A program made the position numbers and the translations under genes. 64,000 bases of DNA from Fidelibacterota bacterium (GTDB taxonomy: Bacteria > Fidelibacterota > Marinisomatia > Marinisomatales > TCS55), in contig JASLML010000001.1 of the NCBI GenBank assembly GCA_030746535.1, forward strand, positions 368 through 64,367, given 5' to 3'. Below are positions 1 through 64,000 of this stretch, in pieces. Each line of letters starts with the position of its first letter. Positions within the stretch are counted from its first letter, which is position 1. The notes under the pieces were generated by a model. It saw only the letters and a program-made list of their open reading frames with translations. It had not been told where the DNA came from and searched no databases.

Positions 1-1
1 C

Positions 2-340
2 GCATATGTGTCTTCGCTGCATTCCGGAGGAACTATGAACGGCGATTCTAACGGATCCTTCTGGTACCGCATGGAAGCAACAGTAAGCGCAGTCACAGCC
101 AACCAGTCGCCGGATAACGAGTTCAACTTTACTCCTCGCTATATTGAGGTAGATGTGCTTGAGCCCGGTAAATATGCTGTAGCGTATTATTATCTTGTAG
201 GCTCATATACTATTGGAGGCATTTCCAAGAATGATTACCGAACGAGAGTCTGCATGGTTCTGGTCAATGAGAGAGGAAGCTGGAAGGTAAAATCCGGCAG
301 CTACACTCCACTTCACAGCGGAAGCGGTATTCCTGATTAA
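2..340 (+). CDS. Hypothetical protein, 5'-partial at window edge; possibly NTF2-like/DUF4440-like
   Basis: The frame is open to position 2, and the GTG at 8 is only the first in-window start. The C-terminal pattern RVCMVLVNERGSWKVKSG resembles the last strands of NTF2-like/DUF4440 proteins. This is a weak call. Confidence 0.4.
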   Translation, partial: AYVSSLHSGGTMNGDSNGSFWYRMEATVSAVTANQSPDNEFNFTPRYIEVDVLEPGKYAVAYYYLVGSYTIGGISKNDYRTRVCMVLVNERGSWKVKSGSYTPLHSGSGIPD

Positions 341-479
341 TGACTGATCTAAAAACCCTCCAAATAGCGAGCTTTTAGATTTGTCATTGACAATACTGTC
401 ATTAGTTTGTTTAAAATGCGCCTTGCGTATCAAAAATACTTAAGGCTACATTAGCATATTCAACAAAGGAGATAACAAA

Positions 480-1214
480 ATGATGAAGGCATTTATTGCA
501 TCGTTAGCAATGTTTGGATTTCTTGTTGGCCAGGATAATCCACAAATCGTCAGAACGTCGTATTTAAAGGCAAAACAGGGGCATGTAGCGAAATTAGAAA
601 AAGGCCTAAAGGATCATACTGATAGGTTTCACCAGTCGTTTGATCATACCATAAATACATGGCAAGTTGTTGCAGGCAAGCGCACTGGGCAATATCTTAG
701 ATCAACCCGGCATCAAGGCTGGGCTGATTTTGATGCATATCAGGATCTTCCCGGAGATCCAGAGCATTGGCAAAGAGCTGTGGCGCCTCATGTGGAATCC
801 TTAGGGGGAAACGAATATTGGCGCTTCCTTCCTGATTATTCTTACAACCCGCCACAAACCACGCCAAAGATGTTTACAGTGTGGTTTGTTCAATACAAAG
901 CGGGTCAATGGTCAAAACATCGCGATGCAGTCCTAAAGATTATTCAGGCGCGAAAAGACAACAACAGCGATCATCAGTCTGCGGCATATGCCAAAGCAGT
1001 TGGAGGAAAAGGTCGTGTGTATGCATTTCTGATTCCCATGGATGGCTGGTCCGATCTCAATCCTAAGAAGATGAGTCTTTTTGATATGCTTGAAAAAACA
1101 TTTGGAGAAGGTGAAGGTTCAAATATTTTAGGTTCACGCAGCGAAGCAGTAGAAAAAGTTGAATCAGAAGTTATTTTGTTTCGTCCGGATTTAAGTACCT
1201 CAGAAATAGAATAA
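480..1214 (+). CDS. Hypothetical secreted protein (two similar halves)
   Basis: AAGGAG SD lies just upstream. The N-terminal hydrophobic signal-like segment is MMKAFIASLAMFGFLVG. A strong hairpin follows the stop. No catalytic motif recognised. Confidence 0.7.
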   Translation: MMKAFIASLAMFGFLVGQDNPQIVRTSYLKAKQGHVAKLEKGLKDHTDRFHQSFDHTINTWQVVAGKRTGQYLRSTRHQGWADFDAYQDLPGDPEHWQRAVAPHVESLGGNEYWRFLPDYSYNPPQTTPKMFTVWFVQYKAGQWSKHRDAVLKIIQARKDNNSDHQSAAYAKAVGGKGRVYAFLIPMDGWSDLNPKKMSLFDMLEKTFGEGEGSNILGSRSEAVEKVESEVILFRPDLSTSEIE

Positions 1215-1224
1215 TACATCAGAT

Positions 1225-1256
1225 GGAAATACCCCGCCTTTTGGCGGGGTATTTCC
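1225..1256 (+). terminator. Perfect 14-bp hairpin (GGAAATACCCCGCC-TTTT-GGCGGGGTATTTCC) after the 480..1214 gene
   Basis: Perfect inverted repeat read directly from the sequence, with a GC-rich core. The downstream tract is only AT-rich (ATTAATT), not a clean U-run. Confidence 0.6.
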
Positions 1257-1384
1257 ATTAATTCTGTAGTTTGATCCTATTTTAATTTGAAATACTTTTA
1301 TATAATTATTGCTTCAATTCGAAATAGTTTTGCTTTGAAGTAATTTAAAAAGGGAGATTAATTCCGAAAAAAGAGAGGATAAAG

Positions 1385-2230
1385 ATGCAAATGAGATTCA
1401 CTATATATCTAATCAGCATTGCTCTTAGCGGCATCGTTCAGGCTCAGTATGATCCTGAAAATCATGTCGTAACTCTTTCCAAGTACTATTTAGAACCGAT
1501 TAGTGAAGTAGAGGACGGTTCTGCTGAGGAACGAAAAGAGGTTTTAGAAGAGGATGCAAAAAAGCTGAATGCTCTGGAAACAAAACTGTTAAGCTCAATG
1601 ACTCTGGGACATTTTTGGTCAGGAAGAACCAATGAAGTACTTGTTGTCAATGAATGGGCTTCGGTGTCTGATGCAGATGAAACAATCCGGACCAGAGGAG
1701 AAACCAGGAAGAAAGCCTGGCGCAAAGATGATGACCGCAAAGAGCATATGTCCAAATTCAACAAATATTGGATCGGCAAACACACAGATGTAGGCCTTTA
1801 TGAACTCAATATGAAAATGCTTAAGCGGCCTTCACGCAAATACAAAGATAATACTGTTGTAACCATGACCCGCTATTATCTTGCTCCGCTATCAAAGATA
1901 GAAGATGGTTCAGGAGATGAACGAGATGAAATGCTACAGTCTTGGTTTGATAATGTAATTGATAAAGATGACAAAGTTCTAAGCCATATGATGCTGCAGC
2001 ACTATTGGTCTGGTTCTGCAGGAGGTCCCCATGGATGGCCTATCGTTATTGTTAACGAATACGCAACTATTGAAGATGCGCTCAACGAGGATGTTAGCGA
2101 ACTTGTAGAAGCTGCTTGGCCAGATGAGGAAGAACGAAAAGCATTTATGAAAAAATACCGTGCATATTGGAGCAATGGTAAACACGAAGATTTATCGATA
2201 AGCAATAATTGGGTAAACCTTCGTAAATAA
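1385..2230 (+). CDS. Hypothetical secreted protein with internal tandem domain duplication
   Basis: GAGAGGA SD upstream and signal peptide MQMRFTIYLISIALSGIVQA. Two clearly related ~100-aa halves: VVTLSKYYLEPISEVEDGSAEERKE...HFWSG...VVNEWASVSDADE and VVTMTRYYLAPLSKIEDGSGDERDE...HYWSG...IVNEYATIEDALNE. Confidence 0.75.
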   Translation: MQMRFTIYLISIALSGIVQAQYDPENHVVTLSKYYLEPISEVEDGSAEERKEVLEEDAKKLNALETKLLSSMTLGHFWSGRTNEVLVVNEWASVSDADETIRTRGETRKKAWRKDDDRKEHMSKFNKYWIGKHTDVGLYELNMKMLKRPSRKYKDNTVVTMTRYYLAPLSKIEDGSGDERDEMLQSWFDNVIDKDDKVLSHMMLQHYWSGSAGGPHGWPIVIVNEYATIEDALNEDVSELVEAAWPDEEERKAFMKKYRAYWSNGKHEDLSISNNWVNLRK

Positions 2231-2260
2231 ACAGTTTCATCAAGTATTAGAATAAATAAA

Positions 2261-2298
2261 CTCCGCCCGCTAATCATTATAAGCGGGCGGAGTTTTTT
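2261..2298 (+). terminator. Rho-independent terminator
   Basis: The 10-bp GC-rich stem CTCCGCCCGC/GCGGGCGGAG has a 12-nt loop and is followed directly by TTTTTT. Confidence 0.8.
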
Positions 2299-2338
2299 AT
2301 TGGGATATATGCTACTAAAGTAATATCATCTTCCCGAA

Positions 2339-2683
2339 ATGATCATTCCTGCAACAGACTCGGAACTCCTCAAAGATTGCCGTATAGATACCTATCGCGC
2401 TTCCGGTAAGGGAGGGCAGCACGTAAATAAAACTGACAGTGCGGTCCGTATTACACATATTCCAACCGGAATCGTGGTAACCTGCCAGGATGAGCGCAGC
2501 CAACATAGGAATAAAACCATTGCACTGAGACGTCTGCGGGAAAAACTGGAAGAGCTGAATAAAAAGCCAAAAAAACGGATTGCGACAAAACCTTCGCCAG
2601 CATCAAAGGAAAAGCGGATTCAGGAAAAGAAAAGGAAGTCAGAGAAAAAAGAGCTCAGAAAAAAGCCTGACAGGGAAGATTAA
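2339..2683 (+). CDS. arfB: Release-factor-domain peptidyl-tRNA hydrolase, ArfB (YaeJ)-like ribosome rescue factor
   Basis: GGQ motif in the class-I RF context ([28 protein letters not shown]...ERSQHRNK). Short protein (114 aa) with a Lys/Arg-rich C-terminal tail, as in ArfB. Confidence 0.7.
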
Positions 2684-2694
2684 GGTAAGCCGAT

Positions 2695-2895
2695 TTAGAA
2701 TTTGAGGCCAATTTCGTTCAGCCGTTCCTCAAGATAACTTCCTGCTGTGTATTCTTCCGAAAGTTTTACTTCATCGCGCGGATGCTGGAACAGCGGCATG
2801 GAAAAGCCGTTTCGCACTTCATCCATTGAACGAATATCGCTACTCATTTTCTTTACCGTTTTCCGCTTCCATTCCAAAGGATGATCTGATGGCAT
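2695..2895 (-). CDS. Small hypothetical ORF (66 aa), doubtful
   Basis: Only an open frame. It overlaps the 3' end of the upstream gene by 56 nt in another frame. No motif recognised. Confidence 0.25.
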   Translation of the reverse strand: MPSDHPLEWKRKTVKKMSSDIRSMDEVRNGFSMPLFQHPRDEVKLSEEYTAGSYLEERLNEIGLKF

Positions 2896-3298
2896 TCAGC
2901 ATATCCGACTCGGAGGAAAGAACCATGCCGTCCGCTTCCGCAATCTCCACAATTTTTGGATAAACCTGGGAAGCAAGATCTTCATCCGTATAATGGGATT
3001 TAAGTGCAATGCAAACCGCGGATGCATACTGCATTCTTTCCATGGAATTCATATCCAGAATTTTCTGAGAAGCTGATTGAAGAATCTCTACTGCGCGCTG
3101 CGGATTATGGTCCGGAAATAGATCGCTCAAAGCGTCGGCCCACGCTTCACGCTCTTCAAAATCCATCCGTCCGTCCGCTAATTCCAAACAGGTGATCAAA
3201 TGTGTAATAAGTTCCAGTGGTGTCATGCTTTCCGGCGGTTGATTTCCTTCTGATGGTGTCATAGTGTTTCCTTTATGATTTTTGATTTGCCCATTCAT
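2840..3298 (-). CDS. TerB-like (tellurite-resistance TerB family) domain protein
   Basis: Two ADG-centred acidic helical motifs (LELADGRMDFEEREAW and IAEADGMVLSSESDML) are typical of TerB-like domains. An alternative start at 3265 (MTPSEG) would remove the overlap with bolA. Confidence 0.45.
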   Translation of the reverse strand: MNGQIKNHKGNTMTPSEGNQPPESMTPLELITHLITCLELADGRMDFEEREAWADALSDLFPDHNPQRAVEILQSASQKILDMNSMERMQYASAVCIALKSHYTDEDLASQVYPKIVEIAEADGMVLSSESDMLNAIRSSFGMEAENGKENE

Positions 3299-3551
3299 CG
3301 GGCGTAAATGTTTTCATGCTGAAGGCGTGGATGTCATTTCCCATTAAACTGCCTAGCGCGCCGTACACCATTTTATGGCGGTTGAGCAGTTTTTCACCTT
3401 CAAAATCTTTTGATACGATGATAGCAGTTACATGCGCTCCGCCGTTCCGGCCGGGATGGTGTTCGTGCCCGGCTGTGTCATCCTGATATCCGAAATGATC
3501 GAGCGACATTACTGCGGATAAATTTTCTTTTACCTGTTCTTCTAGAGTCAT
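3273..3551 (-). CDS. BolA family protein
   Basis: 92 aa. The pattern ...AHVTAIIVSKDFEGEKLLNRHKMVYGAL...IHAFSMKTFTPDEW matches the conserved BolA/IbaG core. Confidence 0.75.
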   Translation of the reverse strand: MTLEEQVKENLSAVMSLDHFGYQDDTAGHEHHPGRNGGAHVTAIIVSKDFEGEKLLNRHKMVYGALGSLMGNDIHAFSMKTFTPDEWANQKS

Positions 3552-3586
3552 GGTTTTCGTCTTAGTTTATTCTAAATTAGGGCGGT

Positions 3587-3973
3587 ATGAATCAAACATC
3601 AAACTTCCACCTTACGGATGAAGACAAAGTTAGGTACCTCGAACAGATCGATAAAATTGATTTAAGGATCATTCCGCATTTGATTCGCAATCTACCTGAT
3701 AAACTTGAAAATCTACTGCGGCGTCCAGATATAAATTCCATCGAAGAATCGCTGATTCGCGATGTAACAAAACTCATTTTTGTTCTCGAAAATATCGAGA
3801 GCATTTCCGAGAAACTTGCTAAAAAGATCGCTTTTTCTTTGACATATTTTCTTGAGGAGGAAGACGAAATTCCGGATTCGATTCCGGATATTGGTTTGCT
3901 GGATGATGCTGTTGTTGTACATTGGATCGTGGATGATATCATGTCAAATCATCCTGAATATTTTGAATCCTAG
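3587..3973 (+). CDS. Hypothetical protein, C-terminus DUF1232 (YkvA)-like
   Basis: The motif IPDSIPDIGLLDDAVVV resembles the DUF1232 signature (IPDFIPVIGYLDD). The rest is unrecognised. Confidence 0.4.
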   Translation: MNQTSNFHLTDEDKVRYLEQIDKIDLRIIPHLIRNLPDKLENLLRRPDINSIEESLIRDVTKLIFVLENIESISEKLAKKIAFSLTYFLEEEDEIPDSIPDIGLLDDAVVVHWIVDDIMSNHPEYFES

Positions 3974-4164
3974 GAAAGTTCTTCTTCGGAAAACTGCCAC
4001 TGGCAGGATGGGCACCACCATGGTTTACCGTAGTAATCAGGCCTATCTTCATTGAGCTGCATCGCTGTATCGCATTTGGGGCAGTTTAGTTCCGATCCTT
4101 CTTCGGGCCATTCATAATCCGGTTTGAATTTGAGCGGATCGTCAAATGTTCTGATATCATCCAT
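3970..4164 (-). CDS. Small zinc-ribbon protein
   Basis: 64 aa with two CxxC pairs (CPKCDT... and CPSCQW). Its stop shares the tetranucleotide CTAG with the convergent gene. Confidence 0.5.
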   Translation of the reverse strand: MDDIRTFDDPLKFKPDYEWPEEGSELNCPKCDTAMQLNEDRPDYYGKPWWCPSCQWQFSEEELS

Positions 4165-4214
4165 ATCAGAATTTACGCATCAAAATGCAGTAGGGTGCAA
4201 GCGGTTGATTGCAG

Positions 4215-4715
4215 TCAGCTTCCTGCGGATGTCCATAAAAGATAGGATATAATTCCAATAACACAGTACGCCACCATTTCTGTTAATGCCTGTTCCTGAC
4301 GAATGGCTTCAATCCGTGTAGTTTGAAAATCAAAATACAGCATAACATTTACCGTATCGCCTTCAGCGACAAACACTTTTTTGTAGGAATCAACCAATCG
4401 GTTTTTGGTAAAATCATCCAATCCGCGGGAAGGGAAAAGGCTGACTTCGTGTTTTCCCGGCAGGACTGGAACCGGATGATTGACAGGCGTGTGCCCAATA
4501 AAGACACCGTCAATAAAAGCAGGAGTCCCCAGCGTATCGGATTTGATTCGTATATATCCCGTAGGAGATTCTTCTGCTTTTTCTTCTGAAACGGCAGGCT
4601 GAAAATAAAGTGGCTGTTCTTCTGCCGGCGTGTCGGCGAAGAAAGACATCATGAACGAAACCAATAATCCCATAAGATTCGCTGAAAAATTATAGAGTAC
4701 GCTATCAGGATTCAA
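4215..4715 (-). CDS. PEGA-domain membrane protein
   Basis: PEGA-like pattern IKSDTLGTPAFIDGVFIGHTPVNHPVPVLPGKHEVSL, with hydrophobic N-terminal and C-terminal segments. Confidence 0.55.
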   Translation of the reverse strand: MNPDSVLYNFSANLMGLLVSFMMSFFADTPAEEQPLYFQPAVSEEKAEESPTGYIRIKSDTLGTPAFIDGVFIGHTPVNHPVPVLPGKHEVSLFPSRGLDDFTKNRLVDSYKKVFVAEGDTVNVMLYFDFQTTRIEAIRQEQALTEMVAYCVIGIISYLLWTSAGS

Positions 4716-4764
4716 CGAGTTAATTTATTGGAATTCCCGTCAGAAAATATGAATTTTCGATCCG

Positions 4765-6510
4765 ATGAATGGCCCAAAAATTTCAATCATGAAGGCATTC
4801 GGGCCTTTGCTTTGCATTTTATCTATTTTCGGCTGTGCCTATTTCAATACCTTTTACAATGCGCAACAGTATTACAAGGCTGCGGAAAAAATACGCTTGG
4901 AGAAATATGGTCAGGCGCTGCCTTCAAACGGAATAGATGCCTATATGAGTGCAATCAAAAAATCAACTATTGTTCTTGAAAAATATCCAGATTCCCGCTT
5001 TCGCCGGCCGGCAATGATTCTAATGGCAAAAAGCCGCTTCCATATTAGGGAGTATAACCTGTCCCGACAGATCTTCTTACAGTTAAAGGAAGAGTATCCC
5101 CAAGAAAGTTCTGAGGCAGACTACTGGTTGAGCCTTTGCAAATGGAAACAGGGAAAGTTTCAGCCGGCATTAAATGAACTGACTGCACAACTGCAAATTG
5201 TCGATGATCTTGAATTAAAGGCAAGAATGTATTTTTCGATGGCCGATATATATTTGGAAACTAATCAGGATGACCAGGCAATGCAGTATCTGGTGCAGGG
5301 AGCGGAATTGATGAATGACCGTAACGAACGGGCGGAAATATACTTTCGTTTGACTGATCTTGCTATTGCCGCGGAAGATTATGAACTGGCCATTGAAGCA
5401 TGCAGGAATGTGATCCGCAATAGTCTAACATCCAAGCGTGTGGTGGATGCGAACCTCAATCTGGTCAAAATTTACCGAATGCAGGAAGATTGGGATGAAG
5501 TATCAAGCCTAATTAAGAAACTGTTATCTGATGAATCTTTCACCGCCATTTGGGCCAAACTTGAACTGGAACTGGCAAAGCTTGATTTGGCAAATGACGA
5601 TGCAGAAAGTGCTATTTCAAGGCTGGAGGGATTAACTGCCGATTATGCACGAACAGAATCTTCAGCGGAAGCCTATTTTCTATTGGGAGAATATGCAGTG
5701 ATGCATACCCATGATTTTGAAGCTGCCTTAAAATCGTTTAAACAAGTAACAAAAGAATATGGTAAAACTCCATTTAAGAAAAGAGCACAGGTTCGGGAAA
5801 AGGAGATCAATACATTTCTTGCTACATTGGAAAAAATTTCTTCATTTAGGGAAACTGTTACCAATACGGATTCCATGGATATAGATACGACAAGCATAAC
5901 TGAAGAAGTATCAAAAGATAATGATGCCTATGCTGCATCATTGTACAGCGCAGGAGAATTATGGGCCTTCCATTTTGATAACCCAGATTCTGCGCTTTCT
6001 TATTTTTTTGAGATCGCTGATTCTCTGAATGTGCTCGAATGGACACCCAAAGCGACTTATACCTTAGTGTATCTATTGAATGATGCCGAATTAGAAGAAG
6101 AATCCACCTTTTACAAGGAATCATTGCTGGCCAAATATCCAAAATCAGAATATGCCCAAAACATCAGAAAAACATACAACATCGAACAACAGGCTGATCC
6201 AAATTACCTTAAATTATTGAAGGCAGAATCTATCAAAATCCTTGACGAAAAAACGGCAATTGATACCTACCGTGAAATTGCAGCTGTGGATTCCACGGAG
6301 GAAATAGGGCTGAAAGCAGTCTACGCCCTGGCCTATTATTATGACCTTTCTGCTGTGATCCCTGACAGCGCTCTCAAATATTACCAATGGATGGAAAGCA
6401 GATACCCGCAAAGTGAATCTTTTCTACAGGTAAGGCAGCGTTACGAAACCATGATACAGCTTGTTGCTTCAATGAAACAGGATACGGTAATTGTAGATGA
6501 AAGTGATTGA
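4765..6510 (+). CDS. Tetratricopeptide-repeat lipoprotein
   Basis: Lipobox-like LSIFGC follows a hydrophobic leader; an alternative start at 4789 gives MKAFGPLLCILSIFGC. Repeated Ala/Tyr/Leu-rich helical pairs throughout are typical of TPR proteins. Confidence 0.65.
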   Translation: MNGPKISIMKAFGPLLCILSIFGCAYFNTFYNAQQYYKAAEKIRLEKYGQALPSNGIDAYMSAIKKSTIVLEKYPDSRFRRPAMILMAKSRFHIREYNLSRQIFLQLKEEYPQESSEADYWLSLCKWKQGKFQPALNELTAQLQIVDDLELKARMYFSMADIYLETNQDDQAMQYLVQGAELMNDRNERAEIYFRLTDLAIAAEDYELAIEACRNVIRNSLTSKRVVDANLNLVKIYRMQEDWDEVSSLIKKLLSDESFTAIWAKLELELAKLDLANDDAESAISRLEGLTADYARTESSAEAYFLLGEYAVMHTHDFEAALKSFKQVTKEYGKTPFKKRAQVREKEINTFLATLEKISSFRETVTNTDSMDIDTTSITEEVSKDNDAYAASLYSAGELWAFHFDNPDSALSYFFEIADSLNVLEWTPKATYTLVYLLNDAELEEESTFYKESLLAKYPKSEYAQNIRKTYNIEQQADPNYLKLLKAESIKILDEKTAIDTYREIAAVDSTEEIGLKAVYALAYYYDLSAVIPDSALKYYQWMESRYPQSESFLQVRQRYETMIQLVASMKQDTVIVDESD

Positions 6511-7294
6511 AAATACTGTTGTTAAATCCAATACAGAGATCGCTTCGGGCATATGGGAGCTGGTTGCTGATTCTCCTAAAATATGTTCAGAATATAGAGG
6601 GCCAGGTCAATTTGTCAGCATTCTTCCGATTGATGGCTGGCAGCACCCTCTCAGGCGTCCAATGAGCATCGCAGCTGTAAAGAAAAGCAGCTTAACCATA
6701 ATCTATAAAATTTTTGGGGACGTAACATCTGAATTCAGCAAACTGCAGAAAGGCGACAACCTTAATATGCTTGGACCGATCGGAAATACATTTTCCGGAT
6801 GGGATGATTCTGGCTACGATCCTGTATTGGTTGGCGGTGGAGTGGGCCTTGCCCCGATCCTGAATTTGAAAAATACATGCGCAGATAATGGCATTGCGGT
6901 AGCTGTTATTATTGGTGCAAGAAGAGGTGCGGAACACTTCATGGATCATGATCCCGATAATGGATTGTGGTTGACAACAGATGACGGGTCGCTCGGTGCA
7001 GCAGGAACAGTTATGCCCACCTTGGAAGATGTTATTGCATCACTGCCTAATCCTCGATTATTTGCCTGCGGTCCGGAACCTATGCTGGAAGCGGTACGTG
7101 ATTTTTCAATAGCGAAAGGCATACCGGCTGAATTGTCAGTGGAAAGTTATATGGCCTGCGGCATCGAACTATGCCAGGGATGTGTGATTGCAAAACCAAA
7201 CGGACAAGATAAAAAAAACAGCTATCATGAGCGCTATTCCCTTGTCTGCGCAGACGGGCCGATCTATGAAGCGAAGGATATTTCTTTTGGCTGA
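6497..7294 (+). CDS. pyrK: Dihydroorotate dehydrogenase (class 1B) electron-transfer subunit
   Basis: FAD motif RRPMSIA, NAD motif GGGVGLAPI, and the C-terminal 2Fe-2S cysteine cluster CGIELCQGCV...C. It sits directly upstream of pyrD. Confidence 0.85.
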   Translation: MKVIENTVVKSNTEIASGIWELVADSPKICSEYRGPGQFVSILPIDGWQHPLRRPMSIAAVKKSSLTIIYKIFGDVTSEFSKLQKGDNLNMLGPIGNTFSGWDDSGYDPVLVGGGVGLAPILNLKNTCADNGIAVAVIIGARRGAEHFMDHDPDNGLWLTTDDGSLGAAGTVMPTLEDVIASLPNPRLFACGPEPMLEAVRDFSIAKGIPAELSVESYMACGIELCQGCVIAKPNGQDKKNSYHERYSLVCADGPIYEAKDISFG

Positions 7295-8210
7295 TATAAC
7301 AGTTACAATCGGCAAGCATACTTTTCAGAATCCTGTATTTGCTGCATCAGGAACATTTGGCTACGGTCTTGAAAATCCAGATTTGGTCGATATATCGGCG
7401 TTTGGTGCAATTGTGACCAAATCAATCACACGCCAGCCAAGAGAGGGAAATCCTCCACCGAGAATAGTAGAAACACCTTCCGGAATGATCAATTCGATAG
7501 GCCTTTCCAATATTGGCGTTGATAAATACGTTTCCGATATGGCACCAAAATATGCCGATATAGGTTGCCCTGTGATTATGAATATCGCCGGATCAAGTGA
7601 AGACGAATATTGCGAAATAGTTGAAATTACAGAATCGGTAAATTCAAATATTATTGGATATGAAGTAAACATTTCATGTCCTAATGTAAAACATGGAGGT
7701 ATCGAATTTGGGGTGAACGCGGAGCTCACAGAATCTTTGACATCAAAAATCAGGAAACGCACAGGAAAATTGGTCATTATGAAATTGAGCCCGAATGTTA
7801 CCGATATCAGAAGTATCGCAAAGGCTGCTGAAGCAGGCGGGGCGGATGCACTTTCAGCCATTAATACCGTTTATGGGATGAGTATCAATCCGCACACCAA
7901 AAAATCAGAAATCTATACAACGTACGGTGGATTATCAGGCCCTGCCATCAAACCGGTCGGCCTGGCATGCGTACATAAGGTATCTTTAGCGGTAGATGTT
8001 CCGGTAATTGGTATTGGAGGAATCACCTCGGGAAAAGATGCTGTTGAGTATATACTGGCTGGCGCATCGGCGATTCAGGTAGGTACCGCAAATTACAGAG
8101 ATCCTGCAACAGGAATCTCTATCTTGGATGATTTGAAAAGATACTTAGCTGAACAGAACATAGCTACTGTTGCCGAGATGATCGGAATGGTTGAAACCTA
8201 TGAGAGTTAA
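7266..8210 (+). CDS. pyrD: Dihydroorotate dehydrogenase catalytic subunit (class 1B)
   Basis: FQNPVFAASGTFGYG, NSIGLSN, NISCPNV and IGIGGI are the typical class-1 DHOD motifs. The start is placed at the internal ATG at 7266 (MKRRIF...), because the 7188 ORF start lies deep inside pyrK. Confidence 0.85.
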   Translation: MKRRIFLLADITVTIGKHTFQNPVFAASGTFGYGLENPDLVDISAFGAIVTKSITRQPREGNPPPRIVETPSGMINSIGLSNIGVDKYVSDMAPKYADIGCPVIMNIAGSSEDEYCEIVEITESVNSNIIGYEVNISCPNVKHGGIEFGVNAELTESLTSKIRKRTGKLVIMKLSPNVTDIRSIAKAAEAGGADALSAINTVYGMSINPHTKKSEIYTTYGGLSGPAIKPVGLACVHKVSLAVDVPVIGIGGITSGKDAVEYILAGASAIQVGTANYRDPATGISILDDLKRYLAEQNIATVAEMIGMVETYES

Positions 8211-8667
8211 ACAATTTCCGATTTATCTGATGCTTTTTTTGATGCTATTGTCTTGCTCCAATTCACCTCGATACAGAGGATCGGGGCCACGGCCGAAATC
8301 GAAAAATTCCAAGAGTTTGAGCACAAAAGCAGTAAAGCATCAAAAATTGATGACCGGAATCAGTTCGTACTATGCAGAGGATTTCCACGGCAAGCTGACA
8401 GCAAACGGTGAGATTTACGATATGTATGGACTTACCGCTGCCCATAAGACGCTGCCGCTGAACACCATCGTACGCGTAACAAATCTGGACAATAATAAAT
8501 CACTCATCCTGAGAATCAATGACCGTGGTCCATATGTAAAAGGACGCATCCTGGACTGTTCTTACGGAGCTGCTCTAAAACTTGGGTTTATTGCGAAGGG
8601 AACTACCAAAGTGAAAATCGAGGTTATTGAGTTTGGTGACAATAAATACATGAAGCATAAGAGCTGA
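8191..8667 (+). CDS. rlpA: Septal ring lytic transglycosylase RlpA family lipoprotein (DPBB domain)
   Basis: Lipobox LLSCS, then GISSYYAEDFHGKLTANGEIYD...TAAHKTLPLNTIVRVTNL.NNKS..LRINDRGPY, the canonical RlpA double-psi beta-barrel. Confidence 0.85.
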   Translation: MKPMRVKQFPIYLMLFLMLLSCSNSPRYRGSGPRPKSKNSKSLSTKAVKHQKLMTGISSYYAEDFHGKLTANGEIYDMYGLTAAHKTLPLNTIVRVTNLDNNKSLILRINDRGPYVKGRILDCSYGAALKLGFIAKGTTKVKIEVIEFGDNKYMKHKS

Positions 8668-8671
8668 TGGT

Positions 8672-9556
8672 ATGAAGTATTATGTACTAGTAAATCCGAA
8701 AGGCGGCATAAAGAAAGGTACGGGAATTCTTCAGAATGTCCGTCCGTTGTTTAATGCAGCAAATGCCGAGCTCAATGTGATTGAAACGGAATACGCTGGC
8801 CACGGAAGGGAATTGGCAAAGACGCTCGATTTTGAGGGATACGACGGACTTTGTGCTGTCGGAGGAGACGGCACTATGCATGAAATCATCAACGGACTGA
8901 TGAACCGTGCTGACGGAAGAAAAATTCCCATCGGACTGATAACCGGAGGAACAGGAAATTCATTTATGCATGATGTTGACTGTCTTGATCCGAAACAGGC
9001 AGTACAGCGAATTCTAACAGATAAACGAAGGACGATCGATGTAGCGAAGGTCGATGCCAGCGGCGAGATTATTTATGCATTTAATATTGTTGGTTGGGGT
9101 ATGCCTACAGATATCAATGAAATTGCTGAAAAACTAAGATGGCTGGGAGGACAACGGTATAATATTGCATCATTGATCGAGATTATGAGGTTCCGACAAA
9201 GGCTAGCAACATTGGAGTTAGAAGGAAATATTAAGGAAGGGGATTTTGGATTTGTTATCGGCTGCAATACGATTCACACAGGCCGCGGAATGAAAATGGC
9301 TCCACATGCCCAACTGAATGATGGATTGATTGATGTAATAGTAGCTCATAAATCGAGCCGGATAAAGCTATTAAAAATGTTTCCAAAAGTATTTTCTGGC
9401 GAACACATCGATGATCCGATCGTGGAATACCATCAAGTGAAGAAATTCTCCATTATACCCCAAGCTCAGGATAAATTAAATATAGATGGAGAAATTATCG
9501 GAAGTACACCGGTTAATGTTGAAGTTCTTCAAAGTGCTGTAGAGGTGCTTGTATAA
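8672..9556 (+). CDS. Diacylglycerol/lipid kinase family protein (YegS/BmrU-like)
   Basis: Catalytic-domain motifs VNPKGG..., GGDGTMHEIINGL and GTGNSF. Confidence 0.8.
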   Translation: MKYYVLVNPKGGIKKGTGILQNVRPLFNAANAELNVIETEYAGHGRELAKTLDFEGYDGLCAVGGDGTMHEIINGLMNRADGRKIPIGLITGGTGNSFMHDVDCLDPKQAVQRILTDKRRTIDVAKVDASGEIIYAFNIVGWGMPTDINEIAEKLRWLGGQRYNIASLIEIMRFRQRLATLELEGNIKEGDFGFVIGCNTIHTGRGMKMAPHAQLNDGLIDVIVAHKSSRIKLLKMFPKVFSGEHIDDPIVEYHQVKKFSIIPQAQDKLNIDGEIIGSTPVNVEVLQSAVEVLV

Positions 9557-9621
9557 TTGGAATCGCCGTTGTTTAGAAACATCTGACCGAATTATCTTCC
9601 GGACTCATTTTTACCAGAATC

Positions 9622-10437
9622 ATGGCAGAAAAAGGCAAAGGCAGAACCTTAATTAATTTCATCGGTATTCCGGCGATCCTTGCGCTCATTTGGGCAGGAG
9701 GCGTGTATTTTGCCTTGTTTATCGGGATCGCAGTTCTTCTTGCGATGAATGATTTTTACAATCTTTATGCAGGAAAAGGATATTTTCCTTCCAAGATTCT
9801 CGGAATGGGGGGCGGAATTTTGGTTCTCATTTTTTATAATTTTAATCTGGAAATATCTTCGCCTGAATTAATTGGCTCGATCCTTGTTTTTACATTTTTG
9901 ACGATGTTTTCTGAGCTTTTCCGCAAACGGGATCATTTTCTCGAAAATGTCACAATGACACTTTTCGGTATCCTTTATATTTCTGTATCGCTTGGATCTC
10001 TGATTCCTATGCGCGAGGCGGATACTGCGAACGGAACATTGTTAACATCGGCTGTTATTCTTGCAGTCTGGTTCTGTGATTCTGCCGCAATGGGTGCCGG
10101 TATGCTGTGGGGAAAAACAAAAATCGTTCCTTGGGCAAGCCCGAAAAAATCTGTACAAGGATCGCTGGGAGGATTGGCTGCTTCTTTCTGCGTATACACC
10201 ATTTTCAAATCGGGGAATATCGGCGGACTTGCATTATCCTGGACGGATGTTGCAGTATTATCGCTGATTGCGGGTTTCCTCGGCCAGATTGGTGATTTTA
10301 TGGAATCCTGGATGAAGCGTCAGGCAGGTGTGAAAGACAGTGGATCTTTCCTGATGGGGCACGGCGGAGTGCTGGACAGGTTTGATTCAATGATATTTGC
10401 CGCACCGCTTTCCTATGTTTATTTTTTGATTAGATAA
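9622..10437 (+). CDS. cdsA: Phosphatidate cytidylyltransferase
   Basis: Polytopic membrane protein with the CdsA C-terminal signature SWMKRQAGVKDSGSFLMGHGGVLDRFDS. Confidence 0.85.
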   Translation: MAEKGKGRTLINFIGIPAILALIWAGGVYFALFIGIAVLLAMNDFYNLYAGKGYFPSKILGMGGGILVLIFYNFNLEISSPELIGSILVFTFLTMFSELFRKRDHFLENVTMTLFGILYISVSLGSLIPMREADTANGTLLTSAVILAVWFCDSAAMGAGMLWGKTKIVPWASPKKSVQGSLGGLAASFCVYTIFKSGNIGGLALSWTDVAVLSLIAGFLGQIGDFMESWMKRQAGVKDSGSFLMGHGGVLDRFDSMIFAAPLSYVYFLIR

Positions 10438-10442
10438 GAAAG

Positions 10443-12260
10443 ATGGAATTACGAAGCATACTTGCCACTGACTGCGGAAGCACAACGACCAAAGCAATTC
10501 TGATAGAAAAAGTTGACGGTGAATTTCGCCTGAAGGTTCGCGGAGAAGCGCCAACAACCGTCGAAGCACCATTTGAGGATGTTACCAAAGGTGTTTTGAA
10601 CGCTGTTATGGAAGTGGAGGAACTGGCTGGAAGGAAACTGTTGGATGGCAATACAATCATTACTCCGTTGAACGGCGATACAGGCGTGGACATTTATATT
10701 TCAACGAGCTCAGCCGGAGGCGGACTGCAGATGATGGTGGCGGGTGTAGTAAAATCCATGACCGGTGAAAGTGCAGAACGGGCAGCATTGGGAGCCGGAT
10801 CCATTGTAATGGATGTATTGGCTTCGAATGATGGCAGAAAGCCGCATGAAAAGATAACTCGAATTCGTCAATTGCGTCCTGATATGATCTTATTATCAGG
10901 TGGTATTGATGGTGGTACAACAAAACATGTTGTAGAACTTGCAGAAATATTGGCTGCAGCAAATCCAAAACCACGTCTGGGACAGAATTATAAACTTCCC
11001 ATCATATATGCAGGAAATAATAAGGCAACGGATAAGATTCAGGATACCCTGGGTAACATCGCAGATTTGGATATAACAGAAAATATACGCCCGGTCCTTG
11101 AGCAGGAGAATCTTAAACCATCCCGTGATAAGATACATGATCTATTCATGGAGCACGTAATGCAACAGGCTCCAGGATATAAGAAATTGATGTCTTGGAC
11201 AGATGCGCCGATTATGCCCACTCCCGGCGCAGTCGGTGCCTTAATTGAAATGGTTGCTGAAAAAGAGAATATTTCCGTGGTTGGTGTAGATATCGGTGGA
11301 GCAACCACAGATATTTTTTCAGTATTTCAAAATCAGTTTAACCGAACAGTAAGCGCGAATCTGGGAATGAGCTATTCGATTTGCAATGTTTTTGCGGAAG
11401 CGGGTTTGGAGAATGTGCTGCGCTGGGTACCTTTTGATATTGATGATAAAGAATTGACCAATAGAATCGGCAACAAAATGATTCGCCCCACAACAGTTCC
11501 ACAGAGTTTGGAAGAACTGGTCATCGAGCAGGCAATTGCCCGGGAAGCACTCCGCCTTTCATTTATTCAGCATAAGGAATTTGCAGTGAATCTGAAAGGT
11601 GTACAAAAAGAGCGGACGATATCTGATGCATTTGAACAATCTGAATCCGGAGAATCGTTGGTGGATATGATGGAACTGGATCTTCTTGTTGGTTCTGGTG
11701 GCGTATTGTCTCATGCACCCCGCCGTGAACAGTCTGCTAGAATGTTAATCGATAGTTTTTTACCGGAAGGAATTACGCAACTGGCTGTAGATTCTATTTT
11801 CATGATGCCTCAGCTTGGTGTCATGGCAAACATTGAGAAAGAAGAGTTGGCAGAAGATGCCCGAACAGCTGCGTTGGAAGTTTTTGAAAAAGACTGCTTA
11901 ATTCGCCTCGGAACCTGTATTGCTCCATCTGGTGATGCAAAACAAAATTCTACAGTTTTAACGGCTCAATTAACCATGCCGGATGGGAATACAGAATCTC
12001 ATACAATACAGTTCGGAGATCTCGTTATGATTGAAGCTCCTTATGAGCCAATAAAGGCAAAATTGACTCCGGGGAAGGGAATGGACATTGGTGCAGGAAA
12101 AAATGAAATCATCGAATCCACGATCTACGGCGGTGTCGTTGGCATAATATTTGATGGTCGCGGCAGACCATTGAATATATCTACGGATTCTGAACAGCGA
12201 ATTTCTGATCTTTCAAAATGGTCCAAAGCTCTAAATGAATATCCAAAATTAAAGGTATAA
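10443..12260 (+). CDS. GlmL/MutL-like ASKHA-fold (actin/Hsp70 superfamily) ATPase, function unknown
   Basis: N-terminal phosphate-1 motif LATDCGSTTTKAILIEK and second nucleotide motif VGVDIGGATTDIFSVF, with GG-rich SSAGGGLQMMVAG and LLSGGIDGG. It resembles the glutamate mutase accessory protein GlmL family. 605 aa. Confidence 0.65.
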   Translation: MELRSILATDCGSTTTKAILIEKVDGEFRLKVRGEAPTTVEAPFEDVTKGVLNAVMEVEELAGRKLLDGNTIITPLNGDTGVDIYISTSSAGGGLQMMVAGVVKSMTGESAERAALGAGSIVMDVLASNDGRKPHEKITRIRQLRPDMILLSGGIDGGTTKHVVELAEILAAANPKPRLGQNYKLPIIYAGNNKATDKIQDTLGNIADLDITENIRPVLEQENLKPSRDKIHDLFMEHVMQQAPGYKKLMSWTDAPIMPTPGAVGALIEMVAEKENISVVGVDIGGATTDIFSVFQNQFNRTVSANLGMSYSICNVFAEAGLENVLRWVPFDIDDKELTNRIGNKMIRPTTVPQSLEELVIEQAIAREALRLSFIQHKEFAVNLKGVQKERTISDAFEQSESGESLVDMMELDLLVGSGGVLSHAPRREQSARMLIDSFLPEGITQLAVDSIFMMPQLGVMANIEKEELAEDARTAALEVFEKDCLIRLGTCIAPSGDAKQNSTVLTAQLTMPDGNTESHTIQFGDLVMIEAPYEPIKAKLTPGKGMDIGAGKNEIIESTIYGGVVGIIFDGRGRPLNISTDSEQRISDLSKWSKALNEYPKLKV

Positions 12261-12261
12261 G

Positions 12262-13389
12262 ATGGCACACGCATATACACCCGGTTTAAAGGTGCTGCAC
12301 GAAACGAAGATTGATAAGGAGCGCCGTTTGCCTTTGAAAGGTGAAGTGGTCGTTGAAAAGGGAACATCTGTGAATCCGGATGATATAGTTGCAAAAACAG
12401 ATCTCCCTGGAAACGTACAAATGGTAAATGTTGCCAACATACTCAATATTGATGCTCAGGACATCAATGAGGTTATGGACGTTAATGAAGGTGATACGGT
12501 GACTAAAGGCCAGCAGATCGCTGAAACGAAAGGTCTTTTTGGTTTATTTAAATCCAATGTGGAATCACCCGTTGATGGCACACTTGAGGTCATTTCAGAT
12601 ACAACTGGGCAAGTTGTATTGCGTGAACCTCCCATTCCTGTAGAAATTGATGCATACATGCGTGGTACAATTAAGGATGTGCTGCCAGAGGAGGGCGTGA
12701 TCATAGAATCTGATGGTGTATTCATCCAGGGTATTTTTGGAATCGGAGGAGAAAGCCGGGGAAATATTGTTGTGGCAACTCAAAATCGCGAAGGAGAAAT
12801 CACTGAAGAGATGATCACCAGCGAACATACTGGGAAAATCTTAGTCGGCGGTTCCTTTATCAGTTTGAAAGCCTATAAGAAAGCCATTCAAATGCAGGTA
12901 GCTGGTGTAGTTGTAGGCGGTTTCAATTATTTTGACCTTGAAGATATTTTGGGATATACGCTGGGTGTGGCAATAACCGGTTCGGAAGAACTAGCCACTT
13001 CTTTGATCATTACCGAAGGCTATGGTAAAATTCGCATGGGGCAAAGAACTTTTGATCTGCTGAAAGAACATAGCGGCAAATTCGCTTCGATAAATGGCGC
13101 CACCCAGATCCGTGCCGGGGTGATCCGTCCAGAGATCGTTATTTCATTAGCCAAAGAAGAATTAAAAGGTGATTCAAAAGATGTGGATGCATCTGAAGGA
13201 ATTCGAGAAGGAAGCTTGGTTCGTGTTATCAGGGCACCCCATTTTGGTCGTATTGGTAAAGTGGTGGAATTGACTCCAGAACTCCGCCAGATGGAATCTG
13301 AAACAATGGTTCGTATAGCAATTATTGAGATTGATGGAAAAAATGTCGAGATTCCACGGTCAAATTTAGAAATGGTAGAGACTGATTAA
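12262..13389 (+). CDS. Hypothetical protein with barrel-sandwich-hybrid (lipoyl/biotinyl/EIIA-like) motif and KOW/SH3-like C-terminus
   Basis: VNEGDTVTKGQQIAETKGLF....VESPVDGTLEVI matches the hybrid-motif pattern GDxVxxGxxI...xPxxGxV. The C-terminus GSLVRVIRAPHFGRIGKVVEL looks KOW-like. The start is 1 nt after the upstream stop. Confidence 0.5.
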   Translation: MAHAYTPGLKVLHETKIDKERRLPLKGEVVVEKGTSVNPDDIVAKTDLPGNVQMVNVANILNIDAQDINEVMDVNEGDTVTKGQQIAETKGLFGLFKSNVESPVDGTLEVISDTTGQVVLREPPIPVEIDAYMRGTIKDVLPEEGVIIESDGVFIQGIFGIGGESRGNIVVATQNREGEITEEMITSEHTGKILVGGSFISLKAYKKAIQMQVAGVVVGGFNYFDLEDILGYTLGVAITGSEELATSLIITEGYGKIRMGQRTFDLLKEHSGKFASINGATQIRAGVIRPEIVISLAKEELKGDSKDVDASEGIREGSLVRVIRAPHFGRIGKVVELTPELRQMESETMVRIAIIEIDGKNVEIPRSNLEMVETD

Positions 13390-13390
13390 C

Positions 13391-13717
13391 TTGGAAACAG
13401 CTGTCAAAACAAACATTCCTCAATCCTTATCTGAACAAGATATTCAATTCATCACTCGGATCGCAAAGCGTATACAAAGGTCAGGTTTTATTACTCCGGC
13501 CGTTTTCTTTTTAGAGATGGGCAAACCCTTGGCACTTTTGGGCAGTCATGCCATGGTTTTTTTCGGTCCTATCATCAATGCATTTATTCAAGCGGACGGC
13601 TATTACAGGGCCGCAGAGATTTTTGAAAAACCAGACAATATTGAATTTCTCATATCTGAAATAGAGCGTCTGGACAAAGAAGACTCTGAAATAAGAGGAG
13701 ATACCATTGAAAGATAA
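13391..13717 (+). CDS. Small hypothetical protein with one hydrophobic segment
   Basis: TTG start 1 nt after the upstream stop. Hydrophobic core ITPAVFFLEMGKPLALLGSHAMVFFGPIINAFI. No family recognised. Confidence 0.5.
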   Translation: METAVKTNIPQSLSEQDIQFITRIAKRIQRSGFITPAVFFLEMGKPLALLGSHAMVFFGPIINAFIQADGYYRAAEIFEKPDNIEFLISEIERLDKEDSEIRGDTIER

Positions 13718-14570
13718 ACAATTCTGGTTGGTCTTGGGTGGAATAACCTTGGCATTCCTGATATATTGGTTTGCAGGCCATCCTTTTTTCAACCACGATC
13801 GGATCGTCATGTTTATCGCCATTGTGGCTATGAGTGCAACACTGTTGTATTTCATACGAATGGCTGAACGAGGCGAAGATTTTTATTTACGTCCCATTCC
13901 CGGGCTGAAAGCTGTAGAAGAAGCAGTGGGTCGTTCAACAGAGATGGGAAAACCCGTATTGTACGTTCCCGGTATTATGGATATGGACCAGGTGGAAACG
14001 GTGGCAGGTGTTATTGTATTAGGACACGTTGCCAAGATGACCGCCAGGTATGAAACGTCCCTTAATGTGCCGGTGTCCCGTTCTATTGTTATGAAAGCTG
14101 CCAGAGAGGCATGCCGCGAATCCTACATGGTGGAAGGCCGCCCTGATATGTTCAACGAAGATATGGTACACTATTTGACCGATGACCAGTTTGCCTATGC
14201 AGCAGGTGTCAACGGCATCATGGTCAGGGAGAAACCTGCAGCCTGTTTGTATATGGGAAAATTCTATGCTGAATCCCTGATCCTGGCAGAGACTGGTAAT
14301 TCCATCGGTGCCATCCAGATCGCCGGAACAGCATCCCAAGCACAGATCCCATTCTTTGTGACAGCCTGTGATTATACATTGATCGGTGAAGAATTTTTCG
14401 CCGCCAGTGCATATCTTTCCAAAAAACCAGAACTAATTGGCGGAGTGAAAGGTCAAGATATGATCAAAGCGGCTGTGTTAACTCTTATCGTTGTTTCAGT
14501 TATTCTACGGATCCTTTATGAAACATGGGGGATAGGATTTGATATTATTAAACTTTTAACGGTGCAGTAG
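13707..14570 (+). CDS. Hypothetical membrane protein (N-terminal TMs, ~170-aa soluble domain, C-terminal TM)
   Basis: TTG start preceded by AAGAGGAG SD at a 6-nt spacing. Hydrophobic segments at both ends. No family recognised. Confidence 0.6.
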   Translation: MKDKQFWLVLGGITLAFLIYWFAGHPFFNHDRIVMFIAIVAMSATLLYFIRMAERGEDFYLRPIPGLKAVEEAVGRSTEMGKPVLYVPGIMDMDQVETVAGVIVLGHVAKMTARYETSLNVPVSRSIVMKAAREACRESYMVEGRPDMFNEDMVHYLTDDQFAYAAGVNGIMVREKPAACLYMGKFYAESLILAETGNSIGAIQIAGTASQAQIPFFVTACDYTLIGEEFFAASAYLSKKPELIGGVKGQDMIKAAVLTLIVVSVILRILYETWGIGFDIIKLLTVQ

Positions 14571-14580
14571 GAGGAGTGGA

Positions 14581-15405
14581 ATGATCTGGAAACGACAAAT
14601 ACCCATTCTCATTGTTGCTGTGGTTGGTACATTAACGCTTTTTGGCTGGTTCATTGAAGAGCCAAACATTGAAGCATTTGTGAATGATGATGCAACACAG
14701 TGGTATGATATTCTGGCCAGTTTTGCCATTATCCTTGGTGGATTAAACCTCATAAAGCTGCAGATGCAGAAGGTGGCCAAACAGCGAATAGGATGGCAAT
14801 ATAGCTTAGTGGCAATTGGTGGATTCATTTTCGCTATTACGGCGGGATTCATTATCAAAGGTGTGGATGATTCCGTGGCACTATGGGGCGCTCACGTGAC
14901 CACAGAAGGTTCAATGTTCAAATGGATGTTCGATTATATGTTTGCTCCCATGTCAGCGACCATGTTCTCTCTGCTGGCATTCTTTGTGGCCTCGGCATCA
15001 TTTAGAGCATTCAGGATACGAAACTTTGAAGCTACACTTTTATTAGTAGCGGGAATCATCATTATGATCGGCCGTGTTCCATTGGGGAGTGTGATCTCTT
15101 CATGGTTTGTCATGTATCTGTTGGTGCTCATTGCCGGAATTGGTGTGAATACATGGAAGAAGGATAAGATGATCACATTCGGAACAGTTGCTGTTGGGTT
15201 GGCTGCAGTTACCATTGCCGGAATGATGATGGGTTGGCCTGTGAATGAACCGGGAATATTCTATCTTCCCGTATTGCAGGAGTGGATCTATTACTATCCA
15301 AATGTTGCCGGCGCAAGAGCCATCATGATCGGTATCGGACTTGGAATCTTTGCGACATCCATCCGGTACATCCTTGGAATTGAAAAATCGTACATAGGAG
15401 AGTGA
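14581..15405 (+). CDS. Hypothetical polytopic membrane protein
   Basis: AGGAGGAG SD upstream. About 7 hydrophobic spans by eye. No transporter signature recognised. Confidence 0.65.
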   Translation: MIWKRQIPILIVAVVGTLTLFGWFIEEPNIEAFVNDDATQWYDILASFAIILGGLNLIKLQMQKVAKQRIGWQYSLVAIGGFIFAITAGFIIKGVDDSVALWGAHVTTEGSMFKWMFDYMFAPMSATMFSLLAFFVASASFRAFRIRNFEATLLLVAGIIIMIGRVPLGSVISSWFVMYLLVLIAGIGVNTWKKDKMITFGTVAVGLAAVTIAGMMMGWPVNEPGIFYLPVLQEWIYYYPNVAGARAIMIGIGLGIFATSIRYILGIEKSYIGE

Positions 15406-16253
15406 TCATGAAAGGTTTACAAGATTTTATATTGAAATTAGGACAGATCGATCGAAGATGGATCTTCCTTGCCATTGCTGTGGTTGTATTTATTCCTATC
15501 CTTAACCCCATTGGTATGCCCATCCGAGCAACAGATACGACGAAAGTTGTATTTGATGCGATTGAGGATCTTCCGGCAAATTCGAAAGTGTTGGTTTCTG
15601 TGGAATATAGTCCTAGTACCAAACCGGAAAATCATCCCATGACCATAAGTATCTTGCGTCATTTATTCAAAAATGATCACAAAGTATTTGTGACTTGCTT
15701 GTGGCCTGATGGTCAGTTTATGGCTCAGGAAGCATTGGAAGAGGTCGCTGTTGGTGAATTCAACAAGATATATGGTGAGGATTATGTTTTTCTGGGCTTC
15801 AGGCCGGGAAATGAAGCAGTTGTAAAGGGGATCGTCAGCAATATCCGGAAATTATATACAGTGGATGTTCATCAAACAAAGGTGGATGAAATACCACTCA
15901 TGAAAGATGTGAATAAATTCAGCGATTTTGATTTTCTATTTTCATCATCCGCCGGTTTCCCGGGAACCATTGAGTGGGTTCAGTATGCAGCAGATCCCAC
16001 AGGAGTTCCTATGAGTTCCGGAGTAACGTCCATCCAGGTGAATGAGGTCATGCCTTATGTGCAATCAGGACAGATGAAGGGTGTATTGGCAGGAATGCCG
16101 GGAGCAGCAGAATATGAAGCTCTCATTGGACAAAAGGGATTTGCTACCAGCGGAATGGATGCACAATCCATAGCTCACCTGGTCATTGTGTTATTCATCA
16201 TTTTAGGTAATTTGGCTTTCTTCGTCGAACGTCAAAGATCCAAGAAGTATTAA
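15402..16253 (+). CDS. Hypothetical bitopic membrane protein (TM at each end, ~220-aa central domain)
   Basis: GTG start overlaps the upstream TGA (GTGA), or an ATG at 15408 could be used. The architecture resembles the 13707..14570 product. Confidence 0.6.
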   Translation: MIMKGLQDFILKLGQIDRRWIFLAIAVVVFIPILNPIGMPIRATDTTKVVFDAIEDLPANSKVLVSVEYSPSTKPENHPMTISILRHLFKNDHKVFVTCLWPDGQFMAQEALEEVAVGEFNKIYGEDYVFLGFRPGNEAVVKGIVSNIRKLYTVDVHQTKVDEIPLMKDVNKFSDFDFLFSSSAGFPGTIEWVQYAADPTGVPMSSGVTSIQVNEVMPYVQSGQMKGVLAGMPGAAEYEALIGQKGFATSGMDAQSIAHLVIVLFIILGNLAFFVERQRSKKY

Positions 16254-16263
16254 GGAGTAAGAA

Positions 16264-17100
16264 ATGGAAACTACAGTCATTTTAGGTGCATGGGTTGCAG
16301 CATTTCTTACGCTGGGTATTTTCTCATACCTGTATAAGGATAATCCATTTTATAAGATCGCTGAACATTTATTTGTAGGTATTTCAGCAGGATACTGGAT
16401 ATCTATTTTCTTTTGGACACAGATTCAACCCAACCTGTTTGGCCGGCTTTGGCCGTCATCGGAATACAGCGATTCATTCTGGTACTCGATCTATAATGGT
16501 CTTGGCTTTCTGTCTTCGGCCGTTTTTCCTGAAGGTGGTATTGATAAAGGTCATGGGCTGGACCCTATTTATATCATACCACTAATATTGGGAGTCATGA
16601 TGCTCTTGAGTTTGATCCCCAAGGTTAACTGGTTTGCCCGCTGGGGTATTGCTTATACGGTGGGAATGGCAGCGGGCCTCAGGGCTTACGGCTATTTGAA
16701 CTCAAATGTAATCGGCCAGATAAAGGGAACAGCTGCAAACCTGGCTGACCCCAATTTACCGTTCTTTAGTTTGACTTCTCCATCCACGTTCAACGGTATT
16801 GTGATCCTTGTAGGGACCATAACGGGATTGATCTACTTTTATTTTTCCAAAGAACATAAAGGTGTCTTGGGAAAAGCATCCCGAATTGGGATTTATTTCC
16901 TAATGATCAGTTTTGGAGCATCTTTTGGTTTTGCGGTTATGGGTCGTATTTCTCTCTTAATTGGCCGGTTTGTTGATCTGATCAAGTTCAGCGGCAGTGA
17001 TTATCATCATGCGCCGATTTGGATTCTGGTATTCATGCTGATTATTTTAGGATACGGAGCTTTTAGAGATAAGGGTAGCAATACTACTCAATCGGCTTAA
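16264..17100 (+). CDS. Hypothetical polytopic membrane protein
   Basis: AAGGAG SD upstream. About 7-8 hydrophobic spans by eye. No family recognised. Confidence 0.65.
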   Translation: METTVILGAWVAAFLTLGIFSYLYKDNPFYKIAEHLFVGISAGYWISIFFWTQIQPNLFGRLWPSSEYSDSFWYSIYNGLGFLSSAVFPEGGIDKGHGLDPIYIIPLILGVMMLLSLIPKVNWFARWGIAYTVGMAAGLRAYGYLNSNVIGQIKGTAANLADPNLPFFSLTSPSTFNGIVILVGTITGLIYFYFSKEHKGVLGKASRIGIYFLMISFGASFGFAVMGRISLLIGRFVDLIKFSGSDYHHAPIWILVFMLIILGYGAFRDKGSNTTQSA

Positions 17101-18002
17101 TGGCCGCGATTTCTTCTTTTCTTTCTGTTGATTCTCTATCTGTTTCATACAATATAAATGGACAGCAAACGCCTGTTGTAGATAACGTTTCCTTATCTCA
17201 GGATAAGGGTGAAATAATTGGGTTAGTGGGTGAATCTGGCTGCGGAAAGTCTCAGCTTGCTTTGGCATTGGCGGAATTAGCCTCGAAGCAGGCAAATGTG
17301 CATATGGAAGCATCGGTTTTGCCAAAGAATCCTGCCATTATTTTTCAGGATCCTCAAACGAGCCTTAACCCGGTCATAAAAATTGGGAAGCAAATTGAAG
17401 AAGCGGTGGCTCAAGAAATACCTGATAAAAAGGCAAGCATTCTGGAATTACTGGAACAGGTTGGAATAGATGATCCTAATTCCAGAATAAATCAATATCC
17501 GCACGAATTTTCCGGCGGTATGCAGCAGCGCGCTCTCATCGCGATGGCGCTCGCACAGAACCCCGATCTATTAATTGCAGATGAGCCGACCACAGCACTT
17601 GATGTAACCATTCAAAAACAGATTTTAGATTTGCTGAAATCGCTGAATAAAGAAAAGAATCTGGCAATTTTATTTATCACGCATGATTTGGTTCTACTCC
17701 GAGAATTTGCGGACAAAATATTGGTAATGTATGCAGGGAAAATTATTGAATCGGGGACAGCTAAGAATATTTTCGAAAATCCGAAACATCCTTACACGAA
17801 GGCATTAATCAGTGTATCATCCCTTGAAAAAAAGGAAAACAGATTCAATGCAATCCCCGGATCGGTTCCTTTACCCGCGGAATATCCATCTGGCTGCCGG
17901 TTTCATCCGCGGTGCGACCTTGCTGTAGATTCTTGCAAATCATCGCTGCCTGAATTTCAAGATATTGAGATGCATTCTTGGGCCTGCACTGAGGTGAATT
18001 AA
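17100..18002 (+). CDS. ABC transporter ATP-binding protein, oligopeptide/dipeptide (OppD/DppD) type
   Basis: Walker A GESGCGKS, signature FSGGMQQR, Walker [14 protein letters not shown]-loop ITHDL, and the Opp-type C-terminal extension HPYTKALI...GCRFHPRC...C...C. The start overlaps the upstream stop (TAATG). Confidence 0.85.
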
Positions 18003-18076
18003 ATCAGTTTTCTTCCTGTATATTTTCTGATTCAATCATAATTTTCGCGCTCAATATGTATACAAAATAATTAATT

Positions 18077-19600
18077 ATGGATTTATTGAAATCACTTGAA
18101 ATCAATGATGTAAATCCCGGGACTTGCTACGGACAGGGAACATGGGCAGATTCCGGTAAATCGGATTTACTTGAATCGTGTAATCCTGCAACGGGCGAAC
18201 TGCTTGCATCCGTAATGCAGGCGACTGAAAAAGATGTGGAAACCGTCATAGCAGATTCCGTGAAAGCTTTTAAGGAATGGAGAACAGTTCCTGCTCCCGT
18301 CCGCGGACAGCTCGTCCGGGAAATGGGAGACGCACTTCGTGAAAACAAGAATGCTCTCGGCACACTTGTTTCCGTGGAAATGGGAAAGATAAAACAGGAA
18401 GGCGACGGTGAAGTTCAGGAGATGATTGATATTGCGGATTTTGCGGTTGGGCAGTCACGGATGCTTTACGGCAAAACGATGCATTCGGAACGGCCGGATC
18501 ACCGCATGTATGAACAGTGGCATCCTATGGGACCGGTAGCTGTCATTACTGCATTCAATTTTCCGGTAGCGGTCTGGGCGTGGAACGCCTTCATTGCGGC
18601 AATCGCCGGCGATACGGTCATTTGGAAACCGTCATCTTCCACGCCTCTGTGTGCGGTCGCTGTTCAACATATTTGTAATAAAGTACTCGAAAAAAACGGA
18701 TACAAAGGCATTTTCAATCTTGTGATAGGAAAAGGTTCTGTTGTCGGTGAAAAACTTCTGCACGATCCGCGAATTCCTCTCGTATCATTTACAGGCTCAA
18801 CAAACATGGGAAGGCATGTCAGCGAATCGGTAGCGAAGCGCTTCGGCAATACCATTCTTGAGTTGGGCGGAAATAACGCAATAATCGTTGATGAAACTGC
18901 CGACATGGATATGGTCATTCCGGCAGTAGTCTTCGGTGCTGTTGGAACCGCCGGACAGAGGTGCACTTCCACGCGCCGTGTGATTATTCATGAGTCGCAA
19001 TATGACACATTGATACAAAGATTAACGCATGTATATCAACAGGTAAAAATCGGCGATCCAACGAAAGAGTCCACACTGATGGGCCCACTAGTGAATGCGT
19101 CCGCAGTTTCAGATTATAATGCAGCGCTTGGCAGAATTAAAGAACTCGGCGGAGAAATTGTGTACGGCGGTAAGGAAATAGAAGGGGATGGCCATTTTGT
19201 AGAACCGACCATCGTGAAAGCGGAAGGTGACTGGGATATAGTTCATCACGAAACATTCGCGCCTATTTTATACATTATTCCATACAAAACCATGGATGAA
19301 GCAATCGAAATTCACAACAGTGTTCCTCAGGGACTTTCGTCATCGCTGTTTACAACGCGGATGCAGAACATGGAGTCATTCCTTTCAGCCCGCGGATCTG
19401 ACTGCGGCATCGCGAATATCAATATCGGCACATCCGGCGCGGAAATAGGCGGCGCATTCGGCGGCGAAAAGGAAACAGGAGGCGGCCGTGAATCGGGATC
19501 CGATTCATGGAAACAGTACATGAGAAGACAAACAAACACCATCAACTGGAGCAGCGATTTACCGCTGGCCCAGGGAATCACATTTGACGTAAAGGAGTAG
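18077..19600 (+). CDS. ALDH7-type aldehyde dehydrogenase (alpha-aminoadipic semialdehyde / piperideine-6-carboxylate dehydrogenase)
   Basis: ELGGNNAIIV and GTAGQRCTSTRR in the catalytic region, and an N-terminus typical of the antiquitin/AmaB family. It sits next to a lysine 6-aminotransferase gene. Confidence 0.7.
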   Translation: MDLLKSLEINDVNPGTCYGQGTWADSGKSDLLESCNPATGELLASVMQATEKDVETVIADSVKAFKEWRTVPAPVRGQLVREMGDALRENKNALGTLVSVEMGKIKQEGDGEVQEMIDIADFAVGQSRMLYGKTMHSERPDHRMYEQWHPMGPVAVITAFNFPVAVWAWNAFIAAIAGDTVIWKPSSSTPLCAVAVQHICNKVLEKNGYKGIFNLVIGKGSVVGEKLLHDPRIPLVSFTGSTNMGRHVSESVAKRFGNTILELGGNNAIIVDETADMDMVIPAVVFGAVGTAGQRCTSTRRVIIHESQYDTLIQRLTHVYQQVKIGDPTKESTLMGPLVNASAVSDYNAALGRIKELGGEIVYGGKEIEGDGHFVEPTIVKAEGDWDIVHHETFAPILYIIPYKTMDEAIEIHNSVPQGLSSSLFTTRMQNMESFLSARGSDCGIANINIGTSGAEIGGAFGGEKETGGGRESGSDSWKQYMRRQTNTINWSSDLPLAQGITFDVKE

Positions 19601-19607
19601 ACGAAAA

Positions 19608-20909
19608 ATGACGGCACCAGCACAGGTACACGAAGCAATCGGAAAACACATGCTTGCAGACGGAATGGACCCTGTAGTTGATCTTGAAAAGAGTTATGGA
19701 TCTTGGATTGTGGATGCAAGAGACGGAAAGGAATATCTTGATCTTTTTTCGATGTTTGCATCTATGTCTGTCGGATACAATCACCCATATTTACTCGAAC
19801 ACAAAGAAGATCTCGCTGTCGCCGCACTCAATAAACCGACAAATTCGGATATCTATTCAACACAGATGGCGGATTTCGTATCCACGATGGGCCGCGTCGC
19901 TCAGCCGGATTATCTTCCGTATGCATTCTACATTGAAGGCGGTGCGCTTGGGGTGGAAAATGCGCTGAAGACTGCTTTCGACTGGAAATCAAAACTTAAC
20001 AGGAAAAACGGGAAATCCGTGGAAGGATCGAAGGTAATTCATTTTGAACAGTGTTTTCACGGAAGAACGGGATATACACTCAGCCTGACCGATTCCCACG
20101 ATAAAAGAAAAACAGAGCATTTTCCTAAATTTGACTGGCCCCGGATTTCGAATCCATACATTCATTCAGCGAATGATGATGATATCGAAAATCGTGAAGC
20201 GAAAGCGATTGACGAAATAAAAGCAGTTTTGGCTGAATCCGCCGATGAAGTTGCCTGCATTATCATTGAACCGATTCAGGGAGAAGGCGGTGACAACCAT
20301 TATCGTCCTCAGTTTTTAAAAGCCCTGAGAACGCTGGCTGATGAAAATGACTTTTTGCTCATTTACGATGAAGTACAAACGGGAATTGCGATAACGGGCG
20401 AGATGTGGTGCCATCAGCATTTTGGTGAAGAAGCGCGTCCCGATCTTATAAGTTTCGGGAAAAAAACGCAGGTATGCGGAACGTTTGCAGGAAATAGGTT
20501 AGACGAGGTTGATGCACACGTGTTCAAAGAATCCAGCAGACTTAATTCTACGTGGGGTGGAAATTTAACTGACATGGTGCGATTCAAATTATATCTCGAA
20601 ATCATTGAAAATGAAAAACTCGTAAACAATGCTGAAGAAATGGGTAAGCATTTGTTTCAGAGTCTTAATACTCTGGAGTCGAAATATGCAGAAAAAATTT
20701 CGTACGCAAGAGGCAGAGGATTATTCTGCGCATTTGACTGTAATTCAGCGGAAGATCGAGATAAACTGGCAGGACTCATTCAGGAAGAAGGGGCCATAGT
20801 ACTTGGATCCGGAGAAAGGACAATTCGTTTTCGTCCTCATTTAAATGTCACTTCGGATGAAATTGACAGCGGAATTGAAATGATTTCCGCTGCATTGGAA
20901 CATTTGTGA
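19608..20909 (+). CDS. lat: L-lysine 6-aminotransferase (lysine epsilon-aminotransferase), class-III PLP enzyme
   Basis: The N-terminal pattern VHEAIGKHMLADGMDPVVDLEKSYGSWIVDARDGKEYLDLFSMFAS...GYNHP resembles characterised LAT enzymes. DEVQTG and SFGKK (PLP lysine) are class-III motifs. Confidence 0.7.
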   Translation: MTAPAQVHEAIGKHMLADGMDPVVDLEKSYGSWIVDARDGKEYLDLFSMFASMSVGYNHPYLLEHKEDLAVAALNKPTNSDIYSTQMADFVSTMGRVAQPDYLPYAFYIEGGALGVENALKTAFDWKSKLNRKNGKSVEGSKVIHFEQCFHGRTGYTLSLTDSHDKRKTEHFPKFDWPRISNPYIHSANDDDIENREAKAIDEIKAVLAESADEVACIIIEPIQGEGGDNHYRPQFLKALRTLADENDFLLIYDEVQTGIAITGEMWCHQHFGEEARPDLISFGKKTQVCGTFAGNRLDEVDAHVFKESSRLNSTWGGNLTDMVRFKLYLEIIENEKLVNNAEEMGKHLFQSLNTLESKYAEKISYARGRGLFCAFDCNSAEDRDKLAGLIQEEGAIVLGSGERTIRFRPHLNVTSDEIDSGIEMISAALEHL

Positions 20910-21610
20910 TATCATCCGAACCAGGCGGAATTTTATACATCGTAGCCACACCGATTGGAAATCTCGGAGACATCACTTACAGAGCTGTTGATATTTTAAA
21001 ATCCGTATCCATTGTGGCGGCCGAAGACACCCGGCACACACGAAAATTATTGAACCATTATTCCATTTCCGTTCCAACTGTCAGTTATTACGAGCACAAT
21101 AAATTCACCCGAATTCCAAGGATAATGAGCACGCTTGCAGAAGGAAATTCCGTTGCGCTGGTAACGGATGCGGGAACGCCGGGCATCAGCGATCCTGCTT
21201 ATAAATTGATCCGTGCTGCAATAAACCAAGGTCATTCCATTGAAACGGTTCCCGGGCCGTCCGCAGCTATTGCAGGACTTGTGGTATCCGGATTACCAAC
21301 CGACCGATTTTTATTCGAGGGATTTCTTCCATCGAAGAAAGGAAGAAAAGCTCGGCTGAAAAACTTGAGGGATTTTCAGGGAACTCTGATCTTTTTTGAA
21401 AGTCCGCACAGATTGGTACGGACCTTAAATGATATCGAAGAAGTCATTGGCGAGCGTCCGGCAGCGGCAGCAAGGGAGATGACTAAACTGCACGAAGAGG
21501 TCATTCGCGGCACCGTAACAGAATTGAAATCGCATTTTACCCGGAATAAGCCGAAAGGCGAGTTTACGCTTATGGTCGGAAAGGACGATAAAAATGTCTA
21601 TTTCGCGTAA
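20906..21610 (+). CDS. rsmI: 16S rRNA (cytidine1402-2'-O)-methyltransferase
   Basis: LYIVATPIGNLGDITYRAVDILKSVSIVAAEDTRHTRKLLNHY is the canonical RsmI N-terminus. The start overlaps the lat stop by 4 nt. Confidence 0.85.
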   Translation: MISSEPGGILYIVATPIGNLGDITYRAVDILKSVSIVAAEDTRHTRKLLNHYSISVPTVSYYEHNKFTRIPRIMSTLAEGNSVALVTDAGTPGISDPAYKLIRAAINQGHSIETVPGPSAAIAGLVVSGLPTDRFLFEGFLPSKKGRKARLKNLRDFQGTLIFFESPHRLVRTLNDIEEVIGERPAAAAREMTKLHEEVIRGTVTELKSHFTRNKPKGEFTLMVGKDDKNVYFA

Positions 21611-22226
21611 GGGATCATTCATCACCTTTGAAGGGATTGACGGATGCGGAAAGAGCACTCAGGCAAAACTGCTTTTGGAATACCTAAATTCTAACGGCAC
21701 AAATGCGATACTTGTTCGTGAACCGGGCGGAACTAGAATTTCAGAAGAAATAAGGCAGGTGCTTCTCAATACCGACCGAAGAGAATTAACACACAGAACA
21801 GAAGCACTTTTGATGACGGCAAGCAGAGCGCAGCTCACGGATGAAATTATTATTCCAAATCTGGAAGACGGTAAAACGGTTATTGCCGATCGTTACATCG
21901 ACTCAACGGTTGCCTATCAGGGCGGAGGCCGTGGAATTGAAATTGCGTGGCTGCATGAATTGAATCAATTTGCAACAGACCGCCTGCTGCCGAATATCAC
22001 CTTTTTTGTGGACATTCTTCCGGAAGAAGCGTCACGAAGAAAAGATTTTGAGTCGGACAGGATTGAAGAAGGAGGATTGGATCTGCAGTACCGTGTTAGG
22101 GATACGTATTTGTCGCTCGCGGAAAAGGAACCAAACAGAATTATTGTTATAGACGGATACGGATCCGAGGCAGAAATACATCAAAAAATTATTGAGGAAA
22201 TAAACAGGAGAAATATTGTAGGTTAG
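21594..22226 (+). CDS. tmk: Thymidylate kinase
   Basis: P-loop ITFEGIDGCGKSTQ, DRY motif ADRYIDST and the LID region. Confidence 0.85.
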   Translation: MSISRKGSFITFEGIDGCGKSTQAKLLLEYLNSNGTNAILVREPGGTRISEEIRQVLLNTDRRELTHRTEALLMTASRAQLTDEIIIPNLEDGKTVIADRYIDSTVAYQGGGRGIEIAWLHELNQFATDRLLPNITFFVDILPEEASRRKDFESDRIEEGGLDLQYRVRDTYLSLAEKEPNRIIVIDGYGSEAEIHQKIIEEINRRNIVG

Positions 22227-22231
22227 CGATA

Positions 22232-23878
22232 ATGAAGCAATTCAGTAAAACATTCAAAATAATTGCCGGAACTGTTGCTTTCATCACGGTTTGTTCAGTG
22301 GCATTTACGAGTTCCGATTTATATCGAAAAATCGCTAAGTCACAGCGGCTGATCAATGAAGCGTATAAATATCTGATTACCAACTACGTCGATCAACTAG
22401 ACACAGACGTTTACACGAGCACCACTCTGCGTAATCTTATGTCCGAGCTTGATCCGTACACCGTTTATCTCGAAGAAAACGAACGGGACGGAATAGAGCT
22501 TTTGTCCAAAGGACAGTACGGCGGAGTCGGCATACAGCTGAGCAGAAGAAATAAAGAATTAACAGTCATTGCGCCAATGGATGATACACCGGCACAGCGA
22601 TCAGGAATAATCAGTGGAGATGTCATTCGGAAAATTGACGAACAAAATGCCGATGAATTATCACTGGATGAAGCTGCCAAGCTGATTCGCGGAATAAAGG
22701 GAACGGTGGTAAAACTAACGATTGAACGGTACGGAACCGACGGCCAAATCGAATTCAATCTCACCCGTGCGGATATTCATGTGAATGATGTGACCTATGC
22801 TGGCATGATTAATGAATCTACCGGCTACATTCGCCTGACACGTTTTTCGAAGAATGCGGCGAAGGAAATGAAGGAAGCGCTTCGATCACTCGAAAAGGAA
22901 AATGCTGCCGAAATCATCTTAGATCTGAGAGATAATCCCGGCGGTCTTTTAGCAGCCGCAATCGATATTATGGATCTGTTCGTTCCAAAAGGCGAACTTC
23001 TGCTCACGACCAAAGGCAGGACAAAAGAATCCACTAAAACGTATCATTCCCGCCGGCCGATTTCTGTTTCCAGGAATGTGAAGATTGCTGTTTTAATTAA
23101 TCAGGGAAGTGCTTCCGCAAGCGAGATTGTTGCCGGTGCGTTTCAGGATCTTGACAGGGGAATTGTTATTGGTCAGCGGTCTTTCGGCAAAGGACTGGTG
23201 CAGTCGGTCTATTCGCTTGATCCGACCAAATCTCTCAAAATAACGACGGCAAAATATTATATCCCGAGCGGAAGATTGGTACAAAAACCGGATTACATTG
23301 ATGAGGAAATTATCCTGCAGTCTGCCGAAGAAGACAGCATCTTTTACACAAAAGGTGGGAGGACAGTAAAAGGCGGCGGCGGAATACATCCGGACTTTAC
23401 TGTGGAAGAAGAAGATTTACCTCCGCTGACTCTGGAATGCTGGCGGAAAGGACTTTTCTTTACTTATGCGCAAAAGCATAAACATCTCTACCGATCATTT
23501 GATCATCTGAAAAATGATGAGAATCTCCTCACTGATTTCAAATCCTTTTTGGCAGCAGAGGAAATAGATGTCGCATTGCCGGGAGAAAACCAGTTTCGGG
23601 AAGCGTGGGAAAAGCTGGAAGAGTACACCAACGATAATAAAAAACTGCACGTTGCCTTTTCAAAAGCGGAGGAAGTGATAATCGAATCTGAAAATGCCTT
23701 GTTCGCTAATGAAATTGTTGAACTGGGAAGGGGCCTCTTGCTGGAATTTGCATCCCTGTTCAACGGGACTTCTTCCAGAATTAAAGAATCTCTGAAATAC
23801 GACTTGGTTGTTCAGAAGGCAGTGGGAATTTTATCCGATCAAGTAGCATATAATGGAACATTTACCGTTGAAAATTAG
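22232..23878 (+). CDS. S41 family carboxy-terminal processing peptidase (PDZ domain)
   Basis: PDZ segment GGVGIQL...PAQRSGIISGDVI, and the catalytic region NQGSASASEIVAGAFQDLDRGIVIGQRSFGKGLVQ. Confidence 0.85.
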   Translation: MKQFSKTFKIIAGTVAFITVCSVAFTSSDLYRKIAKSQRLINEAYKYLITNYVDQLDTDVYTSTTLRNLMSELDPYTVYLEENERDGIELLSKGQYGGVGIQLSRRNKELTVIAPMDDTPAQRSGIISGDVIRKIDEQNADELSLDEAAKLIRGIKGTVVKLTIERYGTDGQIEFNLTRADIHVNDVTYAGMINESTGYIRLTRFSKNAAKEMKEALRSLEKENAAEIILDLRDNPGGLLAAAIDIMDLFVPKGELLLTTKGRTKESTKTYHSRRPISVSRNVKIAVLINQGSASASEIVAGAFQDLDRGIVIGQRSFGKGLVQSVYSLDPTKSLKITTAKYYIPSGRLVQKPDYIDEEIILQSAEEDSIFYTKGGRTVKGGGGIHPDFTVEEEDLPPLTLECWRKGLFFTYAQKHKHLYRSFDHLKNDENLLTDFKSFLAAEEIDVALPGENQFREAWEKLEEYTNDNKKLHVAFSKAEEVIIESENALFANEIVELGRGLLLEFASLFNGTSSRIKESLKYDLVVQKAVGILSDQVAYNGTFTVEN

Positions 23879-23981
23879 ACTAATCCGCGAATGAAAACCT
23901 TTTAGCAGAAACATTTGCTTACTTTAAATTCTAACGCTTTTTTCGACAATAAATCCCATTTCGGACGAAACAAATCGAATG

Positions 23982-24055
23982 GGGCGATTAGCTCAGCTGG
24001 TTAGAGTGCTTGCTTGACATGCAAGAGGTCACTGGTTCAAGTCCAGTATCGCCCA
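23982..24055 (+). tRNA. tRNA-Val (anticodon GAC)
   Basis: Manual cloverleaf: acceptor GGGCGAT/ATCGCCC, D arm GCTC..GAGT, anticodon stem CTTGC/GCAAG with loop TTGACAT, T arm ACTGG-TTCAAGT-CCAGT. No encoded CCA. Confidence 0.9.
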
Positions 24056-24109
24056 CACAAAAAATGAAGATGGATATTCTATCACAACATATATGCTATT
24101 ATTGTTCTT

Positions 24110-24141
24110 AATGAACGCTCAGAAGAACGTTCATTTATTTT
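24110..24141 (+). terminator. Hairpin plus T-rich tract after tRNA-Val
   Basis: AATGAACGCTC-AGAA-GAACGTTCATT (11-bp stem, one mismatch) followed by TATTTT. Confidence 0.55.
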
Positions 24142-24183
24142 GACGCTGTTTTGTAATCATTTCCCTAACCGCATTGTACTTCC

Positions 24184-26121
24184 ATGAGTGACATTACTAT
24201 CACATTGCCAGATAATTCCACGAAGACTTTTCCATCCGGTACGACAGGGATGCAGGTTTGCGAATCCATTGGCCCGGGACTTGCGAAAGCGGCAATTGTT
24301 GCTGAAGTGAATGGGGAACTGGCTGATTTATCCATTCCGATAGAAAAGGATGCTGATTTTACTGTACATACAGGCGACAGTGAAATTGGCCACCAAGTGC
24401 TTTTGCATAGTGCTGCGCACTTGCTGGCACAGGCGGTAAAAGTGTTTTATCCGGATGCAAAACTGACCATCGGCCCGGCAATCGAAAACCGGTTTTATTA
24501 CGATATTGATTTTGATGCACCTTTCTCAGAAGAAGAGCTTCCGAAAATCGAAGAAAAAATGCGCGAAATAGCAAAGGAAAATCACGAAGTAATCCGGGAA
24601 GTGATCGGTAAGAAAAAAGCGAAAAAGATGTTTTCGGATATGGATGAACCGTACAAACTGGAAATTTTAGGCGAGATCGGAGATGAGGAAGTGACATCCA
24701 TTTATACGCAGGGAGATTTCATTGATCTCTGCCGCGGACCGCACGCACCGACAACGGGTATCATTAAACATTTTAAGCTGTTAAATACATCCGGAGCGTA
24801 CTGGCGCGGAGATGAGTCTAATAAAATGCTGCAGCGGATATATGGCACAGCATTCAGCACAAAAAAGGAACTGCATGCATATCTGGAATTTATAGAAGAG
24901 GCAAAAGAGAGGGATCACCGGAAAATCGGCAAAGAATTAAAGCTGTTCACATTTGATGATGAGATTGGCCCGGGACTTCCGCTATGGCTGCCAAACGGCA
25001 CGGTTTTGATCGATGCGATTGAAAACCTAGCAAATGAAATGGAAACAGAAGCCGGTTACGATCGGATTCGGACGCCGCATCTAACCAAAGGAAATCTTTA
25101 CGAAAAATCCGGGCACCTAGATCATTACAAAGACAGCATGTATCCCGCAATGAATGTGGATGGAATTGATTATTACGTTAAGCCGATGAATTGCCCGCAT
25201 CATCATAAGGTGTATGCATCGGAACCGCGGAGCTATAAAGATCTTCCGATTCGTTTTTCCGAATACGGAACCTGTTACCGATATGAAAAATCCGGACAGC
25301 TATTCGGATTGTTGCGCGTCCGGAGCATGCAGATGAATGATGCACATATTTACTGTACGGAAGATCAGTTCAAGGATGAATTTCTTGCGGTATGCAATCT
25401 CTATCTGAAATATTTTGAAATCTTCGGAATCGAAAAATACGAAATGCGCCTCAGCCTGCATGATGAAAAAGGGTTGGGGAAGAAATACGTAAACGAACCG
25501 AAACTTTGGCAAAAGACCGAAGAACTTGTGCGTGAAGCACTGACTGACGGTGGAATTCACTTTAAAGAAGTTCCCGGAGAAGCGGCATTTTACGGTCCCA
25601 AAATTGATGTTCAGGTTTGGAGCGCCATCGGAAAAGAATTCACATTGGCAACTAACCAGGTGGATTTTGCGATTCCAGGGCGGTTCGGGCTCACGTACAA
25701 GGATTCTAAAGGAAAAGATCAGGTTCCGCTGTGCATACATCGTGCTCCGCTGAGTACGCATGAAAGATTTATCGGATTTTTAATCGAGCATTACAAAGGC
25801 GATTTTCCGTTATGGCTGGCACCGACGCAAATTGCTGTTTTGCCAGTATCTGAAAAAGCGAATGCATATGCAGAAAAAGTATTTGCTGCCTTAAAGCAAA
25901 ACGGATTCCGGGCTATTCTAGATGAAAAAGCAGATAAAATCGGATCAAAGATTCGGAATGCTGAACTACAGAAAATTAATGTGATGCTGGTCGTGGGTGA
26001 AAAAGAAGCCCAATCGGAAACAGTATCTTTGAGGAGAAGAATTGCGGGAGACAAAGGATCTGTCGCATTGAAAACACTTATCAAAGATTTACAAAAGGAA
26101 ATCACCGAAAGGAGCGCATAG
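24184..26121 (+). CDS. thrS: Threonine--tRNA ligase
   Basis: TGS N-terminal domain, the editing-domain HSAAHLLAQAV motif, the class II core (RVRSMQMNDAHIY, QVDFAIP) and the anticodon-binding C-terminus. Confidence 0.95.
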   Translation: MSDITITLPDNSTKTFPSGTTGMQVCESIGPGLAKAAIVAEVNGELADLSIPIEKDADFTVHTGDSEIGHQVLLHSAAHLLAQAVKVFYPDAKLTIGPAIENRFYYDIDFDAPFSEEELPKIEEKMREIAKENHEVIREVIGKKKAKKMFSDMDEPYKLEILGEIGDEEVTSIYTQGDFIDLCRGPHAPTTGIIKHFKLLNTSGAYWRGDESNKMLQRIYGTAFSTKKELHAYLEFIEEAKERDHRKIGKELKLFTFDDEIGPGLPLWLPNGTVLIDAIENLANEMETEAGYDRIRTPHLTKGNLYEKSGHLDHYKDSMYPAMNVDGIDYYVKPMNCPHHHKVYASEPRSYKDLPIRFSEYGTCYRYEKSGQLFGLLRVRSMQMNDAHIYCTEDQFKDEFLAVCNLYLKYFEIFGIEKYEMRLSLHDEKGLGKKYVNEPKLWQKTEELVREALTDGGIHFKEVPGEAAFYGPKIDVQVWSAIGKEFTLATNQVDFAIPGRFGLTYKDSKGKDQVPLCIHRAPLSTHERFIGFLIEHYKGDFPLWLAPTQIAVLPVSEKANAYAEKVFAALKQNGFRAILDEKADKIGSKIRNAELQKINVMLVVGEKEAQSETVSLRRRIAGDKGSVALKTLIKDLQKEITERSA

Positions 26122-26122
26122 T

Positions 26123-26635
26123 ATCGCTAAACAGAAGGAAATACGCATAAACGAGGATATTCGGGCGAAAGAGGTTCGATTGATTAGTGAAACGGGTGAG
26201 CAGCTTGGGATTGTGCCCATTGAAGATGCCATCGTAAGGGCGGAAGATGTAAACCTCGATTTGGTAGAAGTCGGAGGAAACTCGAATCCTCCGGTATGCA
26301 AACTTTTAAACTTTGGCAAAATAAAGTATGAGCAAAAGAAAAAGGCGCATCAAAGCAAAAAGAAACAGCATGTTATCAAAGTAAAAGAGATAAGAGTGAG
26401 GCCAAGTATCGGCGAACATGACCTAATGACAAAAGTAAATCAAGGAAGGAAGTTTTTACTGGAAGGTAATAAATTAAAGGTCACAATTATGTTCCGCGGA
26501 AGGGAATTATCCCGCGTTGACCTTGGAATGGAGGTCCTCGAGCGGATTGTTGAAATGCTGGATGATATATCCGAAATAGAAAAACAGACAGATTTAGAAG
26601 GCCGGCGCATGAATGTTGTGCTGACCGGGAGATAG
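26123..26635 (+). CDS. infC: Translation initiation factor IF-3 (non-AUG start; exact start uncertain)
   Basis: The in-frame translation upstream of the track's TTG (26180) reads IAKQKEIRINEDIRAKEVRLISETGEQLGIV, the conserved IF-3 N-terminus. Candidate starts are ATC 26123, ATA 26141/26147 and ATT 26159. There is no in-frame ATG. Confidence 0.85.
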   Translation: MAKQKEIRINEDIRAKEVRLISETGEQLGIVPIEDAIVRAEDVNLDLVEVGGNSNPPVCKLLNFGKIKYEQKKKAHQSKKKQHVIKVKEIRVRPSIGEHDLMTKVNQGRKFLLEGNKLKVTIMFRGRELSRVDLGMEVLERIVEMLDDISEIEKQTDLEGRRMNVVLTGR

Positions 26636-26644
26636 GGGAAAATT

Positions 26645-26839
26645 ATGCCTAAACAAAAAACTAGAAGCGGTGCGACAAAACGGTTTAAAAAAACCGGCAC
26701 CGGCAAATTAAAAAGAAACAAAGCAAACCATAGTCATATGCTGATTCGTCGGTCGAATAGCGCAAAACGAAAAATGCGTAAATCAGGACTTGTTTCCAAA
26801 TCGACGGAAAAACGCGTCAAGCGTATGATAGACAGTTAA
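26645..26839 (+). CDS. rpmI: 50S ribosomal protein L35
   Basis: MPKQKTRSGATKRFKKTGTGKLKR..., in the canonical position after infC. Confidence 0.95.
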   Translation: MPKQKTRSGATKRFKKTGTGKLKRNKANHSHMLIRRSNSAKRKMRKSGLVSKSTEKRVKRMIDS

Positions 26840-26853
26840 TCAGGAGATAACCA

Positions 26854-27201
26854 ATGCCAAGAGCAAACTCATCTGTACCGCGTCATCGCCGGCACAGAAA
26901 AATCGTAAAGCAGGCCAAGGGCTACTATGGTGCCCGGAGCCGCACGTTCAAAGCGGCCAAAGACGCCGTGGTCAAAGCAGGCACCTATGCCTACCGCGAC
27001 CGCCGCCAGCGTAAGCGCCAGTTCCGACGCCTGTGGATCACACGAATCAATGCAGCTGCCCGATTAAACGGAATTTCGTATTCCGCTTTTATCGCAGGTC
27101 TTAAATCCAAAGGTATCGAGCTGGACAGAAAAGTCCTCGCTGATATGGCCGTCAGAGAACCTGACGCATTCGCTGAGCTGGTAAAAACGATTCAGAACTA
27201 A
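26854..27201 (+). CDS. rplT: 50S ribosomal protein L20
   Basis: [20 protein letters not shown]...[16 protein letters not shown] is the canonical L20 sequence. Confidence 0.95.
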
Positions 27202-28194
27202 ATGGATCTGAAGCGGTCCATTGAATCCGTCAGAAAATCTTTTCTGGCAGATATCGAGAACCTACCGGCCGATCCAAAAGCACAAGAATCATTCCGCGTC
27301 CGCTATTTTGGCCGTAAAGGGGAAATTGCATCCTTATTTCAGCAGCTTAAGGATGCGAATGCTTCTGAGCGCCCCAAGCTCGGACAATTACTGAATGCCC
27401 TCAGAAATGATTTGACTTCCGCATTTGATGAAAAAACGGTAGGTAGTAAGAGCGGCGAAGATAGTATTGAAGCCGGGGATGTAGATTATTCGCTGCCGGG
27501 AATTCATCTTCCCGCCGGTTCTCTGCACCCCCTTCATCAAACACTGCAGGAAATGAAGGAAATATTTATTTCTCTCGGATTTTCCGTAGCATACGGCCCT
27601 GAGGTTGATGATGATTTTCACAATTTTCAAGCATTGAATATTCCAAAGCATCATCCGGCAAGAGATATGCAGGACACATTTTTTATTGATGATAACACGG
27701 TTCTCAGAACGCACACATCAAACGTGCAGATCCATTTGATGGAAAATCAGGATCCACCTTTACGATATATTGTCCCCGGACGCGTATACCGCAATGAAGC
27801 AATCAGTTTTAAAAGCTATTGCCTGTTTCATCAGGTTGAGGGATTGTTCGTAGATAAACACGTTTCTTTCCCTGATCTGAAGGGAACGCTTGAATTGTTT
27901 GTGAAGCGCTGTTTCGGCTCCAATGTAAAAATGAGATTCCGACCGAGCTTTTTCCCGTTCACAGAACCAAGTGCCGAAGTGGATATTTGGAGTGAATCAA
28001 AAGGTGAATGGCTGGAGATATTAGGCTGCGGAATGGTTGATCCAGAAGTGTTTAAAAATGTGGGATACGATCCGAAGATCTGGCGCGGATATGCGTTTGG
28101 AATGGGTGTGGAACGGATTGCTATGTTGAAATACGGCATTGATGACATCCGGCTTTTTTACCAAGGCGATACGCGCTTTTTGGAGCAGTTCTGA
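27202..28194 (+). CDS. pheS: Phenylalanine--tRNA ligase alpha subunit
   Basis: HPARDMQDTFF, RTHTS, FRPSFFPFTEPSAEVD and GMGVERIAML. Confidence 0.95.
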   Translation: MDLKRSIESVRKSFLADIENLPADPKAQESFRVRYFGRKGEIASLFQQLKDANASERPKLGQLLNALRNDLTSAFDEKTVGSKSGEDSIEAGDVDYSLPGIHLPAGSLHPLHQTLQEMKEIFISLGFSVAYGPEVDDDFHNFQALNIPKHHPARDMQDTFFIDDNTVLRTHTSNVQIHLMENQDPPLRYIVPGRVYRNEAISFKSYCLFHQVEGLFVDKHVSFPDLKGTLELFVKRCFGSNVKMRFRPSFFPFTEPSAEVDIWSESKGEWLEILGCGMVDPEVFKNVGYDPKIWRGYAFGMGVERIAMLKYGIDDIRLFYQGDTRFLEQF

Positions 28195-30575
28195 TGCGCG
28201 TTTCCTATAATTGGTTAAACGAGTTTGTAGATCTCAAAGAATCACCCGAAGCATTGGCTGAAATGCTGACAATGCTCGGCCTTGAAGCGGAAGTAGCGTC
28301 CAATTTTGATGATATTAATGGTGTGATTGTCGGGAAAGTGGTATCCGTCAGGAAACATCCAAATGCGGATAAATTATCCCTGGCTACAGTTTCCGACGGT
28401 TTTAAATCCGTGGAAGTTGTTTGCGGAGCGCCAAATGTTGCCGAAGGGCAGACGGTTCCATTTGCGCCGATAGGATCGTTGCTTCCTGGCGGATTCAAAA
28501 TCAAAAAAGTCAAAATCAGAGGAATGGAAAGCACCGGTATGATTTGTTCCGAAAAAGAGCTCGGACTGTCGGATTATCATGACGGTATCATGGAATTGCC
28601 TGATGGTTTGCAAGCCGGTTCTTCGGTTACAGATTGGCTGATGAAAGAATTTCAATCCATTGATTTGGACCTTACGCCTAATCGAGGAGATGCTTTGGCG
28701 GTAATCGGCGTGGCGCGGGACATTTCGGCAAAAACCGGTAGAAAACTGAATGTTTCTATTCAGGAGAAACATAAGGCTGCTGCCCTTACGAAAAATCACG
28801 TTCCGGTAAAATTAACGGATAAATCGGGCTGCCCAAGATATATTGCAGGAATTGTTCATGGAATTACCGTTGGCCCTACGCCGGATTGGATTGTAACAAA
28901 ACTAAAAGCATCGGGACTGCGAAGCATCAATAATGTTGTTGATATTTCTAATGTTGTGCTGCTTGAGCTCGGTCACCCGACGCACATATTTGATCTTGAC
29001 AAAATTTCAGCGAAGCAGATCGATGTTAGAAAAGCCAAAAAAGGCGAAAAGCTGGTCGGCCTGGACGGAGAAACGTATAAATGCAGCACTGATCATTTGC
29101 TTATTACCGATGGAAAAAATCCATTAGCTCTTGCCGGAATCATGGGCGGGAAGGATTCGATGGTGACAGAAAGTACCACTTCGGTTCTCATTGAAAGCGC
29201 ATATTTTGATCCAGTCACCATTCGAAAAGGCGCTAAGGCATTAGGATTAAGGTCGGAAGCATCGCGCAGATTTGAGCGCGGAGCGGATATCAATGCGTGC
29301 CCTGCGGCCTATAATCGGGTAGCTGAATTGCTAATCGAAATTGCCGGCGGAGAAGCTGTGAAAGGATACATAGATGCCTATCCTAAAAAATTCAAACCGA
29401 ATAAAGTGACCCTTTCCCGTTCTGAACTCGACCTCATTTCAGGTCAGAAAATATCCGACACATTTGTCAGCAAAACTCTGAAAGCTCTCGGAATCAAAGC
29501 AGTGAAAAATAAATCTTCCTGGTCTTGTGAAATTCCGAGTTTCCGTCCAGACATTGAGCGGGAAATTGATGTAATAGAAGAAATTATTCGAATGCACGGT
29601 TTTGACAATGTTCCGGTGAGCACACATTTTTCCGGTATTCATTCGACTGATAATCCTGATCCGCATCAGACTGTTAACGAAATTTCACAGGCATTGGCCG
29701 GGATGGGATTTAGACAGTGCTATTCAAATTCGCTTCAGTCTGAAACAGTCGCAAAAGCGGGAGGAGGAAAACCGGTCGCTATGAAAAATCCCTTGAGCGA
29801 ACAAATGGCACATTTGCGGACATCATTAATTCCCGGACTGATGAAAAAAGTGGATTTTAACTGTGCAAACGGGAATCGAGATCTTAGGCTTTTTGAAACC
29901 GGTAATGTTTTCGTGCAAAAGGGGAAAGGGCTTAAGGGAATTCAGGAAAACCATAAGATCGCCGGTGTTGTCCATGGGAAATGGAACAAAGAGGATGTGC
30001 ATTCAACCAATGGAATGGAATCTTCATTATTTTCAGTTAAAGGTCTCCTCCAATCATTAGCAGCAAGATTTTCCCTGAATGATATTCAATTTATCGCCGC
30101 TGAATCTAAAATATTTGATCATGGTCAGGATGTAATCATCAACGGAAGATCCGTTGGATTGGTTGGTAAAATCGGGAAAGAATACCTTCGGTCAATTGAT
30201 TCGGAAACACGTTCTGCTTTCGGCTTTGAGCTTAACTTTGACTCCATACTTCAAATGATTGGAGAAACAATTCAATATCGTCCAATTAACACTTTTCCCG
30301 TTAGTGACAGAGATTTGAACTTTGTCCTGCCGAACCGTGTGTCATCCGGCAGTGTTGTTGAAGCCGTCAGAAAGGAAGGCGGTGATCTTTTGCGGTCTGT
30401 GAATCCGGTGAATATTTTTTCTGGTGATTCCATAGGAAATGATTCCAGATCTGTCACATTCAGGCTTGTATTTCAGCATCCTTCAAAAACACTTGAAGAT
30501 TCGGACGTAAATCCATTGATAAAAGGAATTATAGACGTTGTTTCAAAGAAATTTGATGGTAAATTAAGGTCATGA
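28194..30575 (+). CDS. pheT: Phenylalanine--tRNA ligase beta subunit
   Basis: MRVSYNWLNEFVDL N-terminus, tRNA-binding domain (HPNADKL), and the B3/4, B5 and FDX-ACB C-terminal domains. ATGA overlap with pheS. Confidence 0.95.
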   Translation: MRVSYNWLNEFVDLKESPEALAEMLTMLGLEAEVASNFDDINGVIVGKVVSVRKHPNADKLSLATVSDGFKSVEVVCGAPNVAEGQTVPFAPIGSLLPGGFKIKKVKIRGMESTGMICSEKELGLSDYHDGIMELPDGLQAGSSVTDWLMKEFQSIDLDLTPNRGDALAVIGVARDISAKTGRKLNVSIQEKHKAAALTKNHVPVKLTDKSGCPRYIAGIVHGITVGPTPDWIVTKLKASGLRSINNVVDISNVVLLELGHPTHIFDLDKISAKQIDVRKAKKGEKLVGLDGETYKCSTDHLLITDGKNPLALAGIMGGKDSMVTESTTSVLIESAYFDPVTIRKGAKALGLRSEASRRFERGADINACPAAYNRVAELLIEIAGGEAVKGYIDAYPKKFKPNKVTLSRSELDLISGQKISDTFVSKTLKALGIKAVKNKSSWSCEIPSFRPDIEREIDVIEEIIRMHGFDNVPVSTHFSGIHSTDNPDPHQTVNEISQALAGMGFRQCYSNSLQSETVAKAGGGKPVAMKNPLSEQMAHLRTSLIPGLMKKVDFNCANGNRDLRLFETGNVFVQKGKGLKGIQENHKIAGVVHGKWNKEDVHSTNGMESSLFSVKGLLQSLAARFSLNDIQFIAAESKIFDHGQDVIINGRSVGLVGKIGKEYLRSIDSETRSAFGFELNFDSILQMIGETIQYRPINTFPVSDRDLNFVLPNRVSSGSVVEAVRKEGGDLLRSVNPVNIFSGDSIGNDSRSVTFRLVFQHPSKTLEDSDVNPLIKGIIDVVSKKFDGKLRS

Positions 30576-30886
30576 GCAATCAAGATATCTCACCAGACGA
30601 TCACGATAATTTGGTGCGCGTTTCAATCTTCGGACAGGAATACACAGTCAAGGCGCCGGCAGATTCTTCTTATATCAAAAATATAGCAGAATATGTTGAT
30701 ACTAAGATGCACGAAGTTCAGGATGGATTAAGTTCTCCGCAATCGCCGACTCGCATCGCCATCCTTGCCGCGATGAATGTTACAGACGAACTGTTTACCG
30801 CAAATCGTGATAAAGACAATCTGGCCAATACGGTAGAGTCTAAGATTTCATCGCTCGTTGAGAAAATCGACGAAGAATTAGCGTAA
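30572..30886 (+). CDS. zapA: Cell division protein ZapA
   Basis: VSIFGQEYTVKAPADSSYIKNIAEYVDTKMHEV...ILAAMNVTDEL is the ZapA pattern. This is the common post-pheT location. Confidence 0.7.
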   Translation: MSNQDISPDDHDNLVRVSIFGQEYTVKAPADSSYIKNIAEYVDTKMHEVQDGLSSPQSPTRIAILAAMNVTDELFTANRDKDNLANTVESKISSLVEKIDEELA

Positions 30887-30904
30887 AGCATTTCAGATTC
30901 TGCC

Positions 30905-31789
30905 ATGCCTGAAGCTCAACTGCTTTCCGGGAAAACAGTCAGCGAATCCGTTTATCAATCCTTAATTCCAAGGATTTCAGCATTACAGTCCAAAAATATT
31001 ACGCCGGGGCTTGCCGCTGTTTTAGTTGGTGAAAATCCCGCCAGCAAGGTATATGTAAGAAATAAGACCAACCGCTTCAGAAAACTCGGATTATTTACGG
31101 AAACGCACACCCTTCCTGCCGATACTGAAGAAGAGGATTTGCTGAAGCTGATAGAAACGTTGAATACGGATGATCGATTCCATGGGATTCTGATCCAGCT
31201 TCCGCTTCCGAATTCGATTGATAATCAATCTGTATTGCTTGTAGTTGATCCCAGAAAAGACGTTGACGGTTTTCATCCTGAAAATATGGGTTTATTGACA
31301 TCGGGAACACCGCGCTTCATTCCGTGCACGCCAAAGGGAATTTTGAGAATACTGGAACACTACGATATTGAAACAGAGGGGAAAAGGGTTGCCGTAGTAG
31401 GAAGGAGCAATATAGTCGGCAGGCCGATGTCAATCCTGCTGAGTTTGAAAAGAAATCCGGGAAATGCAACAGTTACGATTTGCCATACGCGGACTAAAAA
31501 TCAGAAGGGAATTACAAATTCTGCAGACATTTTGATTTCTGCCGCTGGCGTCCCCAATTCTATAACAGATGCAGATATTTCAGAAGGTGCTGTTGTTATT
31601 GATGTCGGAATCAACAGAGTAGAGGATGATTCCGAAAAAGGATATTCTCTCGTGGGTGATGTAGATTTTAACTCTGTTGCCGGTAAAGCGTCCGCAATTA
31701 CTCCAGTTCCGGGAGGGGTTGGACCTATGACAATTGCAATGCTCGTAGAAAATACAGTGGAAGCTGCGGAAAGCACCTTACCTAAATAA
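30905..31789 (+). CDS. folD: Bifunctional methylenetetrahydrofolate dehydrogenase/cyclohydrolase
   Basis: PGLAAVLVGENPASKVYVRNK, ILIQLPLP, DVDGFHP, VVGRSNIVGRP and PVPGGVGPMTIAML. Confidence 0.95.
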   Translation: MPEAQLLSGKTVSESVYQSLIPRISALQSKNITPGLAAVLVGENPASKVYVRNKTNRFRKLGLFTETHTLPADTEEEDLLKLIETLNTDDRFHGILIQLPLPNSIDNQSVLLVVDPRKDVDGFHPENMGLLTSGTPRFIPCTPKGILRILEHYDIETEGKRVAVVGRSNIVGRPMSILLSLKRNPGNATVTICHTRTKNQKGITNSADILISAAGVPNSITDADISEGAVVIDVGINRVEDDSEKGYSLVGDVDFNSVAGKASAITPVPGGVGPMTIAMLVENTVEAAESTLPK

Positions 31790-31818
31790 ATCAATTTCAG
31801 TAAATTACCGTACTATAT

Positions 31819-31892
31819 GCGCCCGTAGCTCAGCTGGATAGAGCGCATGCCTCCGGAGCATGAGGTCACAGGTTCGAATCCTGTCGGGCGTA
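31819..31892 (+). tRNA. tRNA-Arg (anticodon CCG)
   Basis: Manual cloverleaf: acceptor GCGCCCG/CGGGCGT (G1-U72), D arm GCTC-AGCTGGATA-GAGC, anticodon stem CATGC/GCATG with loop CTCCGGA, T arm ACAGG-TTCGAAT-CCTGT. Confidence 0.85.
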
Positions 31893-31903
31893 CACATACT
31901 TTC

Positions 31904-32215
31904 ATGAAATACATGCTTATAATGTCAACAGCCGGTTCAAAAAAAGAAGCGGATTTAATCGCGGAAACTCTTGTAAAAGAAAAACTTGCGGCTTGTGTCA
32001 ATATTATTCCGGTTGCAACGTCCGTGTATAAATGGAAAAATGAATTGTGTAGAGATTCAGAATTGCTTCTATTTATAAAGACAGTCGAACCGCAAAAAGA
32101 AAGAGTGGAAGCAAGAATCTCTGAAATACATTCTTATGACAATCCTGAAATTATTTTCCTGCCGATTGAAGGCGGTTCTCAAACATACCTGGATTGGATA
32201 AATGAATCTGTTTAA
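31904..32215 (+). CDS. cutA: Divalent-cation tolerance protein CutA
   Basis: LAACVNIIPVATSVYKWKNEL...SELLLFIKT...HSYDNPEIIFLPIEGGSQTYLDWI is the canonical CutA sequence. The start is set at ATG 31904, because the longer ORF (31847) runs through the tRNA gene. Confidence 0.85.
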   Translation: MKYMLIMSTAGSKKEADLIAETLVKEKLAACVNIIPVATSVYKWKNELCRDSELLLFIKTVEPQKERVEARISEIHSYDNPEIIFLPIEGGSQTYLDWINESV

Positions 32216-33203
32216 TTCACGTTCATTTAAGTTTGTCGCCTATATGCTGCTGCTGATAACCATCGGAACGATAGGCTTTTTTATTATCGGGGGAGATCAA
32301 TGGAGCATCATTGACAGCCTTTATATGACGCTCATAACGCTTTCTACCGTTGGATTCAGCGAAGTGCATCCATTGGATGAATCCGGCAGGGTTTGGGCGA
32401 TGATCCTCATTATATTTGGCGTAAGCGGATTTGCATACGTTATTTCACAATTTGGAACCGAATTATTGGAATTCGGTCATTACCGGAGTAGAAAAATGAA
32501 GAAACATATCGAAAAACTGGAAAATCATTATATCGTTTGCGGTTACGGCAGAATGGGAGCAGTGATCGCGGCGGAATTATCCGATAAAGAGATTCCGTTT
32601 GTGGTAATCGAAAATAATGAAAGTAAAATCGAAAAAGTGCAGGAAAAGGGATACAATTTTATATACGATGATGCAACACTCGAAGAAACACTTTTGGAAG
32701 CGGGAATTAAATCCGCCAGCGGTGTTGTGGTGACGCTGAATACCGATCAGGACAATTTATTCGTTACCATGTCGGTACGCACGCTGAATACTGATGCATT
32801 CCTTGTGTCGCGTTACAGTATGAGTGATACAGCGGCAAAATTAACGCGTGCGGGCGCTAACAAGGTGGTAAATCCGTACGTTGCCGGCGGACATAAAATG
32901 TCTGAACTGCTCATCAGTCCGTTTCTTGAAGACAGTGTTTCCATTAGGACTCCGCAGCAGAATATCATCGATTTAGCCATTGATGAAATGAAAATAAAAA
33001 ATATTCCTAAATATGACGGTGTTTCAATCAAAGAATCCGGATTACGTGAAGAATTTCACGTGAGTGTTGTTGGAATTGTAGATGAGGATGGGAATGTGAG
33101 CATCAACCCAAAACCTGATACTGTTATGCAAAAATCTCATACAGTTATGCTGATAGGAGAAAAGGAACATTTAATAAAACTATTAGATTCGCTGGATTTG
33201 TGA
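32202..33203 (+). CDS. Two-TM potassium-channel-type protein with cytoplasmic RCK/TrkA-N and TrkA-C domains (atypical filter TVGFSE)
   Basis: TM1, then pore helix and filter SLYMTLITLSTVGFSEV, then TM2, then the Rossmann motif IVCGYGRMG. Confidence 0.8.
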   Translation: MNLFNSRSFKFVAYMLLLITIGTIGFFIIGGDQWSIIDSLYMTLITLSTVGFSEVHPLDESGRVWAMILIIFGVSGFAYVISQFGTELLEFGHYRSRKMKKHIEKLENHYIVCGYGRMGAVIAAELSDKEIPFVVIENNESKIEKVQEKGYNFIYDDATLEETLLEAGIKSASGVVVTLNTDQDNLFVTMSVRTLNTDAFLVSRYSMSDTAAKLTRAGANKVVNPYVAGGHKMSELLISPFLEDSVSIRTPQQNIIDLAIDEMKIKNIPKYDGVSIKESGLREEFHVSVVGIVDEDGNVSINPKPDTVMQKSHTVMLIGEKEHLIKLLDSLDL

Positions 33204-33252
33204 TAATTGCACATAAGATATGTTATGTATAATTAGATATAATATAAAATAA

Positions 33253-35667
33253 TTATTTCACGACGAAGTTTACCAATCGTCCCTTAACATATATTTCTTT
33301 AATTATAGTTTTCCCCTTTAAATATTCCTGAATTCTGTTTTCTTCCTTTGCGGATGCAATGATTACCTTTTCAACGGTGTCTGCAGCACAATCGATACTT
33401 CCGCGAAGTTTTCCGTTCACCTGAACTGCTATAGTGATCATATCTTCTTTTGCGAGGGTTTCGTCAAAATTTGGCCATGATTGATATGCTATTGTTTTTT
33501 CGTGTCCAAATTGTTCCCATATTTCTTCAGCTGCATGCGGTATAAACGGCGCCAGCAGCATTGTGAATGTTTCAATAACGGACTTGTTAATAGTTTCCAG
33601 GGTTGTTAAATGATTTACAAAAATCATCATTTGGGAAATTGCCGTATTAAAATCAAGATTTTCGATATCATCGGTCACTTTTTTAATGGTTTGATGCAAT
33701 AATTTAACGGTTTCATCATTTGGTGTATCTTCATTAATATTTTCATTTAAGCCGTCTTCATCAAAAAGTTTACCCCACAATTTATTTATGAACCGTGAGC
33801 AACCCTGTAGTCCGGTAGTTGACCACGGTTTTGCCTTATCAAGAGGTCCCATAAACATTTCATAAAGCCGCATGGAATCCGCACCGAATTCTTCAACTAT
33901 TTCATCCGGATTAATTACGTTTCCGCGGGATTTGCTCATTTTTGATCCGTCGCTGCCGAGAATCATTCCCTGATTGAATAATTTTTGAAAGGGTTCTTTA
34001 GTGGATACATGTCCCAAATCATATAAAACATGGTGCCAGAACCGAGCATATAATAAATGAAGTACAGCATGTTCCTGTCCGCCAATATACAAATCTACCG
34101 GCATCCAATATTTTTCCTTCCCGGAATCCCAACCGGTCTCTGAATTGCCTGGATCGATGTAGCGTAAATAATACCAGCAGGATCCCGCCCATTGCGGCAT
34201 TGTATGCGTTTCGCGGATTCCAATAACGGATCCGTTCTCATCTTTTATCTCAACCCAGTCAGAAATGGTGGCAAGGGGTGATTCCCCTGTTCCAGAAGGT
34301 TCATATTTTTCCACTTCCGGAAGTTTCACCGGAAGGTCATTCTCAGGAACAGCCTCTGTTTCGCCGTTTTTATGAATAAGTGGAAACGGCTCACCCCAAT
34401 ATCTTTGTCGTGAAAAAAGCCAGTCACGTAATTTGTAATTGACCTGCTTCCTCCCTGTCCCGTTTTTTTCAAGAGATTCAATCATGGCCTTTATGGACTC
34501 TTCTACATGCATTCCATTCAGAAAATCACTGTTTATCGCCAGACCGTCACCCAAGTAGGCTTCTCCGTCAAAATCTTCGGGAGGCTGTACAGTTCTGATA
34601 ATTGGCAAATCAAATTCCGTAGCGAATTCCCAATCTCTCTGATCCTGCCCCGGGACTGCCATGATTGCGCCTGTTCCATAAGACATTAAAACATAATCAG
34701 CGATCCATATGGGAATCTTTTGATTATTAACAGGGTTTACTGCAAAACTTCCCGTAAAAACGCCGGTTTTGTCTTTATTCAGCTCTCCCCTTTCCAAATC
34801 TGATTTTCGGCTTGCGGCTTCCTGATAATCATTCACAGCTTTCTTTTGATCATCTATTGTCAGCGGATCAGCAAGTGGATGCTCCGGTGAAAGTACCATG
34901 TAGGTCGCGCCAAAAAGAGTATCCGGACGAGTTGTGAATACACGGATAACGTCCTCTTTCCCATCCACCTTAAAGTTCACATCCGCACCTTCAGACCGTC
35001 CAATCCAGTTCCTTTGAAGATCTTTTACATGCTCTGGCCAATCAAGATTATCAAGTCCTTCAAGAAGAGATTCTGCGTAATCAGTGATTTTCAGCATCCA
35101 CTGTTTCATTGGAACTCGCTGCACGGGATGTCCCCCGCGTTCAGATTTCCCATCTATTACTTCTTCATTCGCTAAAACTGTTTTCAGTTCGGGACACCAA
35201 TTCACTGGAACTTCCGCCTGGTAAGCCAATCCTTTGTTGTAAAGCTGAAGAAAAATCCACTGTGTCCATTTATAATAGTCCGGATCCGTCGTATTGATTT
35301 CTCTATCCCAATCGTATGAAAATCCAAGCATTTTAATCTGACGTTTAAAATTATTGATATTCTTCTCTGTTGTTTCCGCAGGATGTGTTCCGGTTTGAAT
35401 GGCGTATTGTTCCGCTGGCAGACCAAACGCATCCCATCCCATCGGATGCAGCACATTGAATCCCTTCATTCGTTTATATCGGGCTACAATATCGGTAGCG
35501 ATATAACCGAGCGGATGGCCTACATGGAGTCCAGAACCGGATGGATACGGAAACATGTCCAGCACATAATATTTAGGTTTTTCTGACAAATCATTTGTTT
35601 TGAATGTTTTGTTTTCATCCCAGAATGATTGCCATTTGGCTTCTAATGTTTTATGATCGTATGTCAT
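33253..35667 (-). CDS. leuS: Leucine--tRNA ligase
   Basis: [18 protein letters not shown] (HIGH), the KMSKSRGN (KMSKS) motif and the CP1 editing domain. 804 aa. Confidence 0.95.
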
Positions 35668-35721
35668 GCGAGAATAATGTGAACCATGAAATCGGGGCGA
35701 CCTCGTCTCTAATTATTTTTG

Positions 35722-35796
35722 TCGGGGTGAGAGGATTTGAACCTCCGACCTCGTCGTCCCGAACGACGCGCGCTAACCGGGCTGCGCTACACCCCG
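35722..35796 (-). tRNA. tRNA-Pro (anticodon CGG)
   Basis: Reverse-complement cloverleaf: acceptor CGGGGTG/CACCCCG, D arm GCGC-AGCCCGGTTA-GCGC, anticodon stem CGTCG/CGACG with loop TTCGGGA, T arm GGAGG-TTCAAAT-CCTCT. Confidence 0.9.
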
Positions 35797-35840
35797 AAAT
35801 TGATACTAAATCTAAGATAATTAGCCTACCGGTGATATGT

Positions 35841-36461
35841 TTATATGAGGTATTTAACGAACATAAATCCGCAAAAAAGCAGAATAATAAAAACAACAGC
35901 AAGTGTATTGAAGTATTTATCGATGAAACCACGGATCGGATCTCCATATTTCCAGATTAATAACCCCACTAAAAAGAATCGCGCAGATCGGCTTATCGTT
36001 GAAGCAATTAGAAACATCAATAAATTCACATCAAATGCACCTGCAGAAATTGTGAATACTTTAAATGGAATTGGAGTAAATCCGGCGGTAAAAACGATCC
36101 AGAAGTTCCATATTTCAAATTTTGACTGAATTCTGTAAAAAACAGATTCGGAAAATCCGGGAACATGTTTAAAAAAGAATTCGGCTATTCCTGAAAATGC
36201 TGATTCTCCGCTCCACCACAAATAATATCCTATCCCATACCCGATCAGCGCACCAATAATTGAACCTGCTGCACATAAAAATGCAAATTTGAATGATTTT
36301 GCTCTCATACCCAACGCAAGGGCAATCAGCAACGCATCTGGAGGAATTGGAAAAAATGAAGATTCTGCAACGGCCAATAAGAACAATGCTGCTGGGCCGA
36401 AGGGTGTATTTGCCCAATGCAGCATCCAATCATACAATTTTCGTACAAATTTCATAGGCAA
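35841..36461 (-). CDS. YqaA-family membrane protein (SNARE-associated/DedA-related)
   Basis: LLAVAESSFFPIPPDALLIALAL is the YqaA/DedA-like signature. About 4-5 TM segments. Confidence 0.65.
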   Translation of the reverse strand: MPMKFVRKLYDWMLHWANTPFGPAALFLLAVAESSFFPIPPDALLIALALGMRAKSFKFAFLCAAGSIIGALIGYGIGYYLWWSGESAFSGIAEFFFKHVPGFSESVFYRIQSKFEIWNFWIVFTAGFTPIPFKVFTISAGAFDVNLLMFLIASTISRSARFFLVGLLIWKYGDPIRGFIDKYFNTLAVVFIILLFCGFMFVKYLI

Positions 36462-37400
36462 TTAGCGAGAAAAGACTCCGATGGCAGACATAACCTCCCT
36501 CTCTGTGGTTAATCCCGCTGGGCGATTCAAGAGTTTGCCGTTTGCCACCAAAGCGCTGGATCCGCCACCGTCAAGATTAAGCGCATCAACGCAGCCAATA
36601 TCGTACATAATGATTGCCAACTCATTCAGGTCTACTCCTCTACTTTCCATTTGCCTGCCATCAACTACGCATAAAATGATGTTGCCGTTTTTATCGATAC
36701 CTACAGCAGACCTTGGATGTACACCGGGAATTTTTGTATTAAAAAATAATTCTTCATCCGATGAAATATTGATTTTTCCATCTTTAATTAGAACAGGACC
36801 AGCTTGGATGGCATCTCGCACAGGCCAGTATTCGGCATTTGAAAAATCGAGGAATTTGACAGGATTATTCGGCTCATTTGGCGTGGGTTGATACCAGCGG
36901 AATAGAGAGTCATTTCTTGAGTAAGACCATGCAATTTCACCTAATCCTGAATCGAAAATACCAAAGGCGCCTCTGGCTGTACGGTACCTTCTGTTCCAGC
37001 GTAATAGTGTTTTAAATGGCGGTTCAATTAATGTGTTAGTCAAATAGAGAAAACCGACATGATTTGTTGGATTCTTATCCATTCTGAAATATCCAGCATT
37101 AATAACCACATCGGCGCCGGTTCTCTGCATCATCTGCAAAGGTGTCTCTCTTTTATCCAAATCCGTTGATACCAATCCTCGAACATCAAATAGTGAATCA
37201 GGCCTTGTAACCTTTACATACCATACTTTTAATGGAATTGTTTCATTTGTTCCTGCATATAGTTCCAGTCCGTCAGGAATATCATTTATTTCCGATGATT
37301 GGTTTGTCCAATTGATAGGAATTACAGAATAACGTTGTGTATCCCCGCAGGAAAAAAACACTAAAAACAACATTAGATAAAATGGCATTGATCTTCTCAA
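36462..37400 (-). CDS. Phosphodiester glycosidase family (DUF2233) secreted protein
   Basis: Signal peptide. C-terminal GVDLNELA...GCVDALNLDGGGSSALV is characteristic of the NAGPA-like phosphodiester glycosidase family. Confidence 0.6.
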   Translation of the reverse strand: MRRSMPFYLMLFLVFFSCGDTQRYSVIPINWTNQSSEINDIPDGLELYAGTNETIPLKVWYVKVTRPDSLFDVRGLVSTDLDKRETPLQMMQRTGADVVINAGYFRMDKNPTNHVGFLYLTNTLIEPPFKTLLRWNRRYRTARGAFGIFDSGLGEIAWSYSRNDSLFRWYQPTPNEPNNPVKFLDFSNAEYWPVRDAIQAGPVLIKDGKINISSDEELFFNTKIPGVHPRSAVGIDKNGNIILCVVDGRQMESRGVDLNELAIIMYDIGCVDALNLDGGGSSALVANGKLLNRPAGLTTEREVMSAIGVFSR

Positions 37401-38173
37401 TATTCTGAACCTGTAGAAATAATTTTAAATGCAGCTGATGATAATATATTTCCGTTGTAATCCCGTACAGCAACGGACCAATTCCCTGTTTTATGCTTTT
37501 GAATTGTTTGGTAACTCCATGCCCGCCAGTAATGCGATCTTCCGATCTCCATAGGAATAATTGATATGAGAACACCTTCGTAAGACCATTCATGCGTTAC
37601 GGACTGTTTAGCACCCATATTTTCTGTCATGGTAAAGCAATAGACCTTCCCTACTGTATCCGGGAATGAATCTGCGGATCCTTCAGGCGAACGTGTTTCT
37701 GTGACAACATTTTGACACGTGACTATTTTTTGAAGAACTAATTTGGTGATTGTTGTATCCTTCGTTATTGAATGAGATTGATTAGAGTCAGATATTGGTT
37801 CAATATTATCTTCGTTTTCAATTTGTAATTGTTCTTCCCCTATCTCATCCTTATTGACCGTATAGTTGTCGAGATCATTCTCTTTATTTTCTGTTTGATC
37901 AGAGTCAGTATCGTTTATTTTCTTTTCCATTATTGGTTTCTGTTCGATTTCCGGAAGATCATCTGTGAAAAATGATCCTGATACAGCAATATAAATAAGA
38001 TATACAGCAATCATCCCTACTATAGCTTTGTACTGTTTAACGTATATAGCAATCCCGGTCAGCAAAAGCAGAACCAATGATATTTGGATAAAGGACGGGT
38101 CGCTAAAGAGGTTCATGATACGGATGAAAATTAGGGAATTGAATAGAAATCCGTATAATAAAAAAGCCCCCAT
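37397..38173 (-). CDS. Membrane protein with acidic low-complexity linker and DUF2914-like C-terminal domain
   Basis: Three N-terminal TM segments and a D/E/N-rich linker. The C-terminus VYCFT....VTHEWSYEGVLIS...RAWSYQTI..HKTGNWSVAVRDYNGNIL resembles DUF2914. Confidence 0.5.
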   Translation of the reverse strand: MGAFLLYGFLFNSLIFIRIMNLFSDPSFIQISLVLLLLTGIAIYVKQYKAIVGMIAVYLIYIAVSGSFFTDDLPEIEQKPIMEKKINDTDSDQTENKENDLDNYTVNKDEIGEEQLQIENEDNIEPISDSNQSHSITKDTTITKLVLQKIVTCQNVVTETRSPEGSADSFPDTVGKVYCFTMTENMGAKQSVTHEWSYEGVLISIIPMEIGRSHYWRAWSYQTIQKHKTGNWSVAVRDYNGNILSSAAFKIISTGSEY

Positions 38174-38190
38174 TCCTGGAGGCTTTTTTA
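38158..38190 (-). terminator. Rho-independent terminator for the 38208..39248 gene
   Basis: On the minus strand, AGCCTCCA-GGAA-TGGGGGCT (8-bp stem with one G-U pair) is followed by TTTTTATTAT. Confidence 0.7.
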
Positions 38191-38207
38191 TTTGAAGAAA
38201 TATGGCG

Positions 38208-39248
38208 TTATTTAAGGAAAATCATTTTTTCTCTAACAGTGGTATTCCCTGCCTGAATAATATAAAAATACATACCCGTAGATACAGGTTTGCCGTTATT
38301 ATCAGTTGCATTCCACGTTACAGAATGAATTCCGGATGAATGAAAACCTGAAGCCAAAGTATTGATCTGATTCCCGAGCATATCAAATACGGTAATATTC
38401 ACATGTCCCTCTACAGGAACTGTGTAAGAAATAGTTGTTACCGGGTTGAATGGGTTCGGGTAATTGGAAGCAGACAATTTGAATTCCAAAGCAAATAAGC
38501 CGTCATCAGTTCCCAGTTGCTGATTTTCCGGGTTATAGTCTTCCATGGACAAGACCCAAAGTTTATCTGTTCCGACTTCGCAGTCAAGTGCCCAGCCTTC
38601 AATAGAAACACTTTCACCGCTTTCCGGCGAAACTGCTGATGTATCCGTATGCAGCCAATACCGCAGTCTAAGTGAATAATCGGCAGAACCATCATCATCT
38701 GTATCAAGAAAATAATGCGTTCTGTCATGTGCCGAATCTGTTTCGGCAATGATAGTTCCCGTAACGGATACTGAATCGATATAATCTTCCCAGCCGCCGT
38801 CATTCTGCATTCCATATCCACTGTCGGGATTTACCCATTCCAAGTCATTGAGCGTCCAAACCCGCATTTTGGAGCGGCCTCGTCGAGTGACTACACGGCC
38901 CGTTACGGTTATTTCATCTCCATTTGCAGGCCGAACTGCACCGCTTTCCGGCTCATAATTTTCCGGACCGAATTTCAATGCTAGATCAATCGTATCATTT
39001 CCATCCGTATCCAAAAAATAGCGCGTATGGATAAAACAGCGGCCCGTGTCGCTGATTACTATTGCAGTACCTGTAGTGGTTACTGTGTCGACAGTTGCAT
39101 GATAACCACCGTTCCCATGGCCTCCGCCATGTCCATTGCCGTGCCCTCCGTTACCATCTCCGCAGTCGCCGCCGTGTCCCTGGGCTGACAATCCCGTCAG
39201 TCCTGCAATGAGAATGGGCATAAGTGATTGTAAAAAAATTCGTTTCAT
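38208..39248 (-). CDS. Secreted protein with Gly/His-rich N-terminus, two repeated modules and a T9SS C-terminal sorting domain
   Basis: Signal peptide, then HGGDCGDGNGGHGNGHGGGHGNGGYH. Duplicated module (TRYFLDTDGNDTIDLAL / THYFLDTDDDGSADYSL). C-terminus NYPNPFNPVTTISYTVP...GMYFYIIQAG is the T9SS CTD pattern. Confidence 0.75.
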   Translation of the reverse strand: MKRIFLQSLMPILIAGLTGLSAQGHGGDCGDGNGGHGNGHGGGHGNGGYHATVDTVTTTGTAIVISDTGRCFIHTRYFLDTDGNDTIDLALKFGPENYEPESGAVRPANGDEITVTGRVVTRRGRSKMRVWTLNDLEWVNPDSGYGMQNDGGWEDYIDSVSVTGTIIAETDSAHDRTHYFLDTDDDGSADYSLRLRYWLHTDTSAVSPESGESVSIEGWALDCEVGTDKLWVLSMEDYNPENQQLGTDDGLFALEFKLSASNYPNPFNPVTTISYTVPVEGHVNITVFDMLGNQINTLASGFHSSGIHSVTWNATDNNGKPVSTGMYFYIIQAGNTTVREKMIFLK

Positions 39249-39344
39249 GGATTTGTTCTCCTTTGGTATTTATCTGAAATTAAATGTGTTTGACACTGTT
39301 TCAGCAAAAAGGTTAAAGAATTTACCCAAAATTAATGAAAAATG

Positions 39345-39418
39345 TCGGAACGACAGGATTTGAACCTGCGACCCCTGCAACCCCATTGCAGTGCGCTACC
39401 GGACTGCGCCACGTTCCG
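39345..39418 (-). tRNA. tRNA-Pro (anticodon GGG)
   Basis: Reverse-complement cloverleaf: acceptor CGGAACG/CGTTCCG, D arm GCGC-AGTCCGGTA-GCGC, anticodon stem CTGCA/TGCAG with loop ATGGGGT, T arm GCAGG-TTCAAAT-CCTGT. Confidence 0.9.
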
Positions 39419-39423
39419 AAAAA

Positions 39424-39810
39424 TTATTTACGCAATTCGTCTATAATTGATTCAAGCTCTTGTTTCACGCCAAGCAGAACATCTGCAGATGGTGAGGATG
39501 ATAATCCCACATCAGTTTCTGTTTTTTCTTTAGATTGCAAATCTTCTGAACCTGATGAAGAATCTGATTTCAATTTCTCGATGGCACCTGCTATCGTGAA
39601 TTTTTGCTGATAAAGCAAATCTTTAATCTCAAGGATAAGGTCTATGTCCTGCTGGCGGTAGATACGGTTCCCCGCCCTGTTTTTTGATGGTTTAAGCTGC
39701 TTGAATTCTGTTTCCCAGTAGCGAAGAACATATTGTTTCAGATCGGTCATTTTGCTGACTTCACCAATGGAATAATACAGTTTCTTTATCGGAATAGATT
39801 TTGGGCTCAT
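39424..39810 (-). CDS. MerR family transcriptional regulator
   Basis: N-terminal winged HTH YYSIGEVSKMTDLKQYVLRYWETEF..L.P.KNRAGNRIYRQQDIDLILEIKDLL. Confidence 0.8.
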   Translation of the reverse strand: MSPKSIPIKKLYYSIGEVSKMTDLKQYVLRYWETEFKQLKPSKNRAGNRIYRQQDIDLILEIKDLLYQQKFTIAGAIEKLKSDSSSGSEDLQSKEKTETDVGLSSSPSADVLLGVKQELESIIDELRK

Positions 39811-39906
39811 GAATTATTCACTTAAACTAATACTTTATATTAAAGACGATAGAAACCTATAACAAATGAAATTTCAATATAAAAAAATGATCTAAATGGG
39901 CATGTA

Positions 39907-41328
39907 TCAAGCAGAAATGTAATCATTGTGAAACGCAATCCACTGCGGAAGGACTTCCTGTAATTGCGTTATAGGAGGTAAAAATGCAATCCTTAAATGG
40001 TTCGTTCCTTCCCTTTGACCGAATCCTTCTCCATTCACTGTGCATAATCCCGTTTCCTCAAGCAGTGCCATACAATAGTCGAAGTCATTTGTTCCTTCGG
40101 GGATATGATCAATCCGAGGAAAGAGATACATTGCACCGGTTCTTCCGAAACATTTTACACCTTCCATTTTTTTAAAGGCTGCTATTATCATAGATGCCTT
40201 TTCTTCTAAATCAGTCAGAATAGAGGTTTTTTCAGAGGCATATAAAGCGAAAGCGTTTGTCCCTTTTTCAGGCGGTGTAGCCATCATATATGTAAGGCAT
40301 TGTCCAATCGTATTTGAACAAAGACTGACCGATGCCTGTTTCAGGAAAATATCCATGAGTTTTATTCCACTTTTATTCACTTCAGGATTGCTACGGATTT
40401 CAACATAACCTCCTCTGTGACCGCATTCTCCGTGGAACCCTTTTGATGTGCTATGAAGGCTAAAGAGAAGAATATTCCGCGTTCCTCTTTCTTTTGCGAA
40501 GGAAGTGAATGATCCGCCATACAAGTTATCCTGATATACTTCATCAGCGATAATGGCTAAATCGTGTTTTTCCGCAAAATCCAAAATAAGACCAATGCTT
40601 TCTTCATCGAGAATGGAACCTGTTGGATTTCCGGGATTAATGACTACAATTGCTTTTATGTTTATCTCTGATTTTTCGGCATTATCATAGGATTCTGATA
40701 ATATTTCACTTGTAACCGACCAGTCCGAATCCTCATCCAGAAAGTAATTTACTTGAGTACCGCCGCAACGCTTGATTGTCGCAGAATATAAAGGATACTG
40801 CGGAATGGGTATCATGATGCCGTCGGATTTATCGGAAATCAAAATTTCGAGAATACGCCTTGCTGCATCGCTTGCGCCGTTGGTTAAGAATATAGATTCA
40901 GGATCAGATCCATTCCCAGATCCAGCATCAGAATCATCTCTCTTATCAATGAATTCAGCAATAGCTTCCCGGATAAATAACGGTCCTTTGCTTTCTGTAT
41001 ATGCGCCAGTGCCAGTCTTCATTTTTTCAAGCATATCCTCGGCGTAATTCAATACAGTGTCCGAATAAGAATCGACGGAAAGTTCTAGTGTATTGAGGTG
41101 CCTACTCAATTCACGTTCCCGCGTAATGGAATTCGGGTATTCCAAAAGGCTCAAAACCTGACGATAAAATGTAATAGGTTTTTGCCCAAGAGCTTGGGGA
41201 TTCCCGATATTACAGGCAATGGTGATTTGCCCTTCCTGTTCTAATTCTGCAGCGCGTTGTGAAATTTTACCACGCACTGCATATTCCATCTCAATCAGAT
41301 TTTGATTGACTGAAATGTGTTCAAACAT
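39907..41328 (-). CDS. Alanine aminotransferase-type class I/II aminotransferase (glutamate-pyruvate transaminase subfamily)
   Basis: NIGNPQALGQKPITFYRQVLSLLEYP and SLHSTSKGFHGECGHRGGY (PLP lysine) closely match the ALT subfamily signatures. Confidence 0.75.
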   Translation of the reverse strand: MFEHISVNQNLIEMEYAVRGKISQRAAELEQEGQITIACNIGNPQALGQKPITFYRQVLSLLEYPNSITRERELSRHLNTLELSVDSYSDTVLNYAEDMLEKMKTGTGAYTESKGPLFIREAIAEFIDKRDDSDAGSGNGSDPESIFLTNGASDAARRILEILISDKSDGIMIPIPQYPLYSATIKRCGGTQVNYFLDEDSDWSVTSEILSESYDNAEKSEINIKAIVVINPGNPTGSILDEESIGLILDFAEKHDLAIIADEVYQDNLYGGSFTSFAKERGTRNILLFSLHSTSKGFHGECGHRGGYVEIRSNPEVNKSGIKLMDIFLKQASVSLCSNTIGQCLTYMMATPPEKGTNAFALYASEKTSILTDLEEKASMIIAAFKKMEGVKCFGRTGAMYLFPRIDHIPEGTNDFDYCMALLEETGLCTVNGEGFGQREGTNHLRIAFLPPITQLQEVLPQWIAFHNDYISA

Positions 41329-41353
41329 TTGTGGTGTTATTTATAAGTTGGTT

Positions 41354-43522
41354 TTAGAATCTCTTTTTCCGGAAAGGTTTTTTCCCTCTGGAATTTCCAC
41401 TTCTTCCACCGCGGCGATCATCACGTTTTGGCGGAGGTGTCCACCCTTCAGGTTTTGGCAGAAGTTCTTTCCGGCTAAAGTCAAGACGGCCTTGGTCATC
41501 AACCTTGATAAGTTTCACCCGAACGGAATCGCCTACATTTACGACATCCTCTACTTTTTCTACCCTGTTCCACTCAAGTTCGGATATATGCACAAGACCT
41601 TCGCGTCCTGGAACAAATTCGACAAATGCTCCAAAAGTCATCAGCCTGGTAACTGTTCCGTCAAATTCCATTCCAACTTCCGGTTCCAGCGTTATCGCCC
41701 GCACAATTTCAATAGCTTCTTCACACCTTTTTAGATCAAGGCTTGCAGCAGTAACAATTCCGTCATCGTCCACATTGATATCGCATTCGGTATCAGCAAT
41801 GATCTTCTTGATGGTTTTCCCACCCGGACCAATGAGACCGCCGATTTTTTCAGTATCAATTTGAATAGAAAGGATTTTCGGAGCATAGTCAGACATTTCC
41901 TGAACTTCCGGCACTGCTTCATACATGAGGTTGAGAATGTGTTCTCTTCCGGACTTCGCTTGTGTCAATGCTTCCTTCAGAAGATCAAAAGAAATACCTT
42001 CAATTTTCAAGTCAAGCTGAATAGCAGTAATTCCTTCGCGTGTTCCCGCAACTTTGAAATCCATATCACCCAGATGATCTTCTGCGCCGAGAATATCACT
42101 GAGAATTGCATGACGTTTTCCATCTGTAATTAAGCCCATTGCAATTCCCGCGACGTGGCCTTTTGTGGATGCGCCTGCATTCATAAGAGCCAAAGAGCCG
42201 CCGCAAACGGTTGCCATGGAAGATGATCCGTTAGATTCCATGATTTCTGACACAATACGAATTGTGTAGGGAAAATCATCATATTCCGGTAATACCTTTT
42301 TTAATGCGCGTTCTGCCAGATTTCCATGTCCAACTTCCCTCCTGCTCGTAAATCCGACCCTTCCGGTCTCACCTACACAATATGGTGGGAAATTATAGTG
42401 CAGCATGAAATTTTTCTTTGTATCAAGATCCATGCTGTCTATGATTTGTTCATCTCTTGGTGTTCCAAGTGTTAAAACTGCAAGCGCTTGAGTTTCTCCT
42501 CTGGTGAAAAGTGAAGATCCATGCGTTCGGGGAAGCAGACCCGTTTCAATGGAAATATCACGAATATCCGCTGTAGACCTCCCATCACTTCTCGTTCCCG
42601 TGGCTAAGATATTCTCGCGAAATGCTTCCTTCAATCTGCTGTCAATATGTCCCTTTATCATGCCTTGGCTTTCAGGGAATGATTCTTCAAGATCGGTAGC
42701 TGTTTTCTCATGAATATTATCAATTGCCTTTTCGCGTTCAAGTTTATCAGGTATACCAATTGCATTAGAAATTGCATCTGTAACTCGACTATCAATTTCT
42801 TTCGACAATTCTTCATTTTCATCTTCTTCTGGAATATCCCGTTTGACAATATCGCATTCACCAGCTAATTCGTTTTGAAGTGTAATGACTTGCTTAATGA
42901 ATCCGTGCGAAAATTCCAAAGCGAGAACAAAATCTTCTTCTGAGATGATATCTGCCTCACCTTCAACCATCACAACGGTGCTTTCATTACCGGAAACCAT
43001 AATTTCCATATCAGATTCTTCCATCTCTTCGCGTGTTGGATTGATAATAAAATTACCATTTTTTCTTCCAACTCTAACGGTGGCGATAGGTCCATTCCAT
43101 GGAATATCTGAAATCATCAAAGCAGCGGATGCGCCGATTCCTGTGAGTGTGTCAGCCATATTTTCACCATCGCTCGAAAGAACGGTGGCAATTACTTGTG
43201 TTTCAAATTTGAATGACTTTGGAAATAACGGCCGAATAGGTCGGTCCGTCAGCCTGCTGGTCAATATTTCATGTTCCGAAGGACGAGCTTCGCGCTTGAA
43301 GAATCCACCCGGGATTTTTCCACCGGCATAATGACGTTCTCTGTATTCTACCTGAAGCGGAAAGAAGTCTATCCCTTCCCTAATTTCCTTTGCGGCGTTC
43401 ACTGCAACGATTACACTAGTTTCCCCATACGTCACGATGATAGATCCTGAAGACTGTCTCGCTATTTTTCCTGTTTGAATTGAGAGCGTTCTGCCCCCTA
43501 AATCCATCTCTTTTTTCAACAT
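41354..43522 (-). CDS. pnp: Polyribonucleotide nucleotidyltransferase (PNPase)
   Basis: Two RNase PH domains, a KH domain (IGGLIGPGGKTIKKI), an S1 domain (GTVTRLMTFGAFVEF) and a basic tail. Confidence 0.95.
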   Translation of the reverse strand: MLKKEMDLGGRTLSIQTGKIARQSSGSIIVTYGETSVIVAVNAAKEIREGIDFFPLQVEYRERHYAGGKIPGGFFKREARPSEHEILTSRLTDRPIRPLFPKSFKFETQVIATVLSSDGENMADTLTGIGASAALMISDIPWNGPIATVRVGRKNGNFIINPTREEMEESDMEIMVSGNESTVVMVEGEADIISEEDFVLALEFSHGFIKQVITLQNELAGECDIVKRDIPEEDENEELSKEIDSRVTDAISNAIGIPDKLEREKAIDNIHEKTATDLEESFPESQGMIKGHIDSRLKEAFRENILATGTRSDGRSTADIRDISIETGLLPRTHGSSLFTRGETQALAVLTLGTPRDEQIIDSMDLDTKKNFMLHYNFPPYCVGETGRVGFTSRREVGHGNLAERALKKVLPEYDDFPYTIRIVSEIMESNGSSSMATVCGGSLALMNAGASTKGHVAGIAMGLITDGKRHAILSDILGAEDHLGDMDFKVAGTREGITAIQLDLKIEGISFDLLKEALTQAKSGREHILNLMYEAVPEVQEMSDYAPKILSIQIDTEKIGGLIGPGGKTIKKIIADTECDINVDDDGIVTAASLDLKRCEEAIEIVRAITLEPEVGMEFDGTVTRLMTFGAFVEFVPGREGLVHISELEWNRVEKVEDVVNVGDSVRVKLIKVDDQGRLDFSRKELLPKPEGWTPPPKRDDRRGGRSGNSRGKKPFRKKRF

Positions 43523-43527
43523 TATTC

Positions 43528-43797
43528 TTATCCTCTAATTTGTAATTTTTTTATGATTTCTACATATGCACCCGGCCCTGTTCGGCGCAGGTATTTCATC
43601 AGTTTTTTTCGTTTGGCAACAAGTGTAACCAAACCGCGTCTCGAATGATGATCTTTTTTATGCAATTTCGAGTGTTCTGTCAGTTCACGGATACGCGCAG
43701 TTAGCATTGCAATTTGCACTTCCGAGCTGCCGGTATCCTTTGAATTATCACCGAATTCTTCGATGATTTCCTTCTTTTTATCTTCTGTTAAAGGCAT
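43528..43797 (-). CDS. rpsO: 30S ribosomal protein S15
   Basis: [32 protein letters not shown] is the canonical S15 sequence. Confidence 0.95.
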
Positions 43798-43805
43798 TTA
43801 TTCTC

Positions 43806-44741
43806 CTAATGATATTTCTTAATTAATTCTTCACATTCTTGCTGATCCTTCACAAGCTGCTTTTTCAGCTCTGAGGAATCATTAAATTTTTTCTCGTCCC
43901 TAATCCGCTCTAAAAATTCTATGGTTATTTCCTTTTCGTATAAATCACCGATAGACTTTTCGAAAAAATGGACTTCCATCACAAAATCAGTCTCATTAAA
44001 GGTTGGACGAACCCCCAAGTTACACATTCCATATAAATTATTGCCATTAATCCTTCCTCTAGCAAAATAGACACCTTGCTTCGGTAATAGCTGATTATTT
44101 TCAACCGGGATGAAATTAGCTGTCGGGAATTCCAGATCTTTTCCACGTCCAGCGCCATATACTACTTTTGCTCTAAATCCATACACCCTGCCAAGTTCGA
44201 ATGATGCTCTGCGGACAAAACCTTCATGGATAAGTTTCCTTATATGCGTGCTCGAAATAATTACATCCTGATCGTGGACCGGTTCAATAATATTTACCTC
44301 AATTTGATGTTCAGCACCAAACTGCGACAGGAATTCCGGTGATCCCTCTCTATCCTTCCCGAAATGATGATCATATCCAATCACGATTCGATTTGGTTGA
44401 AAATTCTTTACAATAATATCTGATATAAAATCAGAAGCAGTTACGTGAGAAAATTCTTGGGAAAATGGTATGACGACAGTGGTGTCTATCCCTAATTCTT
44501 GAATTAGATGCAATTTATCTTCAAGATTGATCAATAAGGGAAGTACGAAATCTTTGTCCAAAATATGGCGCGGATGCGGATCAAAGGTAACGACGACAGA
44601 GGTTGATTGCTTTGCAGATGCGGTGGATACAACATGCCTAATTACTTCCTGATGCCCTCGGTGTAGCCCGTCGAAGGTTCCAATAGTTACGACTGCATTC
44701 TTCAAGCGATTTATGTCTTTTAAGCTGCGGCAGATTTCCAT
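43806..44741 (-). CDS. ribF: Bifunctional riboflavin kinase / FMN adenylyltransferase
   Basis: VVTIGTFDGLHRGHQ, FDPHPR and PTANF...GVY...G.NLGVRPTF. Confidence 0.9.
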   Translation of the reverse strand: MEICRSLKDINRLKNAVVTIGTFDGLHRGHQEVIRHVVSTASAKQSTSVVVTFDPHPRHILDKDFVLPLLINLEDKLHLIQELGIDTTVVIPFSQEFSHVTASDFISDIIVKNFQPNRIVIGYDHHFGKDREGSPEFLSQFGAEHQIEVNIIEPVHDQDVIISSTHIRKLIHEGFVRRASFELGRVYGFRAKVVYGAGRGKDLEFPTANFIPVENNQLLPKQGVYFARGRINGNNLYGMCNLGVRPTFNETDFVMEVHFFEKSIGDLYEKEITIEFLERIRDEKKFNDSSELKKQLVKDQQECEELIKKYH

Positions 44742-45394
44742 GATTTCTCAAAGGATTCAAGAGTTTGTGAATCCTTCACATTGTGATCCCCAATTCCAGT
44801 TCGCTGCAAATATGTAAGGTGCCCAACGGTTCCAAGCTTTTCTGCTATGTTAGCACCAAGAACTCGAATATATGTTCCCTTTGAGCATTCCACTGAAAAG
44901 GTTATTTCCGACAATTCAATTGACTCAAATGCAATTGAATTTATATGAATGGTAACCGGTTCACGTTCTATTTCAATGTTTTTTCTGGCCAATTTGTATA
45001 ATCGCACGCCGTTCACTTTTTTTGCAGAATACATCGGTGGAATCTGATTCTGTTTTCCAAGAAAACTTTTTAGTGTGCTGAGTATTTGATCTTCTGATAA
45101 TTCCGGGACAGGCAATGAGCTGTCTTCAGTTCCTGTTAGATCCATCGTATTTGTTGCAGTACCTAATATGAGTTTTGCACGGTAGGATTTTGACTGATTG
45201 CTTAGTTCAGAAAGCGCTTTTGTGTCTTTTCCGGTTCCGATAAGTAATACACCTTCAGCAAAAGGGTCCAATGTTCCGGCATGGCCTACTTTTTTCTGTC
45301 GAGTTATTCCGCGGACCTTTTTAACGACATCAAAAGATGTCCAACCCGGCGGCTTATAAAGATTCAGTATCATCGGTTTCATCCGGAATATCAA
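44720..45394 (-). CDS. truB: tRNA pseudouridine(55) synthase
   Basis: LNLYKPPGWTSFDVV...VGHAGTLDPFAEGVLLIGTGK.TK and PPMYSAKKVNGVRLY. The true start may be an internal Met (45382 or 45373). Confidence 0.9.
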   Translation of the reverse strand: MIFRMKPMILNLYKPPGWTSFDVVKKVRGITRQKKVGHAGTLDPFAEGVLLIGTGKDTKALSELSNQSKSYRAKLILGTATNTMDLTGTEDSSLPVPELSEDQILSTLKSFLGKQNQIPPMYSAKKVNGVRLYKLARKNIEIEREPVTIHINSIAFESIELSEITFSVECSKGTYIRVLGANIAEKLGTVGHLTYLQRTGIGDHNVKDSQTLESFEKSWKSAAA

Positions 45395-45737
45395 TCTTGG
45401 ACAAGAGCGATTCTATTCTGTGGGAATAATCAGCAGTCTCATCGTAATAGAATCTCAATTCCGGAGTAAATTTAATTTGCAATGCATTACCAAGATGCTT
45501 TCTGAATAGAGCTGCCATTGACTTCATTTCACGCTGCAAAGGCTTTAGTTCTATTTTTGGATCCATAACGGAATAATATACGGAGGCTATTTTTAAATCA
45601 GGGGTGATACTAACGCGGGAAAATGTAATGAATCCTAAATGAGAGAGATCAATATACCGAGTAGCAATTTCCCCTAAAATTTCCTGGATTTGGTGCGCAA
45701 CTCTATCGGTACGCTTGTAAGGTAACTGCTGTTTCAA
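45354..45737 (-). CDS. rbfA: Ribosome-binding factor A
   Basis: KRTDRVAHQIQEILGEI...ITFSRVSITPDLKIASVYYSV and the canonical position after infB. Confidence 0.9.
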   Translation of the reverse strand: MKQQLPYKRTDRVAHQIQEILGEIATRYIDLSHLGFITFSRVSITPDLKIASVYYSVMDPKIELKPLQREMKSMAALFRKHLGNALQIKFTPELRFYYDETADYSHRIESLLSKIDIPDETDDTESL

Positions 45738-48139
45738 TTTTCCTCAAGAGTCCTCTTAACGGTCTTTATTTCGAAGACTTCAATTGTATCGCCTTCTTCG
45801 AAGGATTTAACACCTTCTACGCCGATTCCGCACTCAAGACCTTCTTTTACTTCTTTAACGTCATCTTTAAATCGTTTCAAGGAATTTATCGATCCTTCAT
45901 GAATCACTTCATTTTCATGCAAGACTCGAGCCTTCGAGCCGCGGTTAATGACTCCCATGATTACTTTTGTTCCAGCGATATTGCCGATTTTCGGAATTTT
46001 GAATTGTGTAAGAATTTCAGCCTTACCAATAATTTCTTCAATTTCATCAGGCTCGAGTAAGCCTTCAAGGGCAAGTTTTATCTCTTCTACTGCATTATAA
46101 ATAACGGAATAATTGCGAATTTCCACACCTTCCTGCTTTGCCTGAAGTTTTGCATTGGAACTCACCTGAACATTGAATCCGATAATAACTGCCTGCGAAG
46201 CAGCTGCCAGAAGAACATCCGATTCCGAAATCATTCCAACTGCTTTATGGATGATTTGCACGCCAACTTCTTCTGTGTTGAGTTTTTCAAAGGTCTCGGA
46301 TAATGCTTCAATGGATCCGTCGACATCACCTTTTATGATGAGCGCGAGATTTCGGATGGATCCTTCTTTGATCATAGCGGACATAGCATCCAAAGATTGA
46401 GTGCCAATTTTCTTTTGATCAATTTCCCGTTTAATTCTCTGGCGTTCAGAAGAAACACGTTTTAATTCACGCTCATTATCCACTACGGACAAAATATCAG
46501 CAGTCTGCGGTACTTTATCAAAGCCGAGAACCTGAATTGCATCAGAAGGAAACGCTTCCTTTATACGCTGTCCGCGTTCATTTAATAAGGCACGAACCTT
46601 ACCGGAATAGCTTGCACACATAAAAGGATCGCCAACTTTTAAGGTCCCTTTCTGAATCAAAACCGTGGCAATAGCGCCATGACCCTTATCCAATCTTGAA
46701 TCAATAACAGTGCCCTTGGCATTTGTATCTTTGTTTGCTTTTAGTTCCAGCACTTCAGATTCAAGTATAATTGCATTCATCAAATCATCCATTCCATCGC
46801 CTGATTTTGCAGAAATCGGAATTGCCTGAACTTTTCCGCCCCAGTCTTCGACCAAAACTTCATGCTCTGACAATTCCCGTTTTACTCGGTCTACGTCCGT
46901 ATCGGGAAGATCAATTTTATTGATGGCAATAATGAGAGGGACATCCGCCGCTTTAGCGTGATCAATGGATTCAATAGTCTGCGGCATGACGCCATCGTTT
47001 GCCGCGACAACAAGCACAACCATATCCGTAACCTGAGCACCTCTCGCACGCATTGCTGTAAATGCTTCATGTCCGGGCGTATCCAAAAAGGTAATATGAT
47101 TTCCGGATTCAAGCTCCACTTTATAAGCTCCAATATGCTGGGTGATTCCACCGGATTCACCGGCGACTACATTTGCATCTCTTATATAATCCAGCAAAGA
47201 AGTTTTTCCATGATCAACATGGCCCATTACAGTTACAACCGGTGCGCGGTCAGAAGCTTGTGCTGCATCCTCTTCGGTTTCCTCAAATGAATAGAGATCT
47301 TCGCCAACATCCGTAATTTTTTCTGCTGATTTTCCGTATTCTTCAGCAAGCAGTTCAATAACATCCCAATCGAGACGCTGGTTAATGGTTGCAAGTACAC
47401 CCAAAGCCATACATTTTTGAATGATCTCACTTGATGAAACATCAAAAATTTTCCCTAATTCTTCTACGCTTGAAAATTCTGCAATCCCAATGGAAGTCAA
47501 TTCTTCTTCATTTTCCAGCTCGTCCTTGACCTTATCTTTTTTATAAACTTTCTTCTTAGACTTAGTCTGCATTTTGGCCATGGTTGCCTTCACTTTTTGG
47601 TCAGTCGTTTTTGCAGTGGTTTTTTCTTTGCCGCTTTCTTTATCTTTTCTGCGTTTCGACGATTGGCCTACTTGTGATTCTATTGCAGTTAAATCAATTC
47701 TTCTAAGTTTCCTTTTGGGTTTGGCCTTGACTTCTTTTTTCTTCTCCGCCCTTTCTTTTTCTTTTTTTGCCTTTTTAGATGCTTCTTTTTCAGAAGCTTC
47801 TTTTTTTGCCTGCTTCTCTTTTTCAGCAGCTTTTTCTTTTTCAGCCTTCTCAAGGCCGCGCTGTTCTTCTAGGGAAAGTAATTTTATTTTTTTATGTGCT
47901 AATTGCTCTGCCTTAACGCGTGAATCATGAATTTCACGACGAACTTGTTCTTTACGATAGCGATCAACATTTTCCTTATCTTTGGAAAATTCAGCCATAA
48001 TTAATGCATGAGCTTCTTCGTCAACCGGTGACATATGGCTTCCGACTTCAATCCCCTTACCTTTCAAAAAGGATACGATTTCAGTGTGGGATATATTGAG
48101 CTCTTTAGCTAATTGAAATATGCGAATTGGGCGTGCCAT
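45734..48139 (-). CDS. infB: Translation initiation factor IF-2
   Basis: MARPIRIFQLAKELN N-terminus, a K/E-rich linker, the G domain (VTVMGHVDHGKTSLLD, DTPGH, NKID) and the C-terminal domains. The start is set at ATG 48139, because the longer ORF start (48217) lies inside nusA. Confidence 0.95.
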   Translation of the reverse strand: MARPIRIFQLAKELNISHTEIVSFLKGKGIEVGSHMSPVDEEAHALIMAEFSKDKENVDRYRKEQVRREIHDSRVKAEQLAHKKIKLLSLEEQRGLEKAEKEKAAEKEKQAKKEASEKEASKKAKKEKERAEKKKEVKAKPKRKLRRIDLTAIESQVGQSSKRRKDKESGKEKTTAKTTDQKVKATMAKMQTKSKKKVYKKDKVKDELENEEELTSIGIAEFSSVEELGKIFDVSSSEIIQKCMALGVLATINQRLDWDVIELLAEEYGKSAEKITDVGEDLYSFEETEEDAAQASDRAPVVTVMGHVDHGKTSLLDYIRDANVVAGESGGITQHIGAYKVELESGNHITFLDTPGHEAFTAMRARGAQVTDMVVLVVAANDGVMPQTIESIDHAKAADVPLIIAINKIDLPDTDVDRVKRELSEHEVLVEDWGGKVQAIPISAKSGDGMDDLMNAIILESEVLELKANKDTNAKGTVIDSRLDKGHGAIATVLIQKGTLKVGDPFMCASYSGKVRALLNERGQRIKEAFPSDAIQVLGFDKVPQTADILSVVDNERELKRVSSERQRIKREIDQKKIGTQSLDAMSAMIKEGSIRNLALIIKGDVDGSIEALSETFEKLNTEEVGVQIIHKAVGMISESDVLLAAASQAVIIGFNVQVSSNAKLQAKQEGVEIRNYSVIYNAVEEIKLALEGLLEPDEIEEIIGKAEILTQFKIPKIGNIAGTKVIMGVINRGSKARVLHENEVIHEGSINSLKRFKDDVKEVKEGLECGIGVEGVKSFEEGDTIEVFEIKTVKRTLEEN

Positions 48140-48143
48140 AATA

Positions 48144-49712
48144 TTATGCTGTTTCTTCCACTTTCTCTTCTTGAATAGAATCGGTTTCCGGTTCTTTTTC
48201 ATCCTCTTCTGAAACATGTTTCACAACATCGTCATCAGAAGACTCTTCTTCACTGTCTTCACCTTCCGATTCATTTTGATCTACAGCAGACTCTTCAAGA
48301 TCCTCTTCATTTATCAATTCATTCGCTTCTTCAGTCTCTTGCCCTTCTTCCGTTTCATGAACGTCATCTTCAGAAACATCATCTGCCGCAAAATCTTCAC
48401 CATCTTCATTTGAATCTTCAGATGATTCCAGATCATAAGGAAGCACTAATTCTTCTTCGGGTTCTTCATCAGGTTTTACCGCTTCCTTCATAAATATATC
48501 AACGGAATCATACACTTTTTCGAGCACGTCGTCATCCAATACATCTACAAGCGCATCATCACTGGCTGAATCCAAGTCGCCAACGGTTACGATTTCCATT
48601 TTCTCGAGTGGTTTTACGGCCGTTATTGGGAAATCCGGGACTTCAGCTACGGGTGTTTTCTGAGCTTCTATTCGCTTTTGATATTCAATTTCACCGAATG
48701 CATCAATGCGGTATTGGGTGACTTTTGAAGCTAAATTGATATTCACACCACCGCGTCCGATAGCAATATCCAAATCGTCATCATAGAATATGGCAACGCA
48801 GTATTTACTTTCGTCCTCAATAAAAAGTTTGATTGGTTTCGCCGGAGAAAGCGCACGTGAAATCAACACCTCAGGCTGTTCACTTGAATTAATAATATCA
48901 ATTTTCTCGTTATCCAATTCCCGAACAATTGCTTGAATTCTGCTACCTCTCATACCAACACATGCGCCAACAGGATCAATGCGCCGGTCCGAAGATTTCA
49001 CAATAATTTTTGCTCTTTCGCCTGGCTGCCTTGCGATAGATGTTATGTCAATAAATCCATCTTCAATTTCCGGCACTTCCATTTCAAACAGTTTATATAG
49101 AAAATGGTTGTCACTTCGGGAAACTATGATCTCCGGTCCTTTTGGCGTTACTTCTACGGATTTGATAAGCGCACGAATCGTATCGCCTCTTCGGTATCGT
49201 TCAGTCGAAATTTGCTCTTTCCTCGGCATCATCAATTCAGCCTGTTCAATGTTAACGAACACCCTGTCTCTGTGAACCTGCCGAACAGTTCCGATAACAA
49301 TCTCGCCAATTCTATTTGCATAATCCTCATAGATATTCTGCTTTTCGATATCTAATAGGCGCTGACTAAAAAATTGTTTTGCAGCATGCACAAGGCGACG
49401 ACCGAATTGTTCTGCTTCTATCACTTCAACAAACGTGTCGCCGATTTCCAATCCGGGCTCGATTTTCGTGGCTTCCTCAAGGGAAATCTCAAGAACGGGA
49501 TCCATGACATCATCAACAATTTCTTTCTCTGCAAAGATCTCGATTTCACCCTTATCCAGATTAACAATAACACTGACGTTGGATGCCTCCCCTCGTTCTT
49601 TCTCAATGATATGAAGAAATAACTGCTCTAGGATAGTTCCAAGTTCAGATCTCTCTACATTCTTCGTCCTTGCAACGTCAGCGAAAAAATCAATTAATTC
49701 TCTATTTATCAC
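48144..49712 (-). CDS. nusA: Transcription termination/antitermination factor NusA with long acidic C-terminal tail
   Basis: N-terminal domain, S1 domain (GTVRQVHRDRVFVNI), KH1/KH2 (VGACVGMRGSRIQAI, IGRGGVNINLASKV), then a ~140-aa Asp/Glu-rich tail. Confidence 0.95.
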   Translation of the reverse strand: MINRELIDFFADVARTKNVERSELGTILEQLFLHIIEKERGEASNVSVIVNLDKGEIEIFAEKEIVDDVMDPVLEISLEEATKIEPGLEIGDTFVEVIEAEQFGRRLVHAAKQFFSQRLLDIEKQNIYEDYANRIGEIVIGTVRQVHRDRVFVNIEQAELMMPRKEQISTERYRRGDTIRALIKSVEVTPKGPEIIVSRSDNHFLYKLFEMEVPEIEDGFIDITSIARQPGERAKIIVKSSDRRIDPVGACVGMRGSRIQAIVRELDNEKIDIINSSEQPEVLISRALSPAKPIKLFIEDESKYCVAIFYDDDLDIAIGRGGVNINLASKVTQYRIDAFGEIEYQKRIEAQKTPVAEVPDFPITAVKPLEKMEIVTVGDLDSASDDALVDVLDDDVLEKVYDSVDIFMKEAVKPDEEPEEELVLPYDLESSEDSNEDGEDFAADDVSEDDVHETEEGQETEEANELINEEDLEESAVDQNESEGEDSEEESSDDDVVKHVSEEDEKEPETDSIQEEKVEETA

Positions 49713-49727
49713 GATGCCTCCCCATGT

Positions 49728-50162
49728 TTAATGAAAGGTGATTTTAATTTTTGCTTCAATAATATCTGCATAGCTCACTGTTTCAGGATCCGTATTACCC
49801 GATACAAATTGAATTTCATCATCATCTGCTTGCACCAATTTGGCCTGAAGACGATTTTGTTTTCCATCCTTGTTAATGCAAAGCTTTAACGTGCGTCCAA
49901 TATGTTTTTTGAATTGAAATGATTCAGTCAACGGGGCGCTGAGCCCCGGAGATGATACTTCCAAATTGCATCCGGAAGGAAACGGTTCATCGAGAATACC
50001 GGATTCATTGACCAATGTTGCAATTTCCGCAGTCTTCTGAAGGTCAATTGTATTTTCTGAATCAATGATTAGGCGAACAGATCTCCCTCTTGAATTTTCT
50101 TTCACATCCATGAGATGGATCCCTTTCGGGAGCAATTTGCTAACTTGTTCTTTTATCATCAT
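49728..50162 (-). CDS. rimP: Ribosome maturation factor RimP
   Basis: The LEVSSPGL motif, its size, and its position immediately upstream of nusA. Confidence 0.85.
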   Translation of the reverse strand: MMIKEQVSKLLPKGIHLMDVKENSRGRSVRLIIDSENTIDLQKTAEIATLVNESGILDEPFPSGCNLEVSSPGLSAPLTESFQFKKHIGRTLKLCINKDGKQNRLQAKLVQADDDEIQFVSGNTDPETVSYADIIEAKIKITFH

Positions 50163-50173
50163 GTCCTATACAA

Positions 50174-50204
50174 GCAAAAAGTGGGTCGCGCAACCCACTT
50201 TTCA
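50174..50204 (-). terminator. Hairpin terminator after the 50264..50932 gene
   Basis: On the minus strand, AAAGTGGGT-TGCGCG-ACCCACTTT is followed by TTGCTTG. It lies between the TPR gene and rimP. Confidence 0.6.
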
Positions 50205-50263
50205 CATTATAAATTATACCGAATTACCGACTTATCAAACGTCAATATCTTCCGGATTTTTCC

Positions 50264-50932
50264 TTATAATTGTCCTTTCAGGCGTTCGGCCTTTTCGCGG
50301 AAAGGATTACTCGGATTCGTATCATTTATAATTTCATCCAATATCTTATGTGCATCGGATTCGGATTCATCCAATATATACATAGAAGCAAGTTCCAGAT
50401 TATACTTGTGTAAGTCTGTTTTAATAACACAAGATTGGACTGCATTCGAATAATTTTTAATTGCTGTTCGATAATCCTCATCAATTTCAGCGAGTTTTCC
50501 AATTGTCGCGTATGCGCTTGATGCAAGCATTGCAATCTCAGGGTTTTTTACATATGCAGTCATATACGTTTCGGCAAGATCGTATTCTCCGCGGTCGAAA
50601 TAGAGCCGTCCCAAGTAAAATGCGGAAATCTTCCCGCTTGGGGTGCGGCCATAATCATCTCTGATTGCTTCAAATTCCAACAGAGCATTATCCACGTCCC
50701 CCTGTTCAAATAATACCATAGCGCGATTCAAAATGGAATGCGCTTCTTCTGCCTTCGCCTTCATATTCCTGGTTATCATTGTTCCAATTAGTGCAATAGC
50801 CACAATCCCAATCAGTCCGTTTCTGTACAGTGTCGAATGCGTTTCAATATTTTGCTGAATAGAACTCACCCCTTCTAATAAAGGATCCCTTTTCAGCTCT
50901 TTTTGATACATTTTCTTTTTTGGTTTTAACAT
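50264..50932 (-). CDS. Membrane-anchored tetratricopeptide-repeat protein (YfgM-like architecture)
   Basis: A single N-terminal TM (LIGIVAIALIGTMI) followed by TPR-like helices (AFYLGRLYFDRGEYDLAETY...). Confidence 0.55.
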   Translation of the reverse strand: MLKPKKKMYQKELKRDPLLEGVSSIQQNIETHSTLYRNGLIGIVAIALIGTMITRNMKAKAEEAHSILNRAMVLFEQGDVDNALLEFEAIRDDYGRTPSGKISAFYLGRLYFDRGEYDLAETYMTAYVKNPEIAMLASSAYATIGKLAEIDEDYRTAIKNYSNAVQSCVIKTDLHKYNLELASMYILDESESDAHKILDEIINDTNPSNPFREKAERLKGQL

Positions 50933-50946
50933 TGTTTTTCCTTTCG

Positions 50947-51018
50947 TGCCCTTGGCAGGGATCGAACCTACATCTAATCCTTAGGAGGGACCTATTCTAT
51001 CCATTGAACTACAAGGGC
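50947..51018 (-). tRNA. tRNA-Arg (anticodon CCT)
   Basis: Reverse-complement cloverleaf: acceptor GCCCTTG/CAAGGGC, D arm GTTC-AATGGATA-GAAT, anticodon stem GGTCC/GGATT (two G-U pairs) with loop CTCCTAA, T arm GTAGG-TTCGATC-CCTGC. Confidence 0.8.
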
Positions 51019-51277
51019 AGACAAGAAAATTAATTCCTATTCTACATACGAAAAAAGAAGGAATAGGTGGCTCTTAGAGCTCTTTTCACTCAGCCATCTG
51101 CACAGTTGATTAAATCCTTTATAGCACCCCATAACATTGATATTCATTCGCAAATTATATATATATCAAGTATTTATTTAAATGGTTCATACGTAGTCTA
51201 ATACTAATCCTATATTATTAATAGTTGACAATATTTTAGGGTGTCTTATTTTCTTGCACAAGATTTTTGGATTGTTT

Positions 51278-51361
51278 GCCGGGGTGGCGGAATTGGTAGA
51301 CGCGCTGGTCTCAAACACCAGTGGAGCTTGCTCCGTGTCGGTTCGAGCCCGACCCTCGGCA
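51278..51361 (+). tRNA. tRNA-Leu (anticodon CAA), long variable arm
   Basis: Acceptor GCCGGGG/CCTCGGC, anticodon stem CTGGT/ACCAG with loop CTCAAAC, long variable arm (TGGAGCTTGCTCCGT), T arm GTCGG-TTCGAGC-CCGAC. Confidence 0.9.
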
Positions 51362-51450
51362 CATCTGTAATAAAAAAAATCTTGCATCTATTTAATTAAA
51401 CATTTACTTTAAAGTAGAAGGTGCTGGTTTGGTACCTTTGGTATGTGGAA

Positions 51451-51505
51451 GGGGTAGACCTTCACCTTGTTCCGAGGTCATTGTGAAGTCTACCCCGCTT
51501 TTTTT
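51451..51505 (+). terminator. Strong rho-independent terminator
   Basis: GGGGTAGAC(C)TTCAC ...17-nt loop... GTGAAGTCTACCCC followed by GC and TTTTTTT. It overlaps the 3' end of the convergent 51490..51852 gene. Confidence 0.8.
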
Positions 51506-51852
51506 ATCTGTAACTGATTAAATACTTTAACTGTTAGCTTTTTCCTAAGTAATAATTCAATATCCGATATTAAAGCATCACTTAATATTATTTGATCTAG
51601 CGCAGACTGGTACTTTAAAATATTCGTTTTAGATTTTTCGATTAAATAGATTGCCGCTTCATTCTTCTTTTGAAGGCAATTCAAATATGCCCCAGATAAT
51701 TGAATAAAAGGCTTTAGGATGATTCGACGATCATCATCCCTTAGATCTTTCCAGACTTTCTCCCAGCATTCGTGCGCTCTATCATATTTGCAGGAATTGA
51801 AAGCTTCAATTCCCGAAAAAATATTTTTTATATGCTTTTCGGTAAATTCCAT
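51490..51852 (-). CDS. DUF309-like protein
   Basis: FNSCKYDRAHECWEKVWKD matches the DUF309 core (F..g.y..aHE.wE..W). Confidence 0.5.
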   Translation of the reverse strand: MEFTEKHIKNIFSGIEAFNSCKYDRAHECWEKVWKDLRDDDRRIILKPFIQLSGAYLNCLQKKNEAAIYLIEKSKTNILKYQSALDQIILSDALISDIELLLRKKLTVKVFNQLQIKKAG

Positions 51853-51878
51853 AAAAAAAGGGGCAATTATGTTGCCCC
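51853..51878 (-). terminator. Hairpin plus U-tract after the 51911..52423 gene
   Basis: On the minus strand, GGGGCAA-CATAA-TTGCCCC is followed by TTTTTTT, and this runs straight into the ATG of the next gene. Confidence 0.6.
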
Positions 51879-51910
51879 CCTTCTAATTTTGTCAATATGC
51901 TATACAGATA

Positions 51911-52423
51911 TTATTCTTTTTTAGACTTAGCCTTCTCTTTTTGAATCAGCGGTAAATCTTCAATTTCCTTCAAACGCTTATCGTACGAAGTTGCCGATTG
52001 TTCCAAATCTGCTAATTTCCTTTGTGTTTTTCGTCGAAAACTATCAAAACCATCCTGCAAATCTCGATGATCCTGTTCAATATCCTTAAAGCGGCGATCT
52101 GATATTCTTGTATGCTCATCTAAATTCCATTGAACATTTTCAATTTGTTCAGTAAGAGAATCGGCTACATGCAAAATTAATTCTGTATTGGCCACAATAT
52201 CCGCTTGGGCTTTCCTCAAATGCTTCCCTCTGCCTTCGAATTTCAAATTTAGCTTTCTTAAATCTTCTCTGAATTCCTTATCAACAATATTGATATGCCT
52301 GCTGTCTTGCTCATTTAAAACTGACATTCTGGATTGCATAACATCTGTGACATATTGGAAATATCCTGCAACAACTATTAATACAGCCAATAAACCAAAA
52401 ATAATTTTATCTTTAATATCCAT
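51911..52423 (-). CDS. Hypothetical membrane-anchored coiled-coil protein
   Basis: One N-terminal TM (IIFGLLAVLIVVAGYF), then heptad-like charged sequence. No family recognised. Confidence 0.6.
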   Translation of the reverse strand: MDIKDKIIFGLLAVLIVVAGYFQYVTDVMQSRMSVLNEQDSRHINIVDKEFREDLRKLNLKFEGRGKHLRKAQADIVANTELILHVADSLTEQIENVQWNLDEHTRISDRRFKDIEQDHRDLQDGFDSFRRKTQRKLADLEQSATSYDKRLKEIEDLPLIQKEKAKSKKE

Positions 52424-52430
52424 TAGACCT

Positions 52431-52784
52431 TTATTCCTTTTTACTCAAAGCTTCCAATCGCCGTTCCCACTCACTCATTTCCGAAGGAGCTTCTTCTGTC
52501 GATGAAGCAGATTCAGAATCATCAGTATGCTGTATTTCCGGAGGATCTGTTTCTTCTGTAATTATCTTTTGCAATATTTCCTGTTTTAAAGAAGTGTTTT
52601 CTTTCAGCTGATCTGTTAGTGATTTTATTTCTTCGTTGAAATCTTTAACCGTGGCTTCTAGACGACTAATCAGTTCATCCACCAGTACTTTTCCATAGGA
52701 ATCATTGATACCGTCAAGTAAATCATCAAGCTTACTCGTTAAATATTCTTTTCTGCCTTGCTCTTTATCGAAATCAATTGACAT
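52431..52784 (-). CDS. Hypothetical acidic coiled-coil protein
   Basis: Open frame with a 7-nt gap to the next gene. Charged helical sequence. No family recognised. Confidence 0.5.
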   Translation of the reverse strand: MSIDFDKEQGRKEYLTSKLDDLLDGINDSYGKVLVDELISRLEATVKDFNEEIKSLTDQLKENTSLKQEILQKIITEETDPPEIQHTDDSESASSTEEAPSEMSEWERRLEALSKKE

Positions 52785-52796
52785 AATACAACTCTA

Positions 52797-53345
52797 CTAA
52801 ACGATTATTTGGTAATTATAGGGACGAGAATTTGCAGTAGAAAGATCATGCCTCCAAACGGATTTCTTTACATTCCTTTCCAGCACCCAAGTTTCCTCAA
52901 ATTTTTCAGTATCCTCTTTGATCCCTTTCGCTTTTAATGCGTTGATGATTGGCCAGAATACTTTTTGCTGGATTTCGTATGGCAAACGATCTGAGGTCTG
53001 TTTTTCGGTTAGTACCTCTCCTCCGCCGAACGATGCTTCTGATCCCCTTTTAAATACGTATTTTTCCGCAATGATATGAATTTGGATCATGTCAGTGATA
53101 TATACCGCCAACGCATAATCATAGCGTCTGAGGTCTCGCTTTAAACGAGAAGCCTTTGTCACCATAAAATCGCTCTCTGGGGCAAACACATCCACATTAT
53201 ATCCTAATGATTCAAGCACATCCCTGGTTTTTTCCAGCGCTATTCTTTTTTCTCCCTCGAAATGGAAATACCGTACCATCATTGGCGGCATGGGACACAT
53301 GGAAAATTTTAATGCTAATATGATGGATAGAACCGGCCTAACCAT
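52797..53345 (-). CDS. Hypothetical protein (possible signal/lipoprotein leader)
   Basis: Hydrophobic N-terminus with Cys (LALKFSMC). No family recognised. Confidence 0.5.
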   Translation of the reverse strand: MVRPVLSIILALKFSMCPMPPMMVRYFHFEGEKRIALEKTRDVLESLGYNVDVFAPESDFMVTKASRLKRDLRRYDYALAVYITDMIQIHIIAEKYVFKRGSEASFGGGEVLTEKQTSDRLPYEIQQKVFWPIINALKAKGIKEDTEKFEETWVLERNVKKSVWRHDLSTANSRPYNYQIIV

Positions 53346-53363
53346 TGCCCCAGATTTCTTAAA

Positions 53364-54110
53364 TCAATAAATATCAAAAATGGACGGCAGCGGCTCAGGG
53401 TCCGAGTCAACTTCATCCACCAGCATAAAATCTGGATTATAATATACAAGTTTCATAAAGCTCGATTGGCCGTGAATGATTGGAAAATCTGTTGGAGGAG
53501 TCTGTACAAACCCAGATAAGATGAGTTCGACTTTTGTAGGGGTGACATTCCACGAAGAACGATAAAAGGCACGGGAATATTTAATATTCATAGCATCGGA
53601 ATAGGATGCATTCGGCCCATTCAAAAGCTGATTGGTAGCTTTGGGTGGGCCGTAAACTTCTGTCAGCGTTTTTTCAATCTTAGTAAATAGTTTTACCTGT
53701 TCATCAATATTTTGATGATCCAGAGAATAATCAATTTCAACTTTCCAGAAACCGCCCCTACCATAGAAAAATGCCATAACAACTTCTTCAAGTCCAAGTT
53801 TACCAGACATTGTAACGCTTACAGTATCAGGAGATACTTTTCCAGAATCCATGTAAGCCAGCGTAGGCATTGATGAAATCATGCTGCCCCACGCATACCC
53901 TTTGTAACCAGTTTCCAGTCCGTCCGATCCGGCAACACTTGCCGCTGCTGGTATTTCGACTGATATTTCAGAAGGCGCTTCTGCAGAAACGGTGTCGGTT
54001 CCAACTTCTTCTTCCGCTGCTTGATCCTGAGCATTCAGATAAACCGTTCCTGTGAATGCTATGCAAAATGCATAAATAGCGATATGTGTTCGCAGTGATA
54101 ATAATGTCAT
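53364..54110 (-). CDS. Hypothetical secreted protein
   Basis: Signal peptide (LRTHIAIYAFCIAFTGTVYLNA). No family recognised. Confidence 0.6.
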   Translation of the reverse strand: MTLLSLRTHIAIYAFCIAFTGTVYLNAQDQAAEEEVGTDTVSAEAPSEISVEIPAAASVAGSDGLETGYKGYAWGSMISSMPTLAYMDSGKVSPDTVSVTMSGKLGLEEVVMAFFYGRGGFWKVEIDYSLDHQNIDEQVKLFTKIEKTLTEVYGPPKATNQLLNGPNASYSDAMNIKYSRAFYRSSWNVTPTKVELILSGFVQTPPTDFPIIHGQSSFMKLVYYNPDFMLVDEVDSDPEPLPSIFDIY

Positions 54111-54176
54111 GGGTTCTTTCCTTACCTCGATGAAACAAACTACGCTTTAGCTGTCCTTAGAGGCAAGATTAAAATA

Positions 54177-55154
54177 TCAGCGGATGACAGTTCCGATACG
54201 GTTCAGTCGTGGTATCCAGCGCTTTATATCCAATGACATGAAAACAAACAATGCTTCACCCAGCATATATTTATGCGGAATAAATCCCCAATATCTGCTA
54301 TCCAGACTATCATCGCGGTTGTCGCCCATCGCCCAGTAATAGTCTTCTGTAAGGACATATTCATTAATTTCGCTTAAAGGCTTTCCATCAATGCGCAGGA
54401 ATTGAAAATCAGAATCCTGCAAGATGCCGGACCAAGGATTCAGTAAAGTTCCCGATTCATCAAATTCGCGGTATTGCCTTAACACTGATTCCTTCTTTCC
54501 TCTTCGTTTTAAATCATATGGATCGGTCAAATCAAATTGAAACCGGACTTCATCTCTTACAAGTTCAGCAGAGTGCCCTTCCATCATCATGATTGGAAGC
54601 AAAAACCTCCAATCAGTATTTTTATTGATCTTGATTACGTCACCTTTTGCCGGTACTCTAATTATGGGATAGTGGTCTTTATTCGCACCGTTTGACAAAA
54701 ATATATCCGGCTGAGTATACGTTTCGGACATCAGCGGCATTTGGAATCTTCCGTTTGCAGGAAGCGTAAATTCCGTCCCGTTCACAAACACCTTCTTTGA
54801 TTTTATTTCAACAAAGTCTCCCGGACCGGCAATGAGCCGTTTAACATATTTTTGATGAACATCCCTTGGGTATTTGAAAATAATAACATCTCCCTGTTCC
54901 GGTTTTCTAAATGCGGGGAAACGGATATAAGGAATGTCGAACCCGATATCGGTCCAAATGATTCCAAGCCAATCGGGAGTGCGCATGCCGTAAACAAATC
55001 TGTTTCCGATCAGGAAATCCCCTGTCATGATTGTATTTTCCATACTGCCGGTCGGTACAATGTAGGATTCCATAACGGTTACTTTTAGCAGTAGCACGAT
55101 GGCCACTAAGATGGCAATGGACTTGACTTCTCTGATGAATTTTTTAATGGTCAC
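54177..55154 (-). CDS. lepB: Signal peptidase I
   Basis: The catalytic Ser box PTGSMENTI, the Lys box KRLIAGPGD, and GDNRDDSLDSRYWGFIP. Confidence 0.9.
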   Translation of the reverse strand: MTIKKFIREVKSIAILVAIVLLLKVTVMESYIVPTGSMENTIMTGDFLIGNRFVYGMRTPDWLGIIWTDIGFDIPYIRFPAFRKPEQGDVIIFKYPRDVHQKYVKRLIAGPGDFVEIKSKKVFVNGTEFTLPANGRFQMPLMSETYTQPDIFLSNGANKDHYPIIRVPAKGDVIKINKNTDWRFLLPIMMMEGHSAELVRDEVRFQFDLTDPYDLKRRGKKESVLRQYREFDESGTLLNPWSGILQDSDFQFLRIDGKPLSEINEYVLTEDYYWAMGDNRDDSLDSRYWGFIPHKYMLGEALFVFMSLDIKRWIPRLNRIGTVIR

Positions 55155-55184
55155 AATAATGTCAAAATTAAACGGAAAACTTAA

Positions 55185-56126
55185 TCAATCCACTCCACGG
55201 AAAAACTCAATTTTTGGTGTTCCAGTTTTGAAGAGTACTGTACAAACATCCAGCCGGATGTTTGTAAAAACAGGTTCCTCCATTTGAATGTAATATTGAA
55301 TAGCGTCTTTCAATTTTTGTTTTTTTATTTCGTCAACTTTAAGGGATAAATCTCCCATTTGTTCCTTTTTCCCGGACTTTACCTCCACAAAAACAAGAGT
55401 GCCCTCCTTTCTCGCAATGATATCGATTTCGCCGTGATGTCCGCAGGTTCTGTTCAGTTCCAATATCCTGTATCCGTTCGATAACATGGATAGTGCTGAA
55501 AATTGTTCTCCGAGGCTGCCGATCCTTTTGCTTTTGGAAATCCACTTCATGGTTGGCAGGTTCGCCTTTACCGGAGCAAATGACTTTCTGTGGATCGGAC
55601 AGGCTTTCTCGGAAGCAAGCGCCTCCATATGCTGCTTCGTTCCGTATCCTTTATTCGTATTAAATCCATATTTCGGGAAGATGACGTGATACTGCTCCAT
55701 AATTCTGTCCCGCGTAACCTTTGCAGTGATGGAAGCAGCCATAATGGATTCTATTTTTGCATCCCCGTCTACGATTCCTTTGTTTGGGATCATTTGTGTT
55801 TTTAACGGATAGCCGTCGATCAGAGCCCGTTTTGGCTTTGTGTGTAATTTCCCTAATGCCATTTTCATCGCTTTGTGTGTGGCTGCAAGAATATTTGTTC
55901 TGTCAATTTCTTTTGAGCTGACAATACCAACAGCTGCATCTTCCGCTTTTTCCATGATTTGCTCAAATGCAGATTCCCTCTTCTTTGCAGTAAGTTTTTT
56001 GGAATCTCCCAATCCTTCAATTCCATGATCTTTTTGCAGTTTTACGGCAGATGCCACAACTGGGCCGGCCAACGGGCCGCGGCCGGCTTCATCCACACCG
56101 GCGATATGTTTTGGATCAATAGCCAT
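55185..56126 (-). CDS. rnhB: Ribonuclease HII fused to a C-terminal YraN (UPF0102) endonuclease-like domain
   Basis: The N-terminal ~190 aa are IAGVDEAGRGPLAGPVV...DSKKL...GYGT..H (RNase HII). The C-terminal ~115 aa are GEQFSALSMLSNGYRILELNRTCGHHGEIDIIARKEGTLVFVEVKSGKK...RLDVCTV (the YraN pattern). Confidence 0.8.
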   Translation of the reverse strand: MAIDPKHIAGVDEAGRGPLAGPVVASAVKLQKDHGIEGLGDSKKLTAKKRESAFEQIMEKAEDAAVGIVSSKEIDRTNILAATHKAMKMALGKLHTKPKRALIDGYPLKTQMIPNKGIVDGDAKIESIMAASITAKVTRDRIMEQYHVIFPKYGFNTNKGYGTKQHMEALASEKACPIHRKSFAPVKANLPTMKWISKSKRIGSLGEQFSALSMLSNGYRILELNRTCGHHGEIDIIARKEGTLVFVEVKSGKKEQMGDLSLKVDEIKKQKLKDAIQYYIQMEEPVFTNIRLDVCTVLFKTGTPKIEFFRGVD

Positions 56127-56198
56127 GTTATTTTGTATTAATTAATTTACTCAGTTGTAAAACTTCAGAAATACATTTTATAATATTTGCCTTAATCA

Positions 56199-58550
56199 CT
56201 ATTTCCACTTCTCCTGCCAGATCCTCTCACCGTCGGATTTGAGCCAAACAGCTTGGCTTAAGTCAGTTCGCAAAACATTCGGGATATCCTTTTTCAGTCT
56301 TTCCATTACAATTGGTGACGGGTGGCTGAATTTATTTTTATCTCCAACAGATACAATAGCCCAATCTGGATCAATTAAACTCAGGAGTTGTTCCGTTGTA
56401 CTCGTGATAGAACCGTGGTGCCCTACCTTCAAAACATCCGCCTGAAGTATGGAATTGTACGGAAGTAAAAAATCATCTCCTTCGTGTTCTAAGTCACCAG
56501 TGAAAAGAAATGAATTTTTCCCATGAATAATTTTCATGACAATACTTGCATTATTTACGTTGGACTGATTTTTTGTAAATGCCGTATCCGGAGCAAAAAT
56601 TTGAATCCACGTTTTATGATCTATTTGCATGCCTTCACTATTGTGAACGGTTCGATATCCGATATTTTTTTCTGTAATCAATTCCAAGATTTGATTATAT
56701 GTCCATGATCCATATTCAAGATGGCTGTCCCAAACAGAATCGATTTTCACAGTTTCCATAACGGATATAAATCCTCCGATATGATCGCTGTGCGGATGGC
56801 TCATCACAGCCCAGTCCAGTTTTTCGATATTGAAATACTTCAACGCAGGAATGATCATATCCGAACCGGAATCCTGCCACCGATTTCTTTGACCTGCATC
56901 TATGAGCATTGTCTTTCCATTTTCGAAACGGATAAGAGCCGCATCTCCCTGTCCGACATCCAGAAAGATGACATCCATCATCGGTTTTTTAAAAATCGGG
57001 ATCCAAACATGCATATTGAGACTGATCAATAATACAACCAGCCCTTTTTTTCTTAGAGTTTTATCCATGATTAATACAAGCGCCAACACACCAAGTGCAT
57101 AAATACAAACTTGATAAAATTGTACAGCGCCCGTTTTGATTATTCCGAATTCCATATTTGCAAAAAATGCAGCCAGAATATCTATGATTCTTCCAAAAAA
57201 CCATGCTGCATCGCCCGCAATGTCACCTACAATTGGAATCCAGCTGAACAATGCGATGATAAATCCTGTAGCCACCAACACGCCAATCAGCGGCACGATG
57301 AATACATTCGCTATCAAAGCAGTAAGAGGAACTTTTCCAAAATAGACAGCAGTAAAGGGAATGGTTCCGATTTGCGCTGACAAAGAAACGAGGAACAGAC
57401 CCCAGATGAATTGTAATGGTTTATTTGAAATATTTGGAACTTTTATCCGTTCCGGAAGCACGCGGTTAAAATAATTGTAGAAAAATACAATAGATATCAC
57501 AGCAGTAAAGCTCAATTGAAATCCCATATCAAAAAGGTAAAATGGGTTCCACATTAAGAGAAAAAGAGCAGCAGCGGCAATCATATTCCAGATATTTGCC
57601 GGGCGATTCATAACGGGAGCAAGCAGATAGAGCATCGCCATCAGCGAAGCCCTTATCACACTCGGCTTTCCACCGGTAAGCATGCAGAACAGCGCCAAAC
57701 CAGTTCCAATGAGTACACGGTCCCATCCCCACGGAATTCTCAAAAGGTTTGCAAAAATGATAAGAATCAGTAGCACATATCCTACATGAAGCCCCGAAAC
57801 AGCTAATACATGCACCACTCCTGTTGCAATAAAATGGTCTTTGATTTCAGGATCAACTTCGCTGCGCACCCCGGTAATAAGTGCAGACATTAATCCTGCA
57901 TACGGCGGTCCAACACGTTGATTAAATACATCTTTCAGATAGCTTCGGATTTGTTCCATTTTATTAAGAATCGAAACACCTGAAAACGTATTTACTCCCG
58001 GGAATACAAATTTATCCTGAAAGATTTTACCTAAGATATTTTTGCGATGATAAAATGACCGAAAATCGAAATCGCCCGGATTCCTTTTTCCTTTTAAAGC
58101 ATTCCATTCACCTTTTCCGCTGACGGTATCTCCAATGAAAGCATCGGGCATTTCACGTGCATAAACATGATAAATAAATGATTCTTCTAAACAGATGTTT
58201 GATTCAACGCTGATATTCCCTAAGGTGACTTTTCTGCCATGCTGTGTTGGCTGATTTTCAAGAACAATTCCCCGATACTGCACATTTTGTTCATCAATTG
58301 AATCCAGTTGCCGTATCAACCGTTCAGATTGGTTTTCCCTCAGTTCAAAATAACCAGATGAGATACAAAATATAGCGGACCAAAAAATACCGATAGTCCA
58401 CGGATTATTTAAAAATGAGAATAAAATCAGCAGACTGAATGCGATGATCGCCAATAAGGCTACAGATAGGTCAAACCAATATGCAAATCCAATACCGAGA
58501 CAAACTGCTGAAGTAATAAATACAAGAGGTATCCTACGAAAAAAATCCAT
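56199..58550 (-). CDS. comEC: DNA internalization-related competence protein ComEC/Rec2
   Basis: Polytopic competence domain (VVHVLAVSGLHVG) plus a C-terminal metallo-beta-lactamase domain (FLDVGQGDA, SHPHSDHIGG, VGHHGS). Confidence 0.85.
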   Translation of the reverse strand: MDFFRRIPLVFITSAVCLGIGFAYWFDLSVALLAIIAFSLLILFSFLNNPWTIGIFWSAIFCISSGYFELRENQSERLIRQLDSIDEQNVQYRGIVLENQPTQHGRKVTLGNISVESNICLEESFIYHVYAREMPDAFIGDTVSGKGEWNALKGKRNPGDFDFRSFYHRKNILGKIFQDKFVFPGVNTFSGVSILNKMEQIRSYLKDVFNQRVGPPYAGLMSALITGVRSEVDPEIKDHFIATGVVHVLAVSGLHVGYVLLILIIFANLLRIPWGWDRVLIGTGLALFCMLTGGKPSVIRASLMAMLYLLAPVMNRPANIWNMIAAAALFLLMWNPFYLFDMGFQLSFTAVISIVFFYNYFNRVLPERIKVPNISNKPLQFIWGLFLVSLSAQIGTIPFTAVYFGKVPLTALIANVFIVPLIGVLVATGFIIALFSWIPIVGDIAGDAAWFFGRIIDILAAFFANMEFGIIKTGAVQFYQVCIYALGVLALVLIMDKTLRKKGLVVLLISLNMHVWIPIFKKPMMDVIFLDVGQGDAALIRFENGKTMLIDAGQRNRWQDSGSDMIIPALKYFNIEKLDWAVMSHPHSDHIGGFISVMETVKIDSVWDSHLEYGSWTYNQILELITEKNIGYRTVHNSEGMQIDHKTWIQIFAPDTAFTKNQSNVNNASIVMKIIHGKNSFLFTGDLEHEGDDFLLPYNSILQADVLKVGHHGSITSTTEQLLSLIDPDWAIVSVGDKNKFSHPSPIVMERLKKDIPNVLRTDLSQAVWLKSDGERIWQEKWK

Positions 58551-58656
58551 GACATAAGATTAATACTTCGCGAGATTAACTGCAATTCCAAATTGCGCCT
58601 CTCCCCTTCGGCTCGTAAACTTCCCTTCAATTTTTCAATCCTTTTAGGGAATTATT

Positions 58657-60234
58657 ATGAATCGTTCTACATCCGGGCTCATCGCCTTTGGAATTATCTT
58701 TGGCTTACTTGCCGCATTCGGAGTGCATCTCTATGAAGGTGTTTGGAGTTTTCCATCTTTTTCACCAATCCCACTTATGGTTATCGCTCTTGTAGGCACC
58801 GGAATCTATTCCACGATCCGGCTAGGCTGGCCGCAAATAAAATATCTTCGACACGGAATCAATGTTACTAGAGGTATTTATGACAATCCTGATGATGAAG
58901 GCGATTTAAATCATTTTCGTGCGCTGACCACCGCACTTTCCGCTACCGTAGGAATCGGAAATATTGCCGGTGTTGCAACGGCGATTTATTATGGAGGTCC
59001 CGGTGCAATTTTCTGGATGTGGGTAACGGCCTTTTTCGGTACCACACTTAAATATGCAGAATGCACCCTGTCTTTGAAATACAGGGAAATGGACGATCAA
59101 GGTTTTACCGCCGGCGGACCGATGTATACCATTGAAAACGGGATGGGAAGGCAGTGGCGCTGGCTTGCAGTCGCGTTTGCAGCATTCGCGATAATCTGCT
59201 CATTTGCGACCGGAAACGCCATTCAATCTTTTACAGTTTCTGATCAAATCTACTCTGAAATGAATCAGATCCTTGCACCTGGTCATATTCTGATGACAAA
59301 ACATGTTCTTTTTGAGGGCTTTGCGGTATCACTTCAGCAGGTCATTAACGGAATTGTTATGGCAATAATTGTCGCTCTTGTGATTATTGGCGGTATCAAA
59401 AGGATCGGCCATGTAACCGGCTATCTGGCACCTATTATGGCTCTTATTTACGTCTCCGCAGCGTCACTAATTATCCTTTCTAATATTGATAAAATTACTG
59501 AAAGTTTTATGTTGATCTTTCAAATGGCCTTCAATCCTCCCGCTGCGGTAGCCGGAACTGGCGGTGGAATATTGATGACCATGCTATGGGGGATTAAACG
59601 TGGGCTTTATTCCAACGAAGCAGGTCAAGGAAGTGCCGCAATTGCACATTCGACTGCAAAAACAAAATACCCGGTTCGCGAAGGAGCTGTTGCTATGCTT
59701 GGCCCCTTTATTGATACACTTATAATATGTACTCTTACCGCTTTGGTAATTATAACTACCGGCGCATGGATGCATACAGAATTTTTCGTAAATATCAGCG
59801 CAGAAAACAAAGCTGTGGCAGATGCAGCGATTGCAGCCAAAATATTTGAAGGAAGGGAATTATTCAACAGCAGTTTGCTGACATCCTTCGCATTTAAAGA
59901 AGGACTGGGTTGGTTATTTTCCTACGGCGACAAAATAGTTACACTTTCCGTCCTTCTCTTTGCCATTTCAACAGCAATTAGTTGGTCGTTCTATGGTGAC
60001 AGATCAACCGAATATTTATTCGGAAGCAAGGCAATTAAGCCTTATCGATGGATTTATGTTATATTTGTATTTCTCGGCGGCATTGCCAGCCTAGAAGCCG
60101 TGTGGGCATTTGGGGATGCCGCTCTGGGTATTATGACATTTCCTAATTTAATTTCGATCATCTTTCTATCAGGTGCATTGAAAAAAATGACCGGTGAATA
60201 TTTCTCTCTGCAACACGAACCCTATAAAAAATAA
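58657..60234 (+). CDS. Sodium:alanine (alanine/glycine:cation) symporter family protein
   Basis: FRALTTALSATVGIGNIAGVATAIYYGGPGAIFWMWV and SNEAGQGSAAIAHS are AGCS family signatures. Confidence 0.85.
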   Translation: MNRSTSGLIAFGIIFGLLAAFGVHLYEGVWSFPSFSPIPLMVIALVGTGIYSTIRLGWPQIKYLRHGINVTRGIYDNPDDEGDLNHFRALTTALSATVGIGNIAGVATAIYYGGPGAIFWMWVTAFFGTTLKYAECTLSLKYREMDDQGFTAGGPMYTIENGMGRQWRWLAVAFAAFAIICSFATGNAIQSFTVSDQIYSEMNQILAPGHILMTKHVLFEGFAVSLQQVINGIVMAIIVALVIIGGIKRIGHVTGYLAPIMALIYVSAASLIILSNIDKITESFMLIFQMAFNPPAAVAGTGGGILMTMLWGIKRGLYSNEAGQGSAAIAHSTAKTKYPVREGAVAMLGPFIDTLIICTLTALVIITTGAWMHTEFFVNISAENKAVADAAIAAKIFEGRELFNSSLLTSFAFKEGLGWLFSYGDKIVTLSVLLFAISTAISWSFYGDRSTEYLFGSKAIKPYRWIYVIFVFLGGIASLEAVWAFGDAALGIMTFPNLISIIFLSGALKKMTGEYFSLQHEPYKK

Positions 60235-60235
60235 T

Positions 60236-61039
60236 ATGTTGAATGACCTTCTTAAGGTCGCTGAAAACGCAGCGCAGACAGCTGCAAAATACATCCTAGC
60301 TGAAGATTTGTCCTTGATACAAAAAAAGGGCAGAACCGATCTTGTTACAAATATTGATACTGCTTCAGAGAAGATCATTTGCGATATACTGATTAAGGAA
60401 ACACCGGAATTCGGTATCCTTGCAGAAGAACGTTCAAAAATAAATCTAGATGCTGAATATATTTGGGTGATTGATCCGCTTGACGGAACGACGAATTTCG
60501 TCCACGGTTATCCGTCTTACGGTGTATCGGTAGGCTGCATGCAAAATAATGAGCCTGTACTTGGTGTTGTTATGGAGCTTCCGGCAGTGAATTTGTATTC
60601 AGCGGTAAAAGGAAACGGTGCATATTGCAACGAAGAGAAAATATCTGTTTCTGATACGGACTCTATTGAGAATGGACTATTTGTGACAGGTTTCGGATAT
60701 GATCATGATGAAGCATGGGAAGCCAATATGAATCTTTTCAAAATGTTTACGGATAAGTCCCAAGGCGTTCGCAGGCTCGGTGCGGCCTCAGTAGATTTGT
60801 GTCATGTTGCAAGCGGAAAAGTGGACGGTTTCTGGGAATTTGATCTTCATCCGTGGGACACGGCCGCAGGGTTTGTTATTGTTCGGGAAGCGGGCGGAAT
60901 GGTAACCCAAATGGACCAAAGCTCTTTCAGTATTTTTGATAAAAATATTTTAGTGTCTAACAGAATAATGCACGATTCCATGGCTATGCAAATGAGTCTA
61001 GTATTGGATAATCTCCGAAAATCCGGAGTCAATGTATAG
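60236..61039 (+). CDS. suhB: Inositol monophosphatase family protein
   Basis: ILAEE, WVIDPLDGTTNFVHG and WDTAAG motifs. The start is set at ATG 60236, 1 nt after the symporter stop. Confidence 0.85.
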   Translation: MLNDLLKVAENAAQTAAKYILAEDLSLIQKKGRTDLVTNIDTASEKIICDILIKETPEFGILAEERSKINLDAEYIWVIDPLDGTTNFVHGYPSYGVSVGCMQNNEPVLGVVMELPAVNLYSAVKGNGAYCNEEKISVSDTDSIENGLFVTGFGYDHDEAWEANMNLFKMFTDKSQGVRRLGAASVDLCHVASGKVDGFWEFDLHPWDTAAGFVIVREAGGMVTQMDQSSFSIFDKNILVSNRIMHDSMAMQMSLVLDNLRKSGVNV

Positions 61040-61040
61040 A

Positions 61041-63998
61041 TTAACGCAGAAGAATCATTTTTCGAGATAACAGTTCATAATCGTAAATAATCTGAATAAA
61101 ATAAATGCCGGCACTAGCTTTGGTACCATTATCATTCTTGCTGTCCCAGTATATTGTTTTATAGCCTGCCGTTTCATTACGCGAAACAAGAGTTCGTACT
61201 CTTTGACCAAGTACATCAATAACAATTATCGATACAAATCCGTCTTCGGGAAGATCATATCGGATATATGTAATCGGATTGAATGGATTGGGATAATTCT
61301 GTTGAAGGGCAAACTTTTCTGGAATGAGATCAGATGAATAAACCCCCATTTCACCTACAACAAAACTCCATGTTTCTCCACCGTTTGATTCTGAAATATT
61401 ACCATCAGTATCTGTTGCTTTGACCAGCCAATAATATTGCGAATTATCATTCAGTAAAAGCGATATGGTTGTATCTGTAATATTTTGAACTTGCATATGT
61501 GTACTTATGTCATTCCAGTCCGTTGCATAAATAACTGTATAGGTTACGGTATCGACAGGATCGGGATCATGTGCTTTATTCCAGGTTAGAGTAGCGGATG
61601 TGTCCAGCTCTGTTGCTCCATCAATTGGTAATACAGGATTAAAATCTAAAGGAGATTCTTCCGTTATATTTATGTAGAATTTTTGAAATCCGTTATTATT
61701 TGATGTGGATACATTGTTCGGATCGGAAGCTACAATTTTCCACCAGTATCTAGAATTTTCTACTAATTCGGTCACAGTAAAAGCAGTGTCGGTAGCAGCA
61801 TCATAAGAATTAGCCTGCAATGAATCTGTTCCTAGAAAAAGCGTATAGCTTACCAAATCATCATCTGGGTCAATGGCAGTGTTCCACAAAAAAGAAACTT
61901 CAGCTGTTGCAAATTCTTCATTAGCTGCTGGTGCAATAGTAGCAAATGCGGAAGGAGCTGAACTCATATCTGCAAAGCCTTGGGATGAAAATAGGCCTCT
62001 GCCGTGTGTGGCAGCTATCACAAGATAATCAGATTCCCTGATCTGCAGCATATCAGTCCGTACATTAGCAAGACCGCTGTTGGAAGCTGTCCAGTTCGGG
62101 CTGGAGTCATCAAAATTTTCTGTAGACCAAACTCCAACTTCAGTAGCTAAAATAACTTGCGTCCTATCATTGGGATTGTAGAGTGCCCAGCGCACAGGCA
62201 TATCAGGCAGATTGCCTTCTTTATTAGACCAGCTACTTCCGCCGTTCTCCGTTTCCCACACCGAAGTGACTCCATAATTTGAAAAAGTAACTAAAATATG
62301 GTTTTCATCGGTACCCAACTCTATGCAGGAAATATAGGCCCAAGGCATACTGGTGCCCGTAATGTCTGTGGAACTGACTGAATCTGAATGCGCATTGGTT
62401 AATTTGAATATCCTGCCGGAGCCAGTACCCACAAAGATGGTATTATCTGAAAACGGTGAAGCACGAATGTGAGATGCAGTTGACCCCAGGCTTAGTCCAG
62501 AAACAGTTCCTTCAGTATAATTTCCAGTAATATCTTGAATTTTCTTCAATGAATTTTCATTCACAGCAGAATACAGAATGTTGGAGTCATCATCATAATC
62601 AGCTGGATTAATAAACCGTCCTGAATTGTCGTTTGAAAGATAATAAAAATTGTTGCCTCCATTTGTACTTATGTAATAATTATTATACACGTAAGAAGTG
62701 ATCTGATAGTCAGGGTCAGATTGATCAATGAAACAAAAAGCTCCATCTCCTCCTGTTACTTCTACTGTAGATACAATTCCGGAAGCATTTGAAAACTGAT
62801 GGGATCCATTATCTTGGGAACCAGCCAAAAAATAATTGCTACCTGCAGTGGGGTGTATTGCACATGCATAGAATTGGGTTACGTTATATCCAGAATTTTT
62901 TTCATCGTATGTCGAACCGGCATCTTCTGAAACATGAATTCCACCATCATTTGAAAAAACAATAAAATCAGAATTATTCGGCCGAAATGCCATACTATGC
63001 TGGTCTGCGTGGACATAGGGTAAGCCGAAGCCGCCGTACCAATGCGAAACCTGTGTCCATGATGTCCCGGAATTGGTTGATTTATACAAATCAATGCCTC
63101 CTGCATAAACGGTGTTTGCATCAACGGGGCTTACAGCCAAAATTAAATCATACCACCCCTGACCTCTGGTGAAATGGACTCCGCTTGTATTATTTGGAAT
63201 ATCTACGGCTGTCCACGAGGCACCTCCATCCGATGATGTAATAAAGAATTCTATATCATTGTCTTGATTGCTACCATTATCTGCAATCGCGTATAGTACA
63301 TCCTCGTTAGAAGGTGCAACAGCAATTTCAATTCTGGTAAATCCTGATGTAGGGAAACCATTGGAACCGGTATTGATCTGGTCCCAGTTGGTGCCGTTTG
63401 TGCTTTTATATACACCACCCGCATAAAATATACTCATTGCAGCATAGATGGTATTATCAGCACCAATTTCCAAATCGGAGCAGCGTGAAGCCTGCGAATC
63501 CGATAAAACACGAGACCAGGAGGAACCTCCATCAGTGGAACGGTAAACGCCGCCCTCTCCCCAGTCATTTCCGCGCGTACCGGCATATACATCTCCGGTA
63601 GTTGGATGAACAACAATTTTTTGGACATAATAAAATTCATCATTGTCAATTGTAGAAGAAAGCAGTGACCAAGTGTTTCCACCATCTGTTGTTTTCCAGA
63701 TTCCGCCCCCTCTTACAGCGCCTATATTATACCATCCCTCACCGGTGCCTACGTAATAGATATCTGTATTTGTAGGATCATATGCAATGGTTGTAACAGC
63801 AATATTTGCCCAAAAGTCGTTGATCTGATTCCAGACAGGACTGTCTGCTGTAATATCATCGGTATACCACAATCCGCCTGCGACACCGCCTGCCCAAAAT
63901 TTCTTATAAGTGGCGTCGTTAGGATCAAACATAATTGCCCGTGTTCTTCCACCTACATTATCGGGTCCGTGCTCAGTCCAGTCCACAGTTCTTTGGTT
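61041..63998 (-). CDS. Large secreted BNR/Asp-box (sortilin/VPS10-like beta-propeller) protein with Ig/FN3-like modules and T9SS C-terminal sorting domain; 5'-partial
   Basis: The frame is open to the window edge. Repeated Asp-boxes (TTDGGNTWS, STDGGSSWS, SSDGGASWT, STNSGTSWT, TENGGSSWS). C-terminus NYPNPFNPITYIRYDLP...AGIYFIQI. Confidence 0.8.
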   Translation of the reverse strand, partial: NQRTVDWTEHGPDNVGGRTRAIMFDPNDATYKKFWAGGVAGGLWYTDDITADSPVWNQINDFWANIAVTTIAYDPTNTDIYYVGTGEGWYNIGAVRGGGIWKTTDGGNTWSLLSSTIDNDEFYYVQKIVVHPTTGDVYAGTRGNDWGEGGVYRSTDGGSSWSRVLSDSQASRCSDLEIGADNTIYAAMSIFYAGGVYKSTNGTNWDQINTGSNGFPTSGFTRIEIAVAPSNEDVLYAIADNGSNQDNDIEFFITSSDGGASWTAVDIPNNTSGVHFTRGQGWYDLILAVSPVDANTVYAGGIDLYKSTNSGTSWTQVSHWYGGFGLPYVHADQHSMAFRPNNSDFIVFSNDGGIHVSEDAGSTYDEKNSGYNVTQFYACAIHPTAGSNYFLAGSQDNGSHQFSNASGIVSTVEVTGGDGAFCFIDQSDPDYQITSYVYNNYYISTNGGNNFYYLSNDNSGRFINPADYDDDSNILYSAVNENSLKKIQDITGNYTEGTVSGLSLGSTASHIRASPFSDNTIFVGTGSGRIFKLTNAHSDSVSSTDITGTSMPWAYISCIELGTDENHILVTFSNYGVTSVWETENGGSSWSNKEGNLPDMPVRWALYNPNDRTQVILATEVGVWSTENFDDSSPNWTASNSGLANVRTDMLQIRESDYLVIAATHGRGLFSSQGFADMSSAPSAFATIAPAANEEFATAEVSFLWNTAIDPDDDLVSYTLFLGTDSLQANSYDAATDTAFTVTELVENSRYWWKIVASDPNNVSTSNNNGFQKFYINITEESPLDFNPVLPIDGATELDTSATLTWNKAHDPDPVDTVTYTVIYATDWNDISTHMQVQNITDTTISLLLNDNSQYYWLVKATDTDGNISESNGGETWSFVVGEMGVYSSDLIPEKFALQQNYPNPFNPITYIRYDLPEDGFVSIIVIDVLGQRVRTLVSRNETAGYKTIYWDSKNDNGTKASAGIYFIQIIYDYELLSRKMILLR

Positions 63999-64000
63999 TC

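Follow-up and report, generated by a model that had tools for sequence, protein, structure and literature searches.

A run of eight consecutive genes (g1 to g8) in a Marinimicrobia (SAR406/Fidelibacterota) bacterium raises the question of whether these genes form a functional unit and, if they do, what this unit is for. The first-pass annotation of the window, the 64-kb stretch of DNA analysed here, had described them as an eight-gene module with no described counterpart. All eight open reading frames, their tight packing on the + strand and their junctions were as described (Table 1), and the assigned protein classes held upon Pfam and NCBIfam searches and transmembrane (TM) prediction: a MutL/GlmL protein, a barrel-sandwich protein, a small protein, membrane and polytopic proteins and an OppD/DppD-type ABC ATPase.

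Table 1. Genes of the block, their products and the junction of each with the gene that follows.
Gene	Coordinates	Strand	Product	Junction with next gene
g1	10443..12260	+	605-aa cytoplasmic ASKHA-fold ATPase; subfamily of the GlmL/MutL family	1-nt gap
g2	12262..13389	+	375-aa cytoplasmic partner of g1	1-nt gap; TTG start for g3
g3	13391..13717	+	small protein (~100 aa), one weakly hydrophobic segment	11-nt overlap; TTG start for g4; AAGAGGAG upstream
g4	13707..14570	+	DUF6754 protein: TM hairpin, ~200-aa conserved cytoplasmic Rossmann-like domain, C-terminal TM	10-nt gap containing AGGAGGAG
g5	14581..15405	+	polytopic; predicted 6-TM core plus two extra TMs in Marinimicrobia	GTGA overlap
g6	15402..16253	+	predicted N-terminal TM, ~215-aa periplasmic alpha/beta domain, C-terminal TM	10-nt gap containing AAGGAG
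g7	16264..17100	+	polytopic, about 6 TM	TAATG overlap (g7 stop, g8 start)
g8	17100..18002	+	OppD/DppD-type ABC ATPase, oligo_HPY tail	

As the first-pass annotation had cautioned, spacing by itself is uninformative here because the whole block is compact and scans for promoters and terminators gave results at shuffle level. The stretch from 4.7 to 23.9 kb is co-directional and unrelated genes overlap there as well, all of which would suit a fortuitous adjacency of unrelated genes. Analysis of gene neighbourhoods, however, revealed the module in hundreds of bacterial genomes of several phyla. Among the 66 loci with enough sequence to judge the proximity of g4-g7, g5-g7 lay within 4.5 kb of g4 in 61, representing about ten phylum-level lineages, and in four of the five exceptions g5-g7 were present further off. 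The upstream genes g1-g2(-g3) accompany the g4-g7 cassette in several arrangements, with at least four gene orders (g1-g2-g3-g4..g7; g0-g3-g1-g2-g4..g7; g4..g7-g3-g1-g2; and a divergent arrangement), and the flanking genes vary by lineage. Whether the membrane genes always co-occur with the GlmL-like gene, as the first-pass annotation had asked, received a mixed answer: of 54 cases, 34 had g1 and g2 within the 20-kb locus, and since the other 20 loci had no g1-g2 within 10 kb, the g4-g7 core may work without them. The g4-g7 synteny and the g1-g2 linkage persist across phyla, rearrangements and changing flanks, which refutes chance adjacency for g1-g7 and leaves it live only for g8; as an account of the block we give it almost no credence. 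Together, the comparisons indicate with high confidence that g1-g7 are a real conserved module. Judged from gene content and order, its g4-g7 core is genetically coupled to g1, which carries intact ATP-binding motifs, to the obligate partner g2 and to the small g3.

The same synteny sets g8 outside the conserved unit. In the window g8 lies between g7 and an aldehyde dehydrogenase gene (aldh), and it followed g7 in only seven Marinimicrobia-type loci, whereas in the other such loci aldh or lat came directly after g7; no g8 was found outside Marinimicrobia. The claim of an eight-gene module thus stands for g1-g7 and fails for g8, which is an insertion/deletion between g7 and aldh within Marinimicrobia. 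On this comparative evidence g8 is a lineage-specific add-on and not a core part; a functional link to the module in the window genome is possible. Its orphan status was borne out, as the 64 kb contain no second ABC nucleotide-binding domain. Measured against Opp/Dpp importers, g8 has the ABC_tran (91.1 bits) and oligo_HPY (70.4 bits) domains, but scores below the NCBIfam equivalog cut-off (284.5 vs 541), and the operon partners OppB/OppC, a second ATPase and a family-5 binding protein are absent from the window. This lack of a permease, a partner ATPase and a binding protein, together with the overlap of g7 and g8, could mean that g8 is the motor in the window genome, with g4-g7 forming the membrane portion of a new sort of ABC-type transporter and g1/g2 serving another role, e.g. 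substrate processing or assembly. The position of g8 is kept in three Marinimicrobia loci (L014, L019, L021) whose g4 is only 65-70% identical, and the 6+6 TM of g5 and g7 are of the size of type I importer membrane domains. Permease-less ABC ATPases abut the cassette in two further lineages, LolD-type in L048 and SBP_bac_5+OppD+OppF in L063/L068, but these adjacent ATPases come from different ABC subfamilies, and the one beside g7 in L008 has its own ABC-2 permease. Moreover, most Marinimicrobia loci carry no g8, and in other phyla no such permease-less ATPase adjoins the cassette, L048 and L063/L068 apart; g8 itself is ~18 residues short between Walker A and Q-loop compared with an OppD (ABC beta-subdomain), and g5 and g7 show neither an EAA-like coupling motif nor a match to BPD_transp_1 or any other transporter or ABC membrane-domain family. 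We therefore regard g8 as an improbable motor.

The ATPase conserved with the cassette is g1, which matched Pfam PF13941 (MutL/GlmL) over the whole model (residues 6-468; 413.1 bits, cut-off 27, E=1.7e-123). It shares with the GlmL/MutL accessory proteins the two-lobed ASKHA signature with both phosphate-binding motifs and the adenosine motif (D10-x-G-S-T-T-T-K17, D283-I-G-G-A-T-T-D290, G417-S-G-G), and is highly conserved: 229 of its 605 positions are at least 95% identical among 39 cross-phylum orthologues, and mean identity across residues 1-470 is 77%. Unlike these proteins, which are accessories of B12-dependent glutamate mutase and ornithine aminomutase, g1 extends ~135 aa beyond the MutL domain, falls below all NCBIfam cut-offs of the GlmL models (NF040745 (GlmL) 215.5 vs 475; NF040744 (Or-4) 202.5 vs 600; TIGR01319 161.3 vs 204.05) and has no mutase genes (GlmS/GlmE, OraS/OraE) nearby; its genetic partners are g2 and the four membrane proteins of the cassette. 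In line with the first-pass annotation, no mutase or B12-binding Pfam family occurred in the annotated ~14-kb flanks (~6.7 kb upstream and ~7.5 kb downstream) of L001, a syntenic relative, or in the annotated loci L082-L093.

The partner of g1, g2, adjoins or lies near it in every locus that has both, with one or two genes intervening in some lineages. It comprises an N-terminal barrel-sandwich hybrid, a middle alpha/beta and a C-terminal KOW/SH3-like domain, and its Pfam matches were weak: RnfC_N at 25.9 bits (cut-off 25.6, marginal), NqrA_N at 19.1 bits, and KOW. Foldseek of its AF2 model (pLDDT 86.2) matched individual domains only (KOW of NusG/Spt5, BCCP, RraA-like), and no structure resembled the chain as a whole. 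The barrel-sandwich N-terminus and the order barrel-sandwich, alpha/beta, small beta domain recall NqrA and RnfC, and two ~6-TM subunits with a TM-anchored periplasmic protein as partners recall Na+-NQR and Rnf. However, Foldseek did not retrieve NqrA or RnfC, flavin, Fe-S and NADH motifs are lacking, g5-g7 match no Rnf-Nqr family, and g5 and g7 have no conserved cysteines. Membership in the Rnf/Nqr oxidoreductases was rejected, as g2 matches by its N-terminal domain only and scores 15.8 vs 245.95 with TIGR01945 (rnfC). The start of the small g3 is uncertain (108 aa here, whereas a close relative has it called at 97 aa); g3 was found in 46 of 81 loci (E 1e-9 to 9e-48) and matched no Pfam or NCBIfam family. 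Outside Marinimicrobia g3 lies upstream of g1, often preceded by a 2-TM protein, g0, which is not present in the window.

The four remaining genes encode the membrane proteins, and the first-pass annotation, which could place none of them in a family, was right for g5, g6 and g7 and wrong for g4. The latter matched Pfam PF20539 (DUF6754) with 387.7 bits (cut-off 27), a catalogued but uncharacterised family with homologues in 2111 clusters at 50% identity and with no mention in the literature searched. The window g4 is 54-59% identical to orthologues of Zixibacteria and Planctomycetes. Most g4 homologues carry an N-terminal signal peptide and FN3 or PQQ-beta-propeller ectodomains, the window g4 being a minimal version that has no ectodomain; these signal-peptide fusions together with the positive-inside rule place the conserved g4 domain in the cytoplasm. 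Its AF2 model (pLDDT 71.7) adopts a Rossmann-like fold for which Foldseek against the PDB gave nothing at E<=1e-3. In g6, TM prediction and the positive-inside rule put both ends in the cytoplasm and the domain in the periplasm; thus TM segments anchor both ends of g4 and of g6, and neither is bitopic in the classical sense, as had been proposed. g6 is conserved in 73 loci, g5 carries a conserved motif, ATMFALLAFFVASASYRAFR, and g7 many conserved polar residues (D26, N27, E34, Q152, S195, R228, R235). Scanning 32 diverse members of each against Pfam, NCBIfam and the PDB yielded no consistent match for g5 and no match for g6 or g7, and neither g5 nor g7 showed an internal repeat. From these predictions, g4-g7 is a membrane core of ~16 or more TM helices with one cytoplasmic (g4) and one periplasmic (g6) domain.

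The DUF6754 domain is conserved in the manner of an enzyme, many of its acidic and Gly residues being invariant, and this, its Rossmann-like fold and the family of g1, whose named NCBIfam models describe accessory proteins in the degradation of glutamate and ornithine, would fit a membrane-anchored enzyme complex. Here g1 would use ATP to reactivate or chaperone, in the way proposed for GlmL-type proteins, a cofactor-dependent enzyme made up of the DUF6754 domain and g2 and serving amino-acid-related metabolism. Genes of amino-acid catabolism adjoin the module in Marinimicrobia (aldh, lat) and Fermentibacteria (glycine cleavage), but flanks differ by lineage, searches of the module proteins showed neither a mutase domain nor one for B12 or another cofactor, and two conserved polytopic proteins and a periplasmic domain have no role in such a complex. 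We consider it unlikely.

Beyond Pfam MutL for g1 and DUF6754 for g4, no described family was found for the module proteins in Pfam, NCBIfam, PADLOC, PDB sequence profiles or by Foldseek on the g2 and g4 models. The PADLOC anti-phage defence models did not match g1-g7 and gave only generic ABC-ATPase cross-hits with g8, and literature searches returned no description of the module. It is thus a module without described function, new to the literature and families searched.

Actin-fold proteins acting on bitopic partners have precedents in PilM-PilN, GspL-GspM and FtsA. By analogy with these and PilM-PilN-PilO, a cytoplasmic ASKHA protein encoded together with membrane proteins bearing periplasmic domains follows an operon logic like that of an alignment platform, and the main alternative to the reading that we favour below is an envelope-maintenance or trans-envelope machine, which comes nearest to what the first-pass annotation had proposed. 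In such a machine the membrane core, with the g6 domain and the ectodomains that g4 homologues carry, would connect the inner membrane with the wall or the outer membrane; g1/g2 would be its organiser in the cytoplasm, dependent on ATP and working together with Tol-Pal, either in division or in outer-membrane homeostasis. Carriers belong essentially all to diderm lineages, and the ectodomains are BamB/TolB-like beta-propellers or FN3 repeats, although the window g4 has none. Outside the module itself, the only neighbours that recur are ExbB/TolQ-family systems. In loci labelled Zixibacteria, Ignavibacteriales and 'FCB group', tolQ-tolR-tolA-tolB-pal-cpoB follows immediately downstream of g1-(x)-g2, even in L087, which has no cassette nearby. 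Yet the g2-tolQ gaps of 200-540 bp suggest possibly separate transcription units, maybe of one lineage, and the window contains no TolQ/ExbB homologue. In favour of an envelope role, the module in L063/L068 has Wzy_C and Wzz genes on its flanks. Sequence relationship is lacking throughout: a Pfam scan of g1 at E<=0.1 gave MutL, Hydantoinase_A, Hydant_A_N and BcrAD_BadFG only, not PilM or FtsA, and when hhalign compared the module families with alignments of 17-18 Tol/Exb proteins encoded nearby, the probability never exceeded 2% for TolQ/ExbB, TolR/ExbD and TolA/TonB. The module resembles Tol-Pal and TonB-ExbB-ExbD as a diderm inner-membrane complex with periplasm-facing parts and as their recurrent neighbour in three lineages, but Tol/Ton use the proton-motive force and the module has an ATPase; it differs from the alignment platforms in that two of its proteins are polytopic and one carries a large, conserved domain in the cytoplasm, and in adjoining no pilus, secretin or divisome genes. 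Duplicated and triplicated cassettes would also be unusual for a structural machine. An envelope role is therefore possible, if doubtful; the Tol-Pal/TonB neighbours are compatible with such a link, and other context points to transport.

That context includes tandem duplicates or triplicates of the g4-g7 cassette beside a single g1-g2 pair, and a TonB-dependent receptor with ExbB-ExbD-ExbD-TonB, which in Fermentibacteria and Aegiribacteria comes immediately behind g7 and in WOR-3 and Stahlbacteria lies ~3 kb further downstream. Secreted M4 peptidase genes adjoin the module in two genomes, permease-less ABC ATPases abut the cassette in the three lineages named above (g8 included), and the 6-TM cores of g5 and g7 each bear conserved polar and charged residues. 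The TonB, ABC and peptidase associations occur in a minority of lineages and each may represent a single evolutionary event. The module resembles ECF transporters and Opp/Dpp-type ABC importers, modular primary transporters whose energising unit is shared, in its several paralogous membrane cassettes per ATPase pair, its two ~6-TM subunits, the occasional adjacency of permease-less OppD/F with a family-5 binding protein, and its TonB-dependent receptor neighbours. The conserved ATPase of the module, however, is of the ASKHA fold and not ABC, ABC ATPases are absent from most loci, and g5 and g7 match neither EcfT/S nor another transporter family. To our knowledge, no ASKHA-fold ATPase powers a transporter. 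Against transport also count the lack of similarity of g5 and g7 to any transporter family, the lack of an internal repeat in them, the Zixibacteria-type loci, which adjoin Tol-Pal and not TonB, the 20 loci without g1-g2 nearby, and the lack of any riboswitch or other regulatory clue to a substrate.

Weighing these points, we conclude that g1-g7 probably encode a multi-subunit machine of the inner membrane that is driven by ATP and of a new kind, and we tentatively favour, as the leading reading of its function, a machine for transport. In this transport machine g1/g2 would bind g4 at its cytoplasmic DUF6754 domain, g1 would hydrolyse ATP to drive or chemically trap the passage of substrate through the helices of g5/g7, and the periplasmic domain of g6 would serve as the outward-facing receiver. 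Paralogous cassettes may provide different specificities for one shared ATPase pair, by analogy with ECF S-components, and g8 would be an accessory ABC ATPase in some Marinimicrobia only. The most likely role of such a machine would be the inner-membrane uptake of material delivered by TonB-dependent outer-membrane receptors, our best guess for the substrate being peptides or amino-acid-derived compounds.

The eight consecutive plus-strand ORFs proposed by the first-pass annotation, here g1 to g8, were all found exactly where it had placed them, and their start codons, Shine-Dalgarno-like sequences and overlaps were confirmed. A Candidatus Marinimicrobia MAG encodes a g4 protein 100% identical to that of the window, which identifies the host as a member of SAR406/Fidelibacterota. 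Promoter- and terminator-like sites between 8 and 24.5 kb of the window occurred in numbers equal to those of shuffled sequence, indicating that spacing is worthless as proof of linkage, a caution that the annotation itself had raised. The start of g3, a small protein, is uncertain (table). Elsewhere in the window, a sign change of the GC skew coincides with a flip in gene orientation and the cumulative skew reaches its maximum near 34 kb, which looks like a replication convergence or terminus-like point.

Clustering of DUF6754, the family of g4, at 50% identity yielded 2,111 clusters at E<=1e-3 and 784 at E<=1e-30, and GTDB species representatives carry at least 592 DUF6754 loci. We searched the eight window proteins against all ORFs of the best 80 of these loci, which were labelled Marinimicrobia, Zixibacteria, WOR-3, Stahlbacteria, Eisenbacteria, Fermentibacteria/Aegiribacteria, Ignavibacteriales, Phycisphaerae and other Planctomycetes, and Rifleibacterium, together with single MAGs labelled Bacillota, Puniceispirillum and Lentisphaeria, labels that may be binning errors. 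The neighbourhood comparison that the first-pass annotation had proposed revealed g5, g6 and g7 at most 4.5 kb from g4 in 61 of the 66 loci with enough sequence, while four of the five exceptions still have g5-g7 further off; g1 and g2 were present in the locus as well in 34 of 54 cases. Gene order differs between lineages, being g1-g2-g3-g4-g5-g6-g7 in Marinimicrobia, g0-g3-g1-g2-g4-g5-g6-g7 in Fermentibacteria, Aegiribacteria and Phycisphaerae, and g4-g5-g6-g7-g3-g1-g2 in Rifleibacterium-like genomes. Loci labelled Zixibacteria, Ignavibacteriales and Calditrichaeota have one or more cassettes (g4-g7) running divergently to g1-x-g2, and the remaining loci hold g0-g3-g4..g7 or g4..g7 alone. 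The flanks also vary by lineage (cdsA/yegS with aldehyde dehydrogenase and aminotransferase genes, aldh/lat; glycine cleavage; acyl-CoA dehydrogenase; ribosomal protein genes). Given that linkage is kept through rearrangement while the flanks change, a classical hallmark of functional units, chance adjacency of g1-g7 is excluded, and we are confident that g1-g7 form one conserved system of the inner membrane with an ATPase pair in the cytoplasm. In g1, 229 of 605 positions reach at least 95% identity across 39 orthologues, the mean column identity of g2 is 73% (54 sequences), and g4 orthologues of Zixibacteria and Planctomycetes are 54-59% identical to that of the window; as judged from the sequences, cross-phylum conservation of the module is at the level usual for core machinery.

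The first-pass annotation had counted g8 as part of the module, but g8 lies outside the conserved unit: just seven Marinimicrobia-type loci have an OppD-type ATPase behind g7, and the others have aldh or lat directly after g7 with the same conserved backbone. As an orphan g8 was correctly described, since the 64 kb of the window hold no other ABC nucleotide-binding domain. It is an OppD/DppD-type ABC ATPase with an oligo_HPY tail that lacks ~18 residues between Walker A and Q-loop relative to OppD and retains the Walker A, Q-loop, signature, Walker B and H-loop motifs. A functional link between g8 and the cassette is conceivable, because permease-less ABC ATPases adjoin the cassette in two other lineages. 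In one (L048), a LolD/MacB/FtsE-type ATPase without permease lies directly upstream of a PQQ-propeller-DUF6754 gene and g1-g2 are absent within 10 kb; in the other (L063 and L068), SBP_bac_5, OppD and OppF genes without OppB/OppC lie directly upstream of g4. Flanking the latter block are a Wzy_C/TPR gene and a gene for a Wzz/GNVR chain-length determinant. In L008 the ABC ATPase that comes after g7 was rejected as a fourth orphan since its own ABC-2 permease follows. An ABC-driven variant in which g8 would be the motor appears improbable.

Family searches assigned g1 to the GlmL/MutL family of ASKHA proteins (PF13941, E=1.7e-123), with scores below every NCBIfam GlmL cut-off. The phosphate-1, phosphate-2 and adenosine motifs of the ASKHA fold are retained, indicating that g1 is likely an active ATPase. 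A membrane-anchored enzyme complex in which g1 would act as a GlmL-style reactivase appears improbable. The partner protein g2, annotated at source as 'hypothetical' or mislabelled NusG or BCCP, gave marginal N-terminal barrel-sandwich matches in Pfam (RnfC_N, 25.9 bits against a cut-off of 25.6; NqrA_N; Biotin_lipoyl) and a C-terminal KOW match. Its model (pLDDT 86.2) has three domains, which Foldseek matched one at a time to KOW (NusG/Spt5/L24), biotinyl-type barrel-sandwich (BCCP) and RraA-like folds; neither NqrA nor RnfC was returned, leaving g2 as a whole-protein NqrA/RnfC-like protein unsupported.

The membrane proteins had been left without assignment to a known family, which does not hold for g4, a DUF6754 protein (Pfam, 387.7 bits) whose match had been missed. 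For g5, g6 and g7 it stands: neither these nor g3 matched Pfam or NCBIfam, no Pfam family recurred consistently when 32 diverse orthologues of each of the three were scanned, and sequence searches of the PDB returned nothing below E=0.1 with g1 and g2 as single sequences or with g2, g5, g6 and g7 profiles. The g4 model (pLDDT 71.7) places an alpha/beta domain between TM helices and had no PDB match at E<=1e-3 in Foldseek, which retrieved nothing more specific than generic Rossmann-like folds; weak resemblances to corrinoid-related proteins were dismissed as noise. We found no homology among g1-g7, such as a duplicated g4/g6 or g5/g7 pair (hhalign probabilities <=2.2%), no convincing internal repeats in g4-g7 (probability at most 10%), no natural fusions to g5-g7 among 150 DUF6754 representatives, and no match of g1-g7 to defence-system models.

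By hydropathy analysis, g1, g2 and g8 lack TM segments and g3 has a single, weakly hydrophobic stretch. In g4, a domain of ~200 aa lies between two TMs on its N-terminal side and one on its C-terminal side, whereas the ~215-aa domain of g6 has one TM at either end; g5 has about eight TMs and g7 about six. About 120 of 150 DUF6754 representatives carry N-terminal extensions longer than 100 residues, the longest starting with signal or lipoprotein signal peptides, and a Pfam scan detected FN3 repeats or PQQ/BamB-like beta-propellers in four of ten long representatives. These extensions imply that the segment before the TMs is extracytoplasmic and the Rossmann-like domain cytoplasmic. The positive-inside rule agrees on a cytoplasmic g4 domain, and for g6 predicts a periplasmic domain and two cytoplasmic termini.

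Many genomes carry the cassette in two tandem copies next to only one g1-g2 pair, and one genome carries three; the copies differ in how far the DUF6754 protein is extended at its N terminus (table). The additional protein g0, missing from the window, is conserved in front of g3 in many loci outside Marinimicrobia; it has ~130 aa, with a small soluble domain behind two TM helices, and matched neither Pfam nor NCBIfam. In Zixibacteria-type loci a lineage-specific ~250-aa protein, with signal peptide and C-terminal TM anchor and without a family match, separates g1 from g2.

Positions of features in the window and in related loci
Feature	Locus	Position (strand)	Remark
g3	window	13391-13717 (+)	108 aa from TTG at 13391 vs 97 aa called in L001, an 86%-identical relative
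g8	window	17100-18002 (+)	ABC ATPase
GC skew sign change	window	~33000-34500	gene orientation + to -
g0 just upstream of g3	L023, L026, L027, L044, L045, L049, L052, L061, L066, L067, L069, L075, L079, L082
Two tandem cassettes	L082, L084, L085, L086, L088, L089, L091
Three tandem cassettes	L093
~250-aa protein between g1 and g2	L085, L086, L088, L091, L092
HEPN/nucleotidyltransferase pair	L093	9262-9973	toxin-antitoxin-like; between g1 and g2
Second HEPN/nucleotidyltransferase pair	L093	19428-20155	inside third cassette
M4 peptidase	L082	11357-13873	secreted, thermolysin-like
M4 peptidase	L084	5539-7446	secreted, thermolysin-like
B12-binding radical-SAM gene, unknown 100-aa ORF, ABC ATPase	L048	5880-8291	upstream of PQQ-propeller-DUF6754
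SBP_bac_5, OppD, OppF	L063	430-4088	upstream of g4
SBP_bac_5, OppD, OppF	L068	2226-5787	upstream of g4
Partial small-subunit rRNA match	L036	3653-4021 (-)	isolated; model 39-400 of 1533, 328 bits

Analysis of the neighbours showed that ExbB/TolQ-family systems are the sole recurrent non-module neighbours of the related loci. Zixibacteria-type loci carry tolQRAB-pal-cpoB downstream of g2, and a TonB-dependent receptor with exbB-exbD-exbD-tonB lies downstream of g7 in Fermentibacteria and Aegiribacteria and ~3 kb downstream of g7 in WOR-3 and Stahlbacteria; the neighbouring Tol/Exb proteins have no homology to g1-g7. Genes of M4 peptidases adjoin the module in two loci, and one of the two carries Por_Secre_tail, a type IX secretion signal. 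The rRNA match of L036 sits among protein-coding genes of a WOR-3 chromosome. Riboswitches and other RNA elements were found neither in the window nor upstream of the module in 14 loci.

We tentatively favour g1-g7 as an ATP-driven transport device, since exchangeable paralogous cassettes are present per ATPase pair, two subunits with cores of about six TMs (g5, g7) have conserved polar residues, and the neighbours are just those parts that the system lacks for a TonB-dependent route of uptake: an outer-membrane receptor, TonB-ExbBD, a binding protein and permease-less ATPases. The main rival, essentially the hypothesis of the first-pass annotation, is a machine that would maintain the envelope together with Tol-Pal; the proximity of Tol-Pal genes, the ectodomains of DUF6754 proteins (propellers and FN3) and the diderm nature of the carriers speak for it, and we consider it somewhat less likely. 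Known membrane machines have ABC, P-type or AAA+ motors; in the system proposed here, g1 would stand in for these and, with its dedicated partner g2, would energise an exchangeable membrane cassette of DUF6754 and three unnamed families. Its role might be nutrient uptake downstream of TonB-dependent receptors, or envelope upkeep, and it would occur widely among bacteria of the FCB and PVC groups, SAR406 included. That a GlmL-like ASKHA ATPase with a barrel-sandwich/KOW partner powers a four-subunit cassette, as a widespread and unrecognised class of machine for uptake or envelope upkeep, is possible and is put forward with reserve.

Only g1, at family level, and g4, as a DUF, are catalogued so far. 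The searched literature contained no mention of DUF6754 or PF13941, did not tie any GlmL-type protein to Tol, Exb or membrane systems, and held nothing on glutamate mutase with Tol/Exb. No characterised system has the composition of the module, whose mechanism is putative. For six of its seven proteins there is no functional annotation, no relative of solved structure and no publication in the searched literature. Carriers include Zixibacteria, WOR-3, Fermentibacteria, Ignavibacteriales-labelled genomes, Planctomycetes and SAR406/Marinimicrobia, the last among the most abundant bacterial groups of the deep ocean. Boundaries, topology and candidate partners are now clear enough for complex prediction, genetics and biochemistry. 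If an ASKHA ATPase does drive a membrane process, this would be a new energy-coupling principle for membrane biology, and the GlmL/MutL family would gain a role beyond B12 mutases.
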